In this document: one piece after another, positions 1 to 64,000 of the stretch
Numbering within the stretch: the stretch's first letter is position 1
Layout of the letters: every line of letters begins with the position of its first letter
Assembly: GCA_003278045.1 (NCBI GenBank)
Contig: QCHG01000003.1
Location: 23,029-87,028, forward strand
Length of the DNA stretch: 64,000 bases
Source: Prochlorococcus sp. AG-402-A04
GTDB taxonomy: Bacteria > Cyanobacteriota > Cyanobacteriia > PCC-6307 > Cyanobiaceae
Direction of reading: 5' to 3'
The notes under the pieces: model-generated
The model's input: the letters and a program-made list of their open reading frames with translations, nothing else
Database searches by the model: none
What the model was told of the DNA's origin: nothing
Position numbers and translations under genes: made by a program

Positions 1-942
1 GTTTTAAATATTGAACAATTTAAAAAGTTAATTTTAGTCAGTTGCCGATTAGGGGTAAATTCTTTAAGAATCACTGGAGGAGAACCTTTATTGAGTTCTC
101 AATTAGATGAACTTCTTTATGAAATTAAATCGCAAAGATTAGAAGAATCAAATCCAGTAGCTAATTTACAGGATATTTCTCTAACCACAAATGGATATTT
201 GCTCTCTAAGAAAAAAGCTAATGAGCTTTTAAAAAATGGTTTAGACCGCATAACAGTAAGTTTAGATGCGATTGATCCTGATATTTTTTCAAACATGATT
301 GGAGAGGAAAATAAAATTATTGGCAAAGAAAAATTATTTACTGTCCTTGAAGGAATAGATCATGCAATTAATGCTGGATTTAATCCAAAGGCGGGGAAAT
401 TAAAAATAAATTCAGTTATAAAAAAAGAGATTAATGAAAATCAAATTTTTGAATTAGTTGATTTTGCAAAAAAAAGGTCTATAGAAATTCGTTTCATTGA
501 GTATATGGACGTAGGTATATCTAATAATTGGCAGCCATCAGATGTTTTTTTCTCTGAAAGAATTATTAGGCTATTAAAGAAGAAATATCGATTAAAAGAC
601 TACGGAAGAAAGGAGGGACAAACTGCTAATAGATGGTACATGAGTGATTCAAATAGTTTTGTAAGTACAATCTCTTCAATAAGTAATCCTTTTTGTTCAG
701 ACTGTAATAGATTGAGGATAACTAGCGATGGTTATGCTTATACATGTCTTTTTTCTAATGAAGGTATAAATCTAAACCCATGGTTGTCTCTACCAATTAA
801 TCTCCATGAATTGGAAAATAAAATCAAGAGCATTTGGGAAGCTAGAGAAGATAACTATAGTGAAGATCGATTTAAAGTATTAGAGAAAAAAACTGACAAA
901 AATCAAAAAATTCATCCATCAATGTCATATCTTGGGGGATAA
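1..942 (+). CDS. moaA: GTP 3',8-cyclase MoaA (molybdenum cofactor biosynthesis), 5' end outside window
   Basis: Frame is open from base 1 (LRITGGEPLL). Has RFIEYM, the C-terminal CxxC-x13-C cluster (FCSDCNRLRITSDGYAYTC) and the terminal MSYLGG double glycine. Confidence 0.93.
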   Translation, partial: VLNIEQFKKLILVSCRLGVNSLRITGGEPLLSSQLDELLYEIKSQRLEESNPVANLQDISLTTNGYLLSKKKANELLKNGLDRITVSLDAIDPDIFSNMIGEENKIIGKEKLFTVLEGIDHAINAGFNPKAGKLKINSVIKKEINENQIFELVDFAKKRSIEIRFIEYMDVGISNNWQPSDVFFSERIIRLLKKKYRLKDYGRKEGQTANRWYMSDSNSFVSTISSISNPFCSDCNRLRITSDGYAYTCLFSNEGINLNPWLSLPINLHELENKIKSIWEAREDNYSEDRFKVLEKKTDKNQKIHPSMSYLGG

Positions 943-1017
943 AAAATTATTTAGTATAAATAACAACATCATATATTCTTAATTCGAGGGAAATTAACTT
1001 CAAATTTATATTCTTGG

Positions 1018-1158
1018 ATGCGTTTAGCGATCTTACTTGGTTTTATTTTTGGGGTAACTCACGGAACTGTTGTTTCCGAAAGTTATTCTGCAAACAATTA
1101 TGAAAATAATCAATTATTTTTTACTCAAAAAAATTCAAATATATTTTCATCACTTTAA
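1018..1158 (+). CDS. small hypothetical protein (46 aa) with hydrophobic N-terminus, possibly a remnant
   Basis: Hand-translated: MRLAILLGFIFGVTHGTVVSESYSANNY...; below the ORF-track cutoff. Confidence 0.35.
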   Translation: MRLAILLGFIFGVTHGTVVSESYSANNYENNQLFFTQKNSNIFSSL

Positions 1159-1236
1159 AATTTAATTTCTTTTTTTTTAATAAGTTTTTGTATTGCCATT
1201 AACATCTTGTAAATCAAATTATACTTATAGTTAAAA

Positions 1237-1252
1237 TGTAGCGTAGACTACA
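1237..1252 (+). promoter_or_regulatory. NtcA-binding site overlapping the -10 box (repressor geometry)
   Basis: TGTA-gcgtagac-TACA matches GTA-N8-TAC with canonical flanks. It contains a TAGACT -10 (1245-1250) 6 nt before the riboswitch start. Confidence 0.75.
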
Positions 1253-1256
1253 TAAA

Positions 1257-1315
1257 CGTTCATCTCGTTTAACGAGCCGCATTAAGATTGAAGCCAAGGA
1301 ACGGGGACTTCAGTC
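1257..1315 (+). ncRNA. glutamine-II riboswitch (Downstream-peptide RNA motif)
   Basis: P1 is CGTTC/GGAACG, the P2 hairpin is CTCGTT/AACGAG followed by CGCA, and the pseudoknot is GATTGAAG/CTTCAGTC. The ATG lies 4 nt downstream. Confidence 0.88.
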
Positions 1316-1319
1316 AAAA

Positions 1320-1649
1320 ATGAAATTTAGTCACATAACTATTATGTCTAATAACGTATCTACCTCAGTAAGTAGTAACAATATTACTGCTGTATTTGCA
1401 GGTTTTCTTGGAGCATTTATTGTTGGTTCTCTTGGAGTCCAACTTGTAAGAACCCAAAAGCCTTCTTTTCAATCTCAACCATTAAAAGTTCAACCAGTTA
1501 TCGCTCATCAATCAACTTTATGGGCAGCTTTAGGAGAACAAGATACTCCTATTGTTAAAAATAAAGTTTCTAATGCAAAAACTACAGGAGTTGTCCCTGT
1601 TATAGGTTCTGAAGCAACTCTTTGGGCTCCTCTAGGTTTAGGTAATTAG
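1320..1649 (+). CDS. riboswitch-controlled membrane-anchored hypothetical protein with two PVI-x4-TLWAxLG repeats
   Basis: 109-aa ORF with one hydrophobic helix (ITAVFAGFLGAFIVGSLGVQLV) and an internal repeat, followed by a terminator. Confidence 0.75.
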   Translation: MKFSHITIMSNNVSTSVSSNNITAVFAGFLGAFIVGSLGVQLVRTQKPSFQSQPLKVQPVIAHQSTLWAALGEQDTPIVKNKVSNAKTTGVVPVIGSEATLWAPLGLGN

Positions 1650-1673
1650 TAAATTAAGTCTTTTAATAAACCG

Positions 1674-1699
1674 AAGGGGGTTTTTAACCCCCTTTTTTT
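1674..1699 (+). terminator. rho-independent terminator
   Basis: AAGGGGGT/ACCCCCTT stem followed by a T-tract. Confidence 0.85.
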
Positions 1700-1781
1700 A
1701 TTAATTGCATTAAAAAGATGATTGAAAATTTTCAATCCAATTTATGGATAACTATAAATTAAATCAGGGTTTGAAGACAAT

Positions 1782-1826
1782 GTAATCGTAGATACCAACA
1801 GCTTTTTTATTAATTGATTATAAATT
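1782..1826 (+). promoter_or_regulatory. NtcA-activated (class II-type) promoter
   Basis: GTA-atcgtaga-TAC (1782-1795), then 23 nt, then TATAAA (1819-1824). Predicted +1 near 1831. Confidence 0.62.
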
Positions 1827-1830
1827 AAAC

Positions 1831-1930
1831 ACACGAGTTAACCCGTTCCAATTTGTTGACTCTGAGGTTTTAACCGTTGACTCCTTATCTACTTCTAGTT
1901 GTGACTCGCTAGTTTCAAGATTCAAAAACG
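1831..1930 (+). ncRNA. candidate structured sRNA or regulatory 5' leader
   Basis: GAGTTAAC/GTTGACTC stem (G-U pair favours the + strand) with loop CCGTTCCAATTT. There is a second GTTGACTC copy, and the stretch is GC-richer than its flanks. Confidence 0.5.
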
Positions 1931-1950
1931 GTATTTATGTATCTTAAATT

Positions 1951-2088
1951 ATGGAAAAAAAAATCGCAAAGAAATACGCCGATCTTATAGTCCAGGCTAA
2001 TAATTCAACAGGCAGAAAAGAAACTTTGTCATTGATTAAACAAGCAACAAAATTAAAAACCAAACTTGATCAATACGAAATGATGTAG
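1951..2088 (+). CDS. small helical hypothetical protein (45 aa)
   Basis: Hand-translated: MEKKIAKKYADLIVQANNSTGRKETLSLIKQATKLKTKLDQYEMM. Resembles picocyanobacterial island microproteins. Confidence 0.7.
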   Translation: MEKKIAKKYADLIVQANNSTGRKETLSLIKQATKLKTKLDQYEMM

Positions 2089-2199
2089 TCTCTTAAAATC
2101 TACAGGATATTCAAGATGAGGTAGAAACTAGTTCCTTTTTTTTATCCTGCTATAAAATTACTAAGAGATTATTTAACTTATCTGCTTTAATAAAATATC

Positions 2200-2490
2200 G
2201 TGGAATTAACTGACCTAATTAAGGATTACGTTGCTACAGAATTATTATCAAGTATTGAAATTGATTTTCTTGAAGGAGAATTATGGGAAACCACTCAACA
2301 TATTGCAGAAATAAATACAGTTATCAAAGCTCCAAAAAATATATGCAAGAAATTGGGACTAGATGAAAAATCTTGCTGGCAATTATGTTGTGCAGCCGTT
2401 CTTGACTCCTCAAGACCATTAAAAAATGGACAAAAGAGAGTAGATGATTTTAAAAAATTAATTAATCGATATGAAATCAGCTACATATAA
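2200..2490 (+). CDS. hypothetical protein
   Basis: 96-aa ORF, first of a tightly packed 3-gene run. Confidence 0.7.
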   Translation: MELTDLIKDYVATELLSSIEIDFLEGELWETTQHIAEINTVIKAPKNICKKLGLDEKSCWQLCCAAVLDSSRPLKNGQKRVDDFKKLINRYEISYI

Positions 2491-2502
2491 ACTAAAGACT
2501 CA

Positions 2503-2799
2503 ATGATACGTTTACTTATTGCATCAATTCTTTTTTTTACTCCACTAGGAGGTTTTGCTGATGAAAAGCAAAGAGAAATTGAGAATGAAGCTATAAATCT
2601 TGTTATTAAAAAATATGGAAAAGGCTTAGAAAATAGATTAAAAGGAACAGGAGTAACTCCCAGTTATCGAAGTTGGTATGAAAATGATTGTTTTGTAAGT
2701 ATTGCAGCAGGTACATATCGAGAAGATACTTGGTCGGCAATGAAGTGGTTTAGCGTTAATGTCTGTTCTGAATCAGCTGAAATAATGGAAAGTGAATGA
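2503..2799 (+). CDS. secreted hypothetical protein
   Basis: N-terminal signal peptide (MIRLLIASILFFTPLGGFA) and two Cys. Overlaps the next gene by 4 nt. Confidence 0.7.
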   Translation: MIRLLIASILFFTPLGGFADEKQREIENEAINLVIKKYGKGLENRLKGTGVTPSYRSWYENDCFVSIAAGTYREDTWSAMKWFSVNVCSESAEIMESE

Positions 2800-3533
2800 A
2801 GGAAATAAAACGCCTATTAGTTTTGCAGCATTTAGAAATAGAGGGACCTGGTCTTTTTGAACAATTTGCTAAAGAAAGAGATTTAAAAATAGAAATTATT
2901 CGTTTAGATAATAAAAATGCTCTGCCGCAAACAAAAAAAGGTGACTTAATTTTAATTATGGGTGGACCAATGGGTGTTAAAGATATTGGAAGCGGAAAAT
3001 ATCCATGGCTTAAGTTAGAAAGAGATTTTATAAAAAAAGAATTAGAAAATGAGAGACCTATAGTCGGTGTTTGCTTAGGTGCTCAGTTGCTTGCGAGTGC
3101 TGCTGGGGGAGATGTAGAAATTCTTAAATATGGATCACCTCCAAAAGCATTACCAGAAATTGGATGGTCTCAAATTTTTATAGACAAATCGAATAAAGAC
3201 TTTAAAGCACTGTTTGAAGACCCTTTTCATGTACTACATTGGCATGGAGATAGGATTTTGTTACCTAATAAAGCGGTACTCATTGCTAGTAGCGCACTTT
3301 GTAAGGAACAGTTTTTTAGGATTGGTAATTTTGCTTACGGATTACAATTCCATATAGAGACGACGGGGGGAATGATAAATAACTGGATTAAAGAAGATAA
3401 AGAGTTTGTCCTTAAAGGATTAGGCTTAAATGGTCAGGAAATTTTAAAAGAAGAGAATAAAAAATATATTGATAAAACTTTTTCAAAAAGAAAGCTTCTA
3501 ATAAGTAAATTATTTGAATTATTAGATAATTAA
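2796..3533 (+). CDS. class I (type 1) glutamine amidotransferase, stand-alone
   Basis: Motifs MGGPMGV, GVCLGAQLLA (catalytic Cys), HWHGD and LQFHIE (His-Glu). Confidence 0.9.
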   Translation: MKEIKRLLVLQHLEIEGPGLFEQFAKERDLKIEIIRLDNKNALPQTKKGDLILIMGGPMGVKDIGSGKYPWLKLERDFIKKELENERPIVGVCLGAQLLASAAGGDVEILKYGSPPKALPEIGWSQIFIDKSNKDFKALFEDPFHVLHWHGDRILLPNKAVLIASSALCKEQFFRIGNFAYGLQFHIETTGGMINNWIKEDKEFVLKGLGLNGQEILKEENKKYIDKTFSKRKLLISKLFELLDN

Positions 3534-3549
3534 AAAGGGCATAATCCAT

Positions 3550-3574
3550 AAAAAAAGGGCTTGATAGAGCCCTG
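3550..3574 (-). terminator. terminator between the convergent GATase and hli genes
   Basis: AGGGCT/AGCCCT stem with an A-run on the left (T-tract on the minus strand). Confidence 0.7.
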
Positions 3575-3597
3575 AAAAAATTTATAAAGGATTTTCA

Positions 3598-3726
3598 CTA
3601 GAAAATACCTGGAAGAATTTGACCAGTAAAATAATAAGCTCCCACAAGAGCGAACATTCCAAGCATTGCTGCTTTACCATTAAGCTTTTCAGCTTTTTCG
3701 GTCATGATTTTTTTTGCGAATTCCAT
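3598..3726 (-). CDS. hli: high light inducible protein (42 aa)
   Basis: MEFAKKIMTEKAEKLNGKAAMLGMFALVGAYYFTGQILPGIF, with AExxNGxxAM and TGQIxPGIF motifs. Missed by the ORF track. Confidence 0.92.
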   Translation of the reverse strand: MEFAKKIMTEKAEKLNGKAAMLGMFALVGAYYFTGQILPGIF

Positions 3727-3752
3727 AACAAAGTGAAATAAATTATATCTAA

Positions 3753-3794
3753 AAACTAATTATTCAAATTTTAGAATGATGTAGTTTTTTCTAC
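3753..3794 (-). promoter_or_regulatory. NtcA-activated promoter of the minus-strand hli
   Basis: On the minus strand: GTA-gaaaaaac-TAC, exactly 22 nt, then TAGTTT. This is the canonical GTA-N8-TAC-N22-TAN3T. Confidence 0.75.
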
Positions 3795-4001
3795 CAAATT
3801 GATATCTTTCTAAGGATTTTAAAAAAAAATACTTAAACAACGAATTGAACTCTTAATAAAGTGCGCGATAATCTGTAAAGCGTAGCAAGCCTAAAAAACA
3901 ACTATTTAAATGTATATGCTACGGATCTGTGACAGTTATGTAGTAAATATCTTGAAAATAACTTAATTTCGGCTAAATACTTTACATTTATTAATAGTAG
4001 T

Positions 4002-4019
4002 GTTACATTAGTTAACAAT
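4002..4019 (+). promoter_or_regulatory. HLR1-like (RpaB) direct repeat upstream of the hli cluster
   Basis: GTTACATT-ag-TTAACAAT against the consensus (G/T)TTACA(T/A)(T/A)-N2 repeat. An extra TTTACATT lies at 3981. Confidence 0.6.
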
Positions 4020-4031
4020 TACACAACTTTA

Positions 4032-4238
4032 ATGGCTAATTCAAACGTTACTACTGAATCAGGTGGCAGACAGAATATGTTTCCTACTGAGACACGTCCT
4101 TACATAGATGAGTCTGTTTCATACGACAGCTACCCACAAAATGCAGAAAAAGTTAACGGTCGTTGGGCAATGATTGGCCTTGTTGCGTTAGTAGGTGCTT
4201 ACGTTTCAACCGGACAAATTATTCCTGGCATTTTTTAA
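4032..4238 (+). CDS. hli: high light inducible protein
   Basis: AEKVNGRWAMIG ... TGQIIPGIF. Confidence 0.93.
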   Translation: MANSNVTTESGGRQNMFPTETRPYIDESVSYDSYPQNAEKVNGRWAMIGLVALVGAYVSTGQIIPGIF

Positions 4239-4498
4239 TGAGTCCACTTTCAGGTTTCTTAGCTGTAATTGTATTCTTTACAGCCATCCTCGTTGCTTAT
4301 TTAACCAAGCAATTTCAAAACGAAAATTTAAACTATTCATCTTCTAATCAAATGAAAAACACAAACACAAAAGTCAAAACAATCGAAAAAGAAAAAGTTA
4401 TTGCTGAAACTCTTAACGGGAGATTCGCAATGCTTGGATTAATTGCTGCTGTTGGAGCATACCTAACAACAGGCCAAATAATTCCTGGTTTTGTTTAA
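4238..4498 (+). CDS. hli: high light inducible protein with N-terminal hydrophobic extension
   Basis: AETLNGRFAMLG ... TGQIIPGFV. Start moved to ATG 4238, which overlaps the previous stop (TAATG). Confidence 0.9.
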   Translation: MSPLSGFLAVIVFFTAILVAYLTKQFQNENLNYSSSNQMKNTNTKVKTIEKEKVIAETLNGRFAMLGLIAAVGAYLTTGQIIPGFV

Positions 4499-4533
4499 AA
4501 ACCTACTATTTAACATTTCTACAAATCAGAAAA

Positions 4534-4662
4534 ATGGAAAATTCAAAAACAACTTATTGGCAAAATGCCGAAAGGACTAATGGAAGAATGGCAATGATGG
4601 GCTTATTTGCATTAGTTGTAAATTATGGCTTATTCGGATGGATAATCCCAGGAATTTTTTAA
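4534..4662 (+). CDS. hli: high light inducible protein (42 aa)
   Basis: MENSKTTYWQNAERTNGRMAMMGLFALVVNYGLFGWIIPGIF; missed by the ORF track. Confidence 0.92.
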   Translation: MENSKTTYWQNAERTNGRMAMMGLFALVVNYGLFGWIIPGIF

Positions 4663-4663
4663 A

Positions 4664-4843
4664 ATGAATTTAGGCTTACTTTTTCTTAAAGTAAATACTT
4701 TGGGAGTTATAACTCTTACTGAACTTGATTGGATAACTAACCATCAATCTGAATTTTCAAGGTTAGATATGGCTTTAGTTATTAAGATCGGCCGTCTTAT
4801 GGATTCTGGAGTAGTAGAAGTTGATAATAGATTGCCTATTTAA
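4664..4843 (+). CDS. small hypothetical protein (59 aa) co-transcribed with the hli genes
   Basis: MNLGLLFLKVNTLGVITLTELDWITNHQSEFSRLDMALVIKIGRLMDSGVVEVDNRLPI. Starts 1 nt after the hli stop and is followed by a terminator. Confidence 0.75.
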   Translation: MNLGLLFLKVNTLGVITLTELDWITNHQSEFSRLDMALVIKIGRLMDSGVVEVDNRLPI

Positions 4844-4864
4844 TTTTTAAAAAATGATCGTCAT

Positions 4865-4902
4865 GAGTGTTTGTCAATAGGGATACTGACAAACACTTTT
4901 TT
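4865..4902 (+). terminator. terminator of the hli operon
   Basis: AGTGTTTGTCA/TGACAAACACT stem plus T-tract. Confidence 0.85.
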
Positions 4903-4920
4903 ATTAGAAAAAATATTTGT

Positions 4921-4960
4921 AAAAAAAAAGAGATTGTTTCTTAGCTAAAAACAATCTCTC
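4921..4960 (-). terminator. terminator for the minus-strand genes
   Basis: GAGATTGTTT/AAACAATCTC stem preceded by an A-run. Confidence 0.65.
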
Positions 4961-5052
4961 AATTACCTAATTCTTACATGAAAATTTCAAGTAAGCTTTC
5001 AGATCTTAACTGATTTGTTTTTATAGTAAATCCGTAGAAATGCTTTTGTAAT

Positions 5053-5268
5053 TTATCTTTTTAAACCACCTCTTTTTATCCAAAGGAACCATGTAACCCA
5101 AATAGGAGGAAGGAATCTAATTAAAAAAGAAATTTTATACATATAAAATGGGGCATTTTCACTTTGAAATAAATTCATCAAAAAGGAAGATATAGTTACC
5201 CAAAGTAAAATTATTAATATATTTGCTCCCAACAAAGCGAACTTATTTTGTTTGAATATTTTTGGCAT
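5053..5268 (-). CDS. small two-helix membrane protein
   Basis: 71 aa with two hydrophobic segments. Confidence 0.6.
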   Translation of the reverse strand: MPKIFKQNKFALLGANILIILLWVTISSFLMNLFQSENAPFYMYKISFLIRFLPPIWVTWFLWIKRGGLKR

Positions 5269-5326
5269 AAAATAAATTTTTTATATTCTTAATTTTAAAT
5301 AATCTCGGGAATTAAATTATATATTT

Positions 5327-5578
5327 TCAAAAAAACTTCAAATTTAAAATCCATATCCAAATAAAAAAAGTACTAAATTTCAATCCCTCTCCAAATAACA
5401 ATCCAAAAGCGATAGGAGGAGAAAATATTACAAAAAGAATAGAGAATAAACTAAATAACGCAAATGATCCTCTTAGAAAAAAATTCTTTCTTTTTGTTCT
5501 TCTTAGATTTTTTAAAGTATTCCACTCCCATTCGATAAACTTATAGAACTTTTCTGACAATAAAAAAAAATACTTCAT
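5327..5578 (-). CDS. small membrane hypothetical protein
   Basis: 83 aa, hydrophobic C-terminal half. Confidence 0.5.
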   Translation of the reverse strand: MKYFFLLSEKFYKFIEWEWNTLKNLRRTKRKNFFLRGSFALFSLFSILFVIFSPPIAFGLLFGEGLKFSTFFIWIWILNLKFF

Positions 5579-5631
5579 TAATATTATTAATTTCTATCGG
5601 CTTTTCTTATTTATAAAATTAATTTCACCCG

Positions 5632-5922
5632 TTAGCAATAAACCTTATCCCCTTCTTCAGAAAGATAGTAAATTTTATTTTCTGAACTTACGAAGAAAGT
5701 TAATCCCTTATATTGTGATCTTTTAAATTTATCTAATCTAAGTTTGTGTAAATCCCAATTATCAGTACTTATGTCAGGATTAAATGCTTGTTCTTTTAAG
5801 AAAGGTACATAAATTGGACTAATTGTTGTTTTTTGGGCTAACCCTCTATTTCGTTTTGAATAAAAAAGTAATAAAAATAAAAGTACAAAAAAAAGAATTA
5901 ATAATATATTTGTCATTGTCAA
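5632..5922 (-). CDS. membrane-anchored hypothetical protein
   Basis: N-terminal TM helix and a soluble C-terminus ending IYYLSEEGDKVYC. Confidence 0.7.
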   Translation of the reverse strand: MTMTNILLILFFVLLFLLLFYSKRNRGLAQKTTISPIYVPFLKEQAFNPDISTDNWDLHKLRLDKFKRSQYKGLTFFVSSENKIYYLSEEGDKVYC

Positions 5923-6059
5923 TTTTTCTAATTTGAAAAAACTTTATTTGGAAAATCAAGAACTTTTCACAATAAATTTCTTAGTAAGTAAAAAATCCTA
6001 TTTTTATATTCTTGTATTTTTGAATACTTATCAAGGGGTTACCTGAATCAGATTATAAA

Positions 6060-6221
6060 ATGAGTCGCATTTTCAACATGACTCAAAATTCCATGAATAC
6101 TCCTTATGCAAAAAGAGTAGCTGAAAAATTTAGAGAGGCTCAAAACTATTTAAAAACTAATGGTTTTAGTAGATCAACTAAACATTTACTGGAAGATATT
6201 GAAAATTCTGTTGAAAAATAA
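6060..6221 (+). CDS. small hypothetical protein (alternative start 6078)
   Basis: Hand-translated: ...MNTPYAKRVAEKFREAQNYLKTNGFSRSTKHLLEDIENSVEK. The stop overlaps the next ATG. Confidence 0.5.
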   Translation: MSRIFNMTQNSMNTPYAKRVAEKFREAQNYLKTNGFSRSTKHLLEDIENSVEK

Positions 6222-6379
6222 TGCCAATACCCCCTCATTTACCACAACTACAATATGGCTACGATGATGGCTTTACAACCATTGTTTTTGGGTTAATAGG
6301 AAGTTGCTTAGGATGTATCTTAATTTTATTAATTTCATTTTTTGAATTTAAATTCAAAAAGCAAAATAGTAAGCCTTAA
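6221..6379 (+). CDS. small single-TM protein (52 aa)
   Basis: MPIPPHLPQLQYGYDDGFTTIVFGLIGSCLGCILILLISFFEFKFKKQNSKP; coupled to the previous ORF via TAATG. Confidence 0.55.
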   Translation: MPIPPHLPQLQYGYDDGFTTIVFGLIGSCLGCILILLISFFEFKFKKQNSKP

Positions 6380-6387
6380 GAGACTTA

Positions 6388-7479
6388 CTAAACGTTAAAT
6401 AAGAACTCCATTACATCACCTTCGTTAACAATATATTCCTTACCTTCACTTCTTAAAAGACCTTTAGTTTTTGCATTGGCAATTGAACCTGAATCAATTA
6501 AATTTTGATAGGAAATAGTCTGAGCTCTTATAAATCCTTTTTCAAAATCAGTATGAATTACTCCTGCTGCCTGTGGCGCAGTCATTCCATCTTTTATTGT
6601 CCAAGCTTTTGTCTCCTTTTCTCCGGTAGTGAAATAAGTTTTTAATCCCAATAATTTATATGTTGATCTAATTAGTGAACTTAATCCCCCTTCTTCTACT
6701 CCTAAGCCAATAAGGTAGTCTTTTTTATCTTCTGGTTCTAACTCTATTAATTCAGATTCGACTTGCGCTGATATTTTTATACATTCTGTATTTTCATTGT
6801 TTGCAAAACTCTGAACTGTTGATGAAAAATCATTACCTTCAGCTAAATCATTTTCATTTAAATTAGTTGCGTAAATAATTGGTTTAGCAGTAAGGAAGCC
6901 TAATTGCTTAATTATTAAATTTTCTTCTTCATTCAAAGATATTGATCTAACTGAAAGGCCTTTCTGTAGCTCTTCTTCAATTTTTTCTAGTAAGGTATCT
7001 TCTTTTGCTGCCTCTTTACTAGTTCTAACCTGTTTTTTAATTCTTTCTCTTCTTTTTTGTAGTTGAGATAAATCAGCTAAATTCAATTCCAGATTAATTA
7101 TCTCAATGTCATCCAGGGGATCTACCTTTCCAGAAACATGAATTACATCACTATCTTCAAAGCACCTTACAACATGAACTATTGCATCAACCTCCCTAAT
7201 ATTTGATAAAAATTTATTTCCCAACCCTTCGCCTTTACTAGCTCCTTTTACTAGTCCTGCGATATCTACAAATTCAATTTTTGTTGGGATAATATTTTGG
7301 CTAGAACTTAAATTACCTAACTCTTGCAACCTTTGATCCGGAACTGAAACTATGCCTTTATTAGGTTCTATAGTACAAAAGGGAAAATTAGCCGCTTGGG
7401 CCTTAGCATTTTCTACAAGTGCATTAAATAGAGTTGATTTTCCAACATTTGGTAATCCAATAATACCTGCTTTTAACAT
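6388..7479 (-). CDS. ychF: redox-regulated ATPase YchF
   Basis: GLPNVGKST, ANFPFCTIEPN, DIAGLVKGAS and a TGS domain. Confidence 0.97.
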   Translation of the reverse strand: MLKAGIIGLPNVGKSTLFNALVENAKAQAANFPFCTIEPNKGIVSVPDQRLQELGNLSSSQNIIPTKIEFVDIAGLVKGASKGEGLGNKFLSNIREVDAIVHVVRCFEDSDVIHVSGKVDPLDDIEIINLELNLADLSQLQKRRERIKKQVRTSKEAAKEDTLLEKIEEELQKGLSVRSISLNEEENLIIKQLGFLTAKPIIYATNLNENDLAEGNDFSSTVQSFANNENTECIKISAQVESELIELEPEDKKDYLIGLGVEEGGLSSLIRSTYKLLGLKTYFTTGEKETKAWTIKDGMTAPQAAGVIHTDFEKGFIRAQTISYQNLIDSGSIANAKTKGLLRSEGKEYIVNEGDVMEFLFNV

Positions 7480-7623
7480 TTGAAAAAACTTATGGAAAAA
7501 TTATCAAGAAAACATCTTCTAGTAATATAGTATTTACTTAACCAATCTTGGATAAGTTAATTATAATCGTCTTGATTATTTATTTAGTTCCTAAATATTC
7601 TCTACTTCTGCTTTTAAAAAGAA

Positions 7624-8685
7624 ATGTTTGATTTAATAAAAAAAAATATAAATCTAAGAAGTGGAATTATATTGCTTTCTCTAGCTATATTTTTCGTTTT
7701 TATAACCAATTCTTTCAAGAAAAATAAGTCAAAAGATATTTCTGATTTTGTAGTTCAAGTTGAAAAAGGAATCCTCTCAGATTCAATTAATACTAGTGGT
7801 GAAGTAAAAGCAATAAGGACAAGCAATATTGGGCCTCGGAAGCAAGGCGTAATAAAAGAAATCAAAGTAGATGAAGGCGATCTTGTAAAAAAAGATCAGG
7901 TTTTAGCTTCTCTTGATGATGAAGACTTTATCTATAAAATTGAAGAACTTGAATTAAATGTAGAAAAACAAAAATCTGAATTTTTAAGAAGGGAATATTT
8001 ATATCAAGAAGGCGCAGTAAGTAAAGAAGACTATGAAAGTTATAAAAATAACTACAACATTAGTAGCGCAAAACTTAATGATGCAAAAGCTGAAAAAAGT
8101 TTCTATCTAATTAAAGCTCCTTATGGAGGAAAGATAACTGCAAAATATGCTGAGATAGGATCTTATGTCACACCAAGTACAAACTTAAGTTCAGACCCTA
8201 AAACCAAAAACTTTATTTTTGAACTATCAGAGGGCCTAGAAATTGTTGCTAAAGTTCCTGAGAGTGACATTGGCAGAATAAAAATAGGTCAAGAAGCCTC
8301 AGTAAGAATTGAGGCTTATCCCTCAAAAAAATATAGTGCCATAGTTAAAAAAATAGCTACAAGAGCTGTAAAAGATAATAATGTAACCTCATTCGAAGTA
8401 ACTTTAAATTTTAAAGATATTTCTGAAGAAATTAAAATTGGAATGACTGCAGATCTTGAATTTAGAGTCGAAGGTAATGAAGAAAAAATCTTAGTACCAA
8501 CAGTTTCTATTGTCACTGAAAAAGGTGAAAAAGGAATTTTGAAAGTTGATAAAAACAATTCTCCCAAATTTGAAAAAATCGAGATTGGTATTAGTAGTGG
8601 AAATAAAACTTCAGTCATTGATGGATTAGAACCTGGAGAGCAAATCTTTATTGATATTCCACCTTGGGCTAAGAAGAGAAAATGA
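7624..8685 (+). CDS. efflux RND transporter periplasmic adaptor (membrane fusion protein)
   Basis: N-terminal TM helix, lipoyl-like half motifs, IKAPYGG and VPESDIGRIKIGQ. Confidence 0.9.
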   Translation: MFDLIKKNINLRSGIILLSLAIFFVFITNSFKKNKSKDISDFVVQVEKGILSDSINTSGEVKAIRTSNIGPRKQGVIKEIKVDEGDLVKKDQVLASLDDEDFIYKIEELELNVEKQKSEFLRREYLYQEGAVSKEDYESYKNNYNISSAKLNDAKAEKSFYLIKAPYGGKITAKYAEIGSYVTPSTNLSSDPKTKNFIFELSEGLEIVAKVPESDIGRIKIGQEASVRIEAYPSKKYSAIVKKIATRAVKDNNVTSFEVTLNFKDISEEIKIGMTADLEFRVEGNEEKILVPTVSIVTEKGEKGILKVDKNNSPKFEKIEIGISSGNKTSVIDGLEPGEQIFIDIPPWAKKRK

Positions 8686-11612
8686 GTTTAAAATCTGAAA
8701 ACTCTAAAAAACCAATTTTACTTTTAGTCGATGGCCACTCACTTGCTTTTAGAAGCTTCTATGCATTTAGCAAAGGGATTGATGGAGGTTTAACTACCAA
8801 AGAGGGATTTCCAACAAGTGTCACTTATGGATTCCTAAAAAGTCTTCTGGATAATTGCAAAAATATTAGTCCTGAGGGTGTTTGTATTACGTTTGATACC
8901 GAAAAACCAACTTTCAGACATGAATTAGATCCAAATTATAAGGCCAATAGAGATGTGGCACCAGATGTTTTTTTTCAGGATATTGAACAACTAGAAATCA
9001 TCTTAGAAGAAAGTCTTAATTTACCAATTTTTAAAGCTCCAGGATACGAAGCAGATGATCTCCTAGGCACAATTGCAAATGATGCTTCTTCTAAAGGATG
9101 GTGCGTGAATATTCTTTCTGGAGATAGGGACTTATTTCAATTAGTAGATGATCAAAAAGATATTTATGTACTTTATATGGGTGGTGGTCCATATGCGAAA
9201 AGTGGAAATCCAACTCTTATGAATGAAAATGGAGTAAAAGAAAAATTAGGTGTTGCGCCAGAAAGAGTAGTTGATCTTAAAGCTCTAACTGGTGATAGTT
9301 CTGATAATATTCCAGGTATTAAAGGGGTAGGTCCAAAAACTGCAATTAATCTACTAAAAGAGAACGACACGCTTGATGGAATCTATCTGGCTTTGGACAA
9401 GATTCAGCAGAACAACGACAAGAAATATAAAGGATTCATCAAAGGTTCAGTTATAGAAAAGCTAAGAAACGATAAACATAATGCTTTTCTTTCCAGGGAT
9501 TTAGCAAAAATAAATACTGAGGTGCCTTTAATTTTAAGTAACGGTTATGAATTAAAAAATATAAATCAAGAACTACTTTCAGACTCACTGAAAAAATTAG
9601 AACTATCAACACTACTTAGACAAATTGATATTTTCAATTCAACTTTCAGCAAAGGTGGTTTTGACAAAAATAATTTAGCTAAAGAGGAGGAGAAGACACC
9701 AAAAGTCGCAGGCAATAATGAATTAGAAAATAGTGAAAATAAAATCCCTAAAATCAACGTAACTGTTGTAAATGATTTCGAATTACTTGATAAATTAATT
9801 CAAAGATTAGACAAGACTAATCAAATAGTTTCTTTAGATACAGAGACCAATAGTTTGAATCCAATCGATGCGGAACTTGTTGGGATAGGGTTATGTCTTG
9901 GAGAAGAAAATGATGATTTATTTTATATTCCTCTTGGTCATCAAACAAAAAAGGAGACCTCCAATCAATTATCAATAGAAGATGTTTTCTCAAAGCTAAG
10001 AAATTGGATAGAAGATCCAAAAAAAGAAAAGGCACTCCAAAATTCAAAGTTTGATAGGCAAATATTTTTTAATCATGGACTTGATCTTAAAGGCGTAACC
10101 TTTGACACCTTGTTAGCAGACTACCTTCTTAATAATCAGGAGAAGCATGGGTTAAGTGAAATTAGTTTTAGATTATTTGGATTTAAACCCCCTTCATTTA
10201 AGGAAACGGTTGGTAAAAATAAAGACTTTTCATTTGTTGATATTGATGAAGCAAGTATTTACTGCGGTTATGATGTTTTTCTAACTTTTAAGATTGTCAA
10301 AATTTTTAAAGAAAGATTTTCAAAAGAAAAAGATGAATTAATCAAATTGTTCGAAGAAATCGAGCTACCTCTAGAGCCGGTATTATCCCAAATGGAAATG
10401 AATGGCATAACCATCGACATCCCTTACTTGGATAAACTTTCAAAAGAACTAAAAAGCACCTTAGAAAATATTGAAAGTAAAGTTTATGAGTTAGCAGAGG
10501 AGACTTTTAATCTATCTTCACCAAAACAACTTGGTGAGATCTTATTTGAAAAATTAAATTTGGATAAGAAAAAATCACGGAAAACAAAAACAGGATGGAG
10601 TACAGATGCAGTAGTTCTGGAAAGATTAGTCGACGAACATGAAATAATCCAACATTTAATAAAACATAGAACTCTCAGCAAATTACTTAGTACTTATATA
10701 GATGCTCTTCCAAATCTTATTAACGAAAAGACAGGAAGAGTTCATACAAACTTTAATCAAGCTGCTACAGCGACTGGGAGACTAAGTAGTAGCAATCCTA
10801 ATCTTCAAAATATCCCGGTTAGGACTGAATTTAGTAGGAGAATCAGAAAAGCATTCCTGCCTGAAAAAAATTGGAAACTTTTATCAGCTGATTATTCCCA
10901 GATCGAATTAAGAATTCTTGCTCACTTAGCGGATGAAGAAATATTAATTAATGCATTTCATAAAAATGATGACATTCATTCTTTGACTGCAAGATTAATT
11001 TTCGAGAAAGAAGAAATTTCGTCCGACGAGAGGAGAGTTGGTAAAACAATAAATTTTGGAGTTATCTATGGCATGGGGATAAAAAAGTTTGCACGTTCAA
11101 CAGGAGTAAGTACCCCAGAGGCAAAAGAATTCCTAATAAAATACAAGGAAAGATATTCAAAAATTTTTAAATTTCTAGAACTTCAAGAAAGGCTTGCATT
11201 ATCAAAAGGTTATGTAAAAACAATTTTTGGTCGAAAGAGAGAATTTAAGTTTGATAAAAATGGACTTGGAAGATTAATAGGGAAAGATCCTTACGAAATT
11301 GACCTGCAATCTGCAAGAAGGGCTGGCATGGAAGCACAGTCATTAAGAGCCGCAGCTAATGCACCAATTCAGGGTTCAAGTGCAGACATTATTAAAATTG
11401 CAATGGTTCAACTAAATAAGAAATTCATAGAAATGAATGTTCCCACAAAAATGCTTTTGCAAGTACATGATGAATTATTGTTTGAAGTTGAACCGGATTC
11501 TTTGGAAATTACCACGAAATTAGTAAAGAAGACTATGGAAGATTGTGTAAAATTAAATGTGCCTCTTTTAGTTGATATTGGTATTGGAGACAATTGGATG
11601 GAGACAAAATAA
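8682..11612 (+). CDS. polA: DNA polymerase I
   Basis: 5'-3' exonuclease (LVDGHSLAFR), 3'-5' exonuclease (DTET) and Pol A motifs DYSQIELR, KTINFGVIYG and VHDEL. Confidence 0.98.
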   Translation: MSLKSENSKKPILLLVDGHSLAFRSFYAFSKGIDGGLTTKEGFPTSVTYGFLKSLLDNCKNISPEGVCITFDTEKPTFRHELDPNYKANRDVAPDVFFQDIEQLEIILEESLNLPIFKAPGYEADDLLGTIANDASSKGWCVNILSGDRDLFQLVDDQKDIYVLYMGGGPYAKSGNPTLMNENGVKEKLGVAPERVVDLKALTGDSSDNIPGIKGVGPKTAINLLKENDTLDGIYLALDKIQQNNDKKYKGFIKGSVIEKLRNDKHNAFLSRDLAKINTEVPLILSNGYELKNINQELLSDSLKKLELSTLLRQIDIFNSTFSKGGFDKNNLAKEEEKTPKVAGNNELENSENKIPKINVTVVNDFELLDKLIQRLDKTNQIVSLDTETNSLNPIDAELVGIGLCLGEENDDLFYIPLGHQTKKETSNQLSIEDVFSKLRNWIEDPKKEKALQNSKFDRQIFFNHGLDLKGVTFDTLLADYLLNNQEKHGLSEISFRLFGFKPPSFKETVGKNKDFSFVDIDEASIYCGYDVFLTFKIVKIFKERFSKEKDELIKLFEEIELPLEPVLSQMEMNGITIDIPYLDKLSKELKSTLENIESKVYELAEETFNLSSPKQLGEILFEKLNLDKKKSRKTKTGWSTDAVVLERLVDEHEIIQHLIKHRTLSKLLSTYIDALPNLINEKTGRVHTNFNQAATATGRLSSSNPNLQNIPVRTEFSRRIRKAFLPEKNWKLLSADYSQIELRILAHLADEEILINAFHKNDDIHSLTARLIFEKEEISSDERRVGKTINFGVIYGMGIKKFARSTGVSTPEAKEFLIKYKERYSKIFKFLELQERLALSKGYVKTIFGRKREFKFDKNGLGRLIGKDPYEIDLQSARRAGMEAQSLRAAANAPIQGSSADIIKIAMVQLNKKFIEMNVPTKMLLQVHDELLFEVEPDSLEITTKLVKKTMEDCVKLNVPLLVDIGIGDNWMETK

Positions 11613-11636
11613 ACCTTATGAAATACTTAATTTAAG

Positions 11637-13106
11637 ATGATCAAACTTTTTAATACTTTAAACAGAAGAGTTGAGGTTTTTAAGCCTATTGATGATGTAG
11701 TAAAAATTTATTGTTGTGGAGTAACTGTTTATGATTTATGTCATCTTGGTCATGCCAGAAGTTATATAGCTTGGGATGTATTGAGAAGATTTTTAATTTA
11801 CAGTGATTACAAAGTTAAGTATGTTCAAAATTTTACAGATATTGATGACAAGATCTTAAAAAGAGCTAAAGAAGAAAGCAGTTCAATGAAGGAAGTATCT
11901 GAAAAAAATATTATTGAATTTCATAAAGATATGGATTCTTTAGGAATAATGCGTCCAGATAGTATGCCAAGAGCAACGAATCATATATGCAATATCTGCT
12001 CCTTCATAACAATCCTTGAGGACAAAGGTTATGCATACTCTAGGGATGGAGATGTTTATTATTCTGTTTTTAAAAATAAAAATTATGGCAAGCTAAGTAA
12101 CCAAAATATACAAGAACAAAATATCAATCAGCAAGGAAGAATGGCTAATGATGAAAATAGTAAAAAACTTAATCCGCAAGATTTTGCACTATGGAAAAAA
12201 GCAAAAGATGATGAACCATTTTTTGATTCACCATGGGGTAAAGGTAGGCCAGGATGGCATATTGAATGTTCGGCGATGGTTAAAGATGAATTAGGAGATA
12301 CTATTGATATCCATTTAGGTGGTTCTGATTTGATTTTTCCTCATCATGAGAATGAAATCGCCCAATCAGAAGCAGCCAATGGCAAAAAGCTAGCGAACTA
12401 TTGGTTACACAATGGGATGGTCAATGTAAATGGACAAAAGATGAGTAAATCCCTTAAAAATTTTAAAACTATCAGAGAGCTAATTAAGTCAGGTATAAGC
12501 CCTATGACTTTGCGATATTTTGTTATGACTGTGAATTACAGAAAACCACTTGATTTTACTGAAGAAGCTTTAAGGAGTGCTTCAGAAGCTTGGAAAAACA
12601 TTAATATAGCCCTTTCTTTTTTGGACCTTACAAAGGATGCTTTTAAATCTATTGATAAGAATGAATCTATCGAAGACGAATATAAAGAGAAAATAAGCTT
12701 TGAATTATCTCAAAAAAAGCTTAAATTTTCTGAGGCTCTTGGAAATGACCTTAATACAGCAGGTGCTATTGCAATTATTTACGATTTAGCAAAACCATTA
12801 AAAAACTTTTTAAACCAATTTCAAAGGGTCGAAGGTTTTAAAATAGACCTAAATGAAAAATTCTTTCTACTTGAGAATTTTAAAACTCTTGAAAAGTTAA
12901 CTAAGGTACTTGGTCTTAAAAAAGAACTTTTAGTAAAAGAAAGTAAAATAAAAGAAGAAGAAATATCAATGCTTATTAATGAAAGATTGAAAGCAAAAAA
13001 AGAAAAGAATTATACAAAGGCAGATGAAATTAGGAATTTGTTAAAAGAAAAAGGTATTGAACTTATCGATCAATCAAAGGAAATAACAACCTGGATAAGG
13101 GTCTAA
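11637..13106 (+). CDS. cysS: cysteine--tRNA ligase
   Basis: CGVTVYDLCHLGH, GRPGWHIEC and KMSKS. Confidence 0.98.
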   Translation: MIKLFNTLNRRVEVFKPIDDVVKIYCCGVTVYDLCHLGHARSYIAWDVLRRFLIYSDYKVKYVQNFTDIDDKILKRAKEESSSMKEVSEKNIIEFHKDMDSLGIMRPDSMPRATNHICNICSFITILEDKGYAYSRDGDVYYSVFKNKNYGKLSNQNIQEQNINQQGRMANDENSKKLNPQDFALWKKAKDDEPFFDSPWGKGRPGWHIECSAMVKDELGDTIDIHLGGSDLIFPHHENEIAQSEAANGKKLANYWLHNGMVNVNGQKMSKSLKNFKTIRELIKSGISPMTLRYFVMTVNYRKPLDFTEEALRSASEAWKNINIALSFLDLTKDAFKSIDKNESIEDEYKEKISFELSQKKLKFSEALGNDLNTAGAIAIIYDLAKPLKNFLNQFQRVEGFKIDLNEKFFLLENFKTLEKLTKVLGLKKELLVKESKIKEEEISMLINERLKAKKEKNYTKADEIRNLLKEKGIELIDQSKEITTWIRV

Positions 13107-13188
13107 ATTTTAAGAAAAAAACCAATTTGAAATTTTTGTTTTTTAAATACACCTTTAAATGGGAAGATATTAGAAATATCAGAGAAAA

Positions 13189-14418
13189 TTGAAATACATT
13201 ACTGTGCTCGGTTCTACTGGTTCAATTGGGACTCAAACTCTCGAAATAGCTAGTGAGCAGCCTGATAAGTTTAAAGCCGTAGCTCTTTCAGCAGGAAGAA
13301 ATATTAATTTATTAACAGAACAAGTTAAAGCACATAAACCAGAAGTAGTTGCGATTGAGGATGAAAGTCTTATAGAAGATTTAAAAGATAATATTAATAA
13401 CTTATATTTGGATAGTACTCCCTTGGTTTTGAGTGGAAAAGAGGGGATTAACGCAGTTGCAGCATGGGATAAGGCAGATACTGTGGTTACAGGGATTGTA
13501 GGCTGTGCAGGCTTAATTCCAACAATGTCAGCAATTAATGCGGGGAAAAATATTGCACTTGCTAACAAAGAAACTTTAATTGCGGCAGGGCCAATTGTTA
13601 TTCCTGCATTAAAGAAAAATAATAGTAGGCTTTTACCTGCTGATTCAGAACACTCCGCTATCTTTCAATGTTTACAAGGATTACCTAATTATGAAAATGC
13701 AGATTTTTCAACAGGAGAGATACCTAAAGGTTTAAAAGCCATACATTTAACAGCTTCTGGTGGTGCTTTCAGAGATTGGGCAGTTGAGGATTTAAAGCAT
13801 GTCACAGTGGAAGATGCGACTTCACATCCTAATTGGGATATGGGAAAAAAAATAACTGTAGATTCTGCAACTCTTATGAATAAAGGATTAGAAGTCATAG
13901 AAGCTCATTATTTATTTGGGACCTCTTACGAAAATATCGAAATAGTTATCCACCCTCAAAGTATTATTCATTCAATGATTGAGATGGAAGATTCTTCAGT
14001 ATTAGCTCAATTAGGTTGGCCAGATATGAAGCTACCCATTTTATATGCGATGAGTTGGCCAGAAAGATTTAAAACAAATTGGAAAAGATTAAACCTAAGT
14101 GAAATTGGAAAATTAACTTTTAAAGAGCCAGACGAGTTTAAATATCCATGCATGGGACTTGCCTATGCCGCAGGAAAATCTTCTGGGACTATGCCTGCAG
14201 TCTTAAATGCTGCAAATGAAATGGCTGTTGAACAATTCCTTAAAGAAAAAATTTCTTTTCAAGAAATTCCAACATTTATAAGTAAAGCTTGTGAATCACA
14301 TATGGAGAATTTGAATTTAAGTCCCAAATTGGAGGATATTCTTGAAGTAGACAATTGGGCCAGACTTTTTGTTGAGCAAGAAATCAAAAAAGGAAAAAAA
14401 TACGTAAGTATTGGATAA
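13189..14418 (+). CDS. dxr: 1-deoxy-D-xylulose-5-phosphate reductoisomerase
   Basis: [21 protein letters not shown] and MNKGLE. Confidence 0.98.
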
Positions 14419-14420
14419 AA

Positions 14421-14762
14421 GTGAATATAAAAAAACATCTTCTACTATGCGCAACTCCGACAAAACAGAAATGCTTTAAAGGCAATGAAGGTCAAAAAAC
14501 ATGGGAATGTCTGAAAAAGACATTAAAAAAATTTGAGAATGATCCCTGTACAAAAAACGTTCATATATTAAGATCAAAAGCTGACTGTTTAAGGATATGT
14601 AAGAACGGCCCAATTCTTCTTGTGTGGCCTGATGGTATTTGGTACGAGAAAGTTTCTCCAGAAAAAATGTCAGAAATTTTTACCTCACATATTATTAACG
14701 GTAAGCCAATAGAAAAATGGATTTTTAAAAAAACACCATTCTTAAATAGTCCTAGATACTAA
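14421..14762 (+). CDS. thioredoxin-like (2Fe-2S) ferredoxin domain protein
   Basis: C..C and CLRICKNGPILLVWPDGIWY motif. Confidence 0.85.
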   Translation: MNIKKHLLLCATPTKQKCFKGNEGQKTWECLKKTLKKFENDPCTKNVHILRSKADCLRICKNGPILLVWPDGIWYEKVSPEKMSEIFTSHIINGKPIEKWIFKKTPFLNSPRY

Positions 14763-15840
14763 TAAACCAGTTCTTTACTAGTTCGTCTGACCAGCAGCCA
14801 TTAATAGAGTGAAAACCATTATGACCTCCTTTTTCAGTTATAAAAATAGTAAATTTATCAATAAATTTCCCTCTTAAATTCAAAGTTGCATTATATGGAA
14901 CCCAAGGATCATCCTTGGCATGAATAAAAAGCATATGAGGCAATTTTTTTATTGAGTTTTTGATTCTAAATATTGGAGAAGCTTTAACATAATAATCTTC
15001 TAAAGAATCAAATCCCCAACATGGAGCTGTAAATTTCTGATCAAATTCCCTTATACTTTTTAAAGCTCTAATTTTTTTTCTTAATTTCTTATTATTAATA
15101 ATTTTGCCTTCATCATTAAATCCGTCCCATAACTGATTTTTTAAGCGATGAAGTAACCATTTTTGGTAGATATAATTTCTAGATTTTTCAATACATAGAC
15201 TGCATGATGATAAATCTAAAGGGCTACTCACACAGGCTAGGCCATCTAAAAGTTTTTCTTCTTTGTTTTCATCGTAATCTAAGCAAGCATTTAAAAGAAT
15301 TGTTCCGCCTAAAGATAATCCAACGCCGTAAATTGGAAGATTATTATTCCTTTTAATATGATCCTTGAACTCTAAATTAATTAATTTTTTAAAATAATTA
15401 ATTGCTGAAATAACATCACTGGAGCATCTAGCACAATAATTTCCTTTAGCTAAATATCTCGCAGATCCAGATCCTCTTAGATTTAATTTAAGAACTCCAA
15501 AACCATTATTTGCTAATTTCCTAGAGATTCTTCTTAAACCAAACCGTTTAGTTGAGCCCCCTAAACCATGTGTAACGATTACAAAACCCCTAAGTGAATC
15601 TAAATTTTCAGGTAATTCTAAAAACCCTAGAAGATAATCACATTCAAATTTTTTTGAGAGAATTTTATTAATCGGAAAGAATATTTTTTTATTTTTTTTT
15701 GATTTACCAAAATCAATAACAAAAGTATCTCTCAAAGTTTGTAAGTCTCCACCTATCCAAGGCAAGACTTCTCGAAATGGCTTATTTTTTACGTAATCTG
15801 AAAAACTAAAAGATATACTGTTATTTCTCCCCAACTCCAA
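14752..15840 (-). CDS. YheT-family alpha/beta hydrolase
   Basis: GGDLQT, HGLGGS, GLSLGG, AKDDPW and GGHNGF. Confidence 0.88.
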   Translation of the reverse strand: MELGRNNSISFSFSDYVKNKPFREVLPWIGGDLQTLRDTFVIDFGKSKKNKKIFFPINKILSKKFECDYLLGFLELPENLDSLRGFVIVTHGLGGSTKRFGLRRISRKLANNGFGVLKLNLRGSGSARYLAKGNYCARCSSDVISAINYFKKLINLEFKDHIKRNNNLPIYGVGLSLGGTILLNACLDYDENKEEKLLDGLACVSSPLDLSSCSLCIEKSRNYIYQKWLLHRLKNQLWDGFNDEGKIINNKKLRKKIRALKSIREFDQKFTAPCWGFDSLEDYYVKASPIFRIKNSIKKLPHMLFIHAKDDPWVPYNATLNLRGKFIDKFTIFITEKGGHNGFHSINGCWSDELVKNWFISI

Positions 15841-17260
15841 GATCCTTTAATTCTCCAATCAAATCATTAAGTACTTTTTTTGCATCACCAAAAACCATTG
15901 AGGTATTTGGCAGATCAAATAAATCATTTTTTATTCCGGAGTAACCTGCACTCATACCACGTTTAATTACAAATACCGTTCTTGCTTCCTGCACATCAAG
16001 AACTGGCATGCCATATAAAGGAGAAGAGCTATCATTTTTAGCTTGAGGATTAACCACATCATTTGCTCCTAAAACTAAAACAACATCCGTTGCTGGAAAA
16101 TCAGGATTTACAACGTCCATCTCTTTAAGTTGTTCGTAAGGAACATCTGCTTCTGCTAAAAGTACATTCATATGTCCAGGCATCCTCCCTGCTACAGGAT
16201 GAATTGCGTAAACAACTTCGATACCATTTTGCTCTAGTTTTTTTGTCACTTCCCTTAAAGTATGTTGAGCTTGAGCTACCGCTAGACCATATCCAGGAAC
16301 AATAATTACCTTGTTAGCTGCCTCTAAAGTCAATGCACATTCTTCAACACTGCAAGAAGTTATATTTGTATATTCTCCTGAACCAGAAGAGGCTGTAATT
16401 TGTGCAGATAAAGATCCTCCAAAAAGAACTGAGACCAATGATCTATTCATACCTTTGCACATTACTTGAGTAAGTATTAGGCCTGCTGCTCCAACCATTG
16501 CGCCTGCTACTATCAAAAGCTGACTATCTACAACGAAGCCTGCTGCTGCTGCTGCAATCCCTGAATAGCTATTTAATAAAGATATAACGACTGGCATATC
16601 AGCGCCACCAATTGGTAAAGTAACTCCAATACCTAATAAAGAAGAAACTATAACTAAAAGCCAAATAGAACTTGTATTGCCGTTTATCAAATCAAAAAAG
16701 GCTATCAAGGAAGCAACTGCAAAAACAATATTTACAAAATGTCTAACTTTGCTCTGAGTCCATCCTGGAGTTGACAACCAACCCTGTAACTTTGCCATCG
16801 CCACAATGGAACCTGTGAAAGTTATGGCACCAACAAATATAGAAACAGATATTGAAACTTCGTTAATCAGTGACTTAAAAAAATCAAAATTTTCTTGGCC
16901 ACCAGATATAGGAAAAATAGCTACTCCTAAGGCCACTAAAAGTGATGACATTCCTCCACAACCATTAAACAATGCCACTGTTTCAGGCATGGAGGTCATA
17001 GGTACTTTTTTTGCAAGTATTGCTCCGAATAAGCTACCTATAATTGATCCAATTATTATCCAAATCCAAGACTGAATAGCAATTCCAGAAGTGCCTAAAT
17101 AATAAGAAAGTAACCCTACTACTGATAGCGACATTGCAAATGCAGCTAATCTATTAGCATCCCTTGCCGATTTTACTTTTGACAATCCCTTTATTCCCAA
17201 AGCCAGTAAAAGTACTGCTAGAAGGTCAATAACGAATTTAATGATTACAGGTAGATTCAT
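15821..17260 (-). CDS. pntB: NAD(P) transhydrogenase subunit beta
   Basis: GGADMPVVISLLNSYSG, PGYGLAVAQAQ and HPVAGRMPG. Confidence 0.97.
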   Translation of the reverse strand: MNLPVIIKFVIDLLAVLLLALGIKGLSKVKSARDANRLAAFAMSLSVVGLLSYYLGTSGIAIQSWIWIIIGSIIGSLFGAILAKKVPMTSMPETVALFNGCGGMSSLLVALGVAIFPISGGQENFDFFKSLINEVSISVSIFVGAITFTGSIVAMAKLQGWLSTPGWTQSKVRHFVNIVFAVASLIAFFDLINGNTSSIWLLVIVSSLLGIGVTLPIGGADMPVVISLLNSYSGIAAAAAGFVVDSQLLIVAGAMVGAAGLILTQVMCKGMNRSLVSVLFGGSLSAQITASSGSGEYTNITSCSVEECALTLEAANKVIIVPGYGLAVAQAQHTLREVTKKLEQNGIEVVYAIHPVAGRMPGHMNVLLAEADVPYEQLKEMDVVNPDFPATDVVLVLGANDVVNPQAKNDSSSPLYGMPVLDVQEARTVFVIKRGMSAGYSGIKNDLFDLPNTSMVFGDAKKVLNDLIGELKDLGVGEK

Positions 17261-17268
17261 GTTAAAAA

Positions 17269-17562
17269 TTACTTCTTATTTGATGGTTTACGACTAAACA
17301 TCGCGAGCATTCGATCAGTTACAAAGAAACCGCCTACAACGTTGAAAAGAGCAAATCCAAGAGAAACTGAACCAATGATTAAAAGTGGTACGTTACCTTC
17401 TGCTTTTACAATTAAAGTCAAGGCTGCAAGCATTGTTATTCCTGAAATTGCATTTGCTCCACTCATTAGAGGGGTGTGAAGAGTAGGAGGAACTTTTCCA
17501 ATTAATTCGAGGCCTAATAAACTACCAAGTAAAAGAACCCAAAGAAGACTTATAAAAGACAT
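17269..17562 (-). CDS. pntA: NAD(P) transhydrogenase subunit alpha, membrane part (alpha-2)
   Basis: LHTPLMSGANAISG and GGFFVTDRMLAMF. Confidence 0.95.
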   Translation of the reverse strand: MSFISLLWVLLLGSLLGLELIGKVPPTLHTPLMSGANAISGITMLAALTLIVKAEGNVPLLIIGSVSLGFALFNVVGGFFVTDRMLAMFSRKPSNKK

Positions 17563-17574
17563 AATTTAAAAACC

Positions 17575-18705
17575 TCAATTTTCAAAAACTTTATTTTGAA
17601 GAACAACTCCTTCATCGCTTAATAAACATCCAGAAATGAGTTCATCCTCTTTATCTAATTTAATTACACCATCTTTTATAAATGGTGTAATCAAAGATGT
17701 TAAGTTCTTAGCATAAAGTGAACTTGCATCATAAGGAACTGAAGAGGGCAATTCGCCAGCTCCTATAAGTTTTACCCCATCTTTGATAATAGTTTCATTT
17801 GATTTTGATCCTTCGCAGTTCCCTCCCTGAGAAACTGCCAAATCAATAACTACTGCACCAGGCCTCATTTTTTTAATCATGGGAGAATCTATTAAAACAG
17901 GTGCCTTTTTACCTAGAACTTGCGCAGTACATATAGCAACATCAGCTTCAGATAAATATTTAGTTAAAGTTGCCTTCTGTTTTGAGAGGAATTCGGGTGT
18001 TACGGCTTTTGCATAACCTCCTGCCTCTCCAGGCTTTTCCTCAACTTCAGGAAGTTCTATAAATCTTGCTCCGAGGGACTCTACTTGTTCTTTAACAGCA
18101 GGTCTAATATCGGATACAAATACTATTGCTCCGAGTCTTTTTGCTGTCGCGACTGCCTGTAATCCTGCAACGCCTCCACCAAGAACCACTACTTTGGCAG
18201 GTTGGACCGTCCCCGCTGCAGTCATAAGCATTGGAAAATATCTATCTAACTCACTTGCAGCCAAAAGAACTGCTTTATATCCAGCAATATTGGCCTGTGA
18301 AGAAAGAACATCAGAAGATTGAGCTCTACTAATCCTCGGAAGCAACTCAAGTGATAAAGCGGAAATCTTATTACTATTTATAATTCTAAGAAGATCCTTA
18401 TTACCATATGGGTTAAGAAGACCAAGAAGAACAGCTCCTTTTTTTAATTTAGTTAAATTATCCTCTGATGGAGTTTGAACACAAAATATTAAGTCCGCTT
18501 CACCCCAAATTTTTTGATCTAAGTTGTTTATTATTTTTCCGCCCGATTCTTCATATGATAAGTCACTAAATCCTGATAATTTTCCTGCTGAACTTTCAAT
18601 ATAAACATCACATCCAAGGCTTTTTAATTTCTTTACCGCTTCTGGTGTCGCTGAAACTCTCCTTTCACCAGAGCTTGTTTCAGAAGGAATAAGTATCTTT
18701 GTCAA
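17575..18705 (-). CDS. pntA: NAD(P) transhydrogenase subunit alpha, soluble part (alpha-1)
   Basis: ERRVSATP, PRISRAQS, GGGVAGL and DLAVSQGGNC. Confidence 0.96.
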   Translation of the reverse strand: MTKILIPSETSSGERRVSATPEAVKKLKSLGCDVYIESSAGKLSGFSDLSYEESGGKIINNLDQKIWGEADLIFCVQTPSEDNLTKLKKGAVLLGLLNPYGNKDLLRIINSNKISALSLELLPRISRAQSSDVLSSQANIAGYKAVLLAASELDRYFPMLMTAAGTVQPAKVVVLGGGVAGLQAVATAKRLGAIVFVSDIRPAVKEQVESLGARFIELPEVEEKPGEAGGYAKAVTPEFLSKQKATLTKYLSEADVAICTAQVLGKKAPVLIDSPMIKKMRPGAVVIDLAVSQGGNCEGSKSNETIIKDGVKLIGAGELPSSVPYDASSLYAKNLTSLITPFIKDGVIKLDKEDELISGCLLSDEGVVLQNKVFEN

Positions 18706-18831
18706 TTTATTTATTTTTTTAACATACTAAATATAAATTGAAGAAAGTCAAAAGTCTTGGATTTTTGTTAAAAATATATTTTCTTTTCTATAAATAATAG
18801 CTATCTAGAATATATAAGTTCTAATAATCCA

Positions 18832-19410
18832 ATGAGTATAAAAGCAATCGAATGTCCTGATGGAGTGTGCCACAGTCATCATGGTGGTCATGCTGTTCCA
18901 AGGCAAGCTATGCAGAAAAATCTAGAAAAGCATGGTAAAGACTGGTGCGAGAAATTAGCAGAGAGAATTTATGAAATGTCAGTTGATACTTATTCACAGA
19001 CAGTCATGCCCAGCCTCCACTCGGCAGGTTGGCAAAGAAGACATTTAGATTGGGAATTTAAGCTGGCAGAGAATGATTCTGAACCTGATGAAGCTCTTGT
19101 TGAAGGAATCATTAATGCCACAGAAAGCTTTTTAAGGAGTAGTGAGGTTCATCGATTATTTATTCAAGAATTAGTTCAGGGCACATTCGAGGAAGCAAAT
19201 GATAAAAAAATAATTTCTAAAGCAATAAAATCTATCATTGAAGAAGAAATTGTTAGTTCACTAAGAGAAAAGAAGGAATCTCTTTTAAAGAAAATATCCG
19301 CAAAATTAATATCAGAAGAAAAAGTTAGCGAGGAACTTGCAATAAATTCAGCTAAAGAGGGTTTTGAGGAAGTTGAAAGGCTACTTGCAAATCACAGCGA
19401 GGCAGTCTAA
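18832..19410 (+). CDS. conserved picocyanobacterial hypothetical protein with N-terminal Cys/His motif
   Basis: CPDGVCHSHHGGH N-terminus, helical remainder. Confidence 0.8.
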   Translation: MSIKAIECPDGVCHSHHGGHAVPRQAMQKNLEKHGKDWCEKLAERIYEMSVDTYSQTVMPSLHSAGWQRRHLDWEFKLAENDSEPDEALVEGIINATESFLRSSEVHRLFIQELVQGTFEEANDKKIISKAIKSIIEEEIVSSLREKKESLLKKISAKLISEEKVSEELAINSAKEGFEEVERLLANHSEAV

Positions 19411-19564
19411 CTCTATTTCTTTATATTTTCTTTATAATTCGCCCAAAAATTGGCTCAAATATAAATTAAAGATTAAATTATTGTTTGGAAGTACAAAGTT
19501 GTAACTTATTAGACAATACACAGGTTCTCTGATGTGTTTATCTATATACAACTTAAAACCTTCA

Positions 19565-19789
19565 ATGGACAATTTCATTAGAAAAAGAATCGATATAGCG
19601 ACCTGTTGGGCAACCAATAGAATTTCTGCAATGGATACCTTAGAAAGGTATGAAGACAGTTATGCAATCGCCGAAGAATTTAGAGAGTGGATATTACATA
19701 TTGGAGAAAAGAACGAAAATTTAAAAGATTCTGTTTTAAACTTCCCAAAGGAATTAAAAAAGTTATTAGACCAAAAAGTTAACGATTGA
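19565..19789 (+). CDS. small conserved hypothetical protein (track start 19532)
   Basis: MDNFIRKRIDIATCWA...YAIAEEFREWI. Confidence 0.7.
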   Translation: MDNFIRKRIDIATCWATNRISAMDTLERYEDSYAIAEEFREWILHIGEKNENLKDSVLNFPKELKKLLDQKVND

Positions 19790-19868
19790 GTAATAAATCT
19801 ATCGAGTGAAATCCGCCCTACATTATTTGGGTTAGTTTATTATTATAAATAGTGAAATTAGCAAATAA

Positions 19869-21245
19869 ATGGAAAATAAAGAGAAGATTTCAAAAGTAGA
19901 AAATGTTGTAATTATAGGTTCTGGACCTGCAGGTTACACCGCTGCAATATACGCCGCACGAGCAAATCTTCAACCCTTACTTATAACAGGATTTAATTCA
20001 GGTGGAATTCCTGGTGGGCAATTAATGACTACAACATTTGTTGAAAATTATCCAGGTTTCCCAGATGGAGTACTGGGTCCTGAATTGATGGATCTAATGA
20101 AGGCTCAAGCAGAAAGATGGGGCACTAATTTATACGAAAGTGATGTAGTCTCACTTAATACCGATTCACATCCCTTTGAATTAAAAACTTTAGAAGGAAC
20201 CATAAAATCTAACTCAATTATTATTGCAACTGGAGCAAGTGCAAATAGATTAGGCGTAATTAATGAAGATAAATTCTGGAGTAAAGGAATAAGTGCTTGT
20301 GCAATATGTGATGGAGCCACCCCACAATTTAGAGATGAAGAATTAGCTGTTATTGGAGGGGGGGACTCTGCATGTGAAGAAGCAGCATATCTCACAAAGT
20401 ATGGAAGCAAAGTGCATTTGATTGTTCGATCAGAAAAATTAAGGGCTAGCGCAGCAATGGTTGATAGAGTAAAAGCTAATCCAAAGATAGAAATTCATTG
20501 GAATACAAAAGTTGATAAAGCGGATGGTACGGAATGGCTTGAGAGAATAGAAACTATTCACTCTCAAGAAGGTAAAGGGGAAATCAATATAAAAGGTCTT
20601 TTTTACGCGATAGGGCACACACCTAATACGAAATTCTTGGGAAACAAAATTGATTTAGATAATAAAGGCTATATTGCTTGTAAATCAGGAAGGCCAGAAA
20701 CCTCTATTGAAGGCATCTTCGCTGCAGGTGATGTTGTTGATTCTGAGTGGAGACAAGGAGTTACCGCTGCAGGAACTGGATGCATGGCAGCATTAGCTAC
20801 TGAAAGATGGCTAGCCGAGAAAAACTTAGCAAAAACTGTAGTCAGAGAAACACCAGAACCAGAAAAAAAGCTTAATTCATCAGATTTTTATGAAGAAGAA
20901 GTTAATGAAGATACTTTCGATTCAAATTCTGAATGGCAAAAAGGCAGTTATGCATTAAGGAAACTTTATCACGAGAGTAAAAAACCTATCTTAGTAATTT
21001 TTAGTTCCCCTAGCTGCGGTCCATGTCATGTTTTGAAACCTCAGTTAAAAAGGGTAATTAAAGAACTTGATGGTGCAGTTCTTGGTGTCGAAATAGATAT
21101 TGATAAAGATCAAGATATTGCAAAACAAGCAGGTATTAATGGCACACCAACAGTTCAACTTTTTAAAGAAAAATTATTAAAAAAACAATGGCAAGGTGTT
21201 AAACAAAGAAGTGAGTTTAAAGAAGCAATAAAAAATATTATCTAA
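19869..21245 (+). CDS. trxB: thioredoxin-disulfide reductase fused to a C-terminal thioredoxin (NTRC-type)
   Basis: GSGPAG, CAICDG and GGGDSA, plus a C-terminal CGPC thioredoxin domain. Confidence 0.95.
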   Translation: MENKEKISKVENVVIIGSGPAGYTAAIYAARANLQPLLITGFNSGGIPGGQLMTTTFVENYPGFPDGVLGPELMDLMKAQAERWGTNLYESDVVSLNTDSHPFELKTLEGTIKSNSIIIATGASANRLGVINEDKFWSKGISACAICDGATPQFRDEELAVIGGGDSACEEAAYLTKYGSKVHLIVRSEKLRASAAMVDRVKANPKIEIHWNTKVDKADGTEWLERIETIHSQEGKGEINIKGLFYAIGHTPNTKFLGNKIDLDNKGYIACKSGRPETSIEGIFAAGDVVDSEWRQGVTAAGTGCMAALATERWLAEKNLAKTVVRETPEPEKKLNSSDFYEEEVNEDTFDSNSEWQKGSYALRKLYHESKKPILVIFSSPSCGPCHVLKPQLKRVIKELDGAVLGVEIDIDKDQDIAKQAGINGTPTVQLFKEKLLKKQWQGVKQRSEFKEAIKNII

Positions 21246-21254
21246 AGTAACTTT

Positions 21255-21521
21255 TTATTTATTATTTCTCTTGGGATTATTTTTATTAGTAGTAGGTCTA
21301 GCACCGCCTGCATTCCTCTCTCTATAAGTTATTCTCCCTCTAGAAAGATCATAAGGACTTATCTCAACTAACACTTTGTCTCCAGCTAATAATTTAATTC
21401 TAAATTTAGTCAATTTACCTGCAGCTCTGCATAAACATTGATGTCCTTCAGGTTGTTCTAAGGTAACCAAATAAAATCCATTCCCCTGCTCTTTTTCTAT
21501 TACACCTGAAGTTTCAATCAT
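21255..21521 (-). CDS. infA: translation initiation factor IF-1
   Basis: GDKVLVEISPYDLSRGRITYR. Confidence 0.95.
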   Translation of the reverse strand: MIETSGVIEKEQGNGFYLVTLEQPEGHQCLCRAAGKLTKFRIKLLAGDKVLVEISPYDLSRGRITYRERNAGGARPTTNKNNPKRNNK

Positions 21522-21613
21522 TAATTAATTTTTTACTAAGTACATATTATCAGAAAAAGATTGGCCAAAATTGATTTAAAAAAAATTACATACTCAAAAA
21601 TATGCAATTCAAT

Positions 21614-21826
21614 TCAAATTGAAAATTTAATTTCATTAATTATTTGAAGTTGTCCATAGTAAAAATTTGCTTTCGCAATTTTTTCAGAATCTTCTAATTG
21701 ATCAAAAAAAACAAACCCAAGGCTTTCCCATAATGAAGATCCACAAACATTATTCAATTCATTTTTTGCTTCTTTTGCAAAATTATCTAGCTTTCGTTCA
21801 AGGTTTTTAGACTTAGAAACAGACAT
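21614..21826 (-). CDS. hypothetical protein
   Basis: 70-aa ORF collinear with its neighbours. Confidence 0.7.
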   Translation of the reverse strand: MSVSKSKNLERKLDNFAKEAKNELNNVCGSSLWESLGFVFFDQLEDSEKIAKANFYYGQLQIINEIKFSI

Positions 21827-21882
21827 AGGTCAATAATATTTAATATAGTACAAATATACTATCTTATTCTAAAATTGCAATA

Positions 21883-22845
21883 TTAAAAAGGTAATCTCTT
21901 TTTTTCTTCAATATTAAGATCTGCTTCCATTTCCCTTAATCTTTTAAGTATTTGTTGATAGTACTCCTTTATATAACTCTCTAATGAGGTCATATCTTCT
22001 TTTTTAAGTTCCAATATTTCGTAAGTTTTGCTCATGTCAGCATCCAATGATTCACCACTACTAGTTACTTCAGCAAAAGCCAATCGCTCAGCAACATTTA
22101 GAGAATCTTGGAAAAAGGAAACTACTTTTTGAGTGACACTAATAAGGAAGGGGGAAACTCTAAAAATTTTCGCCTTTTTTTCACTAAATTTTTCACATAA
22201 AGATATAACTTCATTTGAATCCCATGCTTTAGGACCTACTAATGGCAATGATGTTCTGTGAGTTTTTGGATTATTTACTGCTGCTACAACAACTTTCGCC
22301 ATATCTTGAGTATTCATATAAGCAATTTTAGTTGGGGTCCCACTCATCCAAACTGCTTGACTATCCAAGATTGGGATTGCGAATTGACCAATAACTCCTT
22401 GCATAAAAGCTGCACATTTGAAGATTGTATAGTCTAAATCAGATTTTTCAAGAAGTTTTTCAGTGCAAAATTTAACGTCCATTAAAGGAACATTTCTAAA
22501 CTTTTCTGTTAGGAGGATAGAAAGGAATATTACCCTTTTAACGTTTAAAGATTCGCAAGCATTGAATAAGTTAAGTTTTCCATCCCAATCAATTTCATAA
22601 ATACTTTTTGGATCATCTGGCCTACTAGTCGCTGCATCAATAACTACTTCAATATCTTGCAATGCATATTCGATATCAGAAGAATTCAATAAATTACCTT
22701 TTGTTAGCTCACAACCCCATTCTTGTAGAAAGGAAGCTTTTCTTGGATTCCTTACAAAGCATCTTACTTCATGTCCCTCTTCTATAGCTTGCTTTGCTAT
22801 TTGTCTACCAAGTGTCCCTGTTGCTCCTACTAAAAGAATCCTCAT
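21883..22845 (-). CDS. ycf39: Ycf39-like NAD(P)H-binding SDR/NmrA protein
   Basis: GATGTLGRQ, FLQEWGCEL, VPLMDVK and ERLAFAEV. Confidence 0.88.
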   Translation of the reverse strand: MRILLVGATGTLGRQIAKQAIEEGHEVRCFVRNPRKASFLQEWGCELTKGNLLNSSDIEYALQDIEVVIDAATSRPDDPKSIYEIDWDGKLNLFNACESLNVKRVIFLSILLTEKFRNVPLMDVKFCTEKLLEKSDLDYTIFKCAAFMQGVIGQFAIPILDSQAVWMSGTPTKIAYMNTQDMAKVVVAAVNNPKTHRTSLPLVGPKAWDSNEVISLCEKFSEKKAKIFRVSPFLISVTQKVVSFFQDSLNVAERLAFAEVTSSGESLDADMSKTYEILELKKEDMTSLESYIKEYYQQILKRLREMEADLNIEEKKRLPF

Positions 22846-22902
22846 ACTTAAGATTTACTTAACTTTAAGACCATAACTCAAATTGTGATGTATCCGTGAG
22901 AA

Positions 22903-23001
22903 TCAGTCTCCCTGAAACTTTAATAACAAAGCACCACCAACTAATCCTATTGGTATCAATATCCAAAAAACTGCTGCAATACTAAAAATTTCTTTAGCCA
23001 T
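22903..23001 (-). CDS. petM: cytochrome b6-f complex subunit PetM
   Basis: [32 protein letters not shown]; missed by the ORF track. Confidence 0.93.
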
Positions 23002-23076
23002 AGTAAAATTGAATGATTACTATAATTTACATTCAATATACATTTATTTGTTAAAAATGTAGATAATTCAAATATC

Positions 23077-24033
23077 TTGAAAATTTTTGAATATATGAAT
23101 AATTTTAAAAAAAATATAAACATTCCTAATTATTGGAATTGGAATGGTTTTAAAATTTGTTGGAGTGTTACAGGCGAAGAAAATGAGATTCCAATTATCT
23201 TTCTCCATGGATTTGGAGCAAGCAGAAAACATTGGAGAAACAATTTAGAGTATTTTGCGAAAAAGAATTTTGCCTCTTATTCTTTGGATTTAATAGGATT
23301 TGGGGATTCAGATCAACCTGGGATTAGACAAATTGGAAAATTAAATAATGAGATTTGGTGTGATCAAGTGAAAGACTTTATTGCACAGGTAATAAGACCA
23401 AAGAATTCTGCGAAAGTTATTCTTATTGGCAATTCCCTTGGATCACTAGTTGCTTTAACATGTGCTGTTTCATTAGAGGATCAGATTGCAACAGTTATTG
23501 CATCGCCTTTGCCAGATCAAATTCAAGACAATAAAAAGTCCACAACAAAAAAATCATCATTTAAGAAATTTCAAGATAGATTCATAACATTATTTTTTTT
23601 GTTTTTCCCTTTGGAGGTTATTTTATTTTTAATAACTAAATTAGGGGTTATTAAACTGGGACTAAATTCTGCCTATTTCAAAAAAGATAATATTGATCGC
23701 GAACTAATAGATTTGGTAACAAAACCAGTTTTAAGGAGAACTTCAGCTAGATCATTAAGAGCAATGTGTATTGGAATGTCTTCTAGAGATGAAAAATTTA
23801 AAGCTTCTCACCTTTTGAGAAAACTTAGCGCCTCAAAAAAAGTTCCTTTTTTATTGATTTGGGGCGAAAAAGATAATTTCATACCTTTGTTTGTTGGTAA
23901 AAAGATTGCAAATTTCCATAGATGGGTAAAATTAAAAATAGTATCCAATTCAGGGCATTGTATCCATGATGAAGACCCTTCAGTATTCAATAGAATTTCT
24001 TATGAATGGATTAGAGATTTACAAACCTTTTAA
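23077..24033 (+). CDS. alpha/beta fold hydrolase
   Basis: HGFGAS, DLIGFG, GNSLG and GHCIHDE. Confidence 0.9.
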   Translation: MKIFEYMNNFKKNINIPNYWNWNGFKICWSVTGEENEIPIIFLHGFGASRKHWRNNLEYFAKKNFASYSLDLIGFGDSDQPGIRQIGKLNNEIWCDQVKDFIAQVIRPKNSAKVILIGNSLGSLVALTCAVSLEDQIATVIASPLPDQIQDNKKSTTKKSSFKKFQDRFITLFFLFFPLEVILFLITKLGVIKLGLNSAYFKKDNIDRELIDLVTKPVLRRTSARSLRAMCIGMSSRDEKFKASHLLRKLSASKKVPFLLIWGEKDNFIPLFVGKKIANFHRWVKLKIVSNSGHCIHDEDPSVFNRISYEWIRDLQTF

Positions 24034-24036
24034 AAT

Positions 24037-24561
24037 ATGAAACATACATTATCAGTTCTTGTAGAAGATGAATCTGGAGCCTTGAGTAGAATCTCAGGTC
24101 TCTTCGCTAGAAGGGGATTCAACATAGATAGCCTTGCAGTAGGTCCTGCAGAATCTAAAGGGATTTCAAGGTTAACAATGGTAGTAGAGGGTGATGATGA
24201 AACTCTTCAACAAATGACTAAGCAACTTAATAAGTTATTTAATGTTCTGGGAGTTGTAGATTTTACTAATCTCGCAGCTGTTGAAAGGGAATTGATGTTA
24301 CTAAAAGTTTCATCGAAAGAAGATACTAGGAGTAATATCCTTGATATAGTACAAATTTTCCGTGCAAAAGTTGTTGATGTATCAGATATGGCCTTAACTC
24401 TCGAGGTAGTTGGAGATCCTGGGAAGTTGGTTGCTCTAGAGAAATTACTCGAGCCATACGGCATTCTTGAAATAGCGAGGACTGGTAAGGTAGCTCTTAA
24501 ACGCTCTTCAGGAGTTAATACAGAAATGTTGAAAATTAATAAATATTCTCTAGAAATTTAA
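24037..24561 (+). CDS. ilvN: acetolactate synthase small subunit
   Basis: ACT domain [20 protein letters not shown] and EIARTG. Confidence 0.97.
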
Positions 24562-25169
24562 TTAGATATCTGGACTGCCTTGATGTAGTCTTTTTTATTG
24601 ATTTTTTCGAGTACGTCTAATCCTTTAATAATCTTTCCAAAAATCGAATATCTTCCATCTAGTTCTGGAATATTAGTCGTTACAAAAAAAAATTCAGTAG
24701 ATGAAGACTTATTCTTACCGCTTTTAACCATAGCGATTGATCCACTTTCAAAAGTATTAACTAAATTTACTGTTTCACTAGGATTTTTTATTTGATAGTT
24801 ATATCTTGGTTTTAATTCTTCTTTGAATTTTATTTCTAAAGGTATTGTTGGACTTGTCTTATTCAGATTTTGTTTTCGTTCTACAAGAGATTTATTTTCT
24901 GGATTAACGCCGCCATGTATAAACCTTATTTGGGGATAATTTATTATTTTATAAAATTTTTTATTTTCATAAATATTTTTGTCTATGTTTTCCAGAAAAT
25001 TTGATACCGTTACTGGGTTATCTTTACCAAATAATTTTACCTCAAAATCACCTTTTGAAGTTTTAAAATTAACTACTTGATTACTCTGAATACAAGTAAA
25101 TTTAAGTTTTTGACAGTAATAATTTGAATCAATCTTACTTTTATAACTACAAGCTTGAACCAAAAACAA
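24558..25169 (-). CDS. cyclophilin-type peptidylprolyl isomerase
   Basis: TSKGDF, PVTVSNF and LDGRYSIFG. Confidence 0.85.
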
Positions 25170-25210
25170 AACCTGTATAAAAGATAATGTTTTTAAAAGA
25201 TATTTTTTTT

Positions 25211-25768
25211 TTATTTTAGGCCCTCCAAATTAACATCTAAAAATTTAGCCAGACGAGCTCCTTCTTCTTCAACCTGAAGCAGTGGTTTAAGTTCACCTGC
25301 TCCGCTTAAAGGGAGAGGTTTTTTTCTACCTTTTAATACTAAAGCAATTCTTCTTCTAGGATTAAATCCCTCACTTATATCCAACTTAACAGATTTAATT
25401 TCATCAAAATTTAATTTAACTTCAACATCTTTAAATAATCCCTTTCTTTTTATTTCTACAGATTTTGAGGATTTATCAAAATAATTACTTCCTGAACCAA
25501 AGTTTATGTAAACCAAATACCACAAGTAAAAATTTAATAAATTAGCTATTACTCCGTATGCTCCCATTATTATTCCTTGAGGTATAAACAACAAAGTTGA
25601 AGGATTTCCTAAAGGTAATAAATCTCTTCCTGTGTAGCTAGATATAGAGGCCAAAAGAAAACCAATACCTCCTATAGTCAACATTCCCCCAATAATATAA
25701 TTTGAAATTTTTCGTGATCCACCAATTTTTTGTTCGATTTTATCGAATGACGTGAGGTCTGAATTCAT
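25211..25768 (-). CDS. ycf4: photosystem I assembly protein Ycf4
   Basis: GSRKISNY, FIPQGIIM and LAKFLDVNLEGL; divergent from psbD. Confidence 0.95.
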   Translation of the reverse strand: MNSDLTSFDKIEQKIGGSRKISNYIIGGMLTIGGIGFLLASISSYTGRDLLPLGNPSTLLFIPQGIIMGAYGVIANLLNFYLWYLVYINFGSGSNYFDKSSKSVEIKRKGLFKDVEVKLNFDEIKSVKLDISEGFNPRRRIALVLKGRKKPLPLSGAGELKPLLQVEEEGARLAKFLDVNLEGLK

Positions 25769-25950
25769 TTTTATCTTTATTTAGAGCCTAATTCAGATAA
25801 TTTAACAAACTAAGGGAGTATTCTTACCTAATTTTTAATAAAAAAGTCAGGAAAGCTTTACAAGGCATTTCAGATATACAAATATTTCCCCACATTACTC
25901 TCAATCTTTGTTACAGTCACTGCGTATCCCGAAGCTAAAAACGATTTCTC

Positions 25951-27027
25951 ATGACGATCGCAGTTGGTAGCGCCCCACAAAGAGGATGGTTTGATATCCT
26001 CGATGATTGGTTGAAGCGCGACCGCTTTGTATTTATTGGTTGGTCCGGACTACTTCTACTTCCTTGTGCATATCTCGCTATAGGTGGTTGGTTCGTCGGA
26101 ACAACATTTGTTACCTCTTGGTACACACATGGAGTTGCAAGCTCATACCTTGAAGGTTGTAACTTTTTAACAGCAGCTGTAAGTACCCCTGGTGATGCCA
26201 TGGGACACAGTCTTCTATTTTTATGGGGTCCTGAAGCCCAAGGTAGCTTCGTAAGATGGCTACAGCTTGGTGGACTTTGGAACTTCGTTGCATTACATGG
26301 AGTATTTGGCCTAATTGGTTTTATGCTTCGTCAGTTTGAAATTGCTGGCCTTGTTGGAATTAGACCATACAACGCTTTAGCATTCTCAGCAGTAATTGCA
26401 GTATTCACAAGTATTTTCCTTATTTATCCTTTAGGACAGCATAGTTGGTTCTTCGCACCTTCATTCGGTGTTGCAGCAATCTTCCGTTACATTCTGTTCA
26501 TTCAAGGTTTTCATAATATTACTTTAAATCCATTTCACATGATGGGTGTTGCTGGAATTCTTGGTGGTGCTCTACTTTGCGCTATCCATGGAGCTACAGT
26601 ACAAAACACTTTGTATGAAGATACAAGTATTTATACAGATGGTAAGGTTCAAAGTTCAACATTTAGAGCTTTTGACCCAACTCAAGAAGAAGAAACTTAT
26701 TCAATGATTACAGCGAATAGATTCTGGAGTCAAATCTTCGGTATTGCTTTCTCAAACAAGCGTTTCTTACATTTCTTGATGCTATTTGTACCTGTTATGG
26801 GTATGTGGACATCTTCAATTGGTATTGTAGGCTTAGCACTAAATTTAAGAGCTTATGACTTCGTAAGCCAAGAAATCCGTGCAGCAGAAGATCCAGAATT
26901 TGAAACTTTCTATACAAAAAATATACTTTTGAACGAAGGTATGCGAGCATGGATGTCTTCTGTGGATCAACCACACGAAAACTTTGTATTCCCTGAGGAG
27001 GTTCTTCCACGTGGAAACGCCCTTTAA
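25951..27027 (+). CDS. psbD: photosystem II D2 protein
   Basis: [16 protein letters not shown] ... [11 protein letters not shown]. Confidence 0.99.
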
Positions 27028-28393
27028 TAATTTATTAAGAGCTCCAAACCAAAGTATTGAGGAAACTGGCTATGCCTGGTATGTAGGTAACGCTAGATTA
27101 ATCAATTTATCTGGACGTTTATTAGGAGCTCACATTGCTCACTCGGGACTAATAGTCTTTTGGGCGGGAGCAATGATGCTCTTCGAGGTAAATCATTTTA
27201 CTTTTGATAAACCAATGTGGGAGCAAGGTTTAATCTGTATGCCACACGTTGCAATGTTTGGCTACGGAATAGGCCCAGGTGGTGAAGTTACTGATATCAT
27301 GCCTTTCTTCCAAGCAGGCGTGGTTCATTTGATAGCTTCCGCTGTACTTGGTTTTGGTGGTATTTACCATTCATTAGCAGGTCCAGAAAAACTTGAAGAA
27401 GATTTTCCATTTTTCTCAACAGATTGGAGAGATAAAAATCAAATGACAAATATCCTCGGATATCATTTGATTGTTCTTGGTGTAGGTGCACTAGCATGGT
27501 CAGTAAACTGGTGTTTTATTGGCGGTGCATATGACACATGGGCACCAGGTGGTGGTGAAGTCAGACTTGTAAACCCAACCCTAGATCCAAGAGTTATTCT
27601 TGGTTATCTATTCAGATCTCCATGGGGAGGAGCTGGTTCAATAATCGGTGTTAACTCCATTGAAGATATTGTTGGTGGTCATGTTTACGTGGGTATTACT
27701 GCAATTATTGGAGGAATATTCCATATCTTTACCAAACCTTTCGGATGGGCAAGAAGAGCTTTTATCTGGAATGGTGAAGGATTATTAAGTTACGCTCTAG
27801 GTGGAATTTGTGTAGCAAGTTTTATTGCCTCAACATTCATCTGGTTTAACAACACTGCTTACCCTTCAGAGTTTTATGGCCCAACAAATGCTGAAGCTTC
27901 ACAAGCTCAAAGCTTTACTTTCCTAGTGAGAGATCAAAGAATTGGAGCTAACGTAGGTTCAACAATGGGACCAACAGGACTAGGTAAGTATCTCATGAGA
28001 TCTCCTACTGGTGAAATTATATTTGGTGGTGAAACAATGAGATTTTGGGATTTCAGAGGGCCATGGTTAGAGCCTTTAAGAGGACCTAATGGATTAAGCC
28101 TTGAGAAAATCCAAAATGATATTCAGCCTTGGCAGGTAAGAAGAGCTGCTGAATATATGACTCATGCTCCAAACGCTTCTATCAACTCTGTTGGTGGAAT
28201 CATTACAGAGCCTAATGCTGTTAACTTCGTCAACTTAAGACAATGGTTAGCCGCAGCTCAATTCTTCCTAGGATGGTTTACATTCATTGGTCATCTTTGG
28301 CATGCTGGACGTGCTAGAGCAGCCGCTGCTGGTTTCGAAAAAGGAATCGACAGGAAGAGTGAACCAGCTCTAGAAATGCCTGATTTAGATTAA
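27011..28393 (+). CDS. psbC: photosystem II CP43 protein
   Basis: GTG start overlapping psbD (VETPFN), [10 protein letters not shown] and [11 protein letters not shown]. Confidence 0.98.
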
Positions 28394-28407
28394 TTTCTAT
28401 CTCAACT

Positions 28408-28443
28408 AAAAAAAGCCCTATCTTAGGATAGGGTTTTTTTTTG
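28408..28443. terminator. bidirectional terminator psbC/maf
   Basis: A-run, then GCCCTATC/GATAGGGT stem, then T-run. Confidence 0.88.
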
Positions 28444-28453
28444 CTCAATTTTA

Positions 28454-29065
28454 TTATCTATATAAATTTTCTCTAAGCCATGGCAAACTTAATCCCATTA
28501 CATTACTGAAGCAACCCTCTATTTTTTCTATATATTTGCCACCTATACCTTCCAAGGCAAATCCTCCGGCGCAGTATAAAGGTTCATTTGTATCTACATA
28601 ACTCTTGATTTCCCAATCTTCCAAATTAGAAAAATAAACTTTTGAACTTACTGTTTTTTTTATTATTTCAGTGATTTTAAAAATTTTGATATTTGAATCA
28701 AAATTCCCAACTATCAAAGTATGACCAGTATGTAAAAATCCAAATTCTCCAGACATTTTTTTCCATCTACTAAATGCCTCCTCTTTATTAGATGGTTTTC
28801 CATAAGCTTCTCCTTTAAATTCAAAAATTGAATCGCACCCAAGTATTTCCAAAGGTCCATAATTAAATTCTTCGGGCAATGATATGTTTTGAATATTTTC
28901 AGATAAACTTTTAGCCTTTTGAAAAGATAATTCCAAAGCTAAATTTAATATATTATTTTCTTGAATAGTATTTTCATCAAAGTCACTTGATATTTGGATA
29001 AATTCGATTTGACAATTTTCTAGTAATTTCTTTCTAGATTGAGAAGCAGAGGCTAGAATTAACAC
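28454..29065 (-). CDS. maf: Maf-family nucleoside triphosphate pyrophosphatase
   Basis: [17 protein letters not shown] and NVMGL. Confidence 0.93.
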
Positions 29066-29132
29066 AAATTTTTTACCAAATTATAATTCAATTTAATAAT
29101 TAATAAAATTTTAAAATTAATATAAATTACTA

Positions 29133-30662
29133 ATGGAGTTAGAAGCAAAATTAAATGGAATAAGGAAACCAATAATGGTCCTAGGCACTTCCAGTGGGGC
29201 AGGGAAATCGTTAACGGTTACTGCTATTTGCAGGATTCTTAAAAATTTAGGAGAGGAACCAATACCTTTTAAAGGACAAAATATGAGTAACAATGCTTGG
29301 GTTGATTGGGAAGGTGGAGAGATGGCATATTCACAAGCACTTCAAGCTTTTGCTTGTGATATAAATCCCTCTGCAGAGATGAATCCCATTTTATTAAAAC
29401 CACAAGGAAACTCAATAAGCGAAGTGATTCACCTTGGCAAAAGCATAGGGACCACAACGGCAAAAAATTACTATAAAAATTGGTTTATTCCAGGCTGGGA
29501 AGTAATTAAAAAAAGTTTAAAGTCTATTTATGAAAAGAATCCGAATTGCCGTTTAATTATCGAAGGAGCTGGAAGTCCGGTAGAGATGAATTTGATTCAT
29601 AGAGATCTGACTAATTTAAGAGTTGCTAAATATTTAAATGCAAATTGCATTTTGGTTACTGATATTGAAAGGGGAGGCGTATTTGCACAAATAATTGGCA
29701 CTCTTGAATTAATGAAGCCTGAAGAAAAGAAGCTTATTAAGGGGATTATTATAAATAGATTCAGAGGAGACCTTTCATTATTTGAAGATGGGAAAAAATG
29801 GATAGAGAATAAGACTCAAATTCCTGTTATTGGAATTATTCCATGGTTAAATGATTCATTTCCTCCAGAAGATTCTTTAGATTTACTAGAAAAAAAATCA
29901 CTTTCTAAAAATCCTGAAATGAGAGTTGGAATTATAAAATTACCATCTATTAGTAACTTCTCAGATTTTGATCCACTAGAAAATGAAGAAACAATATTAA
30001 TTGAATGGATTAGAAAATCACAAAACTTAAGTAAGTATGACTTCATTATTCTGCCCGGCAGTAAACAAACGATTAAAGATCAAATATTTCTTGAAAATTC
30101 TGGCTTATCTCAGGATATAAGAGACTATTCAAATAACAAAGGAAATATTATTGGCATATGTGGAGGTTTACAAATGTTAGGGAGTAAACTTGAAGATCCT
30201 TATTTTAAAGAGGGTTCCAAAAATTATTCTCAACAAAAAGTTAAAGGTATTGGATTACTACCATTAAAAACGACTTTCTTTAAAAAAAAATTAACACGAC
30301 AAATCAACTCTAAATCTATATGGCCATGCAAATCAGAAATTAATGGATTTGAAATTCATAATGGTCAAACTGTATTAGATGACATACAAAGTTCAATCAA
30401 GATTAATCCTATTTTTAAAGATTTAGATCTTGGTTGGTACAAAGAAAATAATAAAGGCGGAACTATTGCAGGAACATACATTCATGGGATCTTTGAAAAT
30501 GACCGCTGGAGAGAACAATATATTAATTTAATAAGGAAGAGTAAAAATCTACCAATATTAAATAAAAAATCAATATCTTATAAAGAGAAGAGACAATCCA
30601 TCATTGATAATCTTGCTAATGAATTCCACAAACATTTAAATCTCAAATCATTTTTAAGTTGA
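29133..30662 (+). CDS. cobQ: cobyric acid synthase
   Basis: GTSSGAGKS, PFKGQNMS, EGAGSP, GICGGLQMLG and GTYIHG. Confidence 0.96.
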   Translation: MELEAKLNGIRKPIMVLGTSSGAGKSLTVTAICRILKNLGEEPIPFKGQNMSNNAWVDWEGGEMAYSQALQAFACDINPSAEMNPILLKPQGNSISEVIHLGKSIGTTTAKNYYKNWFIPGWEVIKKSLKSIYEKNPNCRLIIEGAGSPVEMNLIHRDLTNLRVAKYLNANCILVTDIERGGVFAQIIGTLELMKPEEKKLIKGIIINRFRGDLSLFEDGKKWIENKTQIPVIGIIPWLNDSFPPEDSLDLLEKKSLSKNPEMRVGIIKLPSISNFSDFDPLENEETILIEWIRKSQNLSKYDFIILPGSKQTIKDQIFLENSGLSQDIRDYSNNKGNIIGICGGLQMLGSKLEDPYFKEGSKNYSQQKVKGIGLLPLKTTFFKKKLTRQINSKSIWPCKSEINGFEIHNGQTVLDDIQSSIKINPIFKDLDLGWYKENNKGGTIAGTYIHGIFENDRWREQYINLIRKSKNLPILNKKSISYKEKRQSIIDNLANEFHKHLNLKSFLS

Positions 30663-30913
30663 AAGAAACAAAAAATATAAAAGTAATATGGCCAAACGAT
30701 AAAGAAACATTTGTTTCAGAAGGGGATGACTGGTTTTCCTCTGCTAAAAAAGCAGGTTTAGAAATCCCTACTGGCTGCCTCTCAGGAAGTTGTGGAGCCT
30801 GTGAAATAGATGTAAATGGTGAAACAGTAAGAGCTTGTATAAGCGATATTAAAAACAATAAAAAATGTACATTACAGGTTTCTTTAACTACAGACCCCTT
30901 TTGGGAAAAATAA
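30659..30913 (+). CDS. 2Fe-2S ferredoxin-like protein
   Basis: GCLSGSCGAC ... RAC. Confidence 0.9.
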   Translation: MKETKNIKVIWPNDKETFVSEGDDWFSSAKKAGLEIPTGCLSGSCGACEIDVNGETVRACISDIKNNKKCTLQVSLTTDPFWEK

Positions 30914-30919
30914 ATTTCA

Positions 30920-31468
30920 CTAAACATTACCTATTATTAAATAAAGGAAAACATAGTAAAAAAACGATCCAAAAAATGTGTTTATTAGAATAATCTTCTT
31001 TTTGATTGTTGAGGAGGCAATAATATAGCTTCCCAAAACATGAGGTAGGATTGGAAAAGATCTTATGATTAAAATATAAAAAGATCTAAAAGTAATATTT
31101 TCAAAAAATTTATAAAGATTATTTTTTTCTGGTTTTTTTAAAAACAATATATTTCTAGAAAATTTAAATTTAATTTTTCTCAGAATAAGAACTTGAATTA
31201 CACTTAAAATAGTTAAGGCAGGAGAAAATAATAAAACATAATTAAACCCAAAAATCTTTAACAAGATACAGTCAAAAATAATTGAAAAAGGGAGGCCTAA
31301 AAATATAGAAACTATATTGAAAGCAATCAAATATTTATATTGAATATTATTAAATAAGGACTCAAGATCATAGGTATACCTAAATATTAGAGCAAAAAAA
31401 TAAACCCCTAAATAGGTAAAAAATATTTTTAAAATTACTGATTTAAGGTTTAGATCTTTTTTATTCAT
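30920..31468 (-). CDS. multi-pass membrane protein, DedA/VTT (SNARE-associated)-like
   Basis: Hydrophobic, with the IRSFPILPH..GSYIIA motif reminiscent of VTT proteins. Confidence 0.6.
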   Translation of the reverse strand: MNKKDLNLKSVILKIFFTYLGVYFFALIFRYTYDLESLFNNIQYKYLIAFNIVSIFLGLPFSIIFDCILLKIFGFNYVLLFSPALTILSVIQVLILRKIKFKFSRNILFLKKPEKNNLYKFFENITFRSFYILIIRSFPILPHVLGSYIIASSTIKKKIILINTFFGSFFYYVFLYLIIGNV

Positions 31469-31473
31469 ATTAG

Positions 31474-31656
31474 ATGAACATTAATGATGATTATCAAAAA
31501 CGTATAGGGCAAATAACATCTTTTCCTACAGGGGGAATTATAGAACTAAAGAGGAAATATTTAGAAAGTAACTCATTTTATCAACTATCAAATTTAATTT
31601 ATAGGGAATACTTTGGTAGACACAGGAAAGTTAATAGAGGAAATGAATTTGCATAA
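31474..31656 (+). CDS. hypothetical protein or remnant
   Basis: 60-aa ORF ending at a terminator; no motif. Confidence 0.3.
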   Translation: MNINDDYQKRIGQITSFPTGGIIELKRKYLESNSFYQLSNLIYREYFGRHRKVNRGNEFA

Positions 31657-31745
31657 AAAAAGACCCTTGAATGGGGTCTTTTAAGGTTTTACTAAATCAA
31701 GTGTTTCCTTGTTTCCACTGTTTCAGTAAAACCACTCCTTCACAC
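31655..31745 (-). ncRNA. yfr2: Yfr2-family cyanobacterial sRNA
   Basis: 5' GTGTGAAGGAG, hairpin GGTTTTACT/AGTAAAACC presenting GGAAACA-A-GGAAACA, terminator AAAGACCC/GGGTCTTT. A TAGTTT -10 lies 6 nt before +1. Confidence 0.9.
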
Positions 31746-31803
31746 GTAAATAAACTATCTCATTAAATTCTTTTTCGTGGAAGGGCTAAATGAAATGTTG
31801 CTT

Positions 31804-31823
31804 AACTGTCACATGTGCCAGTT
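31804..31823. promoter_or_regulatory. palindromic operator upstream of Yfr2
   Basis: AACTGTCAC-AT-GTGCCAGTT is a near-perfect inverted repeat. Confidence 0.55.
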
Positions 31824-31959
31824 TTTCACTTCTGGACATAAAGAAAAAATACCCTAATTCAGAGAAAAAGGTATTTACTTATTAGAGATTAACGTGTGAA
31901 CAGTTTCTGACTTGTATTAATCACTTAGAAAAGGCATAAATTATCTACAGTATTCTTTG

Positions 31960-32154
31960 TTATTCCTTTTCCCAAAATAAATAAAGATTTGAAAACAGGT
32001 TTTTAGTATCTACTATTGCAGTGCTTGTTGAGATCAACTTCCATCCTGCAGAATTACGTTTTTTCATAATTGCTGCAAGTTCATTTTCTTGTCTTTGAGT
32101 ATTTGCATTTCCAACTGCATAATATATATCAATATCATTTTCTACTTTTGCCAT
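31960..32154 (-). CDS. small hypothetical protein (DUF4177-like)
   Basis: ...RNSAGWKLIS...LFWEKE resembles the GWELV...F.R pattern. Confidence 0.6.
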   Translation of the reverse strand: MAKVENDIDIYYAVGNANTQRQENELAAIMKKRNSAGWKLISTSTAIVDTKNLFSNLYLFWEKE

Positions 32155-32413
32155 TTTTTAAGGTGATGCTTTATTCAGAGTTAATATTACTCAATCTTTC
32201 TTAGTAACTGGGAAAGATTCGATAAAGTGGCTGTAAATCAGTCTTATATGGTATCACCTTCACCCCAAATTGCGATTGGACTGATGCTTATAAGTATTGG
32301 AATAGTAGTTACTTTCGATATAAAAATTGATCAGTTTAAAAGTAAATAATTAAAAAAAGTTGGATATCTGATTGAATATCTATATTAATTTGATCAATAA
32401 AGAATTATCTTAT

Positions 32414-33016
32414 TTAGATCAAGAATAAAAAACACCCTGCAATAAATCCACTTAAATGACCTAATAAACTTACCCCTGGCAAAAATGAGAAAATCAAACT
32501 TATAAGGCATATTGTCTTTAACATTTTTTGTACTTCGTAATTGGATTTTAAACCAATTTTTTTGCTTAAAAAGTGACTCTTTCCATAAAAAGACGTTAAC
32601 AGTAAGAATCCAAATAAAGCATAAATTATTCCACTAAATCCTAAAGCGGCATAATTCGGATAAACATTAAAATACGATAATATCTTTTCGTAAACCCAGA
32701 TAATAAAAAAATTCAAGAAAGAACAAATTAAAATAAACCTCAGATAAAAAAATCTACTTTCGATTCCAAGTCTCATCAAAAAATATCTAGTGATAATTAT
32801 TCCACCAAGATTACTTAATAAATGATTTAAATCTGCATGAATTAGGATTGATGTAAAAATTCTATGGGGTTGCTCACTAATTAATCTTGGCACAAAGTAA
32901 AAATATTCTTTATCAACAACTCCAATTAAATCTGTAAGTATAAAAACTATAATTAAAAGAGATACGCTTAGGATGTATTGCCAATCATTTTTAGATATTG
33001 AATTATTAAAAGCCAT
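32414..33016 (-). CDS. rhomboid family intramembrane serine protease
   Basis: HADLNHLLSN, GFSG (catalytic Ser) and GHLSG. Confidence 0.9.
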   Translation of the reverse strand: MAFNNSISKNDWQYILSVSLLIIVFILTDLIGVVDKEYFYFVPRLISEQPHRIFTSILIHADLNHLLSNLGGIIITRYFLMRLGIESRFFYLRFILICSFLNFFIIWVYEKILSYFNVYPNYAALGFSGIIYALFGFLLLTSFYGKSHFLSKKIGLKSNYEVQKMLKTICLISLIFSFLPGVSLLGHLSGFIAGCFLFLI

Positions 33017-33061
33017 ATTTTCTCAAGTTTTATAATCAAAGAATATCTACTTACTTAGAAG

Positions 33062-33084
33062 AAAAGACCCTAACAAGGGTCTTT
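33062..33084 (-). terminator. terminator of the CP12-like gene
   Basis: AAAGACCCT/AGGGTCTTT stem. Confidence 0.7.
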
Positions 33085-33110
33085 ATTAATATCTTAAATT
33101 TATATTTCCT

Positions 33111-33275
33111 TTAGTAAACTTTGCAATGAGAACTTGTTGGGTGGTCTATGCATTCTTTTTCCCAATAATCTTGTCTTTGATCTTTTGGTAGTTGATAATT
33201 AAAATCATGCATTCTCCAAATATCTGAAGTTGCATTTCTAAGGGCAGTAAATGGAGTGGTGAGTCTCATAAACAT
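33111..33275 (-). CDS. small protein with CP12-like C-terminal CxxxPxxxxC motif
   Basis: MFMRLTTPFTALRNATSDIWRMHDFNYQLPKDQRQDYWEKECIDHPTSSHCKVY, with an AGGAGG RBS and its own terminator. Confidence 0.75.
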   Translation of the reverse strand: MFMRLTTPFTALRNATSDIWRMHDFNYQLPKDQRQDYWEKECIDHPTSSHCKVY

Positions 33276-33410
33276 AAAACCTCCTATATCTCTACACCTT
33301 AATTATCCTCCTATTCAATTGAAATTAATAGAGTATTAATACCCGAGTATTAGTACTTTGTGGTTGTCGCGACTATCTTTTCCCATTCAGTAGGAGTAGG
33401 AATAATTCAG

Positions 33411-33494
33411 GAGTCAAAAGCACTTCATCGACTTTGTGGACAGCGAGGTGCATAAGACTCGAAGAGGGCAAATAAATGCCCTCTTATTTTATTT
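33411..33494 (+). ncRNA. candidate structured RNA convergent with tRNA-Ser
   Basis: Nested stems GAGTC/GACTC and GCACTTC/GAGGTGC, followed by an AAGAGGGCA/TGCCCTCTT hairpin and T-tract. Confidence 0.45.
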
Positions 33495-33520
33495 TTGGGA
33501 TTTCTAGAAACTATTATTAA

Positions 33521-33605
33521 CGGAGAGGGTGGGATTCGAACCCACGAATAGTTTCCTATTAAACGATTTCGAGTCGTTCGCTTTCGACCACTCAGCCACC
33601 CCTCC
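33521..33605 (-). tRNA. tRNA-Ser(CGA)
   Basis: GGAGGGGTGGCTGAGTGGTCGAAAGCG-AACGA-CTCGAAA-TCGTT, long variable arm, GGTTCGAATCC; 85 nt, CCA not encoded. Confidence 0.96.
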
Positions 33606-33667
33606 GCCTGTTTATAAGTATGCACATAATAAATAGAAAATTATGAACTATATAATTATCTTAATTT

Positions 33668-34690
33668 TTAATTCCACCCCGCGTCTTTCATTAATTTAAT
33701 AGCTAGAGAATTTTTTTCTCCAAGGTCTTCTACAGTGACGCTATCAGGAATAAACTCTCCAAAATTCTTTACTATTTCATTCTGATTAACTTCCTTCAAT
33801 GGATGTTCAAAAGTTGGTGCAGCCAAACCTTTACTTCCTTCAGGAGATGCTAAGAATTCAAGCAACTGAATAGCTTCATTTTTATTTGTTGCATATTTTG
33901 CAACACCACCAGCACTAATATTTACGTGAGCAGGATTAGGTGTAAGGACCTTTGTTTTTTTCGCATATAAAGCATCTCTCCTTCCATTAACACCTGCTAA
34001 CATTCTCGCGACATAATAATGATTAACAATTCCTACTCCACATTTTTTCTTAGAAACTGCTCTAATTATTGCAATATCCCCTGGGAAAAACGGTTTTGAA
34101 ACGTTTGAAATCATTCCGCTTAACCAAGCTTTAGTTTCTGATTCACCTTTATTAATTAATTGATTTGCAACTAAAGATTGATTATATGGACTTTTTCTAT
34201 TTCTTAAACATACTTTCCCTTTTAAAGAAGGATCAGCCAAATCAGTGTAATCATTAATCTTGCTAACATCTACAACTTTTGGATTGGCTATCATAACTCT
34301 TACTCTTCTTGTTAAGGCATACCATTCCTTATTTGGATCTTTCAATCCAACTGGAACATCATTTTCTAAATTAAAAGATTGTATTGGTTGAAGTAATCCA
34401 GCTTTGGCTGCATTAGTAATTCTTGCAGCATCAACTAATAAAATTAAATCCGCCTGAGTGTTCTTATCCTCTCTCTTCAATCTCTCAATTAAAGATATAC
34501 CAGCAGCTTCAATAAGCCTTACTTTAATCCCTGTTTCTTCTGCAAATTTTTTATAGACACTTCTATCAGTGTTGTAGTGTCTCCCGGAGTAAACTTTAAC
34601 TTCTTTTTCTGTTGAATTGACTGGAATATTTACATTCATTAAAAACGTACATGTTAGTGCTGTGTAAAATAGTTTTTTGAGTTTTTGCAC
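33668..34690 (-). CDS. idiA: iron ABC transporter substrate-binding protein IdiA/FutA
   Basis: VYSGRHY, SPYNQSL, VNHYY and HVNISAGG iron-binding motifs. Confidence 0.95.
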   Translation of the reverse strand: MQKLKKLFYTALTCTFLMNVNIPVNSTEKEVKVYSGRHYNTDRSVYKKFAEETGIKVRLIEAAGISLIERLKREDKNTQADLILLVDAARITNAAKAGLLQPIQSFNLENDVPVGLKDPNKEWYALTRRVRVMIANPKVVDVSKINDYTDLADPSLKGKVCLRNRKSPYNQSLVANQLINKGESETKAWLSGMISNVSKPFFPGDIAIIRAVSKKKCGVGIVNHYYVARMLAGVNGRRDALYAKKTKVLTPNPAHVNISAGGVAKYATNKNEAIQLLEFLASPEGSKGLAAPTFEHPLKEVNQNEIVKNFGEFIPDSVTVEDLGEKNSLAIKLMKDAGWN

Positions 34691-34786
34691 TTTTTCAAAA
34701 TAGTATCTATGGTTACTTTATACCTATCAAAACTGTTAAAACTTTAAAAGCGATCTTCTATACATAAAGATGTATCATTTTTTATA

Positions 34787-35458
34787 GTGCATATGAATTA
34801 TTTAACTCAACAGTTATTAAATGCTGAAGAAATCCACCTTATAAAAAAAGATTTGGAGGATGAAAATCAAAATTGGGAAGATGGGAAAAATACTGCAGGC
34901 AGTCATGCCGCATTTGTTAAAAATAATTTGCAATTAAATAGAAATTCTGAAGTATCAAAAAAGTACTCACAAATAATTAATAAAAAGATCCTTTCGAACC
35001 AATTAATAAAAAGTTTTACTTTACCAAAAAGAATCCATGGAATAATGTTTACGAAATCATCAACAAATATGCTTTATGGGAGACATATTGATAATCCATA
35101 CATGTCTTCAGGTAGATCAGATTTATCCTTTACTCTCTCCTTAACAAATAAAGATTCTTATAAAGGTGGAGAATTAATTATTGAAACATTGAATTCAGAA
35201 GAGAAATTTAAATTAGATGCTGGACAGATCATCATATACCCAAGTTCTTACTTACATGAAGTGAGCGAAGTAAATAGTGGTAACAGATTAGTATGCGTAG
35301 GTTGGATAGAAAGTTATGTTAGATCAATTGAAGAGAGGGAATATTTATTTGATTTGGACGCAGGTGCAAGAAGTTTGCTTAGAAAGCATGGCAGATCTGA
35401 CGAACTTGATCTTATTTTTAAATCTTATTCAAATCTCCTAAGAGTTATGGGGGATTAA
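34787..35458 (+). CDS. piuC: PKHD-type Fe(II)/2OG dioxygenase (PiuC/YbiX family)
   Basis: WEDGKNTAG, YGRHIDN, RSDLSFT, GGEL, YPSSYLH and WIESYVR. Confidence 0.92.
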   Translation: MHMNYLTQQLLNAEEIHLIKKDLEDENQNWEDGKNTAGSHAAFVKNNLQLNRNSEVSKKYSQIINKKILSNQLIKSFTLPKRIHGIMFTKSSTNMLYGRHIDNPYMSSGRSDLSFTLSLTNKDSYKGGELIIETLNSEEKFKLDAGQIIIYPSSYLHEVSEVNSGNRLVCVGWIESYVRSIEEREYLFDLDAGARSLLRKHGRSDELDLIFKSYSNLLRVMGD

Positions 35459-35532
35459 ATAAGGATCATTTTATACAACAAAAAGAATATAAGTTTTAAA
35501 TTGATTATTATGTAAAAGATTATATTTATCGA

Positions 35533-35772
35533 ATGGCCAAAAAAAGTTCAATTGCAATTTTTATCGCAGCCACAAGCGCATTAGCTATTTCAACGGCAGA
35601 TAGTAATTCAGTTAAATCAGGTGAAAATGATTTAGGTGGATTAAAAGAATGGAATACTGATATGCCTTTAGATGCAGATTTCAAATTAGATGCAGAAGCA
35701 CAAAGAATAGCTGACGAAGCCGCCAAATCATCTGCGTGCGTTCCTATTGGCGAGGGAGAAAACTGCTGGTAA
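35533..35772 (+). CDS. secreted acidic peptide with C-terminal CVPIGEGENCW loop
   Basis: Signal peptide, acidic mature region, Cys pair at the end, followed by terminators. Confidence 0.8.
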   Translation: MAKKSSIAIFIAATSALAISTADSNSVKSGENDLGGLKEWNTDMPLDADFKLDAEAQRIADEAAKSSACVPIGEGENCW

Positions 35773-35785
35773 AACAGAAAAAAGT

Positions 35786-35867
35786 AAAAAACACCCTAGA
35801 TGGGTGTTTTTTAATGCAATTTAAGAAAAAAAACACTCTAAATGAGTGTTTTTTTATTCAATTTAAA
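35786..35867. repeat. tandem duplicated bidirectional terminator (~40 bp x2)
   Basis: AAAAAACACCCtagatGGGTGTTTTTT and AAAAAACACTCtaaatGAGTGTTTTTT, each followed by ..CAATTTAA. Confidence 0.85.
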
Positions 35868-35873
35868 ATTATT

Positions 35874-37172
35874 TTAGAATTTAAATTGTGTTTCGATTAC
35901 GGCACCAGTGTAGTCCTCTCCTTCAGTTCCGTTAGCATTTGATGCTCCGAAAATTGTTGGGGTTACAGTTACTGAGTCATTAACTTTGAAACCATAATAT
36001 GCTTCCCACATGAAGGGTTCTGCACCAGTGTTTTCTCTCATTTGTGGCTGACCGAATGCAACACCAATACGATCATCAGGATTAAACGTATCCAACCAAG
36101 ATAAGCCTACAAAATACATATCTGTGGTGTCATTAGATGAATAACCATCCAATACTGAGTAATCATAACCAAAAGATACTTCAGGAGTAGCAGTTCCAGT
36201 TTCTAGTGGTCTCCACCATGCTCTTAATCCATAGTTGGTACTATTTTCATTACGATCATCTCCAGTCGCTGTACTGAAGTAGCTATCGCCCCAGTCATTG
36301 TACTTAAGATTAACCATCGCAGAAACAGCCCACTGATCTTTAGTAAGACCTACTTGAGTAGCCCAACTAGTTTTTGATTCATTTGTAAGGAGACCAGAGG
36401 GGATGTATTTATCATCTGCATCTTTTTGAGTTGATCCTGATTTAGTACCAATATTTGAACTAATTGCAAATCCGTTATCTGCCTTGTAAACCCAACCTGC
36501 GCCAGTATCTGTACTTGCACCATAAGCAGCGGCATTACCACCAAGAGTAAACGCTTTCAATACAGGCTTATAAATTGATGGACTAGTTCCATGCATGTAA
36601 TAGTTCTCAATTAATGGGCCAACAAATACGGTATTCTTCTCACCTACAGGGAATGAATACCAAATTTTATCTACCTTTATAGCGTTTGAATTACCTTTTG
36701 CGGAACTTAGATAAGTACCATGGTCTTTATCTTTAGTCCAAGAAGTCGCGTTACCAGTTTTGAGTCTCACATAAAGATTGTCATCCCCAGTGAAACTTGT
36801 GTTTAAGTTACCTGTCCAGGTGTATTGAAAAAGAGCAGCCTCATTGGAAACAGTATCAGTGCCTGACCCATCATAAGAAAGAGCACCAACTGTGAAATTA
36901 ACTTTACCGTCTAATGTAGTTGTATCTGAGAAACCACCGGCTTCAAATTCATTTTGTTTTACCTCAAGGCCATCGACACGACTTTTAAGGTTTGCTATAT
37001 CTTCACTAACTTCGTTAATGAATGTCTGACTGTCAAGTCTCGAAGATTTTACTTGGCTACGTGCATAGCTGTTCATTTCTTCTATATTGACAACGTCGGA
37101 AGCTTGCGAAGCAACTGGAGCCAATAAGCTCAAAGATGCTCCTGCTACCAACATTTGTTGGAAGAGTTTCAT
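35874..37172 (-). CDS. som: Som-type cyanobacterial porin (iron uptake porin family)
   Basis: MKLFQQMLV signal, coiled coil RVDGLE, FSDTTTLDGK, LNTSFTGDDNL and terminal Phe. Confidence 0.92.
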   Translation of the reverse strand: MKLFQQMLVAGASLSLLAPVASQASDVVNIEEMNSYARSQVKSSRLDSQTFINEVSEDIANLKSRVDGLEVKQNEFEAGGFSDTTTLDGKVNFTVGALSYDGSGTDTVSNEAALFQYTWTGNLNTSFTGDDNLYVRLKTGNATSWTKDKDHGTYLSSAKGNSNAIKVDKIWYSFPVGEKNTVFVGPLIENYYMHGTSPSIYKPVLKAFTLGGNAAAYGASTDTGAGWVYKADNGFAISSNIGTKSGSTQKDADDKYIPSGLLTNESKTSWATQVGLTKDQWAVSAMVNLKYNDWGDSYFSTATGDDRNENSTNYGLRAWWRPLETGTATPEVSFGYDYSVLDGYSSNDTTDMYFVGLSWLDTFNPDDRIGVAFGQPQMRENTGAEPFMWEAYYGFKVNDSVTVTPTIFGASNANGTEGEDYTGAVIETQFKF

Positions 37173-37176
37173 TTTA

Positions 37177-37184
37177 CCTCACAC
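37177..37184 (-). promoter_or_regulatory. Yfr1 sRNA seed-target site at the porin RBS
   Basis: The mRNA has GUGUGAGG just upstream of the AUG, complementary to the Yfr1 motif ACUCCUCACAC. Confidence 0.7.
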
Positions 37185-37316
37185 TAAAGTAACCCAAAAA
37201 ATTTGGGTAACTATACTGTATCGAGCGTAACAGAAAAGGAAAGGAATATAAGTTTCATTTCGATGTAACTTTTGATACTATTAGTTTCTTCTTATCTAAT
37301 AAATATATTAAATTTA

Positions 37317-38186
37317 CTAATTTTTTATTAATGGATAATTAAGAGATTCTCTTTCTTCTACCCATGATGATGCCACTTCTCTAGCTAATTTTCGAATTTT
37401 TTCTATATATTGCGCGCGATCTGTAACCGAAATTACACCTCTAGCATCAAGAAGATTAAATGTATGACTACATTTCAGAACAAAATCAAGGGCTGGATAA
37501 GTTAATTTCTTTTCGATTAGATTATTTGCCTCTGCTTGGTAAATTTCAAATAATTTTCTGAGATTATCAGCACAAGATTCAGTAAAATTATAAGAGCATT
37601 GACTTTTTTCAAATTGAAGCCAAATATCCCTATATTTCAAATCTTTGTTCCAATTTAAGTCCCAGATACTTTCCTTATCCTGCAAAAACATTGCAATCCT
37701 CTCAAGCCCATAAGTAATTTCAATTGGGATTGGATTACAATCTATCCCCCCACATTGCTGGAAATAAGTAAATTGAGTAACTTCCATGCCGTCCAACCAA
37801 ACTTCCCAACCTACACCCCAAGCTCCAAGTGTTGGAGACTCCCAATTATCTTCCACAAATCTTATGTCATGATTTTTAGGCTTAATTCCAAGCGATTCTA
37901 AAGATGTCAAATATTTTTCCTGAATTCCTTCCGGTGAAGGTTTAATAATTACCTGATATTGAAAGTAATGTTGTGCCCTATTTGGATTATCGCCAAAACG
38001 CCCATCTGTAGGTCTTCTACATGGCTCTGCATATGCCACACTCCAAGGTTCTGGCCCAATAGCCCTTAAAAAAGTGTGCGGATTCATTGTTCCAGCACCT
38101 TTTTCGGTATCGTATGGTTGCATAATCAAACAACCTTCTTCTGACCAAAAATTATTTAAATTTTGAATTATATCTTGAAAAAACAT
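37317..38186 (-). CDS. glyQ: glycine--tRNA ligase alpha subunit
   Basis: [27 protein letters not shown] and EITYGLER. Confidence 0.98.
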
Positions 38187-38342
38187 TTAATTAAAAAGGC
38201 GGAAAAATTTAGATCAATGCCACTAGACATAATAACAAAGCTTTAAAGTGAAAATTTTTTTAAAATCCAAGTTCTCAAAAATATCATCCGATAAAACGCT
38301 TTCATTAAATTAGATGCTTGATAAAAATAAATGAGGAATTAA

Positions 38343-38729
38343 TTATGTAAAAAAATCTAATGGCAATGGTCCAAAAGTATTAGATTCTTTAGCACCTTCA
38401 TCATACTGACATGTTATTAAAATTCCTTCTCCAAGACCATTTTCAGATCTTACAAAAACATTACTAGTTTTTTGATTAGCTTTTAAAAAAACACCTCCAT
38501 CAGCATGAAGAGAACCTAGATTCCCAAATTTAATTGAGGAATATTTCTTAGAAATTGATTGTAGTGCTGCAATAGCTTTATTATCACTAGGTGCCATTAT
38601 GCCTATTGTTATCCAATCGGCATTAAAAATATTTGCCTCTAATTCCTCTAAAAGTTTTTTTTCTTGCCTATTACTTAATTGAGGTGCAGTTCTAAGACTA
38701 TTTAAATCAATTAATTTATCTATTTCCAT
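38343..38729 (-). CDS. DUF1824-like hypothetical protein (track start 38780)
   Basis: LRTAP, WITIGIMAP, VFLKANQ and FGPLPLDFF. Confidence 0.75.
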   Translation of the reverse strand: MEIDKLIDLNSLRTAPQLSNRQEKKLLEELEANIFNADWITIGIMAPSDNKAIAALQSISKKYSSIKFGNLGSLHADGGVFLKANQKTSNVFVRSENGLGEGILITCQYDEGAKESNTFGPLPLDFFT

Positions 38730-38749
38730 TAGCTTTATATTAAAAATTC

Positions 38750-39082
38750 TTAACCAAATGTTCTTCCATTCCAAGCCCACAATGATGCTGGCACATCATC
38801 AAAAGAGATATAAATCCTATCTATTGGGATCCCCATTTTCTCATATACAAAATCTGATAATGGCTTTGCCATTTCTGAAGGATTTAGAGAGCCTATTGAT
38901 TTTATTTCTAAAAAGCAAGAAGGTGTCTCATCATCAAAATACATTTGGCAATTATCATCTATTTTAGCCATAACAAAACTTCTTGATTTATTAGTTAAAG
39001 ATGAAATAAGAATTGAAATTTCTTCGAGTATTTTACTTTTATCATTTACTTTTGCTGAAGTCGAAACATTAATATAAGGCAT
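38750..39082 (-). CDS. MIF-family tautomerase
   Basis: N-terminal Met-Pro, KSIG, DRIYI and WAWNGRTF. Confidence 0.9.
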   Translation of the reverse strand: MPYINVSTSAKVNDKSKILEEISILISSLTNKSRSFVMAKIDDNCQMYFDDETPSCFLEIKSIGSLNPSEMAKPLSDFVYEKMGIPIDRIYISFDDVPASLWAWNGRTFG

Positions 39083-39084
39083 CT

Positions 39085-39258
39085 CTATGCAGCTAGATAA
39101 TCTTTCTTAGAATTATTTTCTATATAAACAGTTTTATTTTTTAAATTTCTTTTTGAAGAAAGATATGCCATATCGTATGAACTTATTCCGTTTTTATAAG
39201 GGTTGAAAAGAGCATTTTTAGACCTATTTTTTTTGCTCCTTTTGAACTCAATCATCAT
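39085..39258 (-). CDS. small basic hypothetical protein (57 aa)
   Basis: Hand-translated: MMIEFKRSKKNRS...SSYDMAYLSSKRN...KDYLAA. The stop is 2 nt before the MIF start. Confidence 0.5.
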   Translation of the reverse strand: MMIEFKRSKKNRSKNALFNPYKNGISSYDMAYLSSKRNLKNKTVYIENNSKKDYLAA

Positions 39259-39407
39259 TGTTAAATCTTTAATTAATAATTTAACTTTTTTTGAATAGAT
39301 GTCTAGTTTTTTTGAGAATTTTTAATTTATTAAATTAAAAAAATTCCTAATACACAATTAGAATTTCTTTTTACTAGATTTGACATGCATAATCTAAACT
39401 AGTTGTT

Positions 39408-40046
39408 TTGGAAGTTTTAAATAATTATCAACGAAAAAAACCTGATGAGAGTAATGATGAAGAATTTTATTCTGATCCAAAATTTGTTTATCATCTTGAT
39501 GCAAACTTCAGGCAAAATCTATCAGATTTATATGAAAAAGAAATTAATAATTATTCAACCGTCCTTGATTTGATGTCCAGTTGGGATAGTTATTTACCAA
39601 AAGGGAAAAAATATAAAAAAGTTATTGGACATGGTTTAAACAAAAAAGAACTTGAAAAAAACAGAATTTTTGATTCTTTTTGGATACAAAATTTTAATTT
39701 AAGTCAACAAATTCCTCTAGATAGAGAAAGCGTCGATTATTGCTTGATGGTAGCCGCATGGCAATATTTACAATATCCAGAGAATTTAACCAAAGAGATT
39801 GCAAGAATATTGAGCAGAAATGGCAAGATTATTATTTCTTTTTCAAACAGAGCATTTTGGCATAAAGCTCCTAACATATGGACTTCATCTACTGAAGAAG
39901 AGAGGGTTAAATATGTAAGAAAAGTATTAATCTCAAATGGATTTAATGAGCCAAAAATTATCAGAAAGTTTACAGAGCCAGCACTTAATATCTTTAATTT
40001 TTTAAATAAAGACCCATTTTATTGTTTAATCGCAACCAAAGAGTAA
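39408..40046 (+). CDS. class I SAM-dependent methyltransferase
   Basis: VLDLMSSWDS, GHGLN, QYLQYP and SFSNR. Confidence 0.88.
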   Translation: MEVLNNYQRKKPDESNDEEFYSDPKFVYHLDANFRQNLSDLYEKEINNYSTVLDLMSSWDSYLPKGKKYKKVIGHGLNKKELEKNRIFDSFWIQNFNLSQQIPLDRESVDYCLMVAAWQYLQYPENLTKEIARILSRNGKIIISFSNRAFWHKAPNIWTSSTEEERVKYVRKVLISNGFNEPKIIRKFTEPALNIFNFLNKDPFYCLIATKE

Positions 40047-40155
40047 TTTTTTAATTGCATTGCGTTAAACAACAACTCCATAAAAAAGTTATAAACTATC
40101 TTTCATAGCCATACTTTTAAATTTTTACTAATATTGGGTAGTTAAAATTAATTAT

Positions 40156-40401
40156 ATGGGTTCTAAAAGAGAAAAATATCCTGAAAAATGTCCTTGGGAT
40201 CTTGGCCCTAATCAACATTTAGCAAAAGAAGAAAACTGGACTTTAAGATTAGGAGAAGCAAATGTATGCTTTAGCAAAAATAAATTAGATAGTAATTATT
40301 TTCATGTAATTAGTAATGAGAATGAAGAACAAATTTTAGCTTTTAGAGCAAGACTTTTATATCAAAAACTACTTGATAAAGGATTTAGATTGGTTGAATA
40401 A
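40156..40401 (+). CDS. hypothetical protein
   Basis: 81-aa ORF. Confidence 0.7.
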   Translation: MGSKREKYPEKCPWDLGPNQHLAKEENWTLRLGEANVCFSKNKLDSNYFHVISNENEEQILAFRARLLYQKLLDKGFRLVE

Positions 40402-40406
40402 AAAAA

Positions 40407-41060
40407 CTAATTTAATAAGCATATATCCTCGAAAACAAACTTTTGTGTTTCTTCTTCTTGATTTTGGTTTAAGTATTTTATTGTTCTCGAATTCAATATC
40501 CAATAATCGTCCCTACCTATATTAAGAAATTCATCCTCGTATTCCAATTTTTGAGAATTTGTCTCAAGTGTATCTGGATCAATTTGTCTACTACTATATT
40601 TTTTACTAAGGTAACCTGTTCCTGTATCAAAAAATTCTTCAACAAAAATTTCTATTATAGTTCCATGAATTTTACGATAGACCATATTAATACAGTTATT
40701 TTTAACTCTATATTTATCACCTTGATTCTTACCTGAAACACTCATTTCAATTCCTCTTTCAGAATTTTTAAGTAAATTAAAATTATTTTCTGAGTGCACT
40801 GATTCAAATTCTCTCTTTATCCTATGTATACTCACTTCAAATAACTGAGATGCAATACTTTTAACAACTTTCTCATCTTCTATTTTTTGAATATTTGGTT
40901 TAAAGTCTTTACCTAATACGAAGTTACCTTTATGAAGTTTATTATTAGTTAAGAAAATACATTTACCTTGGTAACCATGAAAATCATTTTTCCAGGTATA
41001 ACGATTTTCATAAGCCTTTTTGAAAATCTCCTTACAATTAATTTGTTGTAGATTCTCCAT
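40407..41060 (-). CDS. DUF3386-family protein
   Basis: FKKAYENRYTW and QLFEVSIHR. Confidence 0.85.
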   Translation of the reverse strand: MENLQQINCKEIFKKAYENRYTWKNDFHGYQGKCIFLTNNKLHKGNFVLGKDFKPNIQKIEDEKVVKSIASQLFEVSIHRIKREFESVHSENNFNLLKNSERGIEMSVSGKNQGDKYRVKNNCINMVYRKIHGTIIEIFVEEFFDTGTGYLSKKYSSRQIDPDTLETNSQKLEYEDEFLNIGRDDYWILNSRTIKYLNQNQEEETQKFVFEDICLLN

Positions 41061-41091
41061 TAATTTTTTTAAATACGTGAAATAATTCTAC

Positions 41092-41126
41092 AAAAAAAAA
41101 CCCTCCCTGCTAGAGGAGAGTTTTTT
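41092..41126 (-). terminator. terminator of pcb/isiA
   Basis: Imperfect hairpin flanked by A- and T-runs right after the stop. Confidence 0.6.
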
Positions 41127-41138
41127 GATTAAATTAAA

Positions 41139-42197
41139 CTAGTTTTGAGTAATTTTTGTATTTTCAATATTGTCAAAAGCTTGACCAATTTTCTTAAAGT
41201 CAAATCCCATTGCTCTTAATGCATGCCAAAGATGACCTTGTAAGAAAAAGAATCCCAAATAAAAATGAGTATTAGCAAGCCAAGCTCTTGAGCTGTATGC
41301 TCCTGAACCTAAATCAACCGTATCAGTAAAATAAGGTGCAAATTCAAATTGAAGCTTTAAAGGCTCTCCATATAGATCAACTGGATATATGGTTGTATTT
41401 GAAGCACACCAAAAAGCAGCAACAAAAGCCATATAAGAAACTCCAACTACTGAGTAAGACAAAATAGCCTCAGCTCCAAGTAAACCTTTTCCTTTAAATT
41501 CTGTATATTCTCCAAATTGTTTAGTACAAATATGGAAAACTCCTCCAATTATTTCAAGGAATGCTAAGAAAGCATGTCCACCCATTACATCTTCAAGACT
41601 ATCTATTTTCAAAAAATCAAATTGATGATTCCAAATAGCAGCAATATCCAAATTGTAAACGACTTGTCTTGTAGATCCGATCGCTGGGTCGTAAATCCCA
41701 TGAATACGAGCCCATTCCACGAACATTATTGCTCCAAGACCAAGAAATATCAGATGATGGCCAAGAATAAAAGTTAATTTATCTGGATCATCCCACTCGA
41801 AATCAAATTTTTGTGGCTTACTATTTTCCGGATAGTCTCCAAGATCGCCTGCAAATTTATTGGAATGTAATAATCCTCCGGCACCTAACACCGCTGAGAA
41901 AATTAGATGTAATGTGCAAATTACAACAATTCCGTATGGTTCTGTAATAACACCATTTTCAACGCCACCAATTCCTATACCCGCAAGGTGAGGCAAAACA
42001 ATTGCTTTCTGTGCACCCATTGGAATACTGGCGTCGTAACGAGCCAATTCGAATAATCCAAAAGCTCCTGCCCAAAACATCATTAATCCTGCATGGGCAG
42101 CATGAGCTGCTATGAATTTACCTGAACGGCCAACAACACCAGAATTCCCTGCGTACCAGTCATAGGTGACATCAGATTTTCCGTAAGTTTGTAACAC
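41139..42197 (-). CDS. pcb: chlorophyll a/b-binding antenna protein Pcb (IsiA-like, iron-stress type)
   Basis: QTYG..TYDWYAGN, FIAAHAAH, ILGHHL and GHLWHALRA. CP43 family lacking the large lumenal loop, and adjacent to flavodoxin. Confidence 0.93.
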   Translation of the reverse strand: MLQTYGKSDVTYDWYAGNSGVVGRSGKFIAAHAAHAGLMMFWAGAFGLFELARYDASIPMGAQKAIVLPHLAGIGIGGVENGVITEPYGIVVICTLHLIFSAVLGAGGLLHSNKFAGDLGDYPENSKPQKFDFEWDDPDKLTFILGHHLIFLGLGAIMFVEWARIHGIYDPAIGSTRQVVYNLDIAAIWNHQFDFLKIDSLEDVMGGHAFLAFLEIIGGVFHICTKQFGEYTEFKGKGLLGAEAILSYSVVGVSYMAFVAAFWCASNTTIYPVDLYGEPLKLQFEFAPYFTDTVDLGSGAYSSRAWLANTHFYLGFFFLQGHLWHALRAMGFDFKKIGQAFDNIENTKITQN

Positions 42198-42341
42198 TTG
42201 ATTTAAGTAAACAGCAAATTGAGCTTATTGCTATTCAGTATGTTTTTTTACATGTTCTTTACAGATTTAATTACTTATGTAAAAAAAACATATTTTGAAA
42301 GAACAAATGTTACAAATTTGGAAATTAATATCTTTGAAAGC

Positions 42342-42866
42342 TTACGCCAATGAAGGGATTTCGCCTTTAAGCTGAGAAGCCCATGTTTCAAGGCGTGAAT
42401 CAGTCAGATCAGACTCACTATCCTCATCGAGAGGTAATCCACAAAAGCTTTCTCCAATGACGCTTTTAGACTCATCAAATGTGTAAGAAGATTTATCTAC
42501 ATAACCGACCATTTCTGCGCCTGCTTTAGTGAAGTAGCTATGAAGTTCTTCCATGGCATCACAATAGTTTTCTGTATAGGTAGAAGAGTCTCCTAAACCA
42601 AAAATTGCAACTTTTTTACCTGATAAACTTAGTTCACCAATATCCTCCAAAATTGAATCCCACGCAGTTCCTGATCTTTCTTCATCTGCTCCGGTGTTCC
42701 AAGTAGGTATCCCACAGATAATTCCTTCAAGACTTTCTAATTCCGAAAGATCATCTACATCAGATACATCTTTAGGTGCTTCTGCAGAAGAAATAAAATT
42801 GTGAAGACGATCAGCTACGTCTTCAGTTTTTCCAGTTGTAGTTGCGTAATAAATTCCTACAGTCAT
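42342..42866 (-). CDS. fldA: flavodoxin (IsiB/FldA)
   Basis: ATTTGKT, PTWNTG, FGLGDS and GLPLDED. Confidence 0.96.
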   Translation of the reverse strand: MTVGIYYATTTGKTEDVADRLHNFISSAEAPKDVSDVDDLSELESLEGIICGIPTWNTGADEERSGTAWDSILEDIGELSLSGKKVAIFGLGDSSTYTENYCDAMEELHSYFTKAGAEMVGYVDKSSYTFDESKSVIGESFCGLPLDEDSESDLTDSRLETWASQLKGEIPSLA

Positions 42867-43008
42867 AACTTCAATATGTTTACCTTAAAATAATAAAATC
42901 TAAAAACATTAAATTAATTTCTTTAAAAACTTTTTCATGTAAAATTTTATACTAATTAAAGTAAGAAAAAATTTTTAAGAAAAACTTTATAAAATATTTC
43001 AAATTATC

Positions 43009-43743
43009 ATGACGGACAAACTTCAAAATGATATTAATAACCTTGTTGAAGAATTTAACTTTCGTGGCCAGAAAAAATACAAATTAATTGTTTTATTTGG
43101 TTTATTGGGTGATTTTGATAGCTTTGAATATGCAATAAATTTGAAAAGTTTTATTGATAAAAATCAAGATAATAATTTAGATATTTTTGCAATTGCTATT
43201 GGGAACCAAAATGGAAAAGAAAAATTCTGTAAATTTACTGGTTTTTACGAAGAAAATTTAATAGTTGTTTCTGATAATAAAATCCATAATAATCTACAAG
43301 TCTCAAGAGGATTAGATATTGGTTTAGGAGGTTGGATCAACATGCTTTTAATGCTATCAGGGATAAATTCTTTAAAAACAATTAAAGAAGTTATTAGAGG
43401 TTATACCGGAGACCGAAAAGCAAAGCAAATCTATTCAGAATTTGACAAAATTGATGTTTTAAAATTTCTTAAATTTTCAGGAAATTCTTTTAAAAAAGTT
43501 TTCGGAGATTGTTATTTGAGACCATTTGAATTAGCAACATTTAGATTAAACAATATGAATGAAATAATCCAAAATTGGAGTGATTATATTCTTAATGAAG
43601 AATACCTTCCTCAGAGAGGTGCTACCTTCTTGTTAAATAATCAAAATCAGGTTATCTATAAATTTTTTTCAAACGATGTTCTTGGATATTCATCAAACAT
43701 GAGAGATCCTTTGGGATTTTTATCTGATTTAATTAAAGAATAG
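43009..43743 (+). CDS. AhpC/TSA-like (peroxiredoxin-like) family protein
   Basis: LGDFDSFEYA, RPFELATFRL and QRGATF. Confidence 0.8.
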   Translation: MTDKLQNDINNLVEEFNFRGQKKYKLIVLFGLLGDFDSFEYAINLKSFIDKNQDNNLDIFAIAIGNQNGKEKFCKFTGFYEENLIVVSDNKIHNNLQVSRGLDIGLGGWINMLLMLSGINSLKTIKEVIRGYTGDRKAKQIYSEFDKIDVLKFLKFSGNSFKKVFGDCYLRPFELATFRLNNMNEIIQNWSDYILNEEYLPQRGATFLLNNQNQVIYKFFSNDVLGYSSNMRDPLGFLSDLIKE

Positions 43744-43760
43744 TTTTTAATATTATTTTT

Positions 43761-44018
43761 ATGTATGTAGATATATTCGGATATTTAGCAGCAATTTTAA
43801 CAACAGCGGCATTTCTACCTCAATTGATAAAAACTTTAAAAACAAAAAAAGCAGATGACGTTTCTTTGACAACATTAATTATGTTTATTATCGGTGTTTT
43901 TTCATGGATTATTTACGGTTACAAAATTTCATCTACACCAATATTGATAGCAAATTTAATTACCCTGATCTTAAATCTATTGATATTAATTTCTAAACTA
44001 TATTTTTCAAAAAATTAA
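43761..44018 (+). CDS. SemiSWEET / PQ-loop transporter
   Basis: TTAAFLPQ, DVS, WIIYG and ILIAN. Confidence 0.9.
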   Translation: MYVDIFGYLAAILTTAAFLPQLIKTLKTKKADDVSLTTLIMFIIGVFSWIIYGYKISSTPILIANLITLILNLLILISKLYFSKN

Positions 44019-44068
44019 AATAAGTAAAAAATTTTTTTATAGTAATAAATTTTAGATTTATTTAAATC

Positions 44069-44323
44069 TTGATTAAAATAAAAAAAAATTTGTTGATTTT
44101 GAAAACTTCAAAATGCTGGGTTTGGTTTAAAGGTAGCCTTAATAATGGTGGATATTGGAAAGAGGGATTTACTTGTACTTTTGATGAAAAACCAGGCGTT
44201 TTAATAGAAAGTCCTGCTTACGTAACTTGTCGTGTTCCTACATGGAGAGTTTTGACTAAAGAACCAGAAAATTTATATAAATCTCCTTTAATTCCTGACA
44301 ATGCAATTTGGAAAATTATTTAA
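44069..44323 (+). CDS. conserved hypothetical protein
   Basis: CWVWF...CRVPTWRV motif. Confidence 0.75.
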   Translation: MIKIKKNLLILKTSKCWVWFKGSLNNGGYWKEGFTCTFDEKPGVLIESPAYVTCRVPTWRVLTKEPENLYKSPLIPDNAIWKII

Positions 44324-44528
44324 ATTCTAAATGAATTAGAAAAAACTTTTTGACTGCGCTACGGCAAGTTAATATTGCTTTAATAGATATTTAATTAATA
44401 CCATCTACTCTCTTTTCATAAATATTATCCCTTTCTTAGTCCTTGGTTTTCTTTTCGGGAAAAAGAATCCAAAGATTTCAAAATATATTGCAAGACCTCT
44501 TATAAAATTTGGCATTCCATTAAGTGTT

Positions 44529-45323
44529 ATGGGTCTCTTATTAAAAGAAGGCATAGATATAAACCTAATTAAAAGTGCATTTTTAGCATTCTCTGTAATT
44601 GGATTTTTAATAACTTTAATAAATATAATTCCAATATTTAATAAGAGGCTTCCTAATTACACATTGCAGCTAGCAGGCCTAATAGGTAATACATCATTTC
44701 TTGGAATACCAATTGCGATAGCTCTTCTACCTTCAACAACTATAAATTTCACTATTGGCTTTGATTTAGGAACAACACTTTTCGCTTGGATATTTGGACC
44801 TTATTTTCTTCAAGGAAAATCCAAAAACAAGAATATCCCAAACATCAAAGGTCTATTTAATGCATTAATAAATAGTCCTGCATCAAGGGGAATTATTGGT
44901 GTACTTCTTGCCTATCTTTTCCAAATAGATGATATTTTAGGGAATTACCTTTGGATTCCTGCAAGAATAGTTATTGCTTTGGCAATAATAATTGTAGGGA
45001 CAAGACTGGGAATAATCACAAATCAAAAAGGAGGGGTTTTGGATCTAAATGAAGAAATTAAATTTTCAATTTTATTAAAGTTATTTATTCTTCCTTTTAT
45101 TATATTTTTAGTCTGCAAATCTTTAAATTTTAATTTCTATCAATCATCAGCTGTAATTCTTCAGGCAGGAACTCCAACAGCAATCTCAACAATACTAATG
45201 GCAGAGGCTTATGGCGTAAAAGAACAAATCGCTTCAAAAATTCTTTTTACAACAACTTTAATTTCAATAATTACAATACCTTTATTAAAAACATTTATGA
45301 GTTTTTTTATTCAAACAAATTAA
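44529..45323 (+). CDS. AEC-family (auxin efflux carrier) transporter; true start probably further upstream
   Basis: GNTSFLGIP, KLFILP and QAGTPTA; the frame is open upstream to about 44373. Confidence 0.88.
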   Translation: MGLLLKEGIDINLIKSAFLAFSVIGFLITLINIIPIFNKRLPNYTLQLAGLIGNTSFLGIPIAIALLPSTTINFTIGFDLGTTLFAWIFGPYFLQGKSKNKNIPNIKGLFNALINSPASRGIIGVLLAYLFQIDDILGNYLWIPARIVIALAIIIVGTRLGIITNQKGGVLDLNEEIKFSILLKLFILPFIIFLVCKSLNFNFYQSSAVILQAGTPTAISTILMAEAYGVKEQIASKILFTTTLISIITIPLLKTFMSFFIQTN

Positions 45324-45408
45324 ATAAGATCACGGTATAAAATGCATAATTAATGATTATTGTAAAGATTATATCCTGATAACATAATAATGTCTTAAGA
45401 TTTAGGTT

Positions 45409-45660
45409 ATGAAGTCAGCAAACCCTGAAAATGAATATATTCCTTTAGATCTTAGGATTTCTGTGAGGAGAGATACTCTACGGCTTATTTCAGAAATGGC
45501 TCAAGACATGGGAATAAGCATAAATGAAGTTTTTAGTTTTTTAGCCGAAGATTCTGTTATCGATCTTGAATTAATGGAAGATTTGAGTAACATCGATATC
45601 CCCAGCAAGTGCAGCCTTGATGATCTAAAAAAAGCTCTTCTTAAAAAAAGACTTTGTTAA
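45409..45660 (+). CDS. small ribbon-helix-helix-like hypothetical protein
   Basis: Pattern LRISVRRDTLRLISEMAQDMGISINEV. Confidence 0.6.
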   Translation: MKSANPENEYIPLDLRISVRRDTLRLISEMAQDMGISINEVFSFLAEDSVIDLELMEDLSNIDIPSKCSLDDLKKALLKKRLC

Positions 45661-47462
45661 AATCTTTCAACTTTTCTATTTTCCCAGTCAGATTTATAAC
45701 CACTATTCATTAGAAATTTCGAATACTTATTTAGATCATTTTTTTGAATTCGCACTAAATTATAAATCCCAAATTTCCCCAATTTTTGATGATTAATTTT
45801 TGACCATTGCTCTCTACCAATAGAGTATTCATCTATCACAACCAATAAAGATTTGAATTCATAATTGGGTTGATCCTCATAATTTTCTCTTCTATCAATT
45901 TTTAGCCTTTCTGAAAGATTAATTAATCCCTCTTCAGTGTTTGGTTCATAAAAAACTATTTGCCTCGAATAATAGTGTAATGAAGGTTTTCTTATCCCAA
46001 TCATTGCTAAAGTTTCCTTCCCTTCGCGAATATCTAAAATTAATTTTGAGATATTCCTTAATGGTAATTGTCTAGAAGTATCTGCTAATTTCCTTATTGG
46101 GGACATCAAAAAAGATTGTCCAATTAAAAGCAAAATTTGAAGATAAAGCAGGATATTTTTGGGCTTTAAAGAAAATAAAATTATTCCAAGAAGTGTAAAT
46201 GAAGAGAAGAATAATTTGGCTTTAAAAATTATCCCAGAGCTTATTAGTTCAGATGCAAGATTTGGCATTTCAGGATCATTTATTGAACTTAACCAACTAT
46301 TTGAGAAAAAGAATGCTAAGAAGATACCAAAAAAAATTAAAATATTAAAAATCGAGAAATATAGATAACCTTTAATCGATTTTTTTAAGTTTATAAGGCT
46401 ATTACTAATCAAGATTGCCGCTGCTGGAATTGCTGGCAACCAATAGCTTGGTAGTTTCGTAGCAGAGAGGCTAAAGAAAATTAAAACTGAGGTTAACCAA
46501 CATAGAGAATAGGTATAAAGAGTATCTGTAACATTGCAACTTTCTTTTGAACTTTTCAATAAATCCTTAAAGGCTTTGAATATCCCGTGACACAAAAAAG
46601 GAGTGAATGGTAATGAAGCCAATATCATTATGTAAAGAAAAAACCAGAATGGTTCGGCATGATTATTTACAACTGAGGTATATCTTTGAAAGTTATGGTA
46701 ACCAAAAAAGTTATCCCAAAAAGGCTTTCCCTCTTTTATGAGTTCTAAAATGTACCATGGAACACTTATAAGTATTGTTATTAAGAAACCTTTCTTAGGG
46801 TTTATCTTACACAGCAACGTTTTCCAATTCTTCTGACTAAACAAGAAAGATGTAATAGTCAATAATGCCAGAACAAATGCAACAGGTCCTTTAGTTAAAA
46901 TTGCAAAACCTAAAAATACCCAGGCTGAAATACATTGATGATTATTTTCACTTGCCATTCTTCTCCAAAACAAAAGAAGGCTAATCCCTAAGGTTCCAGT
47001 TAAAAGGGCATCACTCACGGCAGTTCTACTCCAAATAATTATTAATGGAGACAAAGCAAAGCCTAATGATGCAACTATTGGAGTGAAGAAGTGTCTATCA
47101 CTCTTCTGTGGCCAACAAAACAACGTATCTCCAATCATCAACATTAAGAATAATGATGCCAAAGCTGAAGGGAGTCTTGCTGAGAGAGTCCCGAAAGTAT
47201 CCCAAATCTCGTTTTTCGGTAATGAGTAAAAAAACCCCATTAGCCAATATATAAGCGGAGGCTTATCAAAACGAAATATTCCATTAACTTTTGGCGTTAA
47301 CCAATCACCTGATTCACTCATCCCCCTTGCTGCAGCGGCAAATAAAGGGGGGGTTTCATCTACCAATCCTGTAGTACCTAAACCTAAGATAAATATAATG
47401 ATCCCACAAACTAAAACTATCAATAAGGTTATGAGCCTTTTTTTTGAGTTAAGAAGAATCAT
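45657..47462 (-). CDS. ArnT/GT39-family glycosyltransferase
   Basis: DETPP, FDKPPL, LTKGPV and KLPSY. Confidence 0.92.
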   Translation of the reverse strand: MILLNSKKRLITLLIVLVCGIIIFILGLGTTGLVDETPPLFAAAARGMSESGDWLTPKVNGIFRFDKPPLIYWLMGFFYSLPKNEIWDTFGTLSARLPSALASLFLMLMIGDTLFCWPQKSDRHFFTPIVASLGFALSPLIIIWSRTAVSDALLTGTLGISLLLFWRRMASENNHQCISAWVFLGFAILTKGPVAFVLALLTITSFLFSQKNWKTLLCKINPKKGFLITILISVPWYILELIKEGKPFWDNFFGYHNFQRYTSVVNNHAEPFWFFLYIMILASLPFTPFLCHGIFKAFKDLLKSSKESCNVTDTLYTYSLCWLTSVLIFFSLSATKLPSYWLPAIPAAAILISNSLINLKKSIKGYLYFSIFNILIFFGIFLAFFFSNSWLSSINDPEMPNLASELISSGIIFKAKLFFSSFTLLGIILFSLKPKNILLYLQILLLIGQSFLMSPIRKLADTSRQLPLRNISKLILDIREGKETLAMIGIRKPSLHYYSRQIVFYEPNTEEGLINLSERLKIDRRENYEDQPNYEFKSLLVVIDEYSIGREQWSKINHQKLGKFGIYNLVRIQKNDLNKYSKFLMNSGYKSDWENRKVERF

Positions 47463-47468
47463 TTAAAA

Positions 47469-48545
47469 TTATTTATATTCGTGCATTACCTTATTAAGCC
47501 AGTTCACAACCTTGTTAGCAAATATATCTGCGGAGGCATTTTTTTCTACCCATTCTCTACATTCCTGACGCTTTATTTTTTTAATAATCTCTACATAGGA
47601 AAGCATATTTTTTTTATCATCAGGATTAGCAAGAAAACCTGTTTGACCATGCTTAATAATTTCACTAGGTCCTCCCCTTTTATAGGCTATAACTGGCACC
47701 CCACAGGCTAAAGCTTCAACAATAACGTTCCCATATGCCTCATTCCATTTTGGAGTGTTTAGCAGCCCTCTACATTTACCAAGTTCTTTTTGTAATTCAT
47801 TAGTTGATAAAAATCCCATCCAATCTATAGCGCCTTCAGGGAACGATTTTTCTATATTTGACGCATACATCTCATCTTCTATAAGTCCCCAAACTTTTAA
47901 TTTTTCGCCAAGTTCATTTGCAACATAAACTGCATCTTCCAAACCTTTTTCCGGAGCCACTCTTCCAACCCATGCCAAGGGTCCATTTACTGAATCTTGA
48001 AAAATATAATTATCTAAATTAAACCCATTCCCAATAATTATTGGTTTTTTTATGAATGGATAATCATTAGCTTGCATTTTCGAATGAAAAGCAAAATTAT
48101 TTGGATATTTAGCATATACCTTAAATATTAAATTACTAATTACTAAACTTTCAGAACCCATACTAATAATATGTGCAATAGGTATATCTAAATTTAGCGT
48201 CATCCAAATAGGCAGCCAATCATAGGACATGTTCAACAATACATCTGCATTTTTAGCAATATCTAATCCCTTTTCAAGCATTCCTGCTAAAAGAGAATTG
48301 TCTGGGATACTCACGGGAGAATTATAATTTTGATGCTGCCAACTAATTTGATCTTCACCTTCCACACAATGTAATTTTGCTTTTACATTACTTTCATGTA
48401 ACTTAGAATTTTTTGGAGCTACAACCTCAACAGAATGACCTAAAGAAATTAAACCTGAAACTAAAGAATTTAAAGTTAATTCAACTCCACCGCCTTTGCC
48501 ACTCCCTAAAAACCCTATTGGAGTACTAATCAAAACTATTCGCAT
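47469..48545 (-). CDS. GT4 glycosyltransferase
   Basis: GGVE, GRVAPEKG and EAYGNVIVEALACGVP. Confidence 0.92.
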   Translation of the reverse strand: MRIVLISTPIGFLGSGKGGGVELTLNSLVSGLISLGHSVEVVAPKNSKLHESNVKAKLHCVEGEDQISWQHQNYNSPVSIPDNSLLAGMLEKGLDIAKNADVLLNMSYDWLPIWMTLNLDIPIAHIISMGSESLVISNLIFKVYAKYPNNFAFHSKMQANDYPFIKKPIIIGNGFNLDNYIFQDSVNGPLAWVGRVAPEKGLEDAVYVANELGEKLKVWGLIEDEMYASNIEKSFPEGAIDWMGFLSTNELQKELGKCRGLLNTPKWNEAYGNVIVEALACGVPVIAYKRGGPSEIIKHGQTGFLANPDDKKNMLSYVEIIKKIKRQECREWVEKNASADIFANKVVNWLNKVMHEYK

Positions 48546-48574
48546 TATTAGACTTTTTAAAAAAAAGAAACTAA

Positions 48575-49516
48575 TTAAATAGTAGTATCAGAAAATTTAT
48601 TTTCCCATAAACTCTTTCTCTGGCTAACAAAAAATACTGAGATAAGAACAAACACCACTCCTATCCACTGCACTAGAGTGAGTCTTTCATCTAACCAAAC
48701 ACCTCCACTGAGAAGAGCAAATACAGGTGTTAAAAATGCAAGAGTGCTAAATCCTGTTATTTCTTTATTATTGGCAAAATAGAAAAACAATCCATACGCA
48801 ATTGCTCCTCCAAAAATACTTGCAAATGACATAAGTCCCCAATCAAATATTGTCCATTCTGGAATTATTGTGAAATTTGATTGTAAGCAGTGCTTAATAA
48901 TTAAGGGCAAACTCCCTAAAACCATATGCCAACCTGTAACTGCAACTGGATCACTTTTAGTACAAGTGAATCTAATTAAAATAGTACCTAGTGCCATAGC
49001 CAGAGAAGCTGCAAGCATCCAAAGTTCTCCAAAGTTAAAAGCAACATCATTTATAGACTTATCAGACATCAACCACAAATTCCCTAAAAATTCTTGTGGA
49101 ACTCCTAAAAATACTATTCCTCCCAATCCAAAAAGTAGTCCTAACCATCCTATTGGATTAATTAAATTCCCAAAAATTGCCCTCGCTAAAATAGCTACCA
49201 AAAGCGGTTGAGAATCAATTAAGACAGAACCTAAACCTGCTCCAGTTTTTTCAATGCCATAAGTTAAAAACAACTGAAAAAAAGTAGCATCAACAATCGT
49301 AAAAACAAAAAACCACTTCAAATCGCATTTATAAATTTTTAGATCTCTTTTAAACAAATATGTTGTTATTAGAACAAGAATACCTGCTGGAAGTAATCTT
49401 AAAGAAGCCACAAACTCTGGCCCAGCACTAGATACTAAAGGAGTCATGGCCGCCATTGAAGTACCCCAAAGTGCAAAAGGGAGTATCATTAAAAACCAAT
49501 TTAGGATTGAATTCAT
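48575..49516 (-). CDS. DMT/EamA transporter
   Basis: Two EamA repeats, about 10 TM helices. Confidence 0.9.
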   Translation of the reverse strand: MNSILNWFLMILPFALWGTSMAAMTPLVSSAGPEFVASLRLLPAGILVLITTYLFKRDLKIYKCDLKWFFVFTIVDATFFQLFLTYGIEKTGAGLGSVLIDSQPLLVAILARAIFGNLINPIGWLGLLFGLGGIVFLGVPQEFLGNLWLMSDKSINDVAFNFGELWMLAASLAMALGTILIRFTCTKSDPVAVTGWHMVLGSLPLIIKHCLQSNFTIIPEWTIFDWGLMSFASIFGGAIAYGLFFYFANNKEITGFSTLAFLTPVFALLSGGVWLDERLTLVQWIGVVFVLISVFFVSQRKSLWENKFSDTTI

Positions 49517-49568
49517 TAAGTCTGCTGATAGTCTTTTTAAAGTAGTTTTATGAATTTACCTTAAAAGA

Positions 49569-50378
49569 ATGATTTGGCCTTTTAGACGAAAGTCAAAAAA
49601 AAGAATAGCTCGTATAGTAATTGATGAGCCTATCACAAGTTCAACAAGAGTTTCAGTCCTTAAAGCTCTTAAACAAATTGAGGATAGAGAATTTCCCGCT
49701 TTAATCGTGAGAATTGATTCCCCAGGGGGTACCGTTGGGGATAGCCAAGAAATATATTCTGCTATTAAAAGACTAAAGGATAAAGGATGTAAAGTAATTG
49801 CTAGTTTTGGGAACATCTCAGCATCAGGAGGCGTTTACATTGGTGTTGCATCTGACAAAATAGTTGCTAATCCAGGCACAATTACAGGATCTATTGGAGT
49901 TATTATAAGAGGAAATAATTTATCTGAATTATTAGATAAAATCGGCATTAAATTTGAGACTGTTAAAAGCGGTGTATTTAAAGATATACTTTCGCCAGAT
50001 AAACCTCTAAGTGAGGAAGGTAGAGGTCTACTCCAAGGGCTTATAGATGAAAGTTACAAGCAATTTACTGAAGCTGTTGCTGAAGGAAGGAATTTACCAG
50101 TTGAAGAAGTAAGAAAATTTGCTGATGGAAGAATTTTCACTGGAACACAAGCACTCGAACTTGGTCTTGTTGATAAGATTGGAGATGAATTTGTTGCAAG
50201 GGAGCTAGCTGCAGAAATGGTTAATATTGATCCTAAAATTCAGCCCTTAACATTTGGGAAGAAGAAGAAAAAAATACTTGGACTAATTCCTGGAAGTAGA
50301 ATGATTGAAAAAATCATCAATAATATCTTTTTTGAGTTTGATTCATCCAATAAAGTACTTTGGTTATACAAGCCTTAA
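49569..50378 (+). CDS. sppA: signal peptide peptidase SppA
   Basis: DSPGG, SASGG, GSIGV and GLVDKIG. Confidence 0.95.
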   Translation: MIWPFRRKSKKRIARIVIDEPITSSTRVSVLKALKQIEDREFPALIVRIDSPGGTVGDSQEIYSAIKRLKDKGCKVIASFGNISASGGVYIGVASDKIVANPGTITGSIGVIIRGNNLSELLDKIGIKFETVKSGVFKDILSPDKPLSEEGRGLLQGLIDESYKQFTEAVAEGRNLPVEEVRKFADGRIFTGTQALELGLVDKIGDEFVARELAAEMVNIDPKIQPLTFGKKKKKILGLIPGSRMIEKIINNIFFEFDSSNKVLWLYKP

Positions 50379-50384
50379 AGCAAT

Positions 50385-50768
50385 ATGTATGAAAAAATGA
50401 AAGATGATTATAAAATTACATTTATTCGCGGTGCTACAACAGCATCCGGGAATTCTGTTAGTGAAATAGAAATTGCCGTAGTGGAATTAATTGATGAATT
50501 AATTTCACGAAACAATCTAATCAAAACGAACATCCTATCCATTACATTCACAGCGACAAAAGATTTAAATGCATGTTTCCCCGCTTCAATTGCAAGGAAA
50601 TTTAATGGACTTGATTCAGTTGCCTTTTTAGACTGCCAACAAATGCACGTATCAAATGATGTTGATTTTTGTATAAGAATAATGGCTCAAGTTTTATTAC
50701 CGCCAAATTATGAAATAAAGCACCCTTACTTAAAAGGCGCTGCAAAATTAAGGACAGATAGATGTTAA
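50385..50768 (+). CDS. aroH: chorismate mutase AroH
   Basis: IRGATT, FPA, CIR and YLKGAAKLR. Confidence 0.93.
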   Translation: MYEKMKDDYKITFIRGATTASGNSVSEIEIAVVELIDELISRNNLIKTNILSITFTATKDLNACFPASIARKFNGLDSVAFLDCQQMHVSNDVDFCIRIMAQVLLPPNYEIKHPYLKGAAKLRTDRC

Positions 50769-50839
50769 CCTTAGTGAAATTATTTTCCTGCTTTAAATTT
50801 GAATAGCAAGAACTCTAGCTTTAAATTCCACTCCCTATA

Positions 50840-51418
50840 ATGTTAAAAATCACAATGAATCCTAATTTAAATTTAAAAATTTTAAGATTTTTTATTATCC
50901 CTACAATTTTAGTTTTAACTCCTTTTTTTAATAAAATTCAAGATGCTAAAGCGGCGATGGAATTCCAGTGGGATCAAGACGATAGTTATAGAAGATTAAA
51001 GTGGTTTCAAAAAGAAAATAAAAAAAGATTTAGAAATAAAATTTATTTTTTCTTGAGGCCATCTGATAGAAGAACAGATCTCTTAAAAATTAATCTAGCA
51101 ATTCCTAAGACCTTTAAATCCACTTTAAAAAACGAAAAAATTAGTTTTTGCAAAGTAAAAATAGGTGGTTTTGAGGGTAGAACTAAATGTTTAGAAGACA
51201 TTCCAGCTGATTTCGAAATAAAGACTGATGAATCAGGCTTACGATCCCTAGATATTTACCCTTATAGCCCAATTCCCATTAACAAAAACAGTTATGCAAT
51301 TGTCTTTAAAATCTTCAATCCAAAAAAAGCAGGGTTATATCAATTTCATTCATTCGGGCAACCTAAAGGGAAATCATTTTCAAGTTATTTAGGAAGCTGG
51401 ACTATAGTGATCGATTAA
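50840..51418 (+). CDS. DUF2808-family secreted protein
   Basis: Signal peptide, NPKKAGLYQF and YLGSW. Confidence 0.8.
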   Translation: MLKITMNPNLNLKILRFFIIPTILVLTPFFNKIQDAKAAMEFQWDQDDSYRRLKWFQKENKKRFRNKIYFFLRPSDRRTDLLKINLAIPKTFKSTLKNEKISFCKVKIGGFEGRTKCLEDIPADFEIKTDESGLRSLDIYPYSPIPINKNSYAIVFKIFNPKKAGLYQFHSFGQPKGKSFSSYLGSWTIVID

Positions 51419-51448
51419 ATGATAAATTAAATAAGGATAATTAAAAAA

Positions 51449-51586
51449 ATGACTAAAAGAACTTTTGGCGGAACTTCAAGAAAAAGAAAACGTGTATCTG
51501 GTTTTAGAGTAAGAATGCGTTCTCATACAGGTAGAAGAGTTATTAAAAGCAGAAGACAAAAAGGTAGAGAAAGAATAGCTGTATAA
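51449..51586 (+). CDS. rpmH: 50S ribosomal protein L34
   Basis: [45 protein letters not shown]; missed by the ORF track. Confidence 0.97.
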
Positions 51587-51598
51587 ATTTTAATTCAA

Positions 51599-51985
51599 AT
51601 GGCCTTACCTAAGGATATGCGTTTAAAAGGTCATAGGACTTTTAATTACATTCACAAAAATTCCATAACTTATCATGGAAAATTAATGACTTTTAAAATT
51701 GCAAAATCAAATCCAGCAATACTCTTAACCCATAAATTCACAAATACCTCAAATAATTTTAGGATTGCAATTGCTGTTAGCAAAAAAGTTTCAAAAAAAG
51801 CTGTAGAAAGAAACAAATTAAGAAGAATTCTGCAAGAGTGGTTATTAACAAACATTCAAAAAATTAATAACCACAAACCTTATTGGTTACTTGTTAACCT
51901 TAAATTTGGGGATTTCTGCAATGATAAAAGCAGCCTTTTGGAGGAATTTCAAAACTTAATGTTCAAATCTCGCCTAATCAAATGA
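51599..51985 (+). CDS. rnpA: ribonuclease P protein component
   Basis: VSKKVSKKAVERNKLRR; lies after rpmH. Confidence 0.95.
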   Translation: MALPKDMRLKGHRTFNYIHKNSITYHGKLMTFKIAKSNPAILLTHKFTNTSNNFRIAIAVSKKVSKKAVERNKLRRILQEWLLTNIQKINNHKPYWLLVNLKFGDFCNDKSSLLEEFQNLMFKSRLIK

Positions 51986-52395
51986 TTAACATGAATGAAG
52001 AAACCTTTTATGAAGGTGGTCCTGCTAAGAGTGATTTAATAATAAATCTTTTAGCAGGAATAACTATACTTGGTTTGCCATTTACCTTTGCCGCAATAGT
52101 TAGAGCATTGTGGTTGAGATATAAAATTACAAACAAAAGAATTACCATAGATGGTGGCTGGTTTGGCAAAAATAAAACACAAGTCTCATTAAGTAATATT
52201 GAAGAAATCAGATCTATTCCAAGGGGATTCGGTTCATATGGTGACATGGTTCTTATCCTTAACGATGGATCAAAGGTTGAAATGAAATCATTACCTTTAT
52301 TCAGAGAAAAGCAAAAATTTATTGAAGAAAATATAAACAAAAGATCACAAATACCAAATCTCAACGAGGTAGAAGGTTTTGCTACTAAATCCTAA
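51982..52395 (+). CDS. bacterial PH domain-containing membrane protein
   Basis: YKITNKRI and YGDMV; in the rnpA-yidC operon. Confidence 0.85.
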   Translation: MINMNEETFYEGGPAKSDLIINLLAGITILGLPFTFAAIVRALWLRYKITNKRITIDGGWFGKNKTQVSLSNIEEIRSIPRGFGSYGDMVLILNDGSKVEMKSLPLFREKQKFIEENINKRSQIPNLNEVEGFATKS

Positions 52396-52467
52396 ATAAA
52401 TTAATTACAAAAATCTTTTTTTCCTGTAAAATAAAATGTCTAATACAATTACACTCTCTTTAATATC

Positions 52468-53610
52468 GTGATAGGGTTCATTTCTGAAAAACTACTTATC
52501 CCGATTCTAGATTTTTTCTACGGTCTAGTACCTAGTTATGGTTTAGCGATTGTTGCATTGACAGTCGTAATTAGAATTGCACTTTTTCCTCTAAGCGCTG
52601 GTTCCATTAGGAGCGCAAGGAGGATGAAAATTGCCCAACCAGTAATGCAAAAAAGGCAAGCAGAAATAAAATCTAAGTTTTCAGGTGATCCAAAGAAACA
52701 GCAAGAAGAGCTTGGAAAATTAATGAATGAATTTGGTAGTCCCCTCGCAGGTTGCCTACCATTGATAGTACAAATGCCCGTACTATTTGCATTGTTTGCA
52801 ACCCTAAGAGGCTCACCATTCGCTGATGTCCCCTACAACATAAATCTCAAAGTCGTCCCACAAGATCAGTTAGCAGCCATTGATCCAAAACCTTACAAAT
52901 CCCCACGACACTCTATTTTTATCACCGAAAAATCACATTTTCCTGTAATCGCTACGATACCTAGTGGAACAAAATTAGGCACAGAAGAATCCATAAAAGT
53001 AAATTTAGAAACAACAAATGGCAATAGCTATTCTGAAGTTTTATCTAAATATGACAACGGATCCAAGTTCCTCCCGACTTGGACGGTTTCCAAGGGATCA
53101 GAAAATCTTAAAGTTTCCCAAGACGGAATAGTCACAGCAATCAAACCGGGTGATGCAACAATCGAGGCGAAAATCCCTGGTCTAGCTGCTAAAAGTGGTT
53201 TTTTATTTATTAAAGCTCTTGGTCAAGTTGGTTTTTATGTAGATGGTGCAATTAATTGGGATATTGCTGCATTAGTGGGTGCCTTTGGATTAACCTTACT
53301 CCTCTCTCAAGTTTTATCAAGTCAGGGGATGCCTGCGAATCCACAGCAATCAACAGCAAATAAAATTACACCAGTCATGATAACTGGCATGTTTCTATTT
53401 TTCCCACTACCCGCTGGAGTTTTACTCTACATGGTCGTTGCTAATATTTTTCAGGCATTTCAGACTTTTCTGCTTAATAAAGAAGCTCTTCCTGAGAATT
53501 TACAGAAAATTTTGGATCAACAATTATTGGCAAAAAATGAAGTAATAACAACTTCTGCTTCAACTATCTCAGATAAAAGATTACCTTTCGAACCCAACAG
53601 TAAAAAATAG
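52468..53610 (+). CDS. yidC: membrane protein insertase YidC
   Basis: [10 protein letters not shown] and PAGVLLY. Confidence 0.97.
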
Positions 53611-53625
53611 TTTAAATCTTAAATA

Positions 53626-55092
53626 ATGAATTCTTGGTGTAGAAATTTAGAATTACTCATAAAATCAAGAACTTCATTAATTTGGATCAGGACTAAAGAA
53701 GAAGAAAGATTAGAAAAATTAGTTAATATATCTTGTGAAAGACTAAATATAAAAAGATTCGTTTCCTGGGATTGTGTTAGCGGTATAAAAGGATTAATAA
53801 ATGAAGAAGGTAAATTTTCCAACAATCCGTTAGGAGTACTTAATTGGCTTAAAGAACTAAATTCTGAAGTTTCAACAGTTTTATTAGTTAAAGATTTTCA
53901 TAAATTTTATGATGACCCAACTATTAATAGAACCATTAAAAAACTATCTTCTGAGCTTAAGGAAACTAGTAATAATTTAATTATTAGTTCTCACCTATTC
54001 CCATCTTCAGAAGAACTAGATGAATTAATGACAATTTTAAACTTGCCTTTACCTGATCAAAATGAATTAAAAAATCTAATAAAAAAAATTGCTATAAATA
54101 CAAATTCAAATCTTGAGGAACAAGACTTAAACGAACTTTCTATAGCTTCAAGTGGCCTAACCGAAATAAAAGTAAAACAAGTCACTGCAAAGGCACTTGC
54201 TCAAAGAGGAAAAATAAGTAAAGAAGATATTAAAGATATTCTTGAAGAGAAAAAACAAGTAATCGCCAGAAGTGAAATTTTAGAATTTTTTGAAGCTAAA
54301 TCAAGTCAAGATGATATTGGTGGTTTGAATGTTTTAAAAGTTTGGCTTAATCAAAGATACAGGGCCTTTTCTAAAGAAGCTAGAAACTATGGATTACCTA
54401 TTCCCAAGGGAGTCTTACTCGTTGGAGCTCAAGGAACAGGGAAATCTCTAACCGCAAAATCAATTTCTAAGAGTTGGTCTATGCCACTGCTTAGGCTAGA
54501 TGTTGGAAGACTATTTTCTAGCCTTGTTGGTTCAAGTGAGGCAAGAACAAGAGAAACAATATCGAGAGCTGAGGCCATGTCTCCTTGTATCCTATGGATC
54601 GATGAAATTGACAAGGGCTTTGGTGGCGACGCTAGAAGTGACGGAGGAACAAGTCAAAGGGTTTTGGCAAGTTTGCTAACTTGGATGGCTGAAAAAGAAA
54701 CCGCTGTATTCGTCATAGCTACCGCTAATGCTATAGATAAGCTTCCTGCTGAATTATTAAGAAAAGGTAGATTTGATGAGATATTTTTTCTTGATTTACC
54801 AAATTCTCAAGAAAGATTAAGCATTCTTAATTTACATCTTAAAAAAAGAAGGCCAAGTTACAACTTTCCTCTATCTACAATAATTGACAGAACAGATGGC
54901 TTCTCAGGAGCAGAACTTGAACAAGCAGTTATAGAGGGGATGCACATTTCATTCTCGGAAAATAGAGAGCTTATGGAGAAAGATTTGATCAAGGCCGTTT
55001 CTGAATTAGTTCCCTTATCGAGAACAGCTAAAGAGCAAATTAATTTACTAAAAAACTGGTCATCTTCTGGGCGGGCTCGTTCTGCATCGTAA
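53626..55092 (+). CDS. Ycf46-like AAA+ ATPase
   Basis: GAQGTGKS, WIDEIDK and LLRKGRFDE. Confidence 0.9.
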   Translation: MNSWCRNLELLIKSRTSLIWIRTKEEERLEKLVNISCERLNIKRFVSWDCVSGIKGLINEEGKFSNNPLGVLNWLKELNSEVSTVLLVKDFHKFYDDPTINRTIKKLSSELKETSNNLIISSHLFPSSEELDELMTILNLPLPDQNELKNLIKKIAINTNSNLEEQDLNELSIASSGLTEIKVKQVTAKALAQRGKISKEDIKDILEEKKQVIARSEILEFFEAKSSQDDIGGLNVLKVWLNQRYRAFSKEARNYGLPIPKGVLLVGAQGTGKSLTAKSISKSWSMPLLRLDVGRLFSSLVGSSEARTRETISRAEAMSPCILWIDEIDKGFGGDARSDGGTSQRVLASLLTWMAEKETAVFVIATANAIDKLPAELLRKGRFDEIFFLDLPNSQERLSILNLHLKKRRPSYNFPLSTIIDRTDGFSGAELEQAVIEGMHISFSENRELMEKDLIKAVSELVPLSRTAKEQINLLKNWSSSGRARSAS

Positions 55093-55217
55093 AAAAATTT
55101 TAATTTATTGAAAGATATTTCATAAGTTAGGAATCATTAATTTAGTTAATTTTTCATCAAAAATCCCAAATAATTAATTTAGATTAACTATCTTAATTAA
55201 TGTATTAAAAAAAAAGA

Positions 55218-56495
55218 GTGTTAGATCAAAAATTAATAAGAGAAAATCCAACATCTGTTGAAGAGAATTTGTCCTTAAGAGGAAAAGTTTATAAAATATC
55301 CTACATACACGAATTAACTATTAAAAAGAAGCAAATTGATATAGAAATATCCAGTCTGCAATCCGAGAGCAAAAAATTAAGCAAATCAATCGGGCAAGTA
55401 ATTGGGGAATCACAAAACAAAAATACACAAGAACTAAATGATTTGAAGAAAAAGGGAAACGAATACAGAATTAAAATTTCCGAACTTGAAGAGGCACAAA
55501 GAATATTAGATGAACAAATAAGAAATGAGATCTATAAATTACCAAATTTTCCTAGCAAAGATGCGCCTATTGGAAAAGACGAAAGTGATAATGTTCAAAT
55601 AAAAACTTGGGGTGATCCTCTAATAAAAGAGAACCTAAAATCACACTGGGAAATAGGAGAAAATCTTAATATTTTTGAATCTGCGAAATCGACAAAAATA
55701 TCAAAAAGTCGTTTTATTACTCTTATTGGTGATGGAGCCAGATTAGAAAGAGCATTGATTAATTTCATGCTCGATATGCATACCAAAAATAATTATTTAG
55801 AATTAATGCTTCCAGCATTAGTAAATTCAGAAAGTCTTACTGGATCAGGTCAATTACCTAAATTTTCAAATGAAAGTTTTAAATGTTCTAATGACGATCT
55901 ATGGCTTTCTCCCACTGCTGAAGTTCCCCTGACTGCTTTTCATAGAAATAATATTATTGATTCCAAGCAATTACCCCTTAAGTATGTTGCATATAGCCCA
56001 TGTTTTAGGAGAGAAGCTGGGAGTTATGGAAGGGATACTAAAGGTCTAATAAGACTTCATCAATTTAATAAAGTTGAACTATATTGGTTTTGTGATCCAA
56101 GTAAATCTATTGAAGCTCATAAAAAGATCACTTTAGATGCAGAAAGTATTTTAAAAAAGCTTAATCTACCTTATAGATTAGTTGATATTTGTACTGGAGA
56201 CTTAGGTTTTTCTGCAAGCAGAACTTTTGATCTTGAAGTCTGGCTACCAAGTAGTAAATGTTATAGGGAAATTTCAAGTTGTAGCAACTGTCTAGACTTT
56301 CAAGCACGCAGATCATCAATAAGAGCAAAAATTGATAAAAAAAATACATATATACATACCTTAAATGGAAGTGGGCTTGCGATTGGAAGAACTATGGCTG
56401 CTATTCTTGAGAATGGCCAACAAACTGATGGGAGCGTAAAAATTCCAGATGCTCTTGTTCCATATTTTGGATCAAATATTTTAAAAACTGCTTAA
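55218..56495 (+). CDS. serS: serine--tRNA ligase
   Basis: PTAE, FRREAG, EISSCSN and TLNGSGLA. Confidence 0.98.
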
Positions 56496-56504
56496 TATAT
56501 TTAA

Positions 56505-57584
56505 ATGAATGTTTTAACCTCAATTACTGTTCTGGGATTTCTCATTTTTTTTCATGAGATGGGACATTTTCTTGCGGCAATTTTGCAAGGTATATATGTT
56601 GATGGATTTTCAATTGGTTTTGGACCATCAATAATTCAGAAAAGATATAAAAACATAACCTATTCACTTAGAGCTTTTCCATTAGGGGGATTTGTTTCCT
56701 TCCCTGATGAAGAAATAAATAATATTGACCCTAAAGATCCAAATCTTTTAAAAAATAGACCAGTTATTCAAAGAGTAATTGTTATATCCGCTGGAGTATT
56801 TGCTAACTTAATTCTTGCCTATACTATCTTAATAGTAAATGTAACTACTATTGGAATTCCATTTGATCCCGAGCCTGGAATTTTAGTTTTGGCTACTCAG
56901 CCTGAGAAGGCTGCTTCTCTTGCTGGATTACAAGCAGGGGATAAAGTCTTAAAAATCGAAAGCAATATTTTAGGAGTTGGCGATCAAGCAGTTTCTGCTT
57001 TAGTAAAAAAGATTCAAAATGCATCAGAGAAACCAATTTCGATAACAATTGATAGAGATGGAGTTCTGAAAGATTTAACTTTGGTCCCAAAAAACATAGA
57101 TGGAAAGGGTACAATAGGTGCTCAATTGCAACCAAACATAAGGAAAGATACTAAAAAGACAAAGAACATCTTTGAACTTTTCAAATACACTAATAATGAG
57201 TTTTCATCACTTTTAGTAAAAACAATTCAAGGTTATAAAGGATTAATAACAAATTTTTCTTCAACAGCTCAGCAATTAAGTGGGCCTGTCAAAATTGTTG
57301 AAATTGGTGCTCAACTATCACAACAGGGAGGGACAGGGATTTTATTATTTGCGGCTTTAATTTCTATTAATTTAGCAGTACTTAATTCGTTGCCTTTACC
57401 ATTATTAGACGGAGGACAACTTGTTTTCACTTTAATTGAAGGGTTTAGAGGTAAACCTGTTCCAGTCAAGATACAAATTTTTGTTACTCAATCCAGTTTT
57501 TTTCTTTTAGTTGGTTTAAGTGTGCTGCTCATTATCAGAGATACTAGTCAACTTTTAATAGTGCAAAGATTATTAAACCAATAA
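56505..57584 (+). CDS. rseP: RIP metalloprotease RseP
   Basis: HEMGH, PDZ domain and NSLPLPLLDGG. Confidence 0.95.
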   Translation: MNVLTSITVLGFLIFFHEMGHFLAAILQGIYVDGFSIGFGPSIIQKRYKNITYSLRAFPLGGFVSFPDEEINNIDPKDPNLLKNRPVIQRVIVISAGVFANLILAYTILIVNVTTIGIPFDPEPGILVLATQPEKAASLAGLQAGDKVLKIESNILGVGDQAVSALVKKIQNASEKPISITIDRDGVLKDLTLVPKNIDGKGTIGAQLQPNIRKDTKKTKNIFELFKYTNNEFSSLLVKTIQGYKGLITNFSSTAQQLSGPVKIVEIGAQLSQQGGTGILLFAALISINLAVLNSLPLPLLDGGQLVFTLIEGFRGKPVPVKIQIFVTQSSFFLLVGLSVLLIIRDTSQLLIVQRLLNQ

Positions 57585-57644
57585 ATAATTTAAAAATTGT
57601 TAGCCGAGCTGTTAATATATTAAATAGTTTAAATATTCTGATAA

Positions 57645-57947
57645 ATGGCTAAAAAGTCCATGATTGCAAGAGAGGTCAAACGCAAAAAGCTTGTAAAAAA
57701 ATATGCTGCCAAGAGGAAATCACTTTTAGAAGAATTCAATGCCGCAAAAGATCCAATGCAAAGATTAGATATACATAGAAAGATTCAAGCTCTGCCTAGA
57801 AATTCTGCTCCTAATAGAGTTAGAAACAGATGTTGGGCGACTGGGAAACCAAGAGGTGTTTATAGAGATTTCGGTTTATGTAGAAATCAATTAAGACAAA
57901 GAGCTCATAATGGTGAACTACCTGGAGTTGTGAAATCTAGTTGGTAG
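57645..57947 (+). CDS. rpsN: 30S ribosomal protein S14
   Basis: [12 protein letters not shown] and [11 protein letters not shown]. Confidence 0.98.
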
Positions 57948-58124
57948 GAAATTTTTTTAGTAAATTATTTTTTTATTTCTATTTGCATTTAAAAGAACGA
58001 ATTTTCAATTTTAAATAAACTGTTTAACTTATTTCTATAATTTTTAAAGTTAATTTAAAAAATTTGCTCAATTTGTCCCTATAAAATGTAAGAATAAATT
58101 ATGTATAGATTTATAATTTAAAAA

Positions 58125-60290
58125 GTGGAAGGACAAAATAAGTCGATCACGTTTGACGGACGAGAGATACGACTAACTACAGGACTATATGCTCCTCAAG
58201 CAAGTGGATCAGTAATGATTGAGTGCGGAGACACCTCCTTACTAGTTACAGCGACAAAAACAACCAAAAAAGAGGTTTCAGACTTTCTACCTCTTATTTG
58301 CGATTATGAGGAAAAACTATATGCTGCTGGAAGAATTCCAGGCGGTTTCATGAGAAGAGAGGGTCGTCCCCCAGAAAGAGCTACCTTAATCTCAAGATTG
58401 ATTGATAGGCCAATGAGACCTCTTTTCCCTTCTTGGATGAGAGATGAAATTCAAATAGTTGCTTCCTGCCTCTCTCTAGATGAAAGGGTACCAGCTGATG
58501 TTCTTGCTGTCACAGGAGCTTCAATTGCAACTTTGCTTGGTGAGATACCTTTTTACGGGCCAATGGCTGCTGTCAGAGTCGGATTAATAGGAGATGATTT
58601 CATCCTAAATCCAAGCTACAGAGAAATAGAGAAAGGTGATTTAGATATTGTCGTTGCAGGTTCACCTGACGGTATTGTAATGATAGAGGCAGGCGCTAAT
58701 CAATTATCAGAACAAGATACTATTGAAGCAATAGATTTTGGCTATGAGGCAGTTGCTGAACTCATTAAATCTCAAGAAGATCTACTAAAGGATTTAGGAA
58801 TAAATCAAATTAAGCCATCTGCCCCTGAAGAAGACAAAACATTAACCTCTTATTTGGAGAAAAATTGCACAAAAACTGTTGAACTTGTTTTAAAAAAATT
58901 TGATCAGTCAAAAGATGAGAGAGATCTTGAACTTGAAAAGATAAAAATTGAAACTCAAAGCAAAATTGAATCTTTAAAAGATGACAATCAATTAAAAGTT
59001 CTGATAACAGAAAATGATAAATTGTTAAGTTCCGACTTTAAAAAACTTACAAAGAAATTAATGAGGTCGCAAATTATTAATGATGGGAAAAGAGTTGATG
59101 GTCGTGAATTAGATGAGGTGAGGAAAATTTCAGCAAAGGCAGGAATTCTTCCAAAGAGAGTTCATGGTTCAGCTTTATTTCAAAGAGGTTTAACGCAGGT
59201 TTTATCTACTGCTACACTTGGCACTCCCAGTGATGCCCAAGAGATGGATGACCTCAATCCAAGCACTGAAAAAACTTATCTACATCACTATAATTTCCCC
59301 CCATATTCTGTTGGAGAAACTAGACCAATGCGAACTCCTGGCAGAAGAGAAATTGGTCATGGAGCTCTAGCGGAAAGAGCAATTATCCCCGTCCTTCCTG
59401 GCAAGGAAACTTTTCCTTACGTGCTGAGAGTAGTCAGTGAGGTTTTAAGTTCAAATGGTTCTACTTCAATGGGATCTGTATGTGGGAGTACACTTTCATT
59501 ATTAGACGCTGGTGTCCCACTAAAAGCTCCAGTTAGCGGGACTGCTATGGGTCTAATTAAAGAAGGCAAAGAAATTAGAATACTTACAGATATTCAAGGT
59601 ATTGAAGACTTTCTTGGTGATATGGATTTCAAAGTTGCTGGAACCGAGAAAGGAATTACAGCTCTCCAAATGGATATGAAAATAACAGGTTTACCAGTGT
59701 CTATTGTTTCTGATGCCATAAAAAAAGCACGCCCAGCAAGATTGCATATCTTGGAAAAAATGCAAGAGGCAATTGATAAACCTCAAGAATCTCTCTCTCC
59801 TCATGCACCTAGACTTTTAAGCTTCAGAATTGATCCAGAACTTATAGGTACTGTAATAGGACCTGGGGGAAGAACTATTAAAGGTATTACTGAAAGAACT
59901 AATACAAAAATAGATATAGAGGATGGAGGAATTGTAACTATTGCTTCTCACGACGGAGCTGCTGCAGAAGAAGCACAAAAGATAATAGAGGGATTAACTC
60001 GAAAAGTACATGAAGGTGAAATCTTCTCAGGAGTGGTAACAAGAATTATTCCTATTGGAGCATTTGTTGAAATCCTTCCTGGTAAAGAAGGCATGGTCCA
60101 CATCTCTCAATTATCAGAGGCGAGAGTTGAAAGAGTTGAAGATGTTATAAGGCAGGGTGATGAAGTAACCGTAAGAGTTCGTGAAATTGATAGCCGAGGT
60201 AGGATCAACTTAACTTTAAGAGGAGTCGCTCAAAATGGAGGCATGTCTTATCCAGAACCAACTCCAACTCCAGTAGCTCCTCTCAATTAG
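58125..60290 (+). CDS. pnp: polyribonucleotide nucleotidyltransferase
   Basis: Two RNase PH domains ([16 protein letters not shown]), KH and S1. Confidence 0.98.
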
Positions 60291-61194
60291 AGAAAAAAGG
60301 ATATAAATCATATTTCTTAATAATTTCTTTTATCTCCAAACAAATATTTTGATGCATGAGATAATTATTTGATGCCACTATTATTCCTCCCTGTTCAAAA
60401 TTTGATTTTCCAAAAGTTAGTTCTTGGTTATCTAAATTAGTAATTGCGCCCCCAGCTAATTTTAAAATAGCCGTGGGGGCAGCAAAATCCCAATCTTTTG
60501 GGGAGCTTTTTCCAGGTATGCTTAAACATATATAAATATCACACTCTCCTCTAACAATAGATGTAATCTTACAGCCAATACTACCCATAACAATTACTTC
60601 TTTAAAGCCAATTTTCTGGATCAAATTTTTTAAAGTTGCATTTCTATGATTTTTACTAGTTACTAAGACCATCTCTTTAAGATTTTTATTATTAGGTCGA
60701 TTAAGTTTTATTAGTGATCCATCTCTTTTCTCACCCCATATGTTCTCATTATTACTTATCCATAATTCATCCTTTTCGGGTATTAAAACGATTCCAATAA
60801 ATGGCTTATTTTTATAATTCAATGCCAAGTGCATAGCATAGTCACTTGTTCCTTGAATGAAATCTTTTGTTCCATCAAGAGGATCAAGAACCCACAACCA
60901 ATCCGCGCTAGGATAATAATTCTCAGACTCTATCTTTACATTCTCTTCGCTCAATATTTCCCAATTAATATCCCTATATTTTTCATTAATTCTTTTAATA
61001 ATTAAATTATTGACTTTCAAATCAGCTATTGTAACTGGATCTTCAGTATTGTCATTTTTTAGAATATTAGTTTTATGTTTTGGATCTTTTAGTATTTTAG
61101 AATAATAAAGTAAAACATCTGCAGCTTCCCAACTAAAAATCCTCAAATCTTCAATGAGGCTACTAATTTCTACACCCGATGGTAATTGAATCAC
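60283..61194 (-). CDS. cysQ: 3'(2'),5'-bisphosphate nucleotidase CysQ family
   Basis: PVTIAD, SEE, DPLDGT and WDFAA. Confidence 0.9.
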
Positions 61195-61196
61195 TA

Positions 61197-62063
61197 ATGA
61201 ATAATAAACCTACATCTTCTCATAAAAAACAAGAACCTGAAAGTGGTTGTTTATATATAGTTGGTACACCTATTGGTAATTTAAGTGATCTTTCTTATAG
61301 AGCAATAAATATTCTTAAAAATGTTTCTCAAATTGCTTGCGAAGATACTAGACAAACAGCAAAAATAATGAGCAAATATGATTTTAAAAATAATCTTATA
61401 AGTTTTAATAAAAATAACTCTTTTCAAAAAATTCCAAGAATAATAAAAAACCTAAACGAAGGCCAATCATATGCTTTAGTGAGTGATGCAGGTATGCCAA
61501 GTATATGTGATCCTGGCGAGGACCTTATTAAAGAAGCTAGATCTAATGATTTACCCGTAATTTGCATTCCAGGACCATGTGCAGCAATAACTGCACTTGT
61601 AACTAGTGGTCTTCCATCTTCAAAGTTTATATTTCTAGGTTTTCTTCCAAAAAAGCCTTCTGAAAGGAGAGAAATATTGTTAGCTATCAGTAGAAACGAA
61701 AATACTACAATAATATTTGAATCCCCCCATCGCCTAAAAAAGCTGCTTTACGAATTAAAAGAATATTGTGGGGGCAATAGAGAAATACGAGTTTCTAGAG
61801 AATTAACAAAAAGGTTTGAGCAACATATTGGGGATAATATTTACGAAGTTATTGATTTTTTTCAGGAGAAAGAGGTGATTGGTGAAATCACAGTTGTAAT
61901 TGATGGAATAAAAAAATCCAATAATAATTTAGAGTTTGATATCTTTGAAATAAAAAAAGATCTTAATGATTTAATTAAAGCCGGTTTAACGTTATCGGCA
62001 GCCTCCAAATACTTAGCCAAAAAAAATAATCTCCCAAAAAGCATGATATATAATTTGCATTAA
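61197..62063 (+). CDS. rsmI: 16S rRNA (cytidine1402-2'-O)-methyltransferase (track start 61179)
   Basis: GTPIGNL, CEDTR, SDAGMPSICDPG, ESPHR and RELTK. Confidence 0.95.
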   Translation: MNNKPTSSHKKQEPESGCLYIVGTPIGNLSDLSYRAINILKNVSQIACEDTRQTAKIMSKYDFKNNLISFNKNNSFQKIPRIIKNLNEGQSYALVSDAGMPSICDPGEDLIKEARSNDLPVICIPGPCAAITALVTSGLPSSKFIFLGFLPKKPSERREILLAISRNENTTIIFESPHRLKKLLYELKEYCGGNREIRVSRELTKRFEQHIGDNIYEVIDFFQEKEVIGEITVVIDGIKKSNNNLEFDIFEIKKDLNDLIKAGLTLSAASKYLAKKNNLPKSMIYNLH

Positions 62064-62088
62064 AATTTAATTAAATAACTTTTAAAAA

Positions 62089-62322
62089 ATGTTTCACCCT
62101 TTAAAAAAAATATTTTTTACAGTTTCGTTCAATATCTCATTACTTTTGATGTTAATGATTGGGATACAAAATAGTTCAAATACTAGAAAAGTAAATTTAA
62201 TTTTAAGCGAAACAGTAAGATTGCCAATAAGTTTCATAATTGGAATAAGTTTCATAAGTGGTTCATTAACAGGCAGCCTTTTAACAACAAATTTTATAAA
62301 CCAAAAAAAATCAAATTTTTAA
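62089..62322 (+). CDS. small membrane protein (LapA-like)
   Basis: TM helix, QNS, V.L, P, then a second TM helix. Confidence 0.65.
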   Translation: MFHPLKKIFFTVSFNISLLLMLMIGIQNSSNTRKVNLILSETVRLPISFIIGISFISGSLTGSLLTTNFINQKKSNF

Positions 62323-63002
62323 AGTGCTATTAATTTATCACCACTTACAATTCTTGAAATACCTCTAGAGACTAAAATTGGCGCAACTATCTTAAATACA
62401 TCTGTGTTTGGCACTTTTATCACTTTTTGCTCTTTATTGCAAAATCTTTTTGCATATTTAAAGTCTTCAAAAATTTGAATTGTTTTTCTATTTAGTTCAT
62501 CTATTGAAAGAAATTGCCAATCTGCATAATCTTTTAGTAGTTTAGTTTCTAATTCAATTTTTTTATCTACAATCATATAAACGACTTTAGGGAAATCTAT
62601 CTCTGATATGGGAACTGAAGATAATTCTGGTCGAGATGAATTATCGATCTCATAATCTATTGGAGCAATTTCAATAAATGACTCTAATGGGACAAATTCT
62701 AATTCTTTTCTATTTTTTTCAGAGGTTTTTAAATCTACAATATCTTTCTGAAAAACTTCATCATCAGTTTTTTGATCTAATACAGTATTGTTATAATTTT
62801 TTTGCCCTAAAGTTTTTTCTTTAAGAGATTTACTTTTTTGAATTAGTTCTTTATATTTTATATCTCCAAGATTTTTCTTCAAATTCCTTGATACTGTTGA
62901 TTTTGTACAATGGAATTCTTTTGATAAGACATCAATAGATTTACCAGATTTAAATTTTTGTACTAGTTCTTTTTTTTGTATTTCCGAAAGTCTTTTTGTC
63001 AA
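62319..63002 (-). CDS. hypothetical protein with N-terminal helix-turn-helix
   Basis: GKSIDVLSKEFHCTKSTVSRNLK HTH followed by a C-terminal domain of unknown function. Confidence 0.75.
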   Translation of the reverse strand: MTKRLSEIQKKELVQKFKSGKSIDVLSKEFHCTKSTVSRNLKKNLGDIKYKELIQKSKSLKEKTLGQKNYNNTVLDQKTDDEVFQKDIVDLKTSEKNRKELEFVPLESFIEIAPIDYEIDNSSRPELSSVPISEIDFPKVVYMIVDKKIELETKLLKDYADWQFLSIDELNRKTIQIFEDFKYAKRFCNKEQKVIKVPNTDVFKIVAPILVSRGISRIVSGDKLIAL

Positions 63003-63271
63003 GATTAAATTTCAATAACATAAATATCCTAAGAAAATTTATGAAAAAAATAAAGTCTCAAAGATATTTAGTAATTTTGGATCGTTAATATATTTTTCTT
63101 ATATATTTTATTTTTTCAAAGCTTTACATTTTTGTCATGTAAAGGATATGAAAATTGATTGATTAAATTTTTTATCACTTTAAATTTTAAATACATATAA
63201 TTTATTTGTAACTTAATAATTTTCAATTAATAATTTAAGATTTTATAATTGACCCTATAATTTAGTATTCT

Positions 63272-64000
63272 ATGAATTGTTTATTACCAAAATCTTTTAA
63301 ATTTAAGCAGGCAAAAGATCTTATTAGAATCGGAAAAGATAACGATGGTGGATATTTGATTTCTAAAAAGGATTTATTAAAATCAGATTTTTTACTTAGT
63401 CTAGGAATTTGCGATGACTGGTCATTTGAAAAAGATTTTATAAATAAAAATAAAATACCTTTACATGCTTATGATGCCTTATTAGATTATAAATTTTTAA
63501 GAAATTTAAATATTTCTATTGTAGACAAAATAAAAAAAATTTTTTCTTACAATAATTTTTTCAAAGGGACTAATATTCATTTTAGAAAATTTGTTGGTAT
63601 CAATAATAATAAAGAAGGTTTCTATACATTATCATCTGTTTTAAAGGATTTAGAATTTAAAGCAATATTTTTGAAAATTGATATTGAAGGATCTGAGTAT
63701 AGAATTCTGGATAGTATTATTTCCAACCATAACAAGCTAAGTGGATTAGTAATAGAATTTCATGATTGTGATATTAATCTTTCAAAAATAGAATGGTTCA
63801 TAAAAAACTTTAACTTAAAGTTAGTTCATATCCATGCTAATAATCATGGTTTAGTTGATTTAGACAAAAAAATACCCTTAGCTTTAGAACTTACTTTTAG
63901 TAAATATTGTGAATTAAATGATCAATTAGAACTTCCTCACCCATTAGACATGAGAAATGGAAATAATAGAGAAGAAATAAATTTAGAATTCTTAAAATGA
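63272..64000 (+). CDS. FkbM-like / Methyltransf_22-type methyltransferase domain protein
   Basis: RIGKDNDGGY, LKIDIEGSEY, IEFH and HIHANN; very AT-rich. Confidence 0.78.
   Translation: MNCLLPKSFKFKQAKDLIRIGKDNDGGYLISKKDLLKSDFLLSLGICDDWSFEKDFINKNKIPLHAYDALLDYKFLRNLNISIVDKIKKIFSYNNFFKGTNIHFRKFVGINNNKEGFYTLSSVLKDLEFKAIFLKIDIEGSEYRILDSIISNHNKLSGLVIEFHDCDINLSKIEWFIKNFNLKLVHIHANNHGLVDLDKKIPLALELTFSKYCELNDQLELPHPLDMRNGNNREEINLEFLK

Follow-up and report, generated by a model that had tools for sequence, protein, structure and literature searches.

Does the DNA downstream of a glutamine riboswitch in Prochlorococcus encode a second, nitrogen-controlled RNA, and is that RNA directed against its neighbour? 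The locus lies near the start of the window, by which we mean the whole stretch of 64,000 nucleotides that was analysed (Prochlorococcus sp. AG-402-A04, contig QCHG01000003.1), taken from a genome of 31.7% G+C. The window opens at the edge of a nitrate cluster comprising genes for nitrite reductase, a NarK-family transporter, a molybdopterin nitrate-reductase-like gene, a mobA-like gene and moaA. A sequence-only reading had proposed a two-RNA switch at this place, in which an NtcA-activated RNA with a loop antisense to the neighbouring riboswitch silences it, and possibly glutamine-riboswitch mRNAs throughout the genome, under nitrogen limitation. The features concerned are collected in Table 1. 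Elsewhere in the window, Rfam recognizes Yfr19 (4916-4996), IsrR (27425-27608) and Yfr10 together with Cyano-1 (31680-31911), and a further GTA-N8-TAC box (3781-3794) lies upstream of a run of short ORFs spanning 3598-4662, which we take to be hli-like. The names tyrS, rpoA, desaturase and PII are likewise presumed assignments based on the sequences.

Table 1. Features of the riboswitch and loop-RNA locus, in window coordinates.
Feature	Position	Strand	Remarks
NtcA box GTA-N8-TAC	1238-1251	+	Covers the TAnnnT hexamer TAGACT (1244-1249), -10 of gene A; from sequence
Glutamine-II riboswitch aptamer	1254-1313	+	Rfam RF01704, 64.6 bits (cut-off 33)
GGAACGGG, 3′ strand of the pseudoknot (PK) helix (G35-G42) in the P2 loop	1298-1305	+	Predicted target
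Gene A, 109 aa	1320-1649	+	Second ATG at 1344 would give 101 aa
Intrinsic-terminator-like hairpin 3′ of gene A	1673-1696	+	Works on both strands
NtcA box GTA-N8-TAC, activator spacing	1782-1795	+	23 nt before the -10
Weak -10 TATAAA	1819-1824	+	Last T missing; predicted +1 at 1831-1833
Hairpin 1 with loop CCGUUCCAAUUU	1835-1862	+	8-mer CCCGUUCC at 1842-1849
3′ domain	1863-1940	+	Stem 1873-1878/1927-1932 enclosing a variable inner hairpin; U-rich stretch next
ORF B, 45 aa	1951-2088	+	Multicopy family, likely co-transcribed; predicted helical hairpin

The glutamine-II leader of gene A and the NtcA box over its -10 were found as the sequence-only reading had described them, and the position of the box would be that of a repressor. 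The NtcA box of the IF17-like gene of strain MED4 is arranged likewise over the -10 (PMC6212724). The predicted target had been described as the 3′ strand of P1; its coordinates are right, but in the crystal structure GGAACGGG corresponds to G35-G42, where it supplies the 3′ side of the pseudoknot that binds glutamine, and P1 is the name of the equivalent strand in glutamine-I (PMC6698751). The same source reports that the PK helix is weakly formed without glutamine and that two separate RNAs can together form it (PMC6698751). For other Glutamine-II members, glutamine binding and switching-on of translation are reported (PMC6212724, PMC6698751), and a MED4 glutamine riboswitch was functional as a GFP fusion in Synechocystis (PMC6212724).

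Gene A matched no Pfam or NCBIfam family and does not encode DUF4278, the usual product of genes behind Glutamine-II riboswitches; its protein has a hydrophobic N-terminal segment and a TLWA-x-LG motif repeated twice. Rfam identified five glutamine-II riboswitches in the genome (R1 to R5 below), two of which lead DUF4278 genes. A riboswitch at G000:C3:1348-1410 on the minus strand (L211) precedes a 56-aa basic ORF, not DUF4278, and no NtcA box was seen at its start. We also noted a natural variant with a compensated pseudoknot, CGUCC/GGACG (G000:C7:1847-1909, L031:1960-2022, and loci L047, L087 and L119), which has an NtcA-like box at its start and precedes a 33-aa ORF without a Pfam match.

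The second NtcA box was also confirmed in activator spacing, 23 nt ahead of the TATAAA hexamer. In the window-type copies of this region the GTA and TAC halves are conserved at 0.995 and the spacer to the -10 at 0.89; a sigma-70 scan did not list the hexamer at 1819-1824, and T1819 and A1820 are invariant across 15 aligned copies. As had been claimed, the 8-mer CCCGTTCC (1842-1849) and GGAACGGG (1298-1305) are exact reverse complements of each other. A hairpin predicted at -7.7 kcal/mol, a stability equalled by 1 of 200 shuffles, takes up seven of the eight bases of the 8-mer in its loop; opening of the loop costs about 1 kcal/mol. The whole stretch 1828-1930 is no more stable than shuffles (z -0.16). 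The 8-mer by itself is not rare, with 8 copies in the 1.3 Mb genome against 4.8 expected, four of them being riboswitch antisense and two the loops of the small-RNA family described below. Around the 380 NtcA-box orientations, the 8-mer occurs 30-70 nt downstream in 2 (0.02 expected) and GGAACGGG in 3, an interval picked after the data had been seen. The distance from GTA-N8-TAC to the -10, about 22 nt in NtcA-activated sRNAs, is 23 nt for the window RNA and 22 nt for its stand-alone relative. The predicted arrangement is one in which the riboswitch targets are under repressor-position NtcA boxes and the RNAs under activator-position boxes.

DNA searches recovered the region in 40 of 101 genomes, all within the genus, with some matches spanning the ORF only. 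When homologues were aligned, as the sequence-only reading had suggested, the loop of the window-type copies proved no more conserved than their stems or 3′ strand. Conservation of the 8-mer was 0.97 in 73 window-type copies, with stems and 3′ strand at 0.97-0.99 and flanks at 0.81-0.89, and 31 copies independent of the pattern search gave the same picture. In 26 hand-picked copies the three helices were 95.5% paired and the covariation score was reached by none of 500 shuffles; pairs with a two-sided change numbered 2, a value reached by 47 of 500 shuffles. One stem pair of hairpin 1 occurs as U-G, G-U, U-A and C-G.

The proposed pairing of this RNA with its own neighbour in particular was not supported by the comparison of genomes. 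At the window's locus the riboswitch and gene A were present in all 15 copies with moaA and in none of the 21 without it, so that gene A and its riboswitch are gained and lost together with the nitrate cluster, and the loop is intact in 12 of the 15 copies with the riboswitch and 15 of the 21 lacking it. The riboswitch follows the nitrate cluster and the loop persists without it, which gives no support to a special pairing between the two. At a second window-type locus, a divergent variant riboswitch is situated some 730 nt ahead of the ORF, and at the remaining loci none was found in the stretches examined. Proximity by itself says little, since a riboswitch is also near an ORF B paralogue that lacks the loop.

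By its sequence, the window RNA belongs to a wider, conserved and unnamed small-RNA family, of which it is an accessory copy joined to an ORF. A pattern of NtcA box plus loop, run over 396 genomes of the bacterial family, matched 84 of 93 in the window's genus (g1, likely high-light Prochlorococcus) and gave control-level counts elsewhere. The stand-alone member in the window's genome (L270, G000:C28, about 990-1058, minus strand) is some 70 nt long, carries the loop CCCGUUCCAA in a different stem, ends in a 3′ hairpin with a U-tail and has no downstream ORF; it is flanked by pstB and two small ORFs on one side and by a convergent gene on the other. Blastn found it in 83 of 94 genomes of the genus. 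Among the 63 genomes at least 95% complete, 56 had the stand-alone member and 53 the exact pattern; of three near-complete genomes off the exact pattern, two kept the 8-mer and one had a C-to-U change. One genome has a decayed copy at the usual place and an intact, relocated one.

In the sister genus g55 (genomes of 1.6-2.0 Mb, likely low-light), a sequence model matched all 9 genomes and the pattern 12 of 13. At all nine g55 loci the loop is the same and the 3′ hairpin is a new, G+C-rich one. The RNA is preceded there, at a distance of 616-679 nt on the same strand, by a glutamine-II riboswitch gene (Rfam-confirmed in 3), and the copies have the left NtcA half-site only. In an alignment of 18 members with a mean identity of 56%, 8 of the 14 invariant columns fall within the 10-nt loop motif; stems, 3′ parts and positions vary across the subfamilies and the loop hardly does. 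Intermediate forms were seen in L317 (G149:C11) and L298 (G114), which join a stand-alone-type first hairpin to a 3′ stem with a long window-like inner insertion; in L298 the loop is altered, and a riboswitch follows about 535 nt further downstream. We found no intact member in G023, G001, G116 and G191, each with 1-3 riboswitches, nor any in the larger-genome genera searched, with up to 9 riboswitches. Phages and viral contigs gave no match. Short-pattern matches in GC-rich genera were discarded as noise, and those in g42 as the leader of a PII-like gene, judged from its sequence.

The family is apparently undescribed, as compared with Rfam and the Yfr RNAs named here. Over 1700-2200, nothing relevant in Rfam matched at E≤10, and over the homologous loci nothing reached the gathering score, although the nearby Yfr10, 11, 13 and 19 were recovered. 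Identity with Yfr8/9/11/16 was rejected, there being no Rfam match and the 5′ ends and primers differing by eye; for Yfr28, Yfr29 and Yfr106-108 the published probes or locus differ (primers compared by eye), and the motif is absent from 8 supplements. Homology to NsiR4 was compared through Rfam only. The open-access part of the literature gave no account of the loop RNA or of any RNA that pairs in trans with a glutamine riboswitch.

Published data contain a transcript at the homologous place in MED4. From the 395-420-nt spacing at homologous loci, the RNA was expected to start at about 689140-689168 on the plus strand, and the MED4 start-site tables give an orphan plus start site at 689153, between PMM0725, a phosphate ABC ATP-binding gene, and the convergent gene PMM0726 (PMC5607370). 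Its unnormalised values are 337 in starved cells at 12 h (Table S9), 398 in replete cells at 24 h (S10) and 601 in starved cells at 24 h (S11), and it is missing from Table S8, replete 12 h (PMC5607370); relative to the neighbouring site 687667, its value rises at 12 h but not at 24 h. PMM0726 itself is up 2.3-3.6 (apparently log2) under nitrogen deprivation in Tables S3-S5 (PMC5607370). The Red Sea metatranscriptome of Lott 2020 lists at this locus an unnamed plus contig, 689140-689230 (about 90 nt, 219 reads, no Rfam model), and a minus contig of 29 reads (PMC7368042 supplement 6). Metatranscriptome runs overlaid on the window copy were uninformative on start, end and level, being contigs that also span intergenic DNA. 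That 2020 table, from the group of Voigt et al. 2014, names yfr27 and leaves the loop-RNA contig unnamed. Because it is listed, unnamed, in an ocean metatranscriptome table, the stand-alone RNA is a candidate in-situ marker of nitrogen status.

What the loop binds was approached by a target scan, an approximate one based on gapless helices and accessibility, without pseudoknots. The interaction of the window RNA with 1298-1305 was predicted at -9.3 kcal/mol, accessibility included. RNA 1831-1890 was run against 1568 start regions, a set that excludes ORFs shorter than 60 aa and hence riboswitches R2 and R4. For the window RNA, R3 ranked second and the window riboswitch fifth, with R2 and R4, outside the set, at -10.5 and -11.0 kcal/mol. 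When each of 1564 start regions was scored by the worse of its energies with the window and the stand-alone RNA, riboswitches came first (R3 -11.1, R1 -8.4; best other -8.2; outside the set, R2 -10.8 and R4 -10.1). The window RNA's own top target, ranked above the riboswitches, was the start of what is presumably tyrS, the gene for tyrosyl-tRNA synthetase, which 1863-1882 matches over 20 bp (-14.2). It was ruled out, as the site drifts in relatives (duplex -28 to -11.5) and the RNA segment does not; nor is it among the top targets of the stand-alone member.

Complementarity covers 8-9 bp in four riboswitches and 7 bp with one G-U in the fifth, a variant, whose interaction is only -4.5 to -6.8. 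With permuted loops, 6 of 1500 reached the mean energy and 23 of 1500 the worst of the five. The variant riboswitch beside L031/L047 faces an unchanged loop in the adjoining RNA, with a G-U pair instead of a compensatory change; no covariation between loop and target is visible, because both sides are nearly invariant. The 8-mer spans exactly G35-G42, so that, in prediction, an accessible conserved seed is complementary to the conserved ligand-binding part of a riboswitch, as in IsrR-mnrS. That the loop binds these riboswitches we consider likely, most of that confidence going to an outcome in which their genes are held off.

The alternative that keeps the most weight, unlikely as we judge it, is a real nitrogen-linked sRNA whose loop binds a protein or another mRNA, the riboswitch match being a coincidence or the trace of an origin from an inverted riboswitch. 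By eye, hairpin 1 read on its reverse strand looks like P2 of the riboswitch, a likeness that inversion would give without any function; GGAACGGG also occurs within two coding sequences, and the other parts of the RNA are equally conserved inside each subfamily. A remnant of inversion, however, would not retain only the complement of the invariant core, over two genera and amid changing stems. No start-region target outranks the riboswitches for both members, and the strongest single alternative, the tRNA-synthetase match, drifts freely in relatives.

On balance, we think it probable that a nitrogen-starvation-induced family of RNAs pairs loop-to-loop with glutamine-II riboswitches and holds their genes off. 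NtcA would activate transcription of the loop RNA when nitrogen is scarce, and the loop, CCCGUUCC(A), would form a kissing duplex with the riboswitch P2 loop. With G35-G42 occupied, the pseudoknot could not form and would not capture the CGC linker strand; the linker would remain paired near the start codon, keeping translation off at any glutamine level, an alternative outcome of pairing being degradation of the mRNA. Together with repression of the same genes by NtcA, this would make a coherent feed-forward loop that controls IF17-like (DUF4278) genes and others of the glutamine-ON kind, and the loop RNA would fill the place of NsiR4 in Prochlorococcus. Of the earlier proposal, the core, an NtcA-led RNA whose loop would pair in trans with glutamine riboswitches across the genome, gains independent support from the loop kept in stand-alone and g55 members and from riboswitches being the best shared predicted targets; a special pair with the neighbour is not supported.

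The direction of the effect was modelled by constrained folding, in which withholding the PK and linker strands stood for the glutamine state and withholding G35-G42 alone for the RNA-bound state. In R2 and R4 the start region opened in the glutamine state (0.8-0.9 vs 2.1-3.7 kcal/mol free) and stayed closed in the RNA-bound state (3.4-3.7 kcal/mol); R1 and R5 shifted little and R3 was ambiguous, and the off direction was thus clear for two of five riboswitches. A model lacking the linker strand showed no switch. On these foldings, blocking was taken as the probable outcome. Counted against the favoured reading as a whole are the duplex of 8-9 bp only, the dispensable neighbouring riboswitch, the modest induction signal, the riboswitch-bearing genomes without an intact member and the half-site in g55.

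Binding without silencing, whereby the loop would imitate the ligand-bound state or protect the mRNA, or the abundant riboswitch RNAs would sponge the loop RNA, appears improbable to us. The lack of a clear direction in three of five riboswitches would suit it, R3 being as open in the bound as in the ligand state or more so, as would the report that Yfr6 remains abundant in N-starved MED4 (PMC5607370). Yet R2 and R4 are opened by the glutamine-state constraints and not by the RNA-bound ones, and activation would run counter to the repression of the same genes by NtcA.

The window copy differs from the stand-alone RNAs in what follows it, and the idea of a simple free sRNA had to be given up here, as the RNA runs into a conserved reading frame. 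Window-type copies at several loci retain the NtcA box, hairpin 1 and the 3′ domain, and then always ORF B, which starts about 16-20 nt past the 3′ stem in each copy examined. The 3′ domain is the counterpart of the 3′ hairpin of the stand-alone members and may possibly act as a leaky terminator; no strong terminator was found ahead of the ORF at 1951. Relatives of ORF B occur in all 124 genomes of the genus. Its differences comprise 74 synonymous and 79 non-synonymous codon changes in an ORF that adjoins the RNA in every copy, and its structural model has two helices (pLDDT 89). No protein family matched, and assignment by fold was abandoned, the matches being tied at Z≤8.5 to a generic helical hairpin. 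The window copy is a candidate for one transcript with a base-pairing region and a translated ORF, a dual function of the SgrS/RNAIII kind.

This arrangement allows another explanation, concerning the window copy only: a cis-acting leader of ORF B, in which 1873-1878 and CCGUU of the loop would be rivals for AACGG at 1927-1931, the trans role being lost or confined to the stand-alone members. We give it little credence. The constant spacing to ORF B would fit, and loop variants are commoner in window-type copies than in stand-alone members: the exact 8-mer is present in 70 of 80 rows (one locus being present twice), and of the 10 variants 6 still pair through G-U and 4 break the pairing. Other ORF B paralogues, moreover, have different structured leaders without the loop. 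Nevertheless, the loop is intact in 8 of the 9 rows with a broken ORF B (some breaks being possibly assembly slips in A-runs), and stand-alone members keep the loop with neither a downstream ORF nor such a pairing partner. A minus-strand riboswitch or decoy was rejected: the reverse strand mimics P2, but has no Rfam match, and the G-U pairs, the promoter and the published start site point to the plus strand.

Most other ORF B paralogues have unrelated leaders with neither NtcA box nor loop. Another conserved type of leader was seen 170 nt upstream of ORF B paralogues (L037, L181, L196-L206); its 5′ end is complementary to the stretch just before the start codon, and neither an NtcA box nor an Rfam match was found for it. 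Together with the antisense RNA asMED4_15721, it is reminiscent of type I toxin-antitoxin leaders, although the peptide here is a cationic and not a hydrophobic one. By eye, the 5′RACE sequence of PMED4_15721 in MED4 (PMC2518516 supplement 2) reads as a homologue of ORF B that has an antisense RNA.

If the favoured reading is true, these RNAs are the missing RNA arm of nitrogen control in the most abundant marine phototroph, the role that NsiR4 has elsewhere, and an instance of a small RNA that addresses a riboswitch class through its conserved core and not a single mRNA. Somewhat short of an even prospect, we would put the wider picture of an anti-riboswitch RNA family, in which one NtcA-induced loop would dock on the invariant ligand-binding strand that all glutamine-II riboswitches share and override their whole regulon, and extra copies on islands, joined to a gene for a small protein, would spread with newly acquired riboswitch genes, for example beside the nitrate cluster. 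For experiments, the stand-alone RNA (about 70 nt) is a better object than the window copy, and the structure of the riboswitch aptamer is solved.

Several known systems resemble parts of this scheme. In Synechocystis, NtcA activates NsiR4 and represses gifA, a GS-inactivating-factor gene, which is the same feed-forward logic as predicted here, although NsiR4 blocks gifA translation and not a riboswitch aptamer (PMC6212724); NsiR4 is stated to be absent from Prochlorococcus (PMC6191309). In MED4, Yfr14 is also an RNA antisense to a glutamine-II riboswitch transcript, that of Yfr6 (PMC2518516, PMC6212724), but it is cis-encoded opposite Yfr6, 252 nt long and phage-induced, whereas the loop RNA is trans-encoded with an 8-9-nt loop (PMC2518516). 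Yfr28 of Prochlorococcus is likewise about 70 nt and N-starvation-induced in high-light strains, and differs in its ftsQ-ftsZ locus, its sequence and its predicted targets ppc and ftsZ (PMC7368042). OmrA-btuB and NgncR_162/163-gcvT combine a small RNA and a riboswitch on the same mRNA, these RNAs acting at the translation start region or apart from the aptamer and not on the ligand-binding helix (PMC11162775, PMC13104608). In its mode of action the loop RNA would resemble IsrR-mnrS (yybP-ykoY) of Staphylococcus aureus, where a riboswitch is overridden by a trans-encoded small RNA that base-pairs to a conserved segment forming the ligand site; IsrR is reported to respond to iron and to have multiple targets, and the riboswitch it acts on is a single, transcriptional one with a different signal (bioRxiv 10.1101/2024.09.30.615890). 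The loop RNA, unlike IsrR, appears to be aimed at four to five copies per genome of one translational riboswitch class, concerned with the same nutrient.
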